From contig DATFEP010000010.1 in the NCBI GenBank assembly GCA_035250975.1, positions 1 through 43,602 on the forward strand: a stretch of DNA of 43,602 bases. Direction: 5' to 3'. The notes beneath the pieces were generated by a model. That model searched no databases and was not told the DNA's origin. It saw only the letters and a list, made by a program, of their open reading frames with translations. How positions within the stretch are numbered: the first letter of the stretch is position 1; the number at the start of each line of letters is the position of its first letter. The stretch comes from Nitrososphaeraceae archaeon. GTDB taxonomy: Archaea > Thermoproteota > Nitrososphaeria > Nitrososphaerales > Nitrososphaeraceae. Both the position numbers and the translations under genes were made by a program. Shown here one piece after another: positions 1-43,602 of the stretch.

Positions 1-1
1 A

Positions 2-787
2 CATCCCAATCTAACCTGTAGAATATGTAAGGACTGTACTGCTGGCAAAGAATATGATTGCCGTCAAAGACAAGTATGGGGTTTTCAAACTGGTCCTTTA
101 TGGGGAGGATTTGCTCAATATACATATTTACCAGAAGTCAACGTTATAAAAATCCCAGATAATCTTTCTTTTCAAGATGCAGCGGCTATTTCTATGGTTG
201 GAATGACAGCCTGGCACATGTTAGTTACTAGAGCTAATATTCAACCAGGGCAAACTGTTTTGATTATGGGAGGTGGAAGTGGTATGGGAATAGCAGGTAT
301 TCAAATTGCAAAGTTGTACAATTGTGATGTTATTGCAACAGCTGGTACGCAAGAAAAAATGGATAAATGTCTTGAATTAGGTGCGGATCATGTTGTAAAT
401 CATAGAGAGCCAGATTGGTACAAGAAAGTTAGAAGTTTAACAAATAATCAAGGTGTAGATATTATTTTTGAACATATAGGAAAATCTGTATTTGCACAAG
501 AGGTCAGTCTCTTAAATATGGGAGGTACCTTAGTATCTACTGGAGCCACAACTGGATATGATTCAAAATTAGACTTGAGATATCTCTTCTTTAAGGGACT
601 AAATCTTATTGGAGCTACCCAAGGAACACGTGCAGGATTAGAAAAGGTAATTAAATGGACAAGTAGAGGAAAAATAAAGGCAATAATAGATACAGTATAT
701 CCTTTTGAAAATATGGTAATGGGTCACATAAAAATGATGGAATCTCAATTGTTTGGAAAGCTGGTTACTACTCCGCAAAAATTATAA
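2..787 (+). CDS. Zn-binding alcohol dehydrogenase / MDR-family oxidoreductase (5' end outside window)
   Basis: Frame is open from base 2: HPNLTCRICKDCTAGKEYDC (structural Zn CxxCxxC-x7-C), then GGGSGMG Rossmann motif and C-terminal FGKLV typical of MDR/QOR proteins. The ORF-track start at 194 is internal. Confidence 0.9.
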   Translation, partial: HPNLTCRICKDCTAGKEYDCRQRQVWGFQTGPLWGGFAQYTYLPEVNVIKIPDNLSFQDAAAISMVGMTAWHMLVTRANIQPGQTVLIMGGGSGMGIAGIQIAKLYNCDVIATAGTQEKMDKCLELGADHVVNHREPDWYKKVRSLTNNQGVDIIFEHIGKSVFAQEVSLLNMGGTLVSTGATTGYDSKLDLRYLFFKGLNLIGATQGTRAGLEKVIKWTSRGKIKAIIDTVYPFENMVMGHIKMMESQLFGKLVTTPQKL

Positions 788-952
788 TTTAATGCATTTG
801 ATTTATTCTATTAAATAATCGTCTAACGATTGACTTTTTACATTTTATAATGGGTAACGTTCTTAATTAAGTTATTCCGGAATGTGTATATACTGAGAGT
901 AATTTTTTATCACTGATGTATCTTCTACAATTAACTGCTTTTCTTCCATTAT

Positions 953-2659
953 CTATTTAGATGAAATTGGTGTCCCAGTGCCAGGATCTAAGAAGAGAGG
1001 ACTGGCACGCTGTTGTCGCTGTTCTTTTCTGTCAAAGTCAAACATATTCAAAATTGAACCAGCTTTTTCATCATAGGAATTATTTCCTATACGTCCTAGA
1101 TTCCAGTTATCCTCTATAAATCGTAGAACAGAAGTCTGATCGGTAAGGGTATGATCTACAAAATTAACTTTTACCCATGGAGAGATAACTAACATAGGCA
1201 AACGTGGACCATAACCACACCGATCTTGAAAAGGTCCAATAGTTGTAGTCGCATTACCACATTGACCGATACCTGATATTCTATCAAATTGCAAATCTTT
1301 GGAGCTACCTACAATCGGTGGCATCACATGATCATACCATCCTCCAGAATCATCATATGCAATAATAATTGCAGTTTCATTCCATTGTGGCAGCTGCTGT
1401 AATCTGTTTATAGTATTCACAAGATAAATCTGTTCGTCTAATGGATTTGAATACCCTGCATGAGCATCTTGAAATGTAGGAGATTTAAGAAAATTTACGG
1501 CTGGCATATTTCCAGATTTTGCAGCAGCCCAGAAATAACTCATATTATATTGATGATTTGCTTGGTCTGTATGACCGACCATTGATATTGAAGTTGGAGG
1601 TAAATGATGAGGATTTGAAGTGCTATTATAAAATTGAAACGGCTCTACAGCAGGATAATAATGATATATCTGTGTATTGTTATTTCCTCTGAATATGTCA
1701 TATGCTTGTATGCCTGTAAAAGAACAATGCCATTGACCATCTGCAGTTTTAATAGATGGTATAAATCCTGCTGAGAACCATCCCCATGTTATATTTTTAA
1801 CATTTAAAAGATTTCCAATATTTTTTCCCTCCATAGCCATTAAAGAATAAGTTGAATTGGAACAATCATCAAATGCTGGATCTCTATTGGCTATAAGAGT
1901 ACCATTGATAATGCGAGTTCCATCATGAGTGTGAGTCTCATAGGGTGGCATAGGATTTACAATATAGGCACCGTGTGTGTTACCAGAAATGAGATTAATA
2001 TGACCTAATACAGATGGGCCATATGTAGTACCAAAGAAATTATCACTCATTGCAAAATGTTGAGCATAATTCCATAGTGCAGTCACCGTGTTACCATCAT
2101 AATATCCCATAACTAGTTGCTTATTTTCGGGGTCAGTACAAAAGTCTGGAACAGTAGGACCACCATACTCTACAAATTTATCAGCTCGTGCATGATATGC
2201 ACTTTGCTCAGCTGTATAATCATGATTCATTGAACAAGTTATTGCTGGAGATCTGTCCATACGAACAGGATCAGCAGAATTTGGATTTTGAAATAACAAA
2301 GTAGAATTTAGACCGTTAATGGTAGGAGTATCTGGAGTGGCTACAAATTTGCGTTCACCAGGAGGATTTTTAGCATTGGGATATGTTCCGAAATAATGGT
2401 CAAATGAAATATTCTCTTGGTAGAGAATCACAATATGTTTGATGGGAGTGGTAGTGATAGTATTACTAATATTATTCTCACCATCAAGCATTGAAAGAGC
2501 AAGATTAGTAGTAGTAGCTTCTGCAGTTGAAATAAGCCGATTATTATTACTACAACTAATTAAAATTGATAATATTATTGTTGTTGCTGATAATAAATAT
2601 AAAAATAAAAGATTGTTTCCATGGGGAAATAACATAGATTGGTATTCAGCAACTAGCAA
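953..2659 (-). CDS. Secreted phospholipase C / phosphoesterase (AcpA-like)
   Basis: PIKHIVILYQENISFDHYFGTYP, FAMSDNFF, YDDSGGWYDHV, GPRLPMLVISPW and DQTSVLRFIE motifs; N-terminal hydrophobic segment. Confidence 0.92.
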   Translation of the reverse strand: MLVAEYQSMLFPHGNNLLFLYLLSATTIILSILISCSNNNRLISTAEATTTNLALSMLDGENNISNTITTTPIKHIVILYQENISFDHYFGTYPNAKNPPGERKFVATPDTPTINGLNSTLLFQNPNSADPVRMDRSPAITCSMNHDYTAEQSAYHARADKFVEYGGPTVPDFCTDPENKQLVMGYYDGNTVTALWNYAQHFAMSDNFFGTTYGPSVLGHINLISGNTHGAYIVNPMPPYETHTHDGTRIINGTLIANRDPAFDDCSNSTYSLMAMEGKNIGNLLNVKNITWGWFSAGFIPSIKTADGQWHCSFTGIQAYDIFRGNNNTQIYHYYPAVEPFQFYNSTSNPHHLPPTSISMVGHTDQANHQYNMSYFWAAAKSGNMPAVNFLKSPTFQDAHAGYSNPLDEQIYLVNTINRLQQLPQWNETAIIIAYDDSGGWYDHVMPPIVGSSKDLQFDRISGIGQCGNATTTIGPFQDRCGYGPRLPMLVISPWVKVNFVDHTLTDQTSVLRFIEDNWNLGRIGNNSYDEKAGSILNMFDFDRKEQRQQRASPLFLDPGTGTPISSK

Positions 2660-2744
2660 TAACTATATAAGCATTTCTATTGACATGGTAGGTCCTGTTA
2701 ATTTAAGGATAATCGATTTCCTTTCACAAAAAATGGAATCTTAT

Positions 2745-2768
2745 TTGTTGTTGTTGTTGTTGTTGTTG
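2745..2768 (+). repeat. (TTG)n microsatellite, about 8 units
   Basis: ttgttgttgttgttgttgttgttg read directly, about 90 bp upstream of the phosphoesterase gene. Confidence 0.85.
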
Positions 2769-2965
2769 GAATGTTTGTATTATATGCATATACGAATATC
2801 TTTATCAATTATATGTATGTTCTAGATCACAATTTTATTTATTATTACATGAATAACAGTCATCAAAAGATTCAGTTCTAACCTTGAAATACTGCATTAC
2901 CCTATCAATTAGACTCTTCCTTAATGGTGAATGAAATCTAGTAAAGGAAGAAATTTCTGTAATCG

Positions 2966-3355
2966 TTGATTAAAAAATTATTGTTAGCGGCTAAAGCAGC
3001 CGATTTGGCAATTCTTAATGGAAGAAAAACGATAATTGAACAAGATGTGATTACTCTGCCCAGACTTTGTATTCCAGGTTTAACATGTTTTAGAAGTTTA
3101 CTTTTAGATAATGAAAAGATTTCTTCTGTAGTGCTTACACCAAGAGATGTAGAAATGTTAGAATCTATAGAAATTCAAAAGAACAAACATCTCAGTGAGA
3201 CTTCCAATTGAGATATTCTAGATAAAACAGTTTCATATCTTCAGTCTTCCGATCAGAATGTTCCTGTAGATAAAAATAGGTTAAAAGAAAAAATAAGTAT
3301 TTGGAATTCAGAATATAAGTTGTTGGGAAATTATTCAGATTTAAAATTACCCTAA
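2966..3355 (+). pseudogene. C-terminal remnant of a MoxR/RavA-like AAA+ ATPase
   Basis: LLLAAKAADLAILNGRKTIIEQDVITL resembles the MoxR lid region. No Walker motifs upstream; coding-like sequence continues past the stop at 3211. Confidence 0.5.
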
Positions 3356-3475
3356 TAACTATTATCTATATTATATGAAATAGACTCTAATTGGCAATAA
3401 AATTCAACATGATATTATAAAAAATTAATGATATTTAAAAATGGTTACATGATTTAAAAACGAAAATCCTTAATA

Positions 3476-3520
3476 TTATGTTACCGAATACTGTTATAAT
3501 GGAAATTGGAAGTCTTCAGA
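3476..3520 (+). repeat. Dispersed repeat B, copy 1 (ATTATGTTACCGAATNCTGTTATAATG)
   Basis: Matches 15191-15217 at 26 of 27 positions, with weaker similarity for about 15 bp more. Confidence 0.8.
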
Positions 3521-3728
3521 ACCCCTATGTATAATAAAGTCTTTATTAATTGCAACTGTAATTCCCAACGATCGATATAACCTCAATTACTAAATAAATT
3601 AGGACATTTTTTGTAATATTCTATCCAAAATTTTTCGACACCAAAGAATTTTCATGTAATATAGTTTAAGGGTTTAGTCTAGACTTAAAAGATCATATTT
3701 AAAAACCTTATAATAATATATAATAATA

Positions 3729-4172
3729 ATGGTAGCATTGGTAGATCACATAATTCTTACCGTAACAACAGGAGATGAAGATATAGATAGCAATGAGCGA
3801 GTATTTCTTGGCATTGGAGGTCGGGAATTTAGGTGTAAAAGACAAGATGATAATGCCGAAAATCCCTTTCATGAAAAAAATAAAAAACAAGAGTTAAGAT
3901 TTGGAAGCGATAGCAATGTTGAACATCCGAAATTAAATGACCCAAGAAGTGGACAACATATGTCTGCAGGCAGCCCGATCGAGAAAGTAAATAGGCACAA
4001 AATATATCTTCGCAGAGAATCAACTACAAATTCACGATGGACAATTACTACTGCACGTGTAGAGGTATTTGATGCCTCAGATGAATTTCTTACCCCTGTG
4101 CCAAATGGATCCGTGATAGACTATCCAGGAATAACATTAGGTAATGAGTCAGGTCATATTGTAATGTTCTGA
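3729..4172 (+). CDS. Hypothetical protein, possibly PLAT/LH2-like beta-sandwich
   Basis: 147-aa ORF; ILTVTTGDEDIDSNERVFLGIGGREF resembles the PLAT N-terminal pattern; followed by a T-rich tract. Confidence 0.65.
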   Translation: MVALVDHIILTVTTGDEDIDSNERVFLGIGGREFRCKRQDDNAENPFHEKNKKQELRFGSDSNVEHPKLNDPRSGQHMSAGSPIEKVNRHKIYLRRESTTNSRWTITTARVEVFDASDEFLTPVPNGSVIDYPGITLGNESGHIVMF

Positions 4173-4529
4173 AATTCAACCTTTTTATTTTTTATTTTAA
4201 TCCTTATCTATGTGAGTAAATACTCCATAAGAAATTTTAAGATGTTTAATTAACCTACAATTACTCTAACAATATTGCTGCTGTGATAATTTCACTTTGT
4301 ATTTGAACATCAATTACTATTCTTTTTACTATCATTATTTCTGAAAGTTGAAATATTACAAGATTAGATAAATGTTCCTTCTAACGATAGATATATTAAA
4401 ATTGTAAATGATAACGAAATGACCCGTGAGTCAATGCAATTTTCCTCGTAATAACGTGTTTTTCTAGATCTTTCTAGAAACAATTAACTAATTATGTAAA
4501 ACCGCTGAATTGTTCTTAGATAAACAATA

Positions 4530-5420
4530 TTGCCGCCACAATTTACAATTATAGATGCTCCTTCAGTTCTAGGATTACGACCGACGGGAGTAGAATATTT
4601 ACCTGAAGCACTGAAAGCAGCAGGCCTGATGGAGAGATTAAATGCTGAATATGCAGGACGGGTTTATCCTTTGCCTTATAATTCAGAGCTTGACAAAGCA
4701 ACGCTTCTACTAAATCCCAATTCCATCAAAACATTTTCACTACAACTTGCAGACCGAGTTTCTTCTGTTATTGGTAGCAGACGATACCCAATTGTACTGG
4801 GAGGTGACTGTAGCATTCTGATTGGAAATCTTGTAGCCCTCAGACGTTTGGGAAGGTATGGATTATTCTTTATAGACGGCCATGCCGATTTTTATCAACC
4901 AGAAGCTTCTTTAACTGGAGAGGTTGCCGATATGGATCTTGCAATTGTATCTGGGAGAGGTCCAGATGTTTTGACTAATATCGATAGTCTTAAACCACTT
5001 GTCTATGATCAAGACATAATTCTATTTGGATACCGCGACAGAGAACAAGCAGCAAGTTTTGGAAGTCAAGATGTTCGAACAACCGATATTCATTCATTTG
5101 ATCTTACATATGTGAAAGAACTAGGAATTACAACTGCTACGTTAGAGGCTGTTAAGAATATTTTGCAGGAAGAGTTAGAGGGAATTTGGATCCATCTCGA
5201 TGTTGATGTGTTGAATGATTCAATAATGCCAGCAGTCGACTTCCGTCTGAATGGTGGTTTAAGTTTCTCTGATCTATGTGAGCTTTTAAAGGTCATAGTT
5301 TCCTCATGTCAAACTGTTGGAATGGAGATTACTATATTCAATCCTACTTTTGATTCAGATGGCTCAATAGCCCTCAGACTTGTCTCTACTGTAGTTGAAG
5401 GTCTTTCATTCATAAAATAA
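4530..5420 (+). CDS. Arginase-family ureohydrolase
   Basis: LGGDCS, DGHADF and HLDVDVL Mn-binding motifs; EITIFNP near the C-terminus. Confidence 0.92.
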   Translation: MPPQFTIIDAPSVLGLRPTGVEYLPEALKAAGLMERLNAEYAGRVYPLPYNSELDKATLLLNPNSIKTFSLQLADRVSSVIGSRRYPIVLGGDCSILIGNLVALRRLGRYGLFFIDGHADFYQPEASLTGEVADMDLAIVSGRGPDVLTNIDSLKPLVYDQDIILFGYRDREQAASFGSQDVRTTDIHSFDLTYVKELGITTATLEAVKNILQEELEGIWIHLDVDVLNDSIMPAVDFRLNGGLSFSDLCELLKVIVSSCQTVGMEITIFNPTFDSDGSIALRLVSTVVEGLSFIK

Positions 5421-5509
5421 TCATATCTTATGGACATAAGCAATTGTAGATAAGAACGCAATATCTTAAAAGTAGATGAAAAGCAAACTGCCTTCTTATT
5501 TTTAGACAA

Positions 5510-5960
5510 TTATGGTTATAACAGCAATGATCCTTATCATAGAAAATAGATAAGATTGAAATATAGATTAAATTCTCATTAGATAACTTCTGAAAGGTAT
5601 CAAAACGATATTTTAAAGGTTCTAATCAAGTTCTCTGAGTTTGTAGAGTGCGATTTGATCGCATTCAGAAAAGAGAAGAAATATTGGCTTTTAATTCAAA
5701 GAAGAATAGAAAGGAAGATGACCATGATGAGAGATTGATCACTACATTGAATGATTATCTTTGGAGAATAAAATACTTCTGCAGATAGCTACACAGTTGG
5801 AAAAGAATGAAACAGGGAGAATCCTGTCTTTCTTGAGGTTTCTGACTGGGTAACTCCTCTTTTTGTTAAGATAAAGAAGATTAAAATAAACAGAATAAGT
5901 CCGTATCCCGAAAATGAGTTGTGGGAAAAGGATGAAACCCTTGCTATTGAAATATGAACT
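5510..5960 (+). pseudogene. Degraded N-terminal part of a Nitrososphaeraceae-type tyrosine integrase
   Basis: Broken frames read SERYQNDILKVLIKFSEFV, ITTLNDYLWRIKYFCR* and SDWVTPLFVKIKKIKINRISPYPENELWEKDE. I recall these from thaumarchaeal integrase N-termini; the catalytic R-H-R-Y region is absent, so the call rests on recall. Confidence 0.5.
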
Positions 5961-5985
5961 TTATACCAACAACAAAAAAAATTAA

Positions 5986-6366
5986 CTATGGTGGTGATTC
6001 AGATACTGAAAATTCCAAATCTTCTATTCCTTGCTCAAGTCCAAGCAAATCTCCATAAATTACATTCAGATTATTTAACACTGCAGTCATATTTCCAGAA
6101 TTTGTCATTTGGATTGTTGCATTGACATTTTCCTTGGTTTCTTGAATGAATTCGGACAATAAATCATCCACTTGTTGTTCATTAGGATTGATTATATTAC
6201 CAGTATCTTGAGAATATGAATACATCGGAGTAATTAATACTAACAGTACAAATATTAATATAACAAACGATGAACGATAAATTATGTTTTCAGGAAATTT
6301 TATCATGTTTTTGATCAATAAAGTATGATAAATAAATAATATATAATCTTTTAAATATCTATTCAT
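5986..6366 (-). CDS. Hypothetical secreted/membrane-anchored protein
   Basis: Hydrophobic signal-like segment ending YSYSQ, then an acidic helical domain; the true start is probably the internal Met (MIKFP). Confidence 0.6.
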   Translation of the reverse strand: MNRYLKDYILFIYHTLLIKNMIKFPENIIYRSSFVILIFVLLVLITPMYSYSQDTGNIINPNEQQVDDLLSEFIQETKENVNATIQMTNSGNMTAVLNNLNVIYGDLLGLEQGIEDLEFSVSESPP

Positions 6367-6473
6367 ATTAGTTCAAAAATAAAAAGATTATTATCTCACT
6401 GTATAATATGCAACTGACATTATCGTATGATATGAAACAAGATCATATAATTAAAATAGAGTTCTTAAGTTAA

Positions 6474-6920
6474 GAGTCTATCCCAAATAGTCTCCTTTAA
6501 AATTATTATGCTGTTTGCTAATTGTACAAGACCAACATAGTTCTCGTCCTTCTTCTCCTCATATCTTGTAAATAATTTTGTGATTATGTTATGCCATGAG
6601 TTTGTTCCTTCTGCTACCCATCTTCTTGCTGGATGTCACTTGCGGATTTTTTTTCTTCTTTCTCTGCGATATATGTGGTAGATATCATCTTTTGATAATT
6701 CTTGTTCTACTCCTTTGGAATGATATGCTTTGTCAAGACATAGATTATGTTTCTTCCTTTTCTTCTGTTTGTTTATATATTTTGTTGTAGATTTCAAATA
6801 TGACGCTTGGATAACCATGCTGTCAACTGTATCAATTGGCAGCGATAAAATCACGAGTAGATGCAGATGTTATGATGACAGACAGTGGAATGCCTTCTTT
6901 ATCGGTTAAAATATGTCTTG
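6474..6920 (-). mobile_element. IS5-family transposase remnant (3' half, frameshifted) with one terminal end
   Basis: Minus frames read RHILTDKEGIPLSVIITSAS, LCLDKAYHSK and HPARRWVAEGTNSWHN..LFTRYEEKKDENYVGLVQLA. It ends in GAGTCTATCCCAAA next to TTAA. Confidence 0.85.
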
Positions 6921-6990
6921 ATCATTTTGTTTAGTGATATATTTAATTTATTTCTAATCTCAATATAGATTAACAAAATTTATTAATATA

Positions 6991-7620
6991 CTATCTGTGG
7001 TCACTTTTAGGATAAGGATATTCCATGTGGCGAGCAGTAGCCTGTCCTACTTTAGTTCCAAAAAAATGACTTACTATACGGAGAGCTAAATCTATTCCAG
7101 CAGAAACACCTGCAGATGTAAATATGGGTTTGGTCAATGTAAATCGAACGTTTTTGAGAATATGTGCTTTCGGTGCAGATTCCTGTAGAAAATCAAAAGC
7201 TTGCCAATGAGTAGTTGCTTCTCGTCCATCTAACAAGCCTGCTTTTCCAAGAAGACAAGATCCGGTACAAACTGAGGCAATTAATCTATCTTTAGTAGTA
7301 CTAAATTGATTACTAATCCAATTTAAAAGAATTTTATTTTTTGATTCTTTACGCGTACCCCATCCACCAGGTATTATCAATAAATCCAATTCCGGGCATT
7401 CACTAATGGATACATCAGGAGTTAAACGTAGACCACCAATTGCTGTAATTTGTTTATTCGTTTCCGATATTAAATATACTTTAAATGGTGATGATCGCTT
7501 TAGTCGTTGCTCTTCATTTAAACGAGTGACAGCAAATACCTCAAAAGGTCCAGCAACATCTAAGATCTCTACATCATCAAAAATAAGGATTCCAACAATT
7601 AATGGAATTTTTTTATTCAA
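6991..7620 (-). CDS. DJ-1/PfpI (ThiJ-like) family protein
   Basis: FDDVEILDVAGPFEVF, LIIPGG, ASVCTG (nucleophile Cys), ATTHW and TSAGVSAGID motifs. Confidence 0.92.
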   Translation of the reverse strand: MNKKIPLIVGILIFDDVEILDVAGPFEVFAVTRLNEEQRLKRSSPFKVYLISETNKQITAIGGLRLTPDVSISECPELDLLIIPGGWGTRKESKNKILLNWISNQFSTTKDRLIASVCTGSCLLGKAGLLDGREATTHWQAFDFLQESAPKAHILKNVRFTLTKPIFTSAGVSAGIDLALRIVSHFFGTKVGQATARHMEYPYPKSDHR

Positions 7621-7725
7621 TGTAAAGTATATAACAGAATGTCTTTTTTTAAATTTTCTGTAGAACTTTAAAAAAATATCTAATGAATGTCCGATAAATG
7701 TATTACACAGATATTGAGATTATTG

Positions 7726-8014
7726 TTATATGTTCTCGATTATTTTAGTAGCTTCATCATAGCTCAAAGCTTTTAAAGTTATAGTACGTGCATTACCTTG
7801 ACTTTCAATAGATAATAGACAGGACATCAATGTTCCATCATTAGGAGATTCTACTATCGATACTCCATCATATTTACCAAATGTATAATATGTACCAATT
7901 AGTCTACCACCTACACTTTCTAACTTAGATCTAAAAGCATCAGCCCGCTTTGGAGATTCTTTTACATTTTTTATTCCCTGATCGGTATAATTCCAGAGAA
8001 TTATAGAAAGACAT
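7726..8014 (-). pseudogene. GYD-domain protein with a frameshift right after the start codon (absent from ORF track)
   Basis: ATG TCT TTC TAT, then a frame change to IILWNYTDQGIKNVKESPKRADAF...YYTFGKYDGVSIVESP...GNARTITLKALSYDEA. The length is 289 nt; adding 2 nt restores the frame. Confidence 0.8.
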
Positions 8015-8500
8015 TAAATGCAGATAAGAAACATAAAATATAACCTTATCGTTTTAGTGGATTCATTTTATTACTAGAACAATTTTAGTAAATAAATAAA
8101 AATAATTTTAATAATTAGAGCATAAACAAATTAGTAATATTCAGAGTTAAATCTTTTTACAAATATATCTTTTAAATTAAAATAAAAATGAATGTTATTA
8201 AGTATGAAAAATTGAACATCTGTTACAAAAATGTCAATAAATACTAAACATTGTAAAATTTATATAGCAAATTTACTGATGGTATGCATAATTAAATTTT
8301 TGACTAGATATTAATTTGTATGAAATTTGTATGAACCCCTCTGTTAATTGAATTCGATGGATATTATTTACAACTACAGTTCATAATTTTCTGTTGCTAG
8401 ATCTGCTTTCGTTATCAGAGAATTATTGAATAGTTCTTTTTTCACTGAATGATGTACGTATGTACGCTCTGTAGGCTCTAGAAGATGCGTAGCAATATTA

Positions 8501-9226
8501 TTATTTATTCATATTTGGTTCGACTATTAAATTATAAGTTATTACGCGATGTAATGGAACATCGCTCATAATTATGGATGGAACATCTTGGAATACCTCT
8601 GTTCTAATTTCATGTTCACCAGGAGGTAATGGTTTTACTATGGGCATTATAGCATCTATTTTTGCTTTATGCGATCCAAGTTTGATATCATAGGGATTAT
8701 CTTCCTGTGTAACATTTAAAATAAACCAATCTGATGTAATCCTGAATCTATCAATATCTGGTATTTCTTTTCCGTCGATGGTTACTTTTACGACTGCATA
8801 TGGGTTATGTGACTTAATACAATCTTCTATGATCTTATCATTTGGACTTTCAAATTCTCCATAACTACAGCCTTCAGTTAATGCAGGAATTACAATTGGA
8901 GTTTGAGAAATTTTACATTCATAATTACGATATTCTATTTCACTGTAAAAATCAGAAAGAAACGTCATATTTGCATCCTGTAATAATAGACACTCAGTAG
9001 GTTTGTAATCAGGAGAAGCAGGGGATTTGTCTGGTTCAAGATTAACATGTAATTGCCAAAATTTTGCTTCCCATTCTCCATATGTGTGACCATAAGGTAT
9101 AGAGTCTGGTCCAAATACGTAATCATCTATCGATTCGATTGCTGACACATTTGTAAATGAAAAAAATAAGACAGGAAGAATAATCAAAAGTAAAGATATG
9201 AATATTATGTCATCAAATATTTTCAT
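8501..9226 (-). CDS. Secreted hypothetical protein
   Basis: Signal peptide, PYGHTYGEWEAKFWQ, four Cys and KPLPPGEHEI; co-oriented with the membrane protein upstream. Confidence 0.8.
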   Translation of the reverse strand: MKIFDDIIFISLLLIILPVLFFSFTNVSAIESIDDYVFGPDSIPYGHTYGEWEAKFWQLHVNLEPDKSPASPDYKPTECLLLQDANMTFLSDFYSEIEYRNYECKISQTPIVIPALTEGCSYGEFESPNDKIIEDCIKSHNPYAVVKVTIDGKEIPDIDRFRITSDWFILNVTQEDNPYDIKLGSHKAKIDAIMPIVKPLPPGEHEIRTEVFQDVPSIIMSDVPLHRVITYNLIVEPNMNK

Positions 9227-9306
9227 GTATCATCTATATTTTATTTTTGATATTAAGTTTTTCTCTTTTTAGGGCAAAGTAAAAGTTTCAGTTAATACTA
9301 CAATCA

Positions 9307-10674
9307 TCATAGTTGTTTATTATCTGATAATTTATCTTCTAATTGTCTCCTAACAATTTCAAAGAGTTTTTCTATTTCTTCTTTTCTTAGTTCCCATCCT
9401 AGGTTTTCGGGTTTCTGTAGATTAAATTCTTTACTTTGTAAGACAGTAGGTATTATATTTTTGATATCTTGTTCTAATTGTGATTTTGCAATACTTCTAA
9501 AAAATTCGTATTGGTAAATTCTATTCGCAAAATTTCTAACTAAAGCCGTATCTCTACTAATATGAAGTGATGCAGAATAAAATCCTATAAAAAGTAAATA
9601 AATAGCCAATCCAATAAAGAGAATTGTAATAAGTCCAAAAGGAGGAAAGAGAAAACGAGGAAATAGAGTTTCTTGAGTAGATGTAAGAATAAGTAATAGT
9701 CCAAATGTGACTAATATCAAATAATTTTTAAATAGTTTATTTTCTATTTTTCTTATTAGTAACCATGATGTTATACTAACCATAGCAGCACCAATAAAGG
9801 TAGCAATGGTGGAAGGTATCGTATAAAGAGGTAAAAAGAGAGATGGATTTAATAGATATAAACTTGTCAAAAGTTTTAATGTAACCGGAAAAAAATCTAT
9901 TAAGAAAAATATGATAGGAATAGATAAAATAGCCCAAAATTTTAAGCGATTGTTTCTCCCAAAATAATCATATAATAGAAAAGCAGTTAAAACCCATAGA
10001 GAACAAAAAGTTATTAAAAACGATATTCTATAAAAGGGGTATATTTCAGATAGATTGATTGATACTGCATGGATCATTCTTTTTAAGTCTCCAGGTATTA
10101 TTGTTTCAGGGAAGTGCTGGAGTTCGGTAATAGTATACAAGAAAGATAGTGTAATTAAGACGGAAAAAGTTATAAATGATATAGCATAGACTAATAATAA
10201 TTTATCTTTAGTAGACTTGAACCATTTTAAGAATTTTTCTGTGCCCCAGACACTAAAATAAATAGCAGTAAAATGTGTGATAATTAGAAGCGAATAAATC
10301 AGATATATGTTATACCTTTCTAATAATAATATTTCAAATATGAGAATCATAATCAATATACTTACTGTGATTAGATACAAAACGATGAAACTTTGCAAAA
10401 CTTTTATTCTAGTTCCTAAAATACTATAATTCTTTGAAAATATATTTTTTGTTGTAAATATTAGCAAAAAATTAATCACAATAAAAATAGTTACAAAAAT
10501 TAGGAAAACGTCTATAAGATAGCTTTTATTTGCAGGTAGATGAAATGCTTCACTAAGATTCACAAAGGAAGAATCAAAATATACAAGTAAGGCTAACGTA
10601 ATAAAAATAAAAATATATTTTTGGGAAAGTAAATTAACAATATTACTTAATTTAGCAAACGGTGACCAAACCAA
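9307..10674 (-). CDS. Polytopic membrane protein (about 10 TM) with a soluble C-terminal tail
   Basis: 455 aa, repeated hydrophobic stretches and a charged helical C-terminus. Confidence 0.8.
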   Translation of the reverse strand: MVWSPFAKLSNIVNLLSQKYIFIFITLALLVYFDSSFVNLSEAFHLPANKSYLIDVFLIFVTIFIVINFLLIFTTKNIFSKNYSILGTRIKVLQSFIVLYLITVSILIMILIFEILLLERYNIYLIYSLLIITHFTAIYFSVWGTEKFLKWFKSTKDKLLLVYAISFITFSVLITLSFLYTITELQHFPETIIPGDLKRMIHAVSINLSEIYPFYRISFLITFCSLWVLTAFLLYDYFGRNNRLKFWAILSIPIIFFLIDFFPVTLKLLTSLYLLNPSLFLPLYTIPSTIATFIGAAMVSITSWLLIRKIENKLFKNYLILVTFGLLLILTSTQETLFPRFLFPPFGLITILFIGLAIYLLFIGFYSASLHISRDTALVRNFANRIYQYEFFRSIAKSQLEQDIKNIIPTVLQSKEFNLQKPENLGWELRKEEIEKLFEIVRRQLEDKLSDNKQL

Positions 10675-10882
10675 TATTTAATATAATTTAAAAGACTATA
10701 TGGATTTTACTCGTCTTGTATATTGATAGTGAGATGTTGTTATTACAAATAAAGTTCATTTGATATTTTCCCTTTCTTGTTCTCCTTATTTTTGTCTTTC
10801 TTTGGTCAATCTGCAGTTTTTATATTAATTTTTAGATTATTTTATTAATAACAATTAATAAACATGAATACTCATAACAAAT

Positions 10883-11098
10883 ATGACTCATCATATTGCA
10901 AAAATAACCGAACTTGTTGGTAGTTCAGATAAGGGATGGCAAGAGGCAGCCAAAGTTGCCCTAGATGAGGCAACAAAGACCATACGTGGAATTACAGGAC
11001 TTGAAGTTATAAGTAAGACTGCTACTGTAGATCCTAATACAGGTAATATTACTCAATATAAAACTACAATAAAAGTAGCATTTGGTCTAGAACGTTAA
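10883..11098 (+). CDS. Dodecin (flavin-binding)
   Basis: KITELVGSSDKGWQEAAKVALDEATKTIRGI...YKTTIKVAF, 71 aa. Confidence 0.92.
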   Translation: MTHHIAKITELVGSSDKGWQEAAKVALDEATKTIRGITGLEVISKTATVDPNTGNITQYKTTIKVAFGLER

Positions 11099-11248
11099 GA
11101 ACTGGTAATTTACCTAAAATTTTTTTACAAAAGAATCTCCTCATCTTATTTTTATTGTATATGTATAGGGAATTGAATAACAAAACTTTTGATTAAAATC
11201 AAATCCTTTTGTAAATAATGAATGAATAAGGTAATCACAAAAATTATC

Positions 11249-11347
11249 AAACTACAAAATTGTGTCAAAATCAGTTGACTAACCTCCGAGCCCGTTAACC
11301 AATTGGGTTATTATATTTTAAATGCGAATAGAATAAAAGAAAGAATT
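11249..11347 (+). repeat. Dispersed repeat A, copy 1 (long form)
   Basis: AAACTACAAAATTGTGTCAAAATCAGTTGACTAACCTCCGAGCCCGTTAACCAATTGGGTT; similarity to copy 2 runs about 100 bp. Confidence 0.85.
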
Positions 11348-11523
11348 GTAAACAAGTTAGTAATATAATCTGCAATTGATGGAATTTTATTTTTTCATAT
11401 GTTTTTACACGTCCTCTGTCAATCTATAAGACAGTCCACCAAATACAATATACAAGTTCAAAATTATGCTAGGTCATAGATAGAATTATATTGAATGACT
11501 ATTAGAATTCTCAAGATTAGATA

Positions 11524-12501
11524 ATGTTAAAGATTTTAGGCCTTTTATTTGGTATCATTACTATCAGTATTATTTTATTTTCTGCAAACTCACTTTCTAT
11601 CTCTATTTATGCTCAAGATGCTCAATACTATTATAACACAAACGAAAATAATTCTTCAATTTTAAATGAACTCAAAAATATAAAAACAATACTTGAAACT
11701 AAAGTAACAAAACTAGCTACAGCTCTACAAATTGCTAGCAGTCTACCACAAATTTTACAACCTCCTAATATAAATTTGATAGATTCGAAAATTAATGGCA
11801 TACCAGAAGATACAGATATTGAAAAGAGAAAAATAGCTAAAATACTTTTGGATCAATTTAATGAATTTTCATCAATTGTATTTTTATTAAATAACGGAGA
11901 CGTGTATTTTGATGAACCATTTGAACGTCAATTAAATCTAACTACAAACAATCTTTCATTTAGAGATTATTATCAAGTAGTTGAACAGACTAAAAAAACT
12001 TATTTGAGCGATGCAATTATTTCTAAAGCAACGGGAAGAAATCTGGCAGTAATTGCTACTCCAGTAATCAAAGAAAATGATATGATAGGAATACTGTATG
12101 GAACTATTAATTTTAACAATTATGACCAATTTCTTCAGTCGCTTAATTTACAAAATAATACCAGGTTGGTAATAATTGACAAAAATGGAGCAAAAATTGG
12201 AGACTCTAATGAAAATGAGACTTCAATCTCAAAAGAATCTTTTGAGACAAAAGAACAGTTTTCAAATCTTACATCGGTTAAGTTCGGATTGGAGGGTAAA
12301 TCAGGAAGTATTTTAGAAAAATTCAATGGAAAAGAAAGTCAAATCACTTTTCTTCCTTATGATATTTTCCAGAATAAACGAATTTTACTACTTATTGAAA
12401 GTTGTAACAGCGATGGAAATGAATTAAATAAATGCATAGATAATAAAGAGCTTAGCTTATTTAATGAGAATATTTTAACTAGACTAGGGAGTTTTTTTTA
12501 A
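11524..12501 (+). CDS. Extracytoplasmic Cache (dCache-like) domain protein with no cytoplasmic output domain
   Basis: Signal/TM, then NLSFRDYYQ, YLSDAIISKATG, VIATPV and IIDKNG Cache motifs; no second TM or kinase domain. Confidence 0.8.
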   Translation: MLKILGLLFGIITISIILFSANSLSISIYAQDAQYYYNTNENNSSILNELKNIKTILETKVTKLATALQIASSLPQILQPPNINLIDSKINGIPEDTDIEKRKIAKILLDQFNEFSSIVFLLNNGDVYFDEPFERQLNLTTNNLSFRDYYQVVEQTKKTYLSDAIISKATGRNLAVIATPVIKENDMIGILYGTINFNNYDQFLQSLNLQNNTRLVIIDKNGAKIGDSNENETSISKESFETKEQFSNLTSVKFGLEGKSGSILEKFNGKESQITFLPYDIFQNKRILLLIESCNSDGNELNKCIDNKELSLFNENILTRLGSFF

Positions 12502-12923
12502 AATAACTTATCATCCCTACACAATAGAACAAATCATCTATAAAAATACTATCTTTCTTTTTTCAAATTTATGAATATATAATTAATTGTCCAAGTCAGT
12601 TAATTTAGCAAAACATCTATGGTGGTGAATACTCTATGCTTATTTTTATGTTATCGTAATAATATTCTATTTAACGGCTAGATAGCAAAAGAACAATATG
12701 GATGAATAGTTTTCTTAAAATAACAATAAGATTTATTTTTACTTTTTCATATCTACGGTATAGAATATAAAAAATAATTTTTAATTATCTAAAGGTTTAC
12801 CAATATAAAAATTTAAATTTGTAAAAGACGGATCCCAATTACATATCATACTCGAAGCTCTCAGATCCTGATTAAACAATAATTTTAGTCAAAAATTTTA
12901 ACATTCGAAATATTGCTAATACC

Positions 12924-13484
12924 TTACTTATTACTTTTTATGATTCTTTCGTAAAATTTGTCAATGAACTGTGTTATATTTTGATTTGTATTCTGTTCAT
13001 TTTTACGAATGTAATAATAAAGTTCTTCAGTTGCTGAATGGTGGTCTATTCCTATATTTTGTGCTATTTGTAATGAAATTGATGATAAAAGTAATTTACG
13101 TAATATCATATCACTACCATAATTTACCAAATCAGTTGATAGTTCTTCCAAAAAGTTTTTTAGATTTAAATCTATATACCGATCTTTAGCTTGTCTGGTT
13201 TTTATTGAAAATGTTACACCAATCATTCTTTGTTTCATATGAATAGTTTCGATCATTTCAATAAATTGATCATTCAGATTTGGTTCATTGGTTAGAATCT
13301 CTGATAGTAATTCTGAAGCATCTTGTTCACTTATCTGCATTTTATCAACTAAGGTAAATAACACATGACATGCTACACATCCATTTTCTTTGATTTTGGA
13401 CGCGTTAGAATCTATTTGACATATCTCTTGAGAAATTATTGATTTTGCTATTTCTTCTTTTGACATAACTGTTCTATAAAACAA
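12924..13484 (-). CDS. Hypothetical helical protein with a CxxCH motif
   Basis: 186-aa ORF containing ICQ...GCVACH; no signal peptide. Confidence 0.75.
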   Translation of the reverse strand: MFYRTVMSKEEIAKSIISQEICQIDSNASKIKENGCVACHVLFTLVDKMQISEQDASELLSEILTNEPNLNDQFIEMIETIHMKQRMIGVTFSIKTRQAKDRYIDLNLKNFLEELSTDLVNYGSDMILRKLLLSSISLQIAQNIGIDHHSATEELYYYIRKNEQNTNQNITQFIDKFYERIIKSNK

Positions 13485-13696
13485 ATGGTAAATAATGTAA
13501 TTGTTTATTAATTCTGTGTGAATTTTGATATATTTGTTGATGTAGCTGTAATTGAAGCTACTATTCGTGCAGGAATAGGATTAATTAATTTCAATATACT
13601 TTTCTATTAAAAGTGACAAGAATATAATTGAAGCAAATATGGTCCAGTACATATTTAGAGATCTAATAAATTTAGAAATTAAAATAGCAGATTTCC

Positions 13697-14332
13697 TCAT
13701 AAGATAAAGAAAAGAAGAAAGAGCCGGGAAATGATCTTTTTTCTCACTTTGGATTGGTTTGCGTAATTATTTAATTTATTTATTTTCTCTTCAATGTATA
13801 TCTCGAATAAATCTAAAAATGAACCTTTTTGAATTTCATTTTTAATAAAATTAGAGACAGCATCATCATACTTTCTTATACTCACTTTACTAGCATATTT
13901 AGAATCTGAAGAAATGTGGCTTAAATGTAGGTGATAATCTTTTAAAGGAAAATCAGGATCTATTTCTCCTTTATTATCTAATACTTCTACAAATTTATTG
14001 TTTGTTTCTGGAATAACATAATATTCTTGGCAATCATTAAGATTGAATGATCCAACTGCTCCTATAATGTCATTATTAGTATGTCTATTATCCATAGTGA
14101 AAGGATCGGTAAAATTTATTTCTCCTTGATAATTCACGTAAATTCCAGAGAACCAACCTTTTTCAAGTTTCTTATCAATATTCAAGCTTAAACCTCTTTT
14201 TACTAGCTTACTAACAAATACAGAATATTCTGTAATACTCCATTTAACAGAATCTTTAATTGCTTTTTCATTTACTGATTTGTTATTTCTTCTGATGCTA
14301 TTACCTCCATCAAATTCAACCTTTTTGTTCAA
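13697..14332 (-). CDS. Hypothetical protein
   Basis: 211-aa ORF; no recognised motif. Confidence 0.55.
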   Translation of the reverse strand: MNKKVEFDGGNSIRRNNKSVNEKAIKDSVKWSITEYSVFVSKLVKRGLSLNIDKKLEKGWFSGIYVNYQGEINFTDPFTMDNRHTNNDIIGAVGSFNLNDCQEYYVIPETNNKFVEVLDNKGEIDPDFPLKDYHLHLSHISSDSKYASKVSIRKYDDAVSNFIKNEIQKGSFLDLFEIYIEEKINKLNNYANQSKVRKKIISRLFLLFFIL

Positions 14333-14423
14333 CCTTGTAATTATTACTAACTCATTTTATATATTTATAATTCATGTTTTATAACTTAAAATAGGTTTCT
14401 ATCTGTCATTTTATTTTTTTAGT

Positions 14424-14518
14424 AAACTACAAAATTGTATCAAAAACAGTTGACTCTCCCCCAAGCCTGTCAACCAATTGGGTTTATATTTTTTGTATAG
14501 AATATAAAAAAGAGAATT
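14424..14518 (+). repeat. Dispersed repeat A, copy 2 (long form)
   Basis: AAACTACAAAATTGTATCAAAAACAGTTGACTCTCCCCCAAGCCTGTCAACCAATTGGGTT; contains a GTTGAC..GTCAAC inverted pair. Confidence 0.85.
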
Positions 14519-15009
14519 TCATAGAAGTACCAACAAAGTTAAAGATGCTGTAGAAAAAGTTCACAGGTTATCAAATAAATAATGTAACTCTTTTGATAGA
14601 ATTCCTAGAATATCTGAAATCCTTTAGAGCCTCTTAGAGATATCAGAATGATCTCTTGAAAATCTTAAAATTTTGAGAATTCATTGATTGCAATTTTGAA
14701 CTAGTCCAAAAGATCCTACAGTTTCCGTAGAATATATCACTCTCTTTGTATGCCTCTCTTACTAACACATATTCAAATTGAAGGTTTATTTATCATCAAA
14801 CAACTACTTAATAGCTAAACTTGATTCATCCTCATTTCGATACACCCACCTTTCTTGAGATCTCTTTTCTGCTCCTATGATAGCCTGTTCTATGATCTCA
14901 TGATGAGGCAAAAGTGAACTTACAGGATCTGTTACTGCCACATTGCCTGTTAGCAAAAATACCTGACACTAATAAATTTTAGTTATATATATGTGAGAAA
15001 TTGCAGCAG

Positions 15010-15180
15010 CCAATAAATTTTTAGTAAAAAGAACAGTATTACTTGGGTTTTGATGTTATAAATAACGGGAATGCTGAATTAGATAAGACTAAGAGGGATA
15101 AAAAATATGGTAAGTTTGTATATCCTGATTCATTTATAAAACTAATTCTCTACACGAGATTATATTTTTACTTTGTACTT
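15010..15180 (+). mobile_element. IS5-family (IS903-like group) transposase N-terminal remnant
   Basis: NKFLVKR..LLGFDVINNGNAELDKTKRDKKYGKFVYPDSFIKLILYTRLYF matches the archaeal IS5 N-terminal pattern as I recall it (YNxSLVRRGE-ILLGFDVINNW..F.YPxSF). It is truncated at repeat B. Confidence 0.7.
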
Positions 15181-15190
15181 AAATTATCAT

Positions 15191-15235
15191 ATTATGTTAC
15201 CGAATCCTGTTATAATGAGAATTCGAAATCTCAAT
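15191..15235 (+). repeat. Dispersed repeat B, copy 2
   Basis: ATTATGTTACCGAATCCTGTTATAATG; see copy 1 at 3476. Confidence 0.8.
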
Positions 15236-15360
15236 TAGAGCAACTAGGAATAACTCTTTTAATGTCTAATGTATTGTGTCTAATAATGAAAAACCTGATT
15301 TATATTATTAATTTGAAATTAAATATAATTATCGATCAGGTCTTATATCAATAAGAAGGG

Positions 15361-15780
15361 TCATTGATGCATATGAAATATCTTCTCAGGTTTTATCTTT
15401 AAAAGCACTCTTTTTTCTCCAGGTGAAGTCCTGGGATATTTCTCTTTCCCAATATACTTTTTTGCCAGTTTGTCTATATGTTCTTCAGCGATATCTCCTC
15501 TAATTTGCTCTATTACCTTTCCCCTGATAGTAACCATATCATATGGATTATTCTGGTCAGCTATTGCTAATGCAACCCTAGGATCGCGTGAAATGTTTTT
15601 TTCTTTTATTCTGCCTATTGCAGTATTAATAAGAATATAGCCATTTTCAATATCTACCCAGGTAGGTGTCACCTGAGGAGAACCATCTCTCATTAACGAA
15701 GACAAAAAAGCAAAATTCTTACGCTCAAAAAGTTCTCGAATATTTTGATTATTTAAATTATCATTTATTTGTTTGTTCAT
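15361..15780 (-). CDS. PPOX-class (F420/FMN-dependent) oxidoreductase
   Basis: LSSLMRDGSPQVTPTW, GRIKEKNISRDPRVAL, IDKLAKKYIG and EKRVLLKIKP. Confidence 0.9.
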   Translation of the reverse strand: MNKQINDNLNNQNIRELFERKNFAFLSSLMRDGSPQVTPTWVDIENGYILINTAIGRIKEKNISRDPRVALAIADQNNPYDMVTIRGKVIEQIRGDIAEEHIDKLAKKYIGKEKYPRTSPGEKRVLLKIKPEKIFHMHQ

Positions 15781-16114
15781 AATTAAATATATGGTATTAT
15801 TTTTAATAAGTATTCTGGGAATTTGTATTAAAATAAGTTAGTTAACAAATTTTAAAACCCTTTCCGTATCGTATTGCCTAACTTTGCAATAATATTCGAT
15901 ATCGCATATACATTCAGAATATTTCAATCTAACAACTATAAATTTTCATATTAAAATTCTTTTTATTTTTTGTAACAAAATAGGGAGTATAGACTTTGGT
16001 TCTGATACTCTCATGTGTAATATTATAAACTTTTTTCCGTCTACTAAATTATTTTCTTATTTATTTGTTTGAAGAGTCTAGATTCATCTAAATTTTATCT
16101 TAAAATATAAACAT

Positions 16115-16130
16115 TTAAATAATTATTTAA
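16115..16130. promoter_or_regulatory. Putative ArsR autoregulatory operator
   Basis: Perfect 16-bp palindrome TTAAATAATTATTTAA 12 bp before the ArsR start. It is all A/T, so it could be chance. Confidence 0.4.
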
Positions 16131-16142
16131 TTAATTAATCAT

Positions 16143-16445
16143 ATGGAATTATCATGGAAGGCAATTTCTGATGATAGCAGACGTCAGATATTACTTTTAC
16201 TAAAGAAAAAAGACATGACCCCAACGGAAATAGCACAGCATTTTAAATTCACATTTCCTGCACTGTCTTCTCATTTAAGAATTCTCAAAAGTTCAGATTT
16301 AATTAGGGAGAGAAAAATTGGTAAAAATAGAATTTATTCACTCAATAGAGAAAAGACATTAGAAATGATGAAATTTTTTGCTGGTATGTGGGAATACAAT
16401 TTGAGTAGTTTGAAGGAATTACTGGAGAATGAACAAAAGAAATGA
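16143..16445 (+). CDS. ArsR/SmtB-family transcriptional regulator
   Basis: KAISDDSRRQILLLL, EIAQHF..TFPALSSHLRILK winged HTH. Confidence 0.92.
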   Translation: MELSWKAISDDSRRQILLLLKKKDMTPTEIAQHFKFTFPALSSHLRILKSSDLIRERKIGKNRIYSLNREKTLEMMKFFAGMWEYNLSSLKELLENEQKK

Positions 16446-16894
16446 ATGATCTAACTATCGAGAGAGAAATAATCATAGATGCATCGATTGCGAAGGTATT
16501 TCGTGCTATTACTAACCCAGATCAATTAACACAGTGGTTTCCTGATGTGGCCATATTGGAACCGAAGGAAGGAGGAGATATAGTGTTTACTTTCTTGAAA
16601 GAAAAATCTATTTCAGATAAAAATTTAGATAAGAATTATCGCGTCGTTGGAAAGGTAATTAAAATTATTCCAAATAGAGAACTTTCTTATACATGGCAGC
16701 ACAAAGATGTTCCAGATTTTCCAGAAACTATAGTTTCCTGGAAATTAGAGCAACTATCCGAAGACAAAACTAAATTAATTTTAACTCATACTGGATTTAC
16801 GGATAAGGATAAGCAAGAATATAACAGTCATAGCGAAGGATGGTCTTGGTTTATTACAAGACTTCAAAACTATGTAACTAAAGGAGATCGGTAA
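16442..16894 (+). CDS. SRPBCC/AHSA1 domain protein
   Basis: IEREIIIDASIAKVFRAITNPDQLTQWF...LSYTW...TKLILTHTGF...GWSWF; ATGA overlap with ArsR, a classic pair. Confidence 0.9.
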   Translation: MNDLTIEREIIIDASIAKVFRAITNPDQLTQWFPDVAILEPKEGGDIVFTFLKEKSISDKNLDKNYRVVGKVIKIIPNRELSYTWQHKDVPDFPETIVSWKLEQLSEDKTKLILTHTGFTDKDKQEYNSHSEGWSWFITRLQNYVTKGDR

Positions 16895-16960
16895 CAACAG
16901 GGGGATTTGATGTACTGAACCAATTACAGAAAGTTTGTGTTTTTGTACTTGTATTATGGA

Positions 16961-17000
16961 TATAAAATATTATGATCGACTATAAAATATTATGATCGAT
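16961..17000 (+). repeat. 20-bp tandem duplication
   Basis: TATAAAATATTATGATCGAC followed by TATAAAATATTATGATCGAT. Confidence 0.85.
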
Positions 17001-17387
17001 ATTTTACACCACGTCATTATAGAGTTTACAGTCACAACAGATGAATTGGAAATCTCTAGGAAATAACTTATTTGCAAACGACAAATATCCTTTTCCTTTT
17101 TTTTGACTCATTAATATATCATTCTAACGATATTTAGTATATCATCATTTTTTTGGTAATTTCGGAATACAAAGAATAAAATAAATTACTCAGGGTCTTC
17201 GTTCCGGAAATAGAAGTTAAGTTGGTCATATAGATGTTAGATAAATGTAATTATCACAAGTAGTTTATTTTTATAACGGAATTTATTTAAGGTTATATTG
17301 ATCTAAATCCTCTGATGTTAACTAAAACTTGAATTTTTAATAACAAAGATAGATACATGGGTAGATAAAGCATATTGTATTACCATC

Positions 17388-17585
17388 ATGAGTGTAGTTA
17401 CCTGCAGGAAGTGCGAAGCAGAGATTGTAGTCTCCCAACCGGACAAAGTCCATACTTTAGCTGATAGAAAGGTGTTAAACTGGAAGGATTATGTAAAGTC
17501 AACGAACAAATGTAGAAGATGTGGTACTGTAAACATCTTTTATTGGAGTAAACCAAAAGAAGAAGAAAATGATGAGGAGTTCTAA
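17388..17585 (+). CDS. Small zinc-ribbon protein
   Basis: CRKC...CRRC pairs, 65 aa, acidic tail. Confidence 0.7.
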   Translation: MSVVTCRKCEAEIVVSQPDKVHTLADRKVLNWKDYVKSTNKCRRCGTVNIFYWSKPKEEENDEEF

Positions 17586-17885
17586 TTAATTATTACAATT
17601 CTATAGCCATTTTTATTCGTAAAAAAATTTTTTCTACTTAACAAGAATATTAGTAAGATAAATCTGAAGTATACCTAATAGGTTAGAAGCCATCTCACAA
17701 AGATAATAGGAATAATTTTCTATTATCTGGTCTATAGTTAATTTTCTTTATCTAAAGAGATAGGTTCCCAAGGAACAGGAAGATTTTTTTTATCATTGTA
17801 TTTCCTTTTCATTTTCCTTAATTATGAGATGTTTTCTTTATAACCACAAAGTAATATTTAAAATAGACGATACACAGAAAAACTT

Positions 17886-18296
17886 ATGAAACTTTTGCTT
17901 TTCCCATTGATTACTATAGTTGTCTTTGCACTAAATATTCTTCCTGAACATACGACGATTTATGCTATTAAACCAATCGCTCAAGTCTCTCCAGAATGTG
18001 GAAAATTGTCAGATCATAGAGTAAATTTCACAGTAAATGGATTCAATAGAGATGGTAACGTTTACTGGGAATTCATTAATTCAACCGGATTTGTTGATCC
18101 ATACGGGTATTTTGCTACAAATAACACTGGTGGTTTTGACGATTATGTAATAGCAGATGATATCTATCCTGATGACTATGTAATAAGTTTTTTTGATGAT
18201 AAAAATAATGATTATATGAAAGATGATAATGGGATCGAAGTAAACGTAACTTATTCCATACCATGTAAATCACCTCTACTCGATAAATTTAATTAA
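17886..18296 (+). CDS. Secreted hypothetical protein (beta-rich, acidic)
   Basis: Signal peptide; two Cys bracket the domain. Confidence 0.75.
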   Translation: MKLLLFPLITIVVFALNILPEHTTIYAIKPIAQVSPECGKLSDHRVNFTVNGFNRDGNVYWEFINSTGFVDPYGYFATNNTGGFDDYVIADDIYPDDYVISFFDDKNNDYMKDDNGIEVNVTYSIPCKSPLLDKFN

Positions 18297-18301
18297 AATG
18301 G

Positions 18302-18330
18302 ATTAGTCACAAATTATTTTTGTGATTAAT
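18302..18330 (+). terminator. Hairpin just downstream of 17886..18296
   Basis: ATTAGTCACAAA-TTATT-TTTGTGATTAAT, a 12-bp stem with one G-T pair. Confidence 0.35.
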
Positions 18331-18517
18331 TGATGGCTATTAATCAAATTTCTCGTTTTTTTCTACTATTCTGAAAAATTTTTTTAAATGACATTATTTT
18401 GGCATTTTGTCAAATCTGATATTTCACTAATACTAAAGTATTATAATATTAAGCGCTTGGTTGACGCTTATGAGATGTGATAATGACTGTTATTTAGATT
18501 AATTTCGATTTTTTGTG

Positions 18518-18556
18518 AACCAGAAAATTTTCTCAAAATCAGTTGACTATCCTCCC
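18518..18556 (+). repeat. Dispersed repeat A, copy 3 (core)
   Basis: AACCAGAAAATTTTCTCAAAATCAGTTGACTATCCTCCC. Confidence 0.75.
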
Positions 18557-18850
18557 AATTATATAAGCAGTATATCAGTTTAAAAATAAAAGGTATAATG
18601 TTAAAATTCCACTCATGGCTCTCAACTCGAGTCATTCTATTCAATATTAATTTGTATTGATCATTTTTATAGACGATATAAAATTCTAAATATTAATACG
18701 ATTTTGCTTTGACTTTAATGACAGCTATTACTTTCACAATCATCTTGCTGTATGTTATACAAGGCGTTAGACAATTGTCTATATAATATAAATGAAAAAT
18801 ACATAGTCAATAGTATTAATGTTAATATCCCTCAAAGCAATATTTAGTGT

Positions 18851-19405
18851 ATGTCTTCAGCTAAAAAAGATGATGTAAAAGAAAATATAAACCAATTTAA
18901 GGAAACCACAGAAAGATACCTTGAACACCAGAGACAACAATATAAGGATACAGCCTCCAATCTAGCTCAAACCACAGAAAAGATTAATGAAAGCGTAAAT
19001 AAATTTCAAGATGATAACAGAAGAATCTTTGAAAAGAATACAGATACTTTCAGGAATTATCAAGAACAAATCAGCAAAACTACACAAGAAGCATCTTACA
19101 AGATTATAGAATTACAAAAAAACATCTTTAATACATATCAATCATCATATTCTCAATTCTTGAACAATATAAACAAGTCATACTGGCAAAATTTCAAGAT
19201 TCCAGAAAGATACTCTGAAACATATAACACGTTAAGTAAAAACATACAAGACAGTACAGTAAATACAACAAATTTTATAAATGAAATTTTTGTATGCAGT
19301 GTTGAGAATGTAAAGAAATCATTAGAGCTCACACAAAGATATTACGATGATACAATGCGAATTACTTCCAATTACATAAGAAAGATAGAAAGTCCGTATA
19401 ATTGA
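18851..19405 (+). CDS. Amphipathic helical Q/N/K-rich protein, possibly phasin-like
   Basis: 184 aa, almost no Gly/Pro/Cys, heptad-like pattern; the phasin call is inference. Confidence 0.65.
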   Translation: MSSAKKDDVKENINQFKETTERYLEHQRQQYKDTASNLAQTTEKINESVNKFQDDNRRIFEKNTDTFRNYQEQISKTTQEASYKIIELQKNIFNTYQSSYSQFLNNINKSYWQNFKIPERYSETYNTLSKNIQDSTVNTTNFINEIFVCSVENVKKSLELTQRYYDDTMRITSNYIRKIESPYN

Positions 19406-19553
19406 TAAATAAAAAATAAATAATTTTTTTCTTTTTTCTTTTTATGCTTAATCAAATTTTCATAACTTGAAAATGATCTGATAAAACCTAATTCCGCATT
19501 AGTGTTTATTATTAGATTAAAAATATGCTCATCATCAATAATGGGTTTAATTT

Positions 19554-20269
19554 GGTTCTATTAACTAATGATAAATTCATCTTGCTCTTGCATCTCAACT
19601 ATAAAATAAGTTTCAAATATTGTGTCATTATACAAAGAGACAAAGAATTGTATCCAGTTATATACGTGTAATAGGTTACAATCCTCTTGCATACACGATA
19701 ATAGTAATCAAAAGACTCGATTCTATCCTTAAAATATTGGTGCACCCTCAATCAAAATTTTTCTGAAACGGATAGTGCAGATACTGTTTTAAGGCAATTA
19801 TGTTACATTTTTCATACTACCATGTACCTACGTCTATAAACACAACATGTTTTCCGTATTTATAAACCAAGGATCGAATGAATTTTTCTTCAACTATAAT
19901 GTTTCTCTCCTCTGAGAGATAGATTCCAAGCACAGAACTATCATTTGTTCCAATACAGACCCATAGCCAGAAATGTTGCTTACGAATTTGAATAATGGTT
20001 TCATCTATTATGAAATGCTATTATTCTTTTATTTTTATAGATCTTGCAGGAACCAAATCTTTGAACCCAATTTCATACAAAAACATAATGCCTTTTCTTA
20101 CCTTTAAAAAACATTAATACTTTAGACACATTTCTTAAACTGAGACCAAGAAAAAGTAGATATAAAGAATATATTACAATAAAGGTAGATACTCTATTTC
20201 TTTCAAATTTTATTTCATGTAATATATATGATTGATATTTATAGCTTTTACTGCTTAACTTAACACACC
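19554..20269 (-). mobile_element. IS6-family element, degenerate, with both imperfect terminal inverted repeats
   Basis: Minus frames read DETIIQIRKQHFWLWVCI, VLGIYLSEERNIIVEEKFIRSLVYKYGKHVVFIDVGTW* and QYFKDRIESFDYYY..CNLLHVYNWIQFF. The ends are GGTTCTATTAACTAA and (reverse complement) GGTGTGTTAAGTTAA. Confidence 0.85.
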
Positions 20270-20471
20270 CTCTTATATTTAAGATATTAGTAATTGATGA
20301 TCATGTAAAAATCCAGATGATTTAATATGCTTCATGGTAAAAAACTAATATGGAATTTATAAAATCTTCACTTTTTATTCCAAAATTTAAAAAAAATTTA
20401 TTCACGGTTAATTATTTCAATAGATCTTATATTTATTTAGATAAGATCAAATATCAAATAGGATTAAAACC

Positions 20472-21308
20472 TCAGATATTATCCAACAAACTTTTGTCAA
20501 TTTTTTTAGTTGGAAAATTCGGATCGAGTTTTAGCAAATTTTCCCTGATAACTTTAGCTACAACCCAATTTCGAAACCATTTTTTATTAGCTGGAACTAC
20601 ATACCAAGGTGTCCACTCAGTACTGCATAATTTCAATGCATCTTCATAAGCTTCAATATAGAGATCCCATTTTTTTGTTCTCTCATAATCATCTGCAGAA
20701 ACCTTCCAATTTTCTGAAGGATCTAAAAGTCGATCACGTAATCTATCTCTTTGCTCTTTCTTGCTTATATATAAAAAAAATTTTACTATCTTTATATTAT
20801 TTTCTGATAGATGTCTTTCAAAATCATTAATTTGTCTATATCTTCGCGACCAAATTGTTTTTGATACTATATTATTTACACGTACTTCTATAACATCTTC
20901 ATAGTGAGATCGATTAAATATTCCAATATAACCTTTTGAAGGTATTACCTTATGGATACGCCAAAGAAAATCATGAGATAATTCCTCTGATGTTGGAACT
21001 TTAAATGATTCTACTTTGCATCCTGCAGGGTTAAAAACTCGAATTACATTACGTATTACTCCATCCTTTCCTGATGCATCTGTTCCCTGAAGAATAATTA
21101 ATAATGACTTTGCCCTCTCAGCATATAGTTTGTACTGAAGCTCAGCCAATTCTGGGAGGATCTCATCTAATTCTTTTTCTATTTCCTCTTTTTCCTTACC
21201 GAATGTATCATCTGGATTCCATTTGGATAAGCTTATTTCATCATCTCTTTTTCCTTCTTTTAATGGGGGAACACATAATTTTTCAATTTGATCCATTTTT
21301 ATATACAA
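20472..21308 (-). CDS. ppk2: Polyphosphate kinase 2 family (polyP:nucleotide phosphotransferase, class III-like)
   Basis: LQGTDASGKDG (Walker A), SFKVPTSEELSHDFLWR, IFNRSHYEDV and PWYVVPANKKWFRN. Confidence 0.93.
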   Translation of the reverse strand: MYIKMDQIEKLCVPPLKEGKRDDEISLSKWNPDDTFGKEKEEIEKELDEILPELAELQYKLYAERAKSLLIILQGTDASGKDGVIRNVIRVFNPAGCKVESFKVPTSEELSHDFLWRIHKVIPSKGYIGIFNRSHYEDVIEVRVNNIVSKTIWSRRYRQINDFERHLSENNIKIVKFFLYISKKEQRDRLRDRLLDPSENWKVSADDYERTKKWDLYIEAYEDALKLCSTEWTPWYVVPANKKWFRNWVVAKVIRENLLKLDPNFPTKKIDKSLLDNI

Positions 21309-21793
21309 AATATATACAATATAAAAACCATATTTATTTCAACTATTTGGTTTTTTTACTAAAATATATGATTACCATGATAAATACAAATTAGACTGTA
21401 ACGCATTCAAGAATAATCTCTTATATGTTAAATAATAGAGCTTTTACATCATTCCAAAAACATACAATGAAACAAGAGAGCATGCAGATATGGATTGTTA
21501 CACTTCATATGAAATGTTTCTTTCTAAAGAAAATTAAATACTTGTAAGAATAACAAAATGGTCAAGCAGATAAAAAGTGTTACACATTTGGTATGCTGAG
21601 CTGTTATCTATCTCTGTCTATCTAAAGGTAACAATTTATTATCTTTATCTGAGATTTTTATCTGGATACTTTTGTATACATTGATTAGTATTCTCATTTT
21701 TAAAAATACTATGAAATATTTATCAATTACCAAAAGTTAATTATTATTTATAGTTGGTTTATTAATTATATTATAAATTTTGAAAATATCATT

Positions 21794-22078
21794 TTATTTT
21801 TTGCTATTTTGTGACAACTGCAATTCAGAAGTAATGACGTTTAAAATTCCTGGAGATAATTTCCCATAATTTTCAATTAAAGAAGTTTTCCAAGGTTTGT
21901 CTACTTTATTGTCAAGAATTTCAAGCAAAAAATTTTGCCAAGAAGTAGAACCATATGCTTTGAACACACTAACATATAGATTTTTTATACTAATGTAAAT
22001 TTGTTGATGTTGCCAACAATATTTAGAAGATTTATCAGGCATCTCTACTCTATTACGTTTACAAATAATACATTTCAT
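21794..22078 (-). CDS. Small hypothetical protein with an N-terminal CxxC...CxxH
   Basis: MKCIIC...YCWQH; 94 aa. Confidence 0.6.
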   Translation of the reverse strand: MKCIICKRNRVEMPDKSSKYCWQHQQIYISIKNLYVSVFKAYGSTSWQNFLLEILDNKVDKPWKTSLIENYGKLSPGILNVITSELQLSQNSKK

Positions 22079-22465
22079 TGATAAAATAGTAAGTATTGCT
22101 ATTTATAAATAAAGTCGCTAAATTTGATTATAATACTTACAAATAGAACAAGAATGAAATTTATAAAAAACCTAAATCCGATTTCAAGAATTACGATAAA
22201 AAAATTAAAAAGACAGAGTTTAAACCAAGCAGTATTTCCCAAAATACTTCTTTACCTTCTTTCAAACCAGTAATTATCAAGGATCTGGTATTCTTCTGAT
22301 TGATGCCTCAAATGAATTGCAAAAGTTTTTTGCATGTTTAGAGTACATATTTAACTTTTTACTTGAAAACGGTGTCAAATGATTATATACAGCGTGTGTC
22401 ATAACTATTATACTTAGACAAATATTAATCTGATTTTTTTATTGTGGAAGACCTAATTATGTGGT

Positions 22466-22777
22466 TCATGCTAGTATGTATAAAACAACTAATTCTTTAC
22501 TAGTGGCATGAAATGAGTGAGGAATTTTTTTGGGAATGTAAATTATTTTTCCAGCATTAACTTCATTTTTAACTCCATCTATATCTATTGTTCCGCCCCC
22601 GCTAATAACGTAATAAATTTCATCTGAAGCGTGAGGTTTTTGAGTGTCATCTTGATTTTTCTTCAAGTTTATTATCCCAACTTCCATAGTTGGTGCATTC
22701 ATTACATCAATAAAATATCTAGATTTAGGAAAATTTGATAAAAATGTATCTAGATCAAAAATTTGAGACTCAGACAT
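22466..22777 (-). CDS. Cupin-domain protein
   Basis: QKPHASDEIYYVISGGG and IYIPKKIPHSF cupin motifs. Confidence 0.88.
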   Translation of the reverse strand: MSESQIFDLDTFLSNFPKSRYFIDVMNAPTMEVGIINLKKNQDDTQKPHASDEIYYVISGGGTIDIDGVKNEVNAGKIIYIPKKIPHSFHATSKELVVLYILA

Positions 22778-22870
22778 TTATAAAAAACATTTTAATATTC
22801 ACATAAAATTTTTTCTATTAGATTACAATAAAAGTATGAGATATGACCTTATTGCACTTGGTTGTTATGG

Positions 22871-22902
22871 ACTAAAAATTGTGTGAAAATCGGTTGACTA
22901 TC
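22871..22902 (+). repeat. Dispersed repeat A, copy 4 (core)
   Basis: ACTAAAAATTGTGTGAAAATCGGTTGACTATC. Confidence 0.75.
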
Positions 22903-23055
22903 GACATGATTGAGATGGAAGATCCTCTTGAGGTCCAGATTCAATCTTGCAGGGAATAAACATAAGAGTTCTAATGACTGACAATAATATTCAACATATC
23001 GATCTATTTCCTTATACTTGGTATTTATATATGTGTCATAGTTTTTTTCAGGATA

Positions 23056-23886
23056 ATGAAAAAAAATCTAATGCTATCGTTGTTAATTCCTATCTTATTT
23101 TTATGTGTAGGAATGATCTATGTAAACGCTCAAGAACCCAGTCTAAATAATAGTTGGCCAAATATTCATCAAAATGTGATAACAGATTTCAATTCAAATA
23201 TATCTTTTCCAACAATTAGTGAAGAGTCTTTCATTCATCCTTTCAGTGTTATAATAGGTGCATGTGAAATAAGTAAAATGGTATTTGTTGCACCAACAGC
23301 AGTTTGCAGAGGAGATGAAGGAACTCCAATTCATGTAGGTGAATCTTCAAATCTGCAGGATGGAGCTGTTATTCATGGTCTAGAGACTACTAAAAATGGC
23401 GCTAATATTGATGATAGGCGATTTAGCATAAATGGAGAAAGGCTATTAGGAAATGATTCTAGATTTGAGAAAGGCTATTCTGTATATGTAGGAAATAATG
23501 TTAGTTTGGCTCATGGTTCTCTAATACATGGTCCAGCATGGGTAGGCGACGATACTTTTGTTGGTATGGAAAGCATGGTCTTTAATGCAAAGGTTGGTAA
23601 AGATGTTGCAATTGGTGTTTCCAGTACTATAACTGGGGGGGTTGTAGTTCCAGATAATAAATTTGTACCTCCAGGAACCGTAATAACCACACAAGAACAA
23701 GCAGATCAATTACCGGAAAGGATAGGAAGTCCTTATGAAAAAATCAATAAAGAAGTAGTTCATGTAAACGAAAAATTTGCAAAAGATTATAATGAATTAG
23801 ATTTAGAGAAAATTATAGGCGAAAGAGAACAAGTAATGGAAGAAGGTATGTTAGAAACTAGTATGCCACAACCAAATTTCAATTAA
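23056..23886 (+). CDS. cam: Secreted gamma-class carbonic anhydrase (Cam type)
   Basis: Signal peptide; CRGDEG, NLQDGAVIHGLE and SLAHGSLIHGP supply the three metal His ligands and the R/D/E/Q catalytic residues of Methanosarcina Cam; hexapeptide repeats. Confidence 0.9.
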   Translation: MKKNLMLSLLIPILFLCVGMIYVNAQEPSLNNSWPNIHQNVITDFNSNISFPTISEESFIHPFSVIIGACEISKMVFVAPTAVCRGDEGTPIHVGESSNLQDGAVIHGLETTKNGANIDDRRFSINGERLLGNDSRFEKGYSVYVGNNVSLAHGSLIHGPAWVGDDTFVGMESMVFNAKVGKDVAIGVSSTITGGVVVPDNKFVPPGTVITTQEQADQLPERIGSPYEKINKEVVHVNEKFAKDYNELDLEKIIGEREQVMEEGMLETSMPQPNFN

Positions 23887-24347
23887 ATTAATTTTTTATT
23901 TTTAATAAAAAGAGACAAAAAAGAAATATAGCAAGAAATGAGTTCTAGCAATATTCCAAATATCAGAAATTCTATTAATAATAATTATAGAAAAATAAAA
24001 TGAACACTACTAACTATTATGACTGCATACTCCCATATATCGATATCCTGTAAAAGGAGAATACTGGGAGTTGCATAAAAGGAAGAAGCATGTTTGTCCC
24101 ATACCTAAAGAAAGAACAACAGCAAATGCAGCACTAAGAATTATAACCTTCTTATTTCTAACGATCTTCATATGTGCAACATATTTCCCATCTGTTACCT
24201 TAATTTTGATTTATATTGTTTCGCTGCTTTTAGCTTGAGATTAAATTTATCAATTTAAGCAGTTTAATTATGATATTCCATTTTCAAGTCGGTACAAATT
24301 TTCTCAACTTCAGTGGAATTTGATAAATTAAGTGAAATACCAAAAAT

Positions 24348-24914
24348 TCATATTTCTTCAATTGCTATTTCTACAGAATTTTTCCATCCTTTAACCATAG
24401 CAAAAATTCCAGACTGGCCTGGCATTGCATTAATAATATCATTTAAGCTTTCAAAAATACAATTATCAGTTGCTCTTAGAAATTTATACCAATTTCTTCT
24501 TAGTTTATCTTTAAAACTCTCCCATTTAGCTTTTTCTTCTTTAGATGGTTCGTTTTGATCCTTGTATATTTCATCAAAATTTCTTAAGGGATCTTTTCTT
24601 ATAGTTACTATATTTATCCAACATATATCTACCTGAATTAATTTAAGAATAAGATGATTATTGGTAAATCCATGTCGAACTAAAAGGCCATATGGTATAT
24701 TTGGTATTATCTCCATACACCTGTCAATATTCTTCTCGACATCTTTATACATTCTTTCATAGAAAGGAAGAAGAGGTCTCATATCATCAGAAATTATAGT
24801 TCTGAGGTCTCCATTTTCATTATCTATTAAAATATGAAATCTCTCTTTAGTTAATTTTAGGAAATCTATAAGCATTTTCTTTTCATATTCTTCATTATAG
24901 TCCACATCTTGCAA
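24348..24914 (-). CDS. Hypothetical protein
   Basis: 188-aa ORF, helical; no recognised motif. Confidence 0.6.
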   Translation of the reverse strand: MQDVDYNEEYEKKMLIDFLKLTKERFHILIDNENGDLRTIISDDMRPLLPFYERMYKDVEKNIDRCMEIIPNIPYGLLVRHGFTNNHLILKLIQVDICWINIVTIRKDPLRNFDEIYKDQNEPSKEEKAKWESFKDKLRRNWYKFLRATDNCIFESLNDIINAMPGQSGIFAMVKGWKNSVEIAIEEI

Positions 24915-25630
24915 TAAAAAAAGTAGTATTATAGCATATCGATCTTATTTCTCAATATTTGTGCTGCCAATAACAAACTGTCCTCGATAAATTTTCCAAT
25001 GTCATACTTGATCTGTTAAATGATCACAAAGATAAGTTCATTCTTTAGGTAATTACTAAATATTCTGCAAATATTAATATAAGAAACCATATCCCTATAA
25101 ATAGTTCATAAACTTTTTGAAAAATTTATAGGTATTTGAAACAAGGATTATCAAAAAATTTTAAAAGGTTATAAAATCATACGGAGTATAAAAAAATAGA
25201 ATTGTGAAAATCAGGGTGGTTCATGATATCAAGCGCTCGTTATTTCAATGAAGCCAGTCATTTTTTTCTGATAGTCAAATACAAATTGTTTAAAAAAACT
25301 AAGAATGATAAGAATGTCCTGGAATTTTCAAATGACATAATTCATGAAGTTCATACGACATAGATAAGAAAAGGTGTTAGTAAATAGTGTTATTTGCAAG
25401 GTACGAAAAGAAAAAAGAGAATTATCTTGGTATAGTAAAATTAGCTAAATAGCATAATTGTTTATAGGAGGATAATTTTTGGGCTATTAATCGTCTGCTA
25501 CTTCAACAGTTTAAATTTACCCATTGGTAAGATAAGTCCATTATTTTTTTCAATCGAAACTCTGTCGTAGTAATTATATGTTGCATCTTTACTTGTTCTT
25601 TAATTTACAGATCCTGATATTCTAATAAAA

Positions 25631-25945
25631 TTAGTATTTATGATACTCTCTATCGTGTTTGTAGTTTTTATGATCTTTGTAATATTTATGATTATGTTTG
25701 TCGTGATGTTTATGATCTTTGTAATATTTATGATTATGTTTGTCATAACATTTGTCCTTGTATTTGTGGTGTTTGTCCTTGTATTTCTTATCATATTGTA
25801 TCTTTATATTTTCTTTTTTGAAGAATTTGGTATCAGGATCAGCATATATCTTTGAAACTACCGGTGCTGTTATCATGCCACCAATTAAAAATGTAGCAGA
25901 CAATATGACTACTACATAAAAAGTATTTTTGTTATCTAAGAACAT
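25631..25945 (-). CDS. Small secreted His/Lys/Tyr/Asp-rich repeat protein
   Basis: Signal peptide, then KYKDKHHKYKDK and two DKHNHKYYKDHK units (42-bp period in the DNA). Confidence 0.7.
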   Translation of the reverse strand: MFLDNKNTFYVVVILSATFLIGGMITAPVVSKIYADPDTKFFKKENIKIQYDKKYKDKHHKYKDKCYDKHNHKYYKDHKHHDKHNHKYYKDHKNYKHDREYHKY

Positions 25946-26177
25946 CTTAAATTATTTATTAAAGAAACTTTTTAAAATACTTTCTAATCAAAGTTTCGAC
26001 AAAATTAGTAGAGAAAAGAATTCCGTAAATTTCAAACCTGGATCTATTGATTATATTGCCATGTTGTGTAACTCACATTCTTAACAAATTTAGCTAACTA
26101 GTTACAGTCATATCAAGATTTAGATCCATAATTTTATTTTAAGCTATGATTATTGACTACAATTATTTCTTGTTTTG

Positions 26178-26224
26178 AAACACAAAATTGTGTCAGAAAC
26201 AGTTGACTATCCTCCGTGCCACGT
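26178..26224 (+). repeat. Dispersed repeat A, copy 5
   Basis: AAACACAAAATTGTGTCAGAAACAGTTGACTATCCTCCGTGCCACGT. Confidence 0.85.
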
Positions 26225-26447
26225 ATATTAATAAGGTTCAATAATATTTTTTATTATATTGTTAAATTTGTTAGAAAACAAAACGTTTGAAGGATCGTTA
26301 TATGCAAATTTGTTATTTCAAGATTCCGAATTAACTTCAGTAACAAAGGTACAAATTGATGGTTAGGTAAAATATGAAATATGATAATAATATAGACAGA
26401 ATATTAAACCAATTAATAATTCAATAAAAAAAAGAAGGTAGATTAAT

Positions 26448-26894
26448 TTACCCTAATAGGTCAAAAGGTATTCTTTCTTGGTTGTTAAAGTTGAGGTTGA
26501 CACAGATATTTACTAGGTTCCTATCGAAGTTTATGCTATCTCCAACACCGTTACCGTTTTGTGTATTTGTTCCATCTGGACCTTCTCCTGCTTCATTGGC
26601 AGCCAAGCTATTTGCTCCCAACGTGGTCGGGTCTTGTATCTTGGTAATATCTATACCATTTACATTGACGTTACTGTTAACACACTTTATTTTCTGGATA
26701 TCTGTATGAGAGCTCTTTGGATCCTTTTTATCATAACTATATCTATTGTCGTCTTGGTAATAGCTATTGTCGTATCCGTATTGATTGTCGTACATTTGTG
26801 CCTGTGCATTTCCTATCATTGATGGGTTTAGAGCCAATAAACCTGCGGCTACCATCACTGTGATAGAAGCCAGAACTATCTTTTGATTGCTCAT
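26448..26894 (-). CDS. Secreted Asn/Tyr-rich protein
   Basis: Signal peptide ending AQA, YDNQYGYDNSYY low-complexity segment, and KIKCVNSNVNVNG / NICVNLNFNNQ Cys pair. Confidence 0.8.
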   Translation of the reverse strand: MSNQKIVLASITVMVAAGLLALNPSMIGNAQAQMYDNQYGYDNSYYQDDNRYSYDKKDPKSSHTDIQKIKCVNSNVNVNGIDITKIQDPTTLGANSLAANEAGEGPDGTNTQNGNGVGDSINFDRNLVNICVNLNFNNQERIPFDLLG

Positions 26895-27408
26895 TGTAAA
26901 ATTAAATATGAATTTAATATATCTGAGCTTAGAAGAAACATTACATGATCTTGTAATATTTAATCATTCTGAATAATCATCAAGAAAAAGAGTAGCAATT
27001 GATGTTTAGGTACGAAATACAATCATCTAGGTAGCAGCAACAAGGGATCTGGTCCAAGGAGAAAGAAATATCGCCAGAGCAATAGACTTGGCTTATCCAA
27101 TTTTTCAATGTAATCCCACCAAAATTTATGTTTGAGGGCAAATCATACTTTTACCAAATCTTATGATTGAGTTAGGAGATAAAGAGTCTTGAGCAGAAAG
27201 AATATGAAAGATTAACCCATAAACAATTTGAAGGCAATAAAAATTAGGTAGTAGATCAGAAATGTAATATTAGAAAATATGAAGAAAGGAATCCATAGTA
27301 TAGTACCCTAATCAATCTAAAACATGTAAAGAATAATATCATCTGTAGTTTCAGAAACAAATTTATCAATTTTTATTTTTTTAACATTTTAAATATTATT
27401 ATTATGTT

Positions 27409-28443
27409 TTATATGAGTGAATTAAAAACAAACGTTGACCCAACACTTGTTTGTATATACTTATGTGGCATCTCTTTAATTATTTCATTAGAAGCCTTCC
27501 AGCCGGTACAATGACATGGAATGATATACTTTGGGTCAATAGTTTTAAGTTCGTTAATTGTCAAAGAAATGGCTTCTTCATACCCTTCCCCTGTTAGATG
27601 AAATCCGCCGATAACTGCAAAAATCTTTTTAATTCCTGTAACTTTAGTAGCATATTTTATAGTATTTATTATTCCGGCATGACCACAACCACTCAGTATA
27701 ACCAAGCCCTGATTCTTTAGATTCATTACCAGGGCTTGGTCATCTTTAACAAGAGGATCTGGAATAAGAGGATTACTTTCATCTGTTGCTTCTTTGTATT
27801 GTAATGGAAATCCCTTCTCAAAAGATGTAATTCGCGGTATTTCTCCAGTTATTAATATTCTTCTATTTCCATTATTATACTGATTGTTATTATCTTCATA
27901 ATCTTTCTCATTATTATTCATAATTTTCTTTTCATATGGCAAATAATTCACTCCACTTCTTTTAATTATTATGCCGTTGACGTTTCTTATTGTTTCTTCA
28001 TTTAAGGAATCCATTTTTGCTTTATTGCCGTCAGGAAATACAATCCATCGTTTAAGTAATCCATCTGGATGCATTATAATTTTTGTTGGTTTGTTAATTC
28101 TTTTTAAAACACTTTCAAGTCCTGAAAAATGATCAAAATGCCCGTGGCTTAATACTATAGTTTCAATATCTCCAAAATTTATACCAAAGATATCTGAATT
28201 GAAAATGACACCATTTTCACTAACTCCAGTATCAAAAAGAAATTTATTGATTAGTTTCTCATTTTTGTATATATATGATATTTCTAACAATGCTGAAAAA
28301 CCATGTTCTGCAATTGGTGGTTTGTTAAATTTTTGATTGCTTATCATTGGAGATCGTTCCACTACTGGTGAGCTGGGTAATAATCTATCAGTTATATTAT
28401 CCACCAAAATTGTAATCTTTATATTGTCGACTTCTTGGAGCAC
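27409..28443 (-). CDS. MBL-fold metallo-hydrolase (COG1237-like)
   Basis: ITILVDN, AEHGFS, LFDTG, LSHGHFDHFSG, GCGHAG, GGFHL and PCHCTG. Confidence 0.92.
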   Translation of the reverse strand: MLQEVDNIKITILVDNITDRLLPSSPVVERSPMISNQKFNKPPIAEHGFSALLEISYIYKNEKLINKFLFDTGVSENGVIFNSDIFGINFGDIETIVLSHGHFDHFSGLESVLKRINKPTKIIMHPDGLLKRWIVFPDGNKAKMDSLNEETIRNVNGIIIKRSGVNYLPYEKKIMNNNEKDYEDNNNQYNNGNRRILITGEIPRITSFEKGFPLQYKEATDESNPLIPDPLVKDDQALVMNLKNQGLVILSGCGHAGIINTIKYATKVTGIKKIFAVIGGFHLTGEGYEEAISLTINELKTIDPKYIIPCHCTGWKASNEIIKEMPHKYIQTSVGSTFVFNSLI

Positions 28444-28755
28444 GCTCTGAAAATATATTTGTGAGGTATTTAATAAATATGTATGAAATTATTCTAAAAG
28501 GTATGTAGTTTTTAACTTCATAGTATAATCACCTCCTATAAGAAACAAATTAAATTTGATTATATTCTGGTCTCTTTCTCAGAGTTCCATGTATTTGTAT
28601 ATTGCACGTAAGAGAGAGTTAACTTAAAGAAAATAAAAAATTTCTTCTATCAAATAAATACGATTAAGTGACATACTAAAATTAACTTTTTGATATTTTT
28701 GACCATTTTCTATATAATCTAATAAGCAAATTTATAAATCTAAGGAACACCGATT

Positions 28756-29256
28756 ATGACAAATATGACAGCTAATGTAAATCCAGTACCAGATGGGTAC
28801 CATACTATTACACCTTACATAATCATAAAAGATGCAGAACGTGCGATAGAATTTTATAAAAAATCATTCAACGCAGAAGAACGTCATCGCATGTATGGAC
28901 CTGATAATAAGACTATCATGCATGCAGAAATTAGAATTGGAGATTCTGCTATTATGCTTTCTGAAGAATCCAAAGAAATGAAAAGCTTTTCACCTCAAAC
29001 TGTAGGAGGAAATCCAGTTTGGCTTTATTTATATGTTAATGATGTTGATTCGACTTTCAATCAAGCTGTATCTGCTGGGGCTACTGTAATTCAACCAGTC
29101 AACGATGCATTCTGGGGAGATCGTGTTGGTTCACTAAAAGATCCATTTGGATATCAATGGTCAATAGCAACCCATAAGAAAGATCTTTCACCAGAGGAAA
29201 TTAAAAAAGCAGCGGAGGATTTCTGTACAACAATGTCAAAGAAAGAGGTTACATAA
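28756..29256 (+). CDS. VOC/glyoxalase family protein (PhnB-like)
   Basis: VPDGYHTITPY, AIEFYKKSF, IMHAEIRIGDS and DAFWGDRVGSLKDPFGYQW. Confidence 0.92.
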   Translation: MTNMTANVNPVPDGYHTITPYIIIKDAERAIEFYKKSFNAEERHRMYGPDNKTIMHAEIRIGDSAIMLSEESKEMKSFSPQTVGGNPVWLYLYVNDVDSTFNQAVSAGATVIQPVNDAFWGDRVGSLKDPFGYQWSIATHKKDLSPEEIKKAAEDFCTTMSKKEVT

Positions 29257-29479
29257 TAAAAAGAAAGACATAAAAGAATAATATGAATGAGAATTTGTGT
29301 TTTGCTGAAAATTTTGTTTAAATAATAATGAAATTTTTTTACAAAAATATTATTCATATGTAATATTTCACATATATTGAAAACGCTAAAAATACTAAAT
29401 ATAAAAATGAATATGTTCAAGTAATATCGCAATAAAAGAAAAGAATAAAGTCGGACCAGTTATTTTCATAGATAAAATC

Positions 29480-30226
29480 TCATTTTTGGCTATGTAAATT
29501 TATTGAATAATGATCTAATCCTAGTCTGTTATTATTAATTGCAGAAGAAATGTTTTCTCCAAGCCATGTGTTGGTAGCAACATGATGATGATACCTATTT
29601 GCAGCAAAGAAATATGCACCAGGAAAAGTAGCAGTATGATTTAGACCCAAAATCTCATGATACAATTTTTTTGCTTTAGCAAGATAAGACAGCTGCAAAT
29701 GAACGCGACCTATGGAAATTTTGGGAGGAAGTTCATTCCATTCTATCCTTATCAATCGAATCTTTCAGTAGACCTTGTACATCCAATGGTTCAGTAACCA
29801 TATGTACTGTATAGCCTCACCATTTCCATTCTGAGGGAGCTATATCCCTGTATACTTCAATTCCATTAAAATCAGGATCATGTATGTAAATAGATTCTGA
29901 TACTGCATGATCTGCCATACCTTCATAATATTCAGGATTAAGATTTTTTGCATATGTTTAAGAAAATATAATAAATATCTTCTTTCTGGTAATCAAATTG
30001 CAAAGTGATATAGTCCTGCTACTCTCTGTTTCCTTTGAGGTTTGAGACCATTATTTAAGTGCAATCAAAAAAAAGATGAGTTTTTATTATCTGATGAAAA
30101 AAATGCAGTCTTAGATTCTCGTCTTACTATTTTAAATCCAAGGATGGACTGGTAAAATTCAAGTGAGTTTTCTAAATCTTATACTTTAAGATGTACATGA
30201 TCTACCTTTAATTTTGGATTAATCAT
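29480..30226 (-). pseudogene. CatE-like two-domain VOC (catechol 2,3-dioxygenase-like) pseudogene
   Basis: [62 protein letters not shown] and IGRVHLQ...YHHHVATNTW spread over several frames with stops. Confidence 0.88.
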
Positions 30227-30316
30227 TATTATATAGAGTATTATGACACATTTAAAGAAAAATAATTAAAAGGCGTACTGAATATAAAAAAAATTAATAT
30301 TTTATTATATTGAATA

Positions 30317-31288
30317 TTATTTTACTGCACTGAATACATGTATATCACTATCTGTCCCATCAGCTACATACGCATTACCAGAAGAATCTAGTGTGATACC
30401 AATTGGATCTTGAATTCTCTCAGATGCAGTACCTTGATTTCCGAATTGAGTAATATATCCTCCATCTCTATTGAATATCTGTACACGATTGTTATTATTA
30501 TCAACTACAAAGATATTATCAGATGAATCAATTGCTAATTCTATAGGAGTATTGAATTCTCCATTACCAGTACCTGGTTTACCAAATTTCATTATAAAAT
30601 CACCATTTTGGTCAAATTTTTGTACACGATTGTTAAAAGAATCTGCGACAAATATATTTCCAAGCGAATCTGTCGCTACATCTGTTGGATTTAAGAATCG
30701 TCCGTCTCCACTTCCATAAGTACCAAATTTCATTATAAAATTACCATTTTGGTCAAATTTTTGTACATTATTATTTTCTCCGAAATCAGTAGCATAAATA
30801 TTATTTTCTTTATCTACACCTAATCCACCGGGGCTAATAAATTCTCCGTCTCCAAGACCAAATGAACCAAATGAATTAATAAATTTTCCATCATTGCTGA
30901 ATTTCTTAATAGCATAATTAGGATTTCCAAAATCAGAAACATAAATATTATTTTCAGAGTCAACAGCTATACCAGCAGGATTAGTAAAATATTGGGGGCC
31001 ATTACCTAATACACCAAAACCAAGGATAAAGGTTCCGTTATCTGTAAATTTCTGAATCATATTTGAACGACCAGTAAAATCAGCAACATAAATATTTTTT
31101 TCAGAGTCAGCAGCAATTGCACCTGCCTGATTAAATTGACCAATAGCAACACCTTTTGTTCCCCATTTCATTTTGTGTTCATATTCTGTTGCTGCAAATG
31201 AAGATTGGTATGTCATACTATTCAAAAAAATCAAAAATGACAATAAAGTCATCATACCACTAAAAAAGAAGGTATTTTTAAAATTCAT
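30317..31288 (-). CDS. Secreted NHL-repeat six-bladed beta-propeller
   Basis: Repeated GxGxGxFxxPxGIAVDSxxNIYVxD..NNRVQKF units; signal peptide. Confidence 0.92.
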   Translation of the reverse strand: MNFKNTFFFSGMMTLLSFLIFLNSMTYQSSFAATEYEHKMKWGTKGVAIGQFNQAGAIAADSEKNIYVADFTGRSNMIQKFTDNGTFILGFGVLGNGPQYFTNPAGIAVDSENNIYVSDFGNPNYAIKKFSNDGKFINSFGSFGLGDGEFISPGGLGVDKENNIYATDFGENNNVQKFDQNGNFIMKFGTYGSGDGRFLNPTDVATDSLGNIFVADSFNNRVQKFDQNGDFIMKFGKPGTGNGEFNTPIELAIDSSDNIFVVDNNNNRVQIFNRDGGYITQFGNQGTASERIQDPIGITLDSSGNAYVADGTDSDIHVFSAVK

Positions 31289-31365
31289 AGAGTTATAACA
31301 AAATAATAGTATATTAACTATACCTATAAACTTGTAATTATTTCGATATAATACTTTGCTAATAA

Positions 31366-31400
31366 AAAATAAAATAAAATAAAATAAAATAAAATAAAAT
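31366..31400 (+). repeat. (AAAAT)7 microsatellite, poly-T terminator-like on the minus strand
   Basis: aaaat repeated between the 3' end of 31416..32039 and the NHL gene promoter. Confidence 0.8.
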
Positions 31401-31415
31401 TAATTGCTAGATTCA

Positions 31416-32039
31416 CTAGGATTTCTTTTCTTTATATTCGCTTTCTTCTAAAGGAATGCCATATACTGGATCAGTGCCAAAGTGATTATCTGTTTTTTTT
31501 GGATCAATGGATATAACACCAATATTATCATTCATTACTTGAATATTTACAGGAACTTCAGTAATGGGTGCTTCCATCATACTGATTGTTGCTGTTCCAT
31601 TAAATATTGTGCTGTTATTATTTGGATTTGAAACATCAGTTAAGATATAATTAGTAAGAGTATGTGTATGCTTTGCTGTTCCATCAGGTTTTATCATTTC
31701 AAAAGATGCATCAAAAACAGTTGAATTGTCGGTAACTTGACTTTGATTTGATAAATTGGTTTTCCATGTTCCAGATATAATCCATAATGGTTTTCCATTT
31801 TCGTCTTCTACCATACCTATTGTTCTTCCAAACAAATAGTCTCCTTCTACTACACCAGGAGGAATTCCCATTACTAGACCTACACTTGAGGAAAATAACA
31901 ACAATAATCCACCACTAGCGAGCACCAGATAGGCAATCATAAAAGAGCTTGTTATGGTATTCTTTTTAGATATTTTTTTCATTAGATTATTTTGGTTACC
32001 TTCTCTTATTACTATTTCTCTTCTATTGCCATATAACAA
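31416..32039 (-). CDS. Secreted/membrane-anchored hypothetical protein
   Basis: Hydrophobic N-terminal segment, WIISGTW, DGTAKHTH and DNHFGTDPVYG; the start is probably the internal MKKISKK. Confidence 0.75.
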   Translation of the reverse strand: MLYGNRREIVIREGNQNNLMKKISKKNTITSSFMIAYLVLASGGLLLLFSSSVGLVMGIPPGVVEGDYLFGRTIGMVEDENGKPLWIISGTWKTNLSNQSQVTDNSTVFDASFEMIKPDGTAKHTHTLTNYILTDVSNPNNNSTIFNGTATISMMEAPITEVPVNIQVMNDNIGVISIDPKKTDNHFGTDPVYGIPLEESEYKEKKS

Positions 32040-32426
32040 GAGTAAGTATGTTTGCTATAATAGGGTAAGAAGCATAATCAGATATAGTTGCGCCTAAATT
32101 GGCATACGTTCCTATCGTATATTTTAAATCCTACTAGCACCAAATGCTCCTATGGCTTGTGCAGAAAGAAATATCACAATCTGTTTTGGCAGTATATGTC
32201 CACTGATTAAGGATCTAAATGTTACTGCAGGGTTAAAATGAGCTTTTGATATCTTAACAAATGCCTTAACTGCCCAAGCGTCTATCCCTGATAATAGAGC
32301 CAAAGTCCACAATTCAGATGTACCAAAGTATTTGATTTCAATCACCTTAGGTGCTTTAGCTAAAAAAACTATAGTGAAAGTTCCTATAATTTCGGCAAGA
32401 AATATCTTTTGGTTAGATGTTAGCAT
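32040..32426 (-). pseudogene. Truncated MIP/aquaporin
   Basis: FLAEIIGTF, AHFNPAVTF (first NPA) and AQAIGAFGA; stops after about TM3 and the second NPA half is missing. Confidence 0.8.
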
Positions 32427-32586
32427 GTTGTTTTCATGACAGATAGGAATTACTTTACAAAATTGTAGAGTAACAGAATTTCTTGAATTAACATTTTTTA
32501 TTTTTTATCATTGTTTTCATGTGCCATAGATTTCTCTTATTTTAATTTGCACATATTACTTGCGGAAATCCCTTGTTGAAAATTAG

Positions 32587-32652
32587 TTCCAAAGCGGAAG
32601 AAAAAATACGGCGACACTTTTTACAAATACTATAATTATTTCCGGGTCGGAA
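32587..32652. promoter_or_regulatory. Two TTCCRNNNCGGAA palindromic sites in the divergent aquaporin/regulator promoter
   Basis: TTCCAAAGCGGAA (32587-32599) and TTCCGGGTCGGAA (32640-32652). Confidence 0.65.
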
Positions 32653-32691
32653 TATTTGTATAAGCAAAAAATAGAATAATTATAGATTTGC

Positions 32692-33687
32692 TTGATAGAT
32701 GAAATCGATAAAGTTATCCTTCATGAACTAGGAAAAAATGCTCGAATTTCCGCATATCAGATAGCCCACATCCTTCATGAAATGGATTACAAGATAACAG
32801 ATCGAGCAATTAGACAGAGGTTGAAAAGGTTAGAGAATAGAAATGTGATATTAGGATATTGTGCGATTCTTAATCCTGAGCTAGTATCACAAAAAGTAAA
32901 CCGTACTATTTTATTAAAATTCAAATATACATCTCTTTCAACTAATTTAATTAATGGATTAATTAATTATTCAAAAGATGCACCATTTTGTGTTTTTTCG
33001 GCAAAAACAAGCGGAGACTATGACTGGGTTTTTCATTTTGTGTTTGATACAATAGAACAATACGAACTTGAAAGCAGTAATTTCTTACAGAGATTTGCAG
33101 AAATTATTATGGACTATCGTTCTTATGAAACCAAGACATTCAAACTATCCCCATATACTTTTCTTAATGATAGTAAACTTACTGAAAGAAAAATACTTGT
33201 CTATAAAATTCTTGAATCTGTTGAAAGATCACAATTTTTACAAGATAAGCTACAGTTGATTGTAGATGGATTAGTAAAATTTTTTGATGCAAAATTTGCA
33301 AGGATTTGGTTATTGGATAAAGATGAACAACATTTAATTCTAAAGTTTAGTGCTGGAAAATATAAAAATATTACCGGAGAATTCTCAAGAATACCGGTTG
33401 ATTCTTTGAAAATCGGCTATATAGCTAAAACTGGTAAACCCATTATTACTAATGATGTTGTAAATGATCCACGAATAAAATATCCTGAATGGGCAAAAAA
33501 AGAAAAACTTGAATCTTTTGCTGGTTATCCTTTGAAACATAAAGGAATAATAATAGGAGTTCTTGCTATGTTTAGCAAAAAAAGACTCAATATAGGTGAT
33601 TTTGAACTCTTGGAAATTTTCTCTGACAAAGTATCAATAGAGTTATCTACACATTTTGATGCTCAAGAATACCTACAAATAAAGTAA
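32692..33687 (+). CDS. Lrp/AsnC-family regulator fused to a C-terminal GAF domain
   Basis: IDEIDKVILHELGKNARIS..RAIRQRLKRLE HTH, RAM domain (SGDYDW), then GAF (IAKTGKPIITNDVVNDPR, SFAGYPL..IGVLAMFS). Confidence 0.88.
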   Translation: MIDEIDKVILHELGKNARISAYQIAHILHEMDYKITDRAIRQRLKRLENRNVILGYCAILNPELVSQKVNRTILLKFKYTSLSTNLINGLINYSKDAPFCVFSAKTSGDYDWVFHFVFDTIEQYELESSNFLQRFAEIIMDYRSYETKTFKLSPYTFLNDSKLTERKILVYKILESVERSQFLQDKLQLIVDGLVKFFDAKFARIWLLDKDEQHLILKFSAGKYKNITGEFSRIPVDSLKIGYIAKTGKPIITNDVVNDPRIKYPEWAKKEKLESFAGYPLKHKGIIIGVLAMFSKKRLNIGDFELLEIFSDKVSIELSTHFDAQEYLQIK

Positions 33688-33851
33688 TCTCTAATTAGTA
33701 ATTTTTAATATTTTAGATTTTGAATATTTCTATCATAATAAAATTAAAAATGACTAAATAATATTTTCGATAATTAAGTAATAATCAAGAAATAAATCAA
33801 CAGTTCATTTTAGATTTTATATAATTTATATAAATAGTTATTATCATTTCT

Positions 33852-34448
33852 TTAAATATTTCGACATTCAGCTAATTTTATTCCAACATTTGATTCAACA
33901 ATATTTTTGATACCATTTTGCATAAAATCTTTTGATTCTGCTGATATTATCTTCCCGTCTTCACTACTAATGTATTTATTTGGTCCTAACCCTACACTTC
34001 CTTTTACAGATAATGTTGGATAAAAGTCACTTACTGTCAGATCATTTACTATCTTCTGAAGCTCATTCTTTGATGATATTGCTTTTACTATAAATTTATC
34101 GAATGTTGCATTATCCGAAACTTTTTGTATTGATATTATGTTTCTAATATAATAATTTTTTATGAAATCATCTACACTTTCTTTAAATCCACTAAAGACT
34201 ATTGGTAAACTAGCATCACCATATTCAATCATTTTTAATTGCATTTGTTTAACATTGATTTCATTTTCTGCTCTGAGAATTTTATGTTTTTCATTAGAAG
34301 CATCTAATAACTCATAACATGTTCCATCAATATTCACATTTACATGTTTTTCTGGATAATAACTGAATGCTAGTAGAAAGCCTACCGTGCCAACTACTAT
34401 TAATGCTAATATTCCAGGAAAGGCAGTTTTATATAAATTTAAAGCCAT
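33852..34448 (-). CDS. Membrane-anchored hypothetical protein
   Basis: N-terminal TM; two Cys near the ends of the soluble domain; 22 bp downstream of 34471..34794. Confidence 0.75.
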   Translation of the reverse strand: MALNLYKTAFPGILALIVVGTVGFLLAFSYYPEKHVNVNIDGTCYELLDASNEKHKILRAENEINVKQMQLKMIEYGDASLPIVFSGFKESVDDFIKNYYIRNIISIQKVSDNATFDKFIVKAISSKNELQKIVNDLTVSDFYPTLSVKGSVGLGPNKYISSEDGKIISAESKDFMQNGIKNIVESNVGIKLAECRNI

Positions 34449-34470
34449 TTCTTTTATTCATCCTTAGCTG

Positions 34471-34794
34471 TTAATTGTAATCGACGTAATATCGATATCT
34501 TCTTTCTACTTCCTTGTTATTTCCTGCATTAACTAAAGAGATTCCATGTCTTATATTTTTTGAAATATACTCTTTCAAGTAATCTGAATGTTCATTATTT
34601 GGAAAACAAGATATTAGCAAATTTTCAAATTTTTTTATGAATTCGGTAACCTTTTCATGATATTCTTCTTGTGAAGGTTTACCATTATTGGTTACTTTAA
34701 ACCATACAGTAGCTGAAGGTGCAGCATATGTCTTTGCAATATCCTCTAATACTCTATCTAATTCGAACAGATCTATATTTTTTAGTTGAGTCAT
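34471..34794 (-). CDS. Small soluble hypothetical protein
   Basis: 107 aa; first gene of a two-gene minus-strand unit. Confidence 0.75.
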   Translation of the reverse strand: MTQLKNIDLFELDRVLEDIAKTYAAPSATVWFKVTNNGKPSQEEYHEKVTEFIKKFENLLISCFPNNEHSDYLKEYISKNIRHGISLVNAGNNKEVERRYRYYVDYN

Positions 34795-34851
34795 AACTAT
34801 ACTACGTCAAATATAATAATATTCTCTACGGAATTTTTTTTGGTTTTTATT

Positions 34852-34936
34852 TTCCATTTCGGAAACTATATACGAAATATTTCTATGGTTTGAATATATT
34901 ATTTTAATAATCATCATCAAAATTTCCGAATCGGAA
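34852..34936. promoter_or_regulatory. Two more TTCCRNNNCGGAA sites upstream of the 34794 operon
   Basis: TTCCATTTCGGAA (34852-34864) and TTCCGAATCGGAA (34924-34936, extending to ATTTCCGAATCGGAAAT). Confidence 0.65.
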
Positions 34937-35598
34937 ATAATGAATATAATACCAATGATTTAGAAAAGGAAATTGAAAAGTTTTAGTCAACTCTTTCTTT
35001 TAATAAACTAAATGACGATTATATTTATATAAATTTTATTAATTCATTAAATCAAAAATAAAAGCCATGTAATTGGAATTCATATCTGCTTCGTCCTATT
35101 CAAGAAAAGAATTCAATATTTTTCCAGTAAGGATATTAAATATATTACTTATTAATAAATTATAATGATTAATGTCATCAGCAAAAGATATAATAATTAG
35201 TTAGATTTTGTATTTATTTTAGTGACTTGTGAAACAAATTGCACCTAAATTTTGGTTCCATGATAATTCTATAAATTTTAACGCTCCTATGAACTGATAC
35301 ATCTAATTTTGATAATTTTAAAGGAGCATTATATATGACCACTGAAATTGTATAAATTTAGGACACACCACAATGCTTTGATTATTACTATTTTGGTGAC
35401 ACTAAGCAAGAATAAATAAAGTGTAGTTTTATATATCTCACGAAATAAAGGTGTTTATCTAATTTTATAAAACAAAAAACAAGGCTCTAGAGAAAAACAT
35501 CGAACATTCTTAATTAAAAAGTAACAAAAAAGTAAACAATATAAATGCGTATTTTATAATACCGTTTGGAATAAACCTTTTTCCAAAGAACAATATGA

Positions 35599-35920
35599 TT
35601 ACTTTAATGTTCCACACATAACATGCACTTGCATTATACTAGCTCCTTTGCCAAAAGGGAAAACACCTTTATCCATCCCCAAGATCCTAAGCTGATATCC
35701 CATGTGCGTTTGCACCACAATTTCTGGCTCTTCATGCCATACTGTATAATCTCCAACAGTAATCAGTACATGTTTTTCACCAAATATGTCTGCTTGTACT
35801 GTTTAAAGGTTACTTATTTATTATCTTTTTACTGGAATTTTTTTGTAAGTATCGAGTACAAGTACAGATGCTATCTCAATATTCGTCCCATCCAAAAAAA
35901 ACTTACTATATGCATAATAA
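35599..35920 (-). pseudogene. Interrupted gene of unknown family
   Basis: Minus frame reads YSKFFLDGTNIEIASVLVLDTYKKIP, then stops, then TVQADIFGEKHVLITVGDYTVWHEEPEIVVQTHMGYQLRILGMDKGVFPFGKGASIMQVHVMCGTLK*; this is more protein-like than the + strand ORF. Confidence 0.5.
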
Positions 35921-36243
35921 TAGTTCGAATTTTTATTATACTTTGTTTTTTCATTATCTTAAAGATAACAGTATTCATAAGAATTTTCGTTATAACTATA
36001 ACTAATACATTTATAGCTACATTTATTATTAGAAAATGAATAAATCATAAATATGAATTCGTGTATGTAAAATATAAAGTAACTTGTCTATGTAAATAAA
36101 TTTAATATTATGGCCTGTAATAGCAAAATCATGTTTTAGGTTTTACACATTTAAATTTCAAGTTGAAGCATATCTTTGATTTATATTCCTTAAAAAACTT
36201 TTGTACAGTATTAATTAAATATTTTCATTATACTTATTGCATG

Positions 36244-36522
36244 TTAAACCATAAGATGAAGATAACGTAAGAGAATATAACGTAATTTGTTTGTAGGATT
36301 AAAATTATATCTTAAATTATCAATCATGTAAATTATACTTTCAATTTTCTTAAAATAATCTTGTACTAAAAAAGATGCTATTATTAATCCATTGTTTTCC
36401 TCTTTTTGTTTCACAAGAATACATGAAGAACCAGAATATATGTTTTCAATGCAAATAGTTGATCGATCAAAATATTGAAATATTTTTTCATTAATATATT
36501 TATCTTCAGTATATTCTGTCAA
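36244..36522 (-). CDS. Hypothetical protein or gene fragment
   Basis: 92-aa ORF; no motif. Confidence 0.3.
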   Translation of the reverse strand: MTEYTEDKYINEKIFQYFDRSTICIENIYSGSSCILVKQKEENNGLIIASFLVQDYFKKIESIIYMIDNLRYNFNPTNKLRYILLRYLHLMV

Positions 36523-36559
36523 TTTGATAATATGTTACTATAATGCGTCGAGTTTTTAG

Positions 36560-37083
36560 TACTCTTTTAGTAAGTGTTAAAGCCTCTTAATTTTTATCGA
36601 GTTTGGCTAATGCATCGACTATGTTGTTCAGTGCATAGGTCTAATAAGGATTCATTTTCAGTCCTTTCGTACCGAGTTTTAGCTTATTCTTAATTGTCAA
36701 GGTATAGAAAGCAACACTTTATAATGCATTAACATGACCAAGAACCATTTTGAGTACCAAGTAGTACCGGGTTATTGCCTCCGCAGTTCTCAAGAGATAT
36801 AAGAGCAGCTCCTTTGCACATTATGTGCATAAACATCTTTAGGATCTATTTCCAGTATCTTGTCATACATTTTATAGCCTTCTCATACATTTTATAACCT
36901 TCTCATACTTGCCATCTCTATAGAGTGTAGTACCTTTCCAGATCAGTGCATCATCATCAGAAAGTCTAGAAGGTTTATTTAGTGTATAAAATCCTTCTTC
37001 AGAAGCAAAAGAATAACCGATGATAATGAAAAATAGTGTTATAACGCCAATTCCATTTGCCGATAATAGATTCTTTTTCTCAT
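36560..37083 (-). pseudogene. Decayed membrane-anchored/secreted TPR protein, coupled to the STAND gene
   Basis: ATG overlaps the STAND stop (TGATG). Broken frames read NLLSANGIGVITLFFIIGYSFA, DDALIWKGTTLYRDGKYEK, MYDKILEIDPKDVYA and YALNNIVDALAKLDKN*EAL. There is a ~20-bp tandem duplication near 36865-36910. Confidence 0.75.
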
Positions 37084-39749
37084 CACTTCATTACAGAATT
37101 AAACGCGTTTAATTCTATTTCTTCCAACATATCTTTTAAATCGGGATCTATTTTTAACGCTTTATCATAATAATTTTTGGCTTCATCATCTTTTCCTAAA
37201 TTGTACTTTATAAAGGCAGCAGTAGAAAGATAGTATTTGTTATCAGGTGCAGATTCAAGTGCTTTTTCAATTAGTGGCACGGCCTCTTCGTTCTTATCAA
37301 GTTTGGCTAAAACAAACGCTTTGCTGTTAAGTGCATCAGTATAATTGGGATCTATTGCAAGGACCTTGTTGTACCATGAGATGGCCTCCTCGTACTTGCC
37401 GAGGTTATCTAGAGCAAGACCTTTGTTGCTCAGTGCATCAATGTAATTTGGATCTATACCCAGAACCTTGTCATACCAGGTTATTGCCTCCTCGTACTTG
37501 CCGAGGCTATTTAAGGCAGATCCTATGTTGTTAATCGCGCCGATATTATCAGGATCTATAGCCAGGGCCTTGTCATACCAGGTTATTGCCTCCTCGTACT
37601 TGGCGAGGCTATCTAGAGCCACACCTTTACTGGCAAGTGCATCAATATAATTTGGATCTACAGCCAGGGCCTTGTCATACCAGGTTATTGCCTCCTCGTT
37701 CTTGCCGAGGTTGTATAGAGCAAGACCTTTGTTGGTAAGTGTATGAACATCACTAGGATCTACAGCCAGGGCCTTGTCATACCAGGTTATTGCCTCCTCG
37801 TTCTTGCCGAGGTTGTCTATAACAATGCCTTTACTGACAAGTGCATAAGTATAATTAGGATTTATTGCCAGGGCCTTGTCATACAATGCCATGGCCTCTT
37901 TGTATTGGCCTAGACCATACAGAGCATCGCCTTTGCTGGTAAGTGCATTGACATTATTAGGGTCTTCAACCAGCGTCTTGTCATACCAGGTTATTGCCTC
38001 TTGATCCTGGCTATCTAGGTCAGCTAGAATCGTACTTGTGTTGCCAAGTGTATCAAGATAATTGGGGTCTATAGCTCGCAGCTTTTTATAATATAATTCA
38101 GAGTCAGCATCTTGAGATAATTGTTGTAATGTTAATCCTTTGTAATATAACGCATCAGTAGAATTTGGATTTATAGATAATGCTTTGGTAAATTCTAAAT
38201 TCGCCTGTTTGTAATTACCTATACCGTAATATTTAATCCCATTTGTTAGTTGTTCTAGAAGTGCTTTATCTGTTTGAACAAGTTTTTGCTCTTGTTTTAG
38301 TTCTAGTTTTTGTTGTTCCAGTTCATTTTGATAATTTGACTGTAATGATGACAAATATAGCGATATACCTATAATAGAAATTATCAGAACCGGTAAAATG
38401 ACTTTTATTCGAGATGTTCTTTTAGATTTTATCTTTTTACTAGTCCATTCCTTATTAGATTCCTTGATGGGTTTGATCAATCTATCATGTGTCAATTCAT
38501 ACCAATATGCACCGGCACGCCATTCTCTTCTTACCAGATACAATTGCGCTAAAATTTCTATTGCCTTGTTGGGTATACCTTTGGTTGAGCCAGCTTCAAG
38601 ATGGATGTTACTTCTCGTTCCACTAGATGTAATTAGATTTTCTTCACACCATCTTCTAAGGTCTTCTTCTTTTACCTTGGTTTGTTTTACAGCACTTTGA
38701 ATAGATTTCACATAGAAATCCTCTAAAGACTTGTCGACATTTGTTAAATCAGAATCAGACAAATATTTTGTATCTGACTGAATATTTTTTGATATGAATC
38801 TTTCATACCACCATCGCTGGCACACTACCTGGAGCTGTATAGGTTCAACAAATTCTCCTAGTACCTCGAGAGATCTTCCAGCTATAGTTTCAACTTTAAT
38901 CTTTGTTAAATCTCTAACGATTTGTTCAATCTCATCGATAGGAACATCATAATTTAATATTTCTAACGGGCCCTTAATAGCTTGTATAGCCTCATCATAA
39001 CCTAGTCGCTCCAATCTGAGTCGAGGTTTTAATTTTTCGGGTAAATTTGACACAAAAGGATCCATCTGGGCTAGATAGTCTTCTCTGATAACAAATACAA
39101 TTCTAAGTAGAGGATCGTTCTCAAGAGCATCGGAGATATTTGAAAAGAAATCCTGTTGGTGTTGTTGCCATTTGGTAGGATCTGAAAAAAAATTAAATAA
39201 CTCTTCAAATTGATCAAAAATTATTACTTGTGGAATATCCTTTCCTCTCTGGTTTACTTGATGTGGAAAATATATTTCCAAAAATTCGGACAACGATTGA
39301 TTTTTTAAAACAGAATAATCAGAAATATTTGGTCCTAGACTTTGAAATGTATTCAAGAGATAAAGATTATCAATAGAGTTAGAAACTGGTTCCTTATCAT
39401 CCTTTGGAGCATCTGTAGTTGCTCTATCAGTTATGTTAGAGCCAAATCCAACTCTTGCAATAGGCAAAACTTGTAATCCTCTTTTCTGTAATTCAGGTAC
39501 AATTTTGGCATTAAATAAAGAAGTCTTTCCAGCCCCAGATTGAGCATATATCAAAACTAATTTATGACTATAAATAAGAGAAATAATTTTCTCTGATTCA
39601 TAGTTTCTTCCAAAGAAAAGTTTTTGATCTTCAAGATCCTGGCTAAAAGGTCTTGGACCTACGAAAGGATTTCTTATTTCCCCTTGTTGTAGTTGAACTC
39701 CATGATGATTATTACGCTGATCTTGATCTTGACTATTATCTTTGTTCAT
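37083..39749 (-). CDS. nSTAND1-type P-loop NTPase + single TM + about 11 TPR repeats
   Basis: NPFVGPRPF..LFFGR, Walker A AQSGAGKTS, Walker B VIIFDQFEELF, IREDYL, PIQLQVVC and YELTHDRLI are nSTAND1 signatures. TM ILPVLIISIIGISLYL follows KKIKSKRTSRIK; TPRs read EEAITWYDKALAxDP. Confidence 0.9.
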   Translation of the reverse strand: MNKDNSQDQDQRNNHHGVQLQQGEIRNPFVGPRPFSQDLEDQKLFFGRNYESEKIISLIYSHKLVLIYAQSGAGKTSLFNAKIVPELQKRGLQVLPIARVGFGSNITDRATTDAPKDDKEPVSNSIDNLYLLNTFQSLGPNISDYSVLKNQSLSEFLEIYFPHQVNQRGKDIPQVIIFDQFEELFNFFSDPTKWQQHQQDFFSNISDALENDPLLRIVFVIREDYLAQMDPFVSNLPEKLKPRLRLERLGYDEAIQAIKGPLEILNYDVPIDEIEQIVRDLTKIKVETIAGRSLEVLGEFVEPIQLQVVCQRWWYERFISKNIQSDTKYLSDSDLTNVDKSLEDFYVKSIQSAVKQTKVKEEDLRRWCEENLITSSGTRSNIHLEAGSTKGIPNKAIEILAQLYLVRREWRAGAYWYELTHDRLIKPIKESNKEWTSKKIKSKRTSRIKVILPVLIISIIGISLYLSSLQSNYQNELEQQKLELKQEQKLVQTDKALLEQLTNGIKYYGIGNYKQANLEFTKALSINPNSTDALYYKGLTLQQLSQDADSELYYKKLRAIDPNYLDTLGNTSTILADLDSQDQEAITWYDKTLVEDPNNVNALTSKGDALYGLGQYKEAMALYDKALAINPNYTYALVSKGIVIDNLGKNEEAITWYDKALAVDPSDVHTLTNKGLALYNLGKNEEAITWYDKALAVDPNYIDALASKGVALDSLAKYEEAITWYDKALAIDPDNIGAINNIGSALNSLGKYEEAITWYDKVLGIDPNYIDALSNKGLALDNLGKYEEAISWYNKVLAIDPNYTDALNSKAFVLAKLDKNEEAVPLIEKALESAPDNKYYLSTAAFIKYNLGKDDEAKNYYDKALKIDPDLKDMLEEIELNAFNSVMK
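37357..38000 (-). repeat. 102-bp tandem TPR-coding repeats with high nucleotide identity
   Basis: CTTGTCATACCAGGTTATTGCCTC recurs exactly near 37467, 37569, 37671, 37773 and 37977 (102-bp register); the region is visibly more GC-rich than its surroundings. Confidence 0.92.
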
Positions 39750-40654
39750 GGATTCTTAAATTTTTCCCAACGATCTCTCAATTCTTTGGCAAAGTTATTG
39801 ACGTCTCCCCAATAAACACGGACCTTGAACATATTTCTTGTGTACTGATCTAAATACCTAATTGCTTGTTCTTTCTTTTCTTCTGTAAAACCATAGGGAA
39901 GTTGTACAGCTATACTGGGCAGTTGTAACCCGCTGCCTAACCCTTCTCCCAACAGGTGCATAAGGCTCCTAAAAATAAAACGAAAGTTTATGTCTCTTAA
40001 ACTGTAACCAATAAACAATAACGATGTACTGTTCAATGCTGTATAAATCTGATAAGGTAATATTTCTTCTTCTTTGGATAACATAATCAAGAAGTCTAGA
40101 TAATCTGTTTCTGTTAGAACCATCGAACGCGGATGATCAACATTGCCATGGAGGTGGTAAACCAATGGTTTTTCTTGAGTTGGCTTATAGTCTTTTGTGT
40201 CAAAAACAGATTGAACGTTGGCTTGTCTTTTTAAAAAACTATTCCATCTACAAAATTCATTCACAGGATCTTTTCCTCTGCTTCTAAGTGCTGCTTCCAT
40301 AAATTCATCGTAATTAGTAGTAATATAAAGAGGAAGATTGAGATCAGCAAGAATAGCATGTGCTTTATTTTTATATTCTTGTTGGGAGAAATCGGGAATA
40401 TTTACTTTTTTAAGCCATCTGACAATAAAGTTCTTTGGAAACATATCTCCATGTTCAATTGCAACATATTGAGATACTCTGTCCAAGTCACGAACATCGT
40501 CTAGCGGGTATTGGTATTCTTCTGCCATTTCCATAGATATCTTACTACCCAGAGGGAGCCAATCAGTAGATGCGCCTGCTCCTATAAATGGAGTACATCC
40601 TTGTTCATCTATCGAATATAGTAATTCTTCCCAGTCTGCATCTCTTAGGCTCAA
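39746..40654 (-). CDS. Stand-alone SIR2-like (SIR2_2) protein, predicted NAD+ hydrolase
   Basis: PFIGAGAS, YITTNYD, YHLHG, VLTETDY and LLFIGYSLRD; stop overlaps the STAND start (ATGA). Confidence 0.9.
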   Translation of the reverse strand: MSLRDADWEELLYSIDEQGCTPFIGAGASTDWLPLGSKISMEMAEEYQYPLDDVRDLDRVSQYVAIEHGDMFPKNFIVRWLKKVNIPDFSQQEYKNKAHAILADLNLPLYITTNYDEFMEAALRSRGKDPVNEFCRWNSFLKRQANVQSVFDTKDYKPTQEKPLVYHLHGNVDHPRSMVLTETDYLDFLIMLSKEEEILPYQIYTALNSTSLLFIGYSLRDINFRFIFRSLMHLLGEGLGSGLQLPSIAVQLPYGFTEEKKEQAIRYLDQYTRNMFKVRVYWGDVNNFAKELRDRWEKFKNP

Positions 40655-41018
40655 CGATTATGCAATTTTATGAGAATGTTTTAATAAAAAGTTTTTCCCA
40701 TGATTTCATAATTTTCCAAATAATTGAAAGATTTTGCTTTTTTATTTAAATTGTTTATAACTTTATGTCATGCTCTACGAATATTTAGAATAAGGGAAAT
40801 AAAAAAATAAACTTTCATCCTATCAGATGAAAAATTGTAAGTTGTTGAATTTGCACTATATGAGATGGAGACTAGTTAAAAATTAAGTTGACAGTTGATT
40901 AAAATAAAATACGTTTTTTACTTTACTAAAATTTATATTTCATCTTATTCCTAAAAACGGTACACTAGGTATGATGAATCTGCATAGACTCTTTTGTTTG
41001 TAATTGAATAAGAAATAG

Positions 41019-41034
41019 TTTTCGGCGCCGAAAA
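41019..41034. other. Perfect 16-bp palindrome with a GC core
   Basis: TTTTCGGCGCCGAAAA in an otherwise AT-rich intergenic region. Confidence 0.7.
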
Positions 41035-41087
41035 ATTCTCATATTTTCATTTTTGTTTTTAATATATAATACAATTTCAAAAAAATA

Positions 41088-42200
41088 TTATCTAGATACA
41101 TCTATTTCTAGAGCATCCATTACTGCTACATTATCTTTTAGATATATATTTAGAATAACTGAACCAGGATTCTTTCCTTTTATTGTCAAAGTTGTCTTTC
41201 CATGGCCATCTGTTTTTAGTTCTTCCGAACTTAGTTCTATGTTCTCTTGGTTGTCTACTAGATTAACAATAATTTCTTTTTCCTTTAATGGTCTATCTTT
41301 AAAATCACATGCAATTATTTTCAAATCAAGTTCTTCATTGACTTTTATGCTCTTGCTAGTATAAGGAAGAATGATTTTCGAGTCTGTTTTATCTTGAGAT
41401 TCATCTCCTGATTCTCTGACTTGAGTTCCAAACAATGTCATGAAGATGTCTCTTAATTTCTTTGTTGCCTCTGTTGCCATCAAACCTGCTGTTACACTTA
41501 TTGCTGCAACACCAAAGTAATTGAGGTCTGCAGGCTGAGCGTTGATACTTAATATACCTCCGCGTATCAGAAGATAAAATACTATGGCTGCTATTCCTGC
41601 AATCACAGGTCTTCCAAAATACCATATTGTCCAACTACCATCATGCCTTCTATTTCCAACATATGTAACCAATGATGATAATCCGTGGGTTGCCCCTCCA
41701 ATTATTCCAAATGCTAATACTAATACAACGAGTTGAAATTCTCTGTCAATGTTTTTGCCAAAAGCAAAGTTGCTTTTATTTTGTATTACAGTACCGTTTT
41801 CTTTAACAACAATATTGGATATTTCTGGACTATTACTTGCATTCCTATTATGTTTTATGGTTATTTTTGATACTGCCATGGTTTGATTTGAATTGACTAG
41901 TTCAGACTGTTCTGTTCCGTTGGCATATTTAATTGTCTTTTCTTCTTTGGTATAATCAAAAATATCTAAAGGAACTGGATCCCAATAATCCAATATCAAA
42001 TAAATAGATATTACCAAGACAATTATGTAATATACAAAAATGATTGGTATTTCTTTATGTTTTTTAATAATATCAAAACTGTCCCCTCTCATTGAATGAC
42101 AAAAACTATATCGCCTATATAGATTTTTTGGCAATATGTTTGAATGAATAATAATTGCAATATGATCATCATTAAATATTGATATATTCGTAATGTTCAA
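41088..42200 (-). CDS. Membrane protein: TM + loop + 3-TM bundle + C-terminal Ig-like (Big_1-like) domain
   Basis: FGIIGGATHGLSSL..GNR..SWTIWYFGRPVIAG..YFGVAAISVTAGL TM bundle; KTDGHGKTTLTIKGKNPG is Ig-like. The start is probably MRGDSF. Confidence 0.75.
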   Translation of the reverse strand: MNITNISIFNDDHIAIIIHSNILPKNLYRRYSFCHSMRGDSFDIIKKHKEIPIIFVYYIIVLVISIYLILDYWDPVPLDIFDYTKEEKTIKYANGTEQSELVNSNQTMAVSKITIKHNRNASNSPEISNIVVKENGTVIQNKSNFAFGKNIDREFQLVVLVLAFGIIGGATHGLSSLVTYVGNRRHDGSWTIWYFGRPVIAGIAAIVFYLLIRGGILSINAQPADLNYFGVAAISVTAGLMATEATKKLRDIFMTLFGTQVRESGDESQDKTDSKIILPYTSKSIKVNEELDLKIIACDFKDRPLKEKEIIVNLVDNQENIELSSEELKTDGHGKTTLTIKGKNPGSVILNIYLKDNVAVMDALEIDVSR

Positions 42201-42422
42201 GAATTTCTAGTTGAGAATTACTAACAAAATAATTTTTATGATTCTCTGGATTGACATCCTTTTACAATAATAATAGAAATAATTAATTGAACAAGATATA
42301 TACAATTAACATGAATGAATCATAGAAAATGCTAAAACATCAATTATACTAATAATGAAATAACTGTAAAGTTTTTTTATGATACTGAATACTCTAAAAG
42401 TAATTATTTTATTATAAAAATA

Positions 42423-42910
42423 TTACTGATTATCTAATTTGTCTTTTAAAATTTTTTGCCTCATTTTTGGAAAGTTATCAGGATCAAATTTATTCAAAAT
42501 GACTGTTAACTCTTTGTTTATTCTTACCTTTTCCCACTCATAATAATAACCTTTAGATAGTAAATTAATGCTTTTTGTATATGTTTCTTCATTAATAATA
42601 ATTCTATTTATATTTGTAAGACAAATATCAACACATCGTATTTTATATCTTAAATCTATATTATTAAATCTTGGTCTAGTAAAGCGTGTATCATCGTATC
42701 CAGCATAGACAATAATTTGTGCTGCTACAATTTTATCTTGATGTTCAATTGGTTAATTCCTTATCGATTCACGTCATTTCCTCTTTGAGTTTATCCAATT
42801 AGAAAACTAATATCACAATTGGGCCAGTGGAATGTGAAAGAAATTTGACCTTAATTTTGGTTCCATCATAATTCTATGGATTTGAACCCTTCTATATAGT
42901 GGGATCATTT
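42423..42910 (-). pseudogene. Interrupted gene of unknown family
   Basis: Open minus frame of about 108 codons without a start (IEHQDKIVAAQIIVYAGYDD...KDKLDNQ*), preceded by broken coding-like sequence that has a paralogous piece near 35240. Confidence 0.45.
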
Positions 42911-42973
42911 AATACTTTAAACTTCGTTTAGAAATAGATTTAAGATACAAACATATATTCAATCCTTACCAGT

Positions 42974-43186
42974 ATGAATAGTAATAGTGATATGCAGAAT
43001 CTAGAATCCGGCTTATTAACAATATCCTTCAATTCCAGAGAGGAAGAAGTAGAAGGATTCTATGTATTATTATCAAAAAAAATTCCCATAAAGAGTACAG
43101 GACAACACAAATATACTATAAATAAGAACTATATTAAAATTTTAGATACCATGGGCATAAATTATACAATTCAAAAGAATCCATAA
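42974..43186 (+). CDS. Small hypothetical protein
   Basis: 70 aa, 13 bp upstream of the next gene. Confidence 0.6.
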   Translation: MNSNSDMQNLESGLLTISFNSREEEVEGFYVLLSKKIPIKSTGQHKYTINKNYIKILDTMGINYTIQKNP

Positions 43187-43199
43187 AATTCAATTTAAG

Positions 43200-43526
43200 T
43201 TGTCATCATCCTCAATTAGAGTAGATATTTATTTACCGTTATATTATAACAATAACCAATCAATAGAAAAATCAAAATTTGTTGATACTTTTAATGAATT
43301 GGTCGAAATGTTTGGCGGATGTTCTGCTGATGAACATACTATACTTGGAAGTTGGAAGGACCCAGATTCAGACATTTTGTATAATGATGAGAATAGAATA
43401 TACCATGTTATATGTGAAGATCGTAAAGAAAATAGCAATCTTTTAAGTATATACAAAGAGAAGTTAAAAGAGAGATTTCGACAAAAAGAGATAATGATGT
43501 ATTATATTAGTGTGAATAGATTTTGA
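43200..43526 (+). CDS. Small hypothetical protein (ferredoxin/PII-like alpha-beta pattern)
   Basis: DIYLPLYYN..ELVEMFGGCS..GSW..YNDE..YKEKLKERFRQKEI resembles a widespread uncharacterised family. Confidence 0.7.
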   Translation: MSSSSIRVDIYLPLYYNNNQSIEKSKFVDTFNELVEMFGGCSADEHTILGSWKDPDSDILYNDENRIYHVICEDRKENSNLLSIYKEKLKERFRQKEIMMYYISVNRF

Positions 43527-43602
43527 AAGATGACAATAGTAAGGATAATAACAAATAATAGCATATAATTATTCTATTTTCATAGTTCTTCTTAGTAAAA
43601 TA

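Follow-up and report, generated by a model that had tools for sequence, protein, structure and literature searches.

SIR2 and STAND systems closest to the locus

Avs5 (AVAST type 5; EfAvs5, PDB 9jap, and PaAvs5) places a SIR2 NADase under a STAND NTPase with C-terminal repeats, and the activated protein depletes NAD+ according to PMC12931631. The pair of genes described here is similar in this respect, and in fold the model of its SIR2 protein resembles the corresponding domain of EfAvs5 (Foldseek E = 9.3e-11). In Avs5, however, SIR2 forms the N-terminal domain of a soluble cytoplasmic fusion protein, whereas here SIR2 is a separate gene, the NTPase belongs to the nSTAND1 family, and a predicted membrane helix lies between the NTPase and the repeats. 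At E ≤ 0.01, the sequence matches listed for the SIR2 profile included no Avs5 chain.

The closest sequence relatives of the SIR2 protein are the SIR2-SLOG proteins of Thoeris, ThsA (SeThsA, E = 1.2e-20 with the profile). The other Thoeris component, ThsB, is a TIR protein, and TIR is fused to SIR2 in both paralogous pairs found elsewhere in the genome. Unlike ThsA, the SIR2 protein has no SLOG or Macro ligand-binding domain, its partner is a STAND NTPase rather than a TIR signal generator, and the window contains no ThsB/TIR gene. Kongming KomC (PDB 8zsf, 9v0g) is both the best single-sequence PDB match (E = 6.3e-15) and the top Foldseek match, and it too is a stand-alone SIR2 protein (~264–278 aa) whose partners are encoded by separate genes. 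Those of KomC involve a HAM-type protein and dITP, as given in the PDB titles, whereas the partner here is a membrane STAND protein; no HAM-type KomC partner was found among the window ORFs.

The NTPase family, PF20703, is that of the nSTAND1 conflict systems (Kaur, Burroughs, Iyer, Aravind, eLife 2021) and the DGR-diversified STAND sensors (Dore et al., PNAS 2024). Those systems share the logic of the present pair, in that variable sensors built of repeats or lectin domains are combined with effectors of the TIR, caspase or EAD-linked kind, and a periplasmic location has already been predicted for some STAND-linked lectin sensors (passages of Dore et al., PNAS 2024). EAD7 or EAD8 likewise occurs in some bacterial relatives of the present pair. 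The effectors in the text passages of these papers are, in contrast, N-terminally fused or linked through EAD adaptors; the passages contain no constant upstream SIR2 gene with an effector-less nSTAND1-TM protein, and no description of a SIR2_2 and nSTAND1-TM pair was found in the text passages of the literature.

Two intact genes and a pseudogene

The window analysed is a 43,602-nt stretch of a Nitrososphaeraceae genome; the organism is an ammonia oxidiser, as it encodes archaeal AmoA (E = 1.1e-118). The initial annotation described three overlapping minus-strand genes encoding a SIR2 protein, an nSTAND1-TM-TPR receptor and a coupled TPR protein (Table 1). The first two are intact and, from their coordinates, overlap by 4 nt (ATGA). 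The third is a pseudogene. Its start ATG overlaps the STAND stop codon (TGATG), but a TAA ends the frame after 14 codons (translation table 11), and peptides resembling TM and TPR segments are found in pieces distributed among all three frames and interrupted by several stop codons. The sequence also contains a 20-bp tandem duplication (36859-36908). One soil contig (run X2, depth 3) has an additional base at 37069 that would bring the ATG into the TM-TPR frame. This third gene is a decayed remnant and plays no part in the working system, which here comprises two genes; the decay of the third gene implies that selection on the locus may be relaxed.

Table 1. Features of the SIR2/STAND locus, in window coordinates
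Feature	Position	Strand	Basis or remarks
TATA-like A/T-rich element TTTTTATTAAAA	40679..40690	-	25-36 nt upstream of the SIR2 start codon; read from sequence
SIR2_2-family gene	39746..40654	-	302 aa, TTG start; ThsA/KomC-like SIR2 domain, Asn114 and His169 intact
STAND gene	37083..39749	-	888 aa
Polar, probably disordered N-terminus of the STAND protein, 25 residues	39675..39749	-	pLDDT <50 for residues 1-24
nSTAND1 NTPase module, residues 28-445, taken as cytoplasmic	38415..39668	-	Pfam, AF2, Foldseek, motifs
Juxtamembrane basic cluster K438-K449	38403..38438	-	7 K/R in 12 residues
Single predicted TM helix, ~V450-L469	38343..38402	-	19-residue Kyte-Doolittle mean up to 2.44
Predicted extracytoplasmic part: polar coiled-coil-like linker (residues ~470-505), then ~10-unit TPR array (~505-880)	37086..38342	-	TPR_1 E=3.9e-64; outside by the positive-inside rule
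Tandem array of 102-bp (34-aa) TPR units	37319..38000	-	6.7 copies, 77% matches (TRF)
Pseudogene of a small signal-anchored TPR protein	36560..37084	-	three-frame translation; frameshifts and stops

The A/T-rich element upstream of the SIR2 gene is a putative promoter of the two-gene operon. The 433-nt spacer between the SIR2 gene and the next gene holds neither an ORF nor a TIR remnant. A PADLOC scan of the 22 other window ORFs returned no matches at E ≤ 1e-5, and by this measure no defence island is recognisable in the window.

The 302-aa protein matches Pfam SIR2_2 (E = 1.9e-26, 93.3 bits, cut-off 24.5) and the PADLOC ThsA SIR2 models (E ~1e-22), and consists of a bare SIR2 domain to which Pfam adds no grafted effector. 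It keeps the GAGAS (residues 25-29), TTNYD (112-116) and HLHG (167-170) motifs, the last containing the HG that had been pointed out. Its AF2 model (pLDDT 90.3) has KomBC/KomC, ThsA, DSR2 and EfAvs5 as top Foldseek matches. In the HMMER alignment with KomC, TTNYD falls on TTNYD and His169 corresponds to the histidine replaced by N in the KomC(H146N) entry; Asp116 is also kept. By its fold and catalytic residues the protein appears defence-NADase-like, and it would probably hydrolyze NAD+.

The 888-aa protein matches Pfam nSTAND1 over residues 28-283 (E = 2.7e-25, 90.3 bits, cut-off 27.1). With no Pfam match before residue 28 and low model confidence for the preceding residues, the protein lacks an N-terminal effector domain, as the initial annotation had held. 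The NTPase module carries a conserved N-terminal P-x-x-G-P-R-P-F motif, a Walker A motif (AQSGAGKTS, residues 69-77) and a Walker B motif (IIFDQFEE, ~176-183), includes helical and winged-helix parts, and has invariant columns across 17 homologues. Foldseek matches of the AF2 model (pLDDT 78.9) comprise archaeal AAA+ proteins (2qen, 2fna), ORC/Cdc6, Apaf-1, Avs4 and plant NLRs. At the sequence level the NTPase has no PDB relative at E ≤ 0.01, and on the question of whether the system is already modelled, no PADLOC v2.0.0 NTPase model matched at E ≤ 0.01 except a marginal, partial hit to PbeC (E = 0.0087).

Predicted membrane helix and topology, and a variable putative sensor

The single TM helix noted after a basic cluster and before the TPRs proved to be a family-wide feature. 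Of 120 close protein homologues, 119 have a hydrophobic helix after the NTPase, and in all 119 of these K+R is higher on the N-side (means 6.3 in the 15 residues before the helix and 0.56 after it). STAND ORFs at the related genome loci have the helix in 67 of 76 cases, with the same bias in 63 of the 67. Both the TM helix and the basic flank on its N-side are conserved in the family. In the AF2 model the TM segment runs on within a long helix (422-479), and beyond it many TPR families besides TPR_1 match residues ~500-880, so that SIR2_2, nSTAND1 and TPR are all recognised by Pfam. The most likely topology, judged by hydropathy and the positive-inside rule alone, is N-in/C-out, with the NTPase in the cytoplasm and the TPR array outside the membrane. 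The outward-facing repeats and Toll-like relay proposed initially remain predictions drawn from the same hydropathy and charge bias.

The number of TPR units varies from one assembly to another. Protein P0001 is identical to the window STAND protein over residues 1-699 and then has one extra 34-aa unit in the array, and contig joints in runs X2 and X3 give net changes of +102 nt and -102 nt. Among relatives the whole post-helix domain changes while SIR2, nSTAND1 and the TM helix stay constant. WD40 and TPR repeats, which in characterised STAND proteins are usually cytoplasmic, are the commonest; other homologues carry YVTN/YncE propellers, PD40, PPC, an M14 peptidase or FGE-sulfatase, domains usually located outside the cytoplasm.

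The helix might instead only tether the protein, or be monotopic or re-entrant, leaving the repeats in the cytoplasm to sense invader proteins near the membrane as in classical Avs. The dominance of WD40 and TPR arrays fits such an arrangement, as does the binding of cytoplasmic phage proteins by every Avs/STAND sensor characterised so far (PMC12803255, PMC12931631); spatial targeting is also plausible because Avs5 has been reported at infection vesicles. We nevertheless regard this as highly improbable: a single ~20-residue segment whose very high hydropathy is 2.1-3.2 in most homologues, and whose K/R residues lie strongly to one side, is what a signal anchor that spans the membrane typically looks like, and partner domains such as PD40, PPC, M14 peptidase and YVTN point to the outside.

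Conservation of the pair and the role of SIR2

Related loci were counted among the best 80 of >500 matches in each of two collections, genome contigs and metagenomes, which is not a random sample. The genome loci contained a STAND ORF in 76 cases, 69 of them with an abutting upstream same-strand ORF, and this ORF was SIR2_2 in 63/69. In the metagenomes a SIR2-profile ORF lay directly upstream of 67/81 STAND ORFs, and 8 of the 14 others had <~700 nt of contig upstream. Pairwise identities of SIR2 and STAND co-vary (r = 0.67, 63 pairs; none of 500 label permutations exceeded 0.13). SIR2 is therefore clearly tied to nSTAND1 elsewhere, and the layout is not an archaeal peculiarity: for most of the 160 related loci (best 80 per collection), record title or G+C indicates a bacterial source. 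Lineages from soil and sediment, such as Chloroflexota, Acidobacteriota and Planctomycetota, are among those with the module. Considering how many bacterial phyla contain the pair, it looks like a widespread conflict or immune sensor that has not been described.

The generic protein- or glycan-binding repeats in the predicted ectodomains, the soil and sediment distribution and the lack of a defence-island context in the window would also suit envelope or social signalling rather than anti-virus immunity, in which S-layer or cell-wall state, neighbours (kin or non-self) or predators are sensed and growth arrest or differentiation follows. Text passages of the papers that named nSTAND1 (PMC8195603, PMC7159879) tie such systems to multicellular or social prokaryotes. 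We consider this improbable, since the module is patchy among close relatives (of 60, G019 alone carries both genes and the others carry neither; 2/61 with the present genome), the genome holds three diverging paralogous SIR2/STAND pairs, and the sensor domain changes fast. TIR, caspase and SIR2 effectors, together with TIR, TPR-S and CHAT genes neighbouring the paralogous loci, are hallmarks of conflict systems.

We somewhat favor, at slightly better than even, a two-gene, translationally coupled conflict module of immune or abortive type, belonging to an undescribed but widespread family, in which clustering of an N-in/C-out, NLR-like STAND receptor would activate a ThsA/KomC-like NADase. 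The ectodomain would bind a cue on the envelope side, or be clustered by it; a virion surface, material from foreign cells and damage to the envelope are examples. Clustering of the single-pass receptors would bring the STAND modules together for NTP-dependent oligomerisation at the membrane, and the STAND oligomer could then recruit the SIR2 protein, presumably its dedicated cytoplasmic partner through direct contact, into an active oligomer or filament. Hydrolysis of NAD+ would lead to cell arrest. The solved SIR2 domains of ThsA, KomC, DSR2 and Avs5 assemble as oligomers or filaments.

The initial annotation, partly confirmed in its observations and partly supported in its interpretation, took the SIR2 protein as a stand-alone NADase effector. 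In the window SIR2 is indeed a separate gene with both catalytic residues, but across the family it is a constant component more than a swappable NADase effector. Upstream partners at the 63 genome loci (best 80 of >500) include 10 CHAT fusions, one SIR2-CHAT, one TIR and four EAD7 fusions; TIR, caspase, CHAT and EAD8-TIR fusions were seen elsewhere. Among 66 aligned SIR2 partners the canonical Asn is kept in 31 and His in 38. Because only 22/66 keep both, SIR2 in the family as a whole may act less as an enzyme than as a docking module. CHAT-SIR2 fusions mostly have F or N at the His position, and the paralogue C44 has T at the Asn position.

These substitutions, the near-invariance of SIR2 as a neighbor, the effector domains fused onto it and the two TIR-SIR2 paralogues are what would be expected if SIR2 were mainly an adaptor or scaffold docking on the STAND oligomer, with the TIR, CHAT and caspase grafts doing the damage. 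A stand-alone protein like that of the window may then do no more than regulate the receptor or mark it, through ADP-ribosylation or deacylation for instance. We judge this rather unlikely, given that the window SIR2 bears no such graft, that it keeps TTNYD, Asp116 and His169 in alignment with the catalytic motif of KomC, and that its nearest solved relatives are active NADases.

Architecture of the gene pair and fate of the third gene

The SIR2 and STAND genes of the module share four nucleotides, ATGA, as judged from their coordinates. Pfam assigned SIR2_2 (PF13289) to the 302-aa protein (E = 1.9e-26, 93.3 bits against a cut-off of 24.5) and nSTAND1 (PF20703) to residues 28-283 of the 888-aa STAND protein (E = 2.7e-25, 90.3 bits against a cut-off of 27.1), and its residues ~500-880 matched numerous TPR families; NCBIfam has no name for either protein. 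The initial annotation had described a SIR2 protein that keeps TTNYD and HG, and a STAND protein with no N-terminal effector and one transmembrane (TM) segment preceded by a basic cluster. These features are all present. The SIR2 protein retains N114 in TTNYD and H169 in HLHG, together with Asp116. In a HMMER alignment with solved KomC, a defence protein with a SIR2 domain, the two TTNYD motifs coincide and His169 falls on the position occupied by Asn in the KomC(H146N) entry. The STAND protein begins with a polar segment of ~25 residues (25-27 ahead of the NTPase) and contains Walker A GAGKTS and Walker B IIFDQFEE motifs, whose core columns are invariant across 17 homologues. Its single strongly hydrophobic stretch, at about V450-L469, is preceded by K438-K449, which has 7 K/R in 12 residues, and followed by a polar linker. 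Sequons for N-glycosylation, four in the predicted cytoplasmic part and four in the part after the helix, are uninformative.

The SIR2 model (pLDDT 90.3, pTM 0.90) gave KomBC/KomC, BcThsA, SeThsA, DSR2, and EfAvs5 as its best Foldseek matches, and several of the matched PDB entries bear titles that describe helical assemblies. In a profile comparison, SeThsA (1.2e-20) and KomC are the closest solved relatives, with DSR2 distant; no Avs5 entry is among the solved-structure matches listed for the SIR2 profile at E ≤ 0.01. The AF2 model of the NTPase (pLDDT 78.9) comprises a P-loop domain with helical and winged-helix parts, and one long helix runs from residue 422 to 479 through the basic stretch and the hydrophobic segment. 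Foldseek matched this model with a probability of 1.00 to an archaeal AAA+ protein (2qen), ORC/Cdc6, Apaf-1, Avs4, and plant NLRs, at TM-scores of just 0.27-0.40, and the NTPase profile matched no solved structure by sequence at E ≤ 0.01. When STAND residues 1-445 were modelled in complex with SIR2 from custom alignments, the prediction scored 0.14 against a mark of 0.32, which counts neither for nor against binding.

The locus had been annotated as three chained genes. The SIR2 and STAND genes stand as intact ORFs; the third, a coupled TPR gene, does not. The ATG in its TGATG overlap opens just 14 codons before a TAA, and peptides resembling a signal anchor and TPRs are spread over all three frames with stops between them. 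The stretch also contains a 20-bp tandem duplication. We conclude that it is what remains of a gene for a small membrane-anchored TPR protein. Contigs from four sequencing runs were compared: those of the likely source run span 37787-41000 with one difference and cover the third-gene region thinly. A low-depth contig from another soil run, which is weak evidence, differs by one additional base at 37069 and by a 6-nt insertion at 36948. We reject decay of the whole module, as the other two ORFs are open over 302 and 888 codons with their core motifs intact.

Coordinates of the SIR2-nSTAND1 modules and of the TPR unit array
Feature	Position	Strand	Description
Window SIR2 gene	39746..40654	-	302 aa, TTG start
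Window STAND gene	37083..39749	-	888 aa
TPR unit array of window STAND	37319-38000	-	tandem 102-bp units, 6.7 copies
Paralogous module C44, same genome	L012:5566-10096		TIR_2-SIR2_2 then nSTAND1-TM-propeller
Paralogous module C54, same genome	L013:5899-10613		TIR_2-SIR2_2 then nSTAND1-TM-propeller
Orthologue in G019, same-genus relative	L014:7550-12261		

Distribution of the SIR2-nSTAND1 pair

The window is an entire 43.6-kb contig of a 2.49-Mb genome bin that encodes archaeal AmoA (E = 1.1e-118). This genome holds three SIR2_2 and three nSTAND1 genes, each time as a neighbouring pair. In the two paralogous modules the SIR2 protein bears a TIR_2 domain at its N-terminus, and the STAND protein consists of the NTPase, a basic stretch, and a hydrophobic helix followed by YncE/lactonase/NHL-type beta-propellers instead of TPRs. 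The TIR-SIR2 protein of the C44 module has Thr at the catalytic Asn position. Among 60 sampled relatives the STAND gene was found in one, G019, with a SIR2 gene beside it. We therefore take the module to be accessory and patchily distributed, with the two genes moving as a pair. The named close STAND homologues are from records of Nitrososphaeraceae, Nitrosocosmicus, and Nitrosopolaris.

The wider family is large, with 3491 protein-cluster representatives matching the NTPase part (residues 1-480) at E ≤ 1e-5 among 8000 candidates scored. A scan of one genome per species with a single-protein query found no relative; repeated with an alignment of 17 NTPase modules, it yielded 539 relatives among 606 pattern matches. 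The best 80 of these 539 loci are mostly bacterial according to their record labels, and include Chloroflexota, Acidobacteriota, Verrucomicrobiota, Planctomycetota, Actinomycetota, Bacteroidota, Nitrospirota, Gammaproteobacteria, Gemmatimonas, and Methylomirabilota. Archaea are represented by two Nitrososphaeraceae loci and one Methanosarcinales locus.

A STAND ORF could be delimited in 76 of these 80 loci. A P-loop was identified in 75 of the ORFs and sits in the first ~95 residues in 69 of them, which means that most of the STAND ORFs have no fused effector. A same-strand ORF abuts the STAND gene upstream in 69 of the 76 loci, and in 63 of the 69 this ORF is SIR2_2 (Pfam E ≤ 1e-4). The six exceptions include one pyruvate kinase, one TraB-family protein, and four without a family; at one of the six loci (L093) TIR is fused to the STAND N-terminus instead. 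Analysis of the best 80 metagenome loci placed an ORF matching the SIR2 profile directly upstream of 67 of 81 STAND ORFs, and eight of the remaining 14 STAND ORFs are within ~700 nt of a contig end. Pairwise identities of SIR2 and STAND are correlated (r = 0.67 over 63 pairs, with none of 500 label permutations above 0.13). At the level of sequence this correlation, to which shared ancestry of the hosts contributes, shows inheritance of the two proteins as a unit. Far from being a local oddity, the SIR2-nSTAND1-TM pair forms a module that is both conserved and widespread. The initial interpretation as a transmembrane NLR-like system is partly supported; the linkage of SIR2 to nSTAND1 genes elsewhere on which it depended is found in both sets of loci, and the interpretation is strengthened in that the pair is conserved and widespread.

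Downstream of STAND, a hydrophobic N-terminus was present in just 5 of 41 ORFs at the genome loci, and a secreted third component is no feature of the family. After the C54-type STAND gene (L013:10687-11640 and L014:12337-13290) a conserved protein of 317 aa is encoded, which has a hydrophobic segment at its N-terminus and no family in Pfam or PADLOC. Its gene sits where the window has the dead TPR gene.

Several individual loci depart from the simple arrangement. One bacterial locus has a second nSTAND1 gene (L071:6779-9028), and another a second complete SIR2 and nSTAND1 pair in tandem (L162:3911-9254). On a metagenome contig of 27% G+C (L106), the nSTAND1 ORF ends at 442 aa with no TM helix, and no SIR2 gene is present in the 4 kb upstream; it may represent an archaeal copy that is truncated or has another partner.

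Membrane helix, post-helix domain and SIR2 partner

Among the best 120 NTPase homologues, which are 35-100% identical, a hydrophobic 19-mer directly follows the NTPase in 119. In all 119 the 15 residues before the helix contain more K+R than the 15 after it (means 6.3 vs 0.56). At the genome loci a post-NTPase helix was detected in 67 of 76 ORFs, with an N-side K/R excess in 63 of the 67. The domain beyond the helix varies widely. A WD40 propeller is commonest among the 65 genome-locus proteins scanned with Pfam, and TPR, PD40, FGE-sulfatase, pentapeptide repeats, Peptidase_M14, and PPC also occur; at least 17 of the 65 have a post-helix part without a Pfam match. YVTN, PD40, PPC, and M14 domains are usually extracytoplasmic. 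Because this tendency of the partner domains and the positive-inside rule point the same way, we infer from the sequences that the STAND repeat domain is outside the membrane and the NTPase inside.

The TPR array itself differs between near-identical copies. A STAND homologue from another assembly is identical over residues 1-699 and then has one additional 34-aa unit in the array, and contigs of two other soil runs contain joints of net +102 nt and -102 nt within it. These differences are suggestive of unit gain and loss, signals that collapse of repeats during assembly could mimic.

The SIR2 partner takes several forms. It is SIR2 alone in 47 of the 63 genome loci, CHAT-SIR2 in 10 (one also with FGE), SIR2-CHAT in one, TIR-SIR2 in one, and SIR2 with EAD7 in four; TIR-SIR2, caspase-SIR2, CHAT-SIR2, and EAD8-TIR-SIR2 occur at the metagenome loci. 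EAD7 is located on the SIR2 C-terminus in L015, L017, and L019, and on a separate gene some 1 kb upstream of SIR2 in L048, L061, L065, and L077, which hints at extra EAD-coupled components in some bacterial versions. The catalytic residues are unevenly kept. Of 66 aligned SIR2 partners, 31 retain the Asn of TTNYD and 24 have Ser there, while 38 retain the His that precedes the conserved Gly and 23 have F, Y, or C. The two residues occur together in 22, as they do in the window copy. In most of the CHAT fusions the His position is taken by F or N. Since the catalytic residues are often lost and TIR, CHAT, or caspase domains are grafted onto SIR2, these sequences suggest that its conserved job may be coupling to the STAND oligomer, with NADase activity kept in a subset that includes the window copy.

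Comparison with known systems and a candidate mechanism

The working of the module can be likened to that of Avs5, a SIR2-STAND protein. In Avs5, however, SIR2 is fused to the STAND N-terminus in one polypeptide and the sensor is soluble and cytoplasmic, whereas the window has two overlapping ORFs and a strong hydrophobic helix between NTPase and repeats. The Avs5 NTPase is recognized by Avs models, but the window NTPase is not: in PADLOC v2.0.0 its sole match at E ≤ 0.01 is a marginal partial one to PbeC (E = 0.0087), which is not an Avs model, and the other matches of the STAND protein are to TPR-region models. Lacking the fusion, the soluble sensor, and recognition by Avs models, the module is not Avs5.

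The module uses a ThsA/KomC-type SIR2, and the window SIR2 matches the ThsA SIR2 models of PADLOC v2.0.0 at E ~ 1e-22. In Thoeris, however, ThsA has a SLOG (or Macro/TM) signal-binding domain beside SIR2 and the adjacent ThsB gene encodes a TIR protein, whereas the 302-aa protein is SIR2_2 only and the window has no TIR gene. Using the two paralogue TIR domains as queries, tblastn returned no TIR in the window at E < 0.01 outside the SIR2 ORF, and Pfam detected none among 33 window ORFs. Nor is there a TIR remnant upstream of SIR2, where the 433-nt spacer is non-coding. With no SLOG domain and no ThsB gene, Thoeris is ruled out. Kongming, to judge from PDB titles, has a HAM-type partner gene beside the KomC SIR2; Pfam found none among the 35 window ORFs scanned.

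The nSTAND1 family was named by Kaur et al. (eLife 2021), is mentioned by Dore et al. (PNAS 2024), and appears in a 2026 preprint on ParA NTPases. In the passages of these sources that concern it, nSTAND1 is accompanied by N-terminal effectors or EAD adaptors, and one of the three describes some STAND-linked lectin sensors as predicted to be periplasmic. A search of the running text of the literature found no description of a constant SIR2 gene paired with an effector-less nSTAND1-TM protein. The novelty appears to reside in the split SIR2 partner, the membrane-spanning layout, and an apparent adaptor role of SIR2.

We propose a receptor with its NTPase inside, its repeats outside, and a dedicated SIR2 partner. 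A surface cue would bind or cluster the ectodomains, the cytoplasmic STAND modules would oligomerize with NTP, the STAND oligomer would recruit and assemble SIR2, and NAD+ would be destroyed. In the model, the continuous helix from the winged-helix region into the membrane and the polar linker would suit transmission by clustering or helix packing. We favor this four-step mechanism as a whole with moderate confidence, because all of its steps are inferred, as are topology, ligand, binding, and activity.

A broader generalization is more tentative. The family could comprise widespread prokaryotic transmembrane NLR-like receptors, in which single-pass nSTAND1 NTPases with fast-evolving ectodomains would survey the cell surface and detect virions or foreign cells before genome entry. 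The signal would pass inward by clustering-driven oligomerization to a dedicated SIR2 module, at once an NADase and the universal platform to which grafted TIR, caspase, or CHAT effectors dock. Such receptors would combine a Toll-like topology with an NLR core, in ammonia-oxidizing archaea and at least 10 bacterial phyla.

To our knowledge, the characterized prokaryotic STAND/Avs sensors are all cytoplasmic with the effector in the same polypeptide, and virus defence in soil ammonia-oxidizing archaea is almost unstudied. Should the family indeed span the membrane with an external sensor, it would be the first NLR-like system in prokaryotes to detect its cue at the cell surface. It would also offer a tractable model of a single-pass receptor switching a STAND oligomer, and the SIR2 domain would be a conserved coupling module besides an NADase. 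The module would add a candidate innate-immunity system to soil ammonia-oxidizing archaea. As PADLOC v2.0.0 has no model for the family, current defence-system censuses probably miss it.

The surroundings of the three modules differ. Near the C44 module (L012:12667-15000), one gene encodes a MAP3K_TRAF_bd/TPR-S protein and another a TIR_2 protein that has a TM segment, and in G019 a CHAT protein is nearby (L014:13936-14928). The window copy, unlike the paralogues, is not in such a conflict-gene neighbourhood, and PADLOC gave no matches for 22 other window ORFs. Upstream, separated from SIR2 by the spacer, which is A/T-rich, is a minus-strand gene (41088-42200) whose 370-aa product contains several hydrophobic stretches and belongs to no confidently assigned family. 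The G+C content of 0.34-0.41 at 37001-40000, within the module, exceeds that of the flanks (0.24-0.32), which could reflect foreign origin or merely TPR amino-acid composition. Elsewhere in the window, a 100-aa minus-strand ORF (32124-32426) matches just positions 7-103 of 222 in the MIP (aquaporin) profile. It lies next to another minus-strand ORF, 31416-32039, which has no family, and the two may be a split or broken aquaporin gene.
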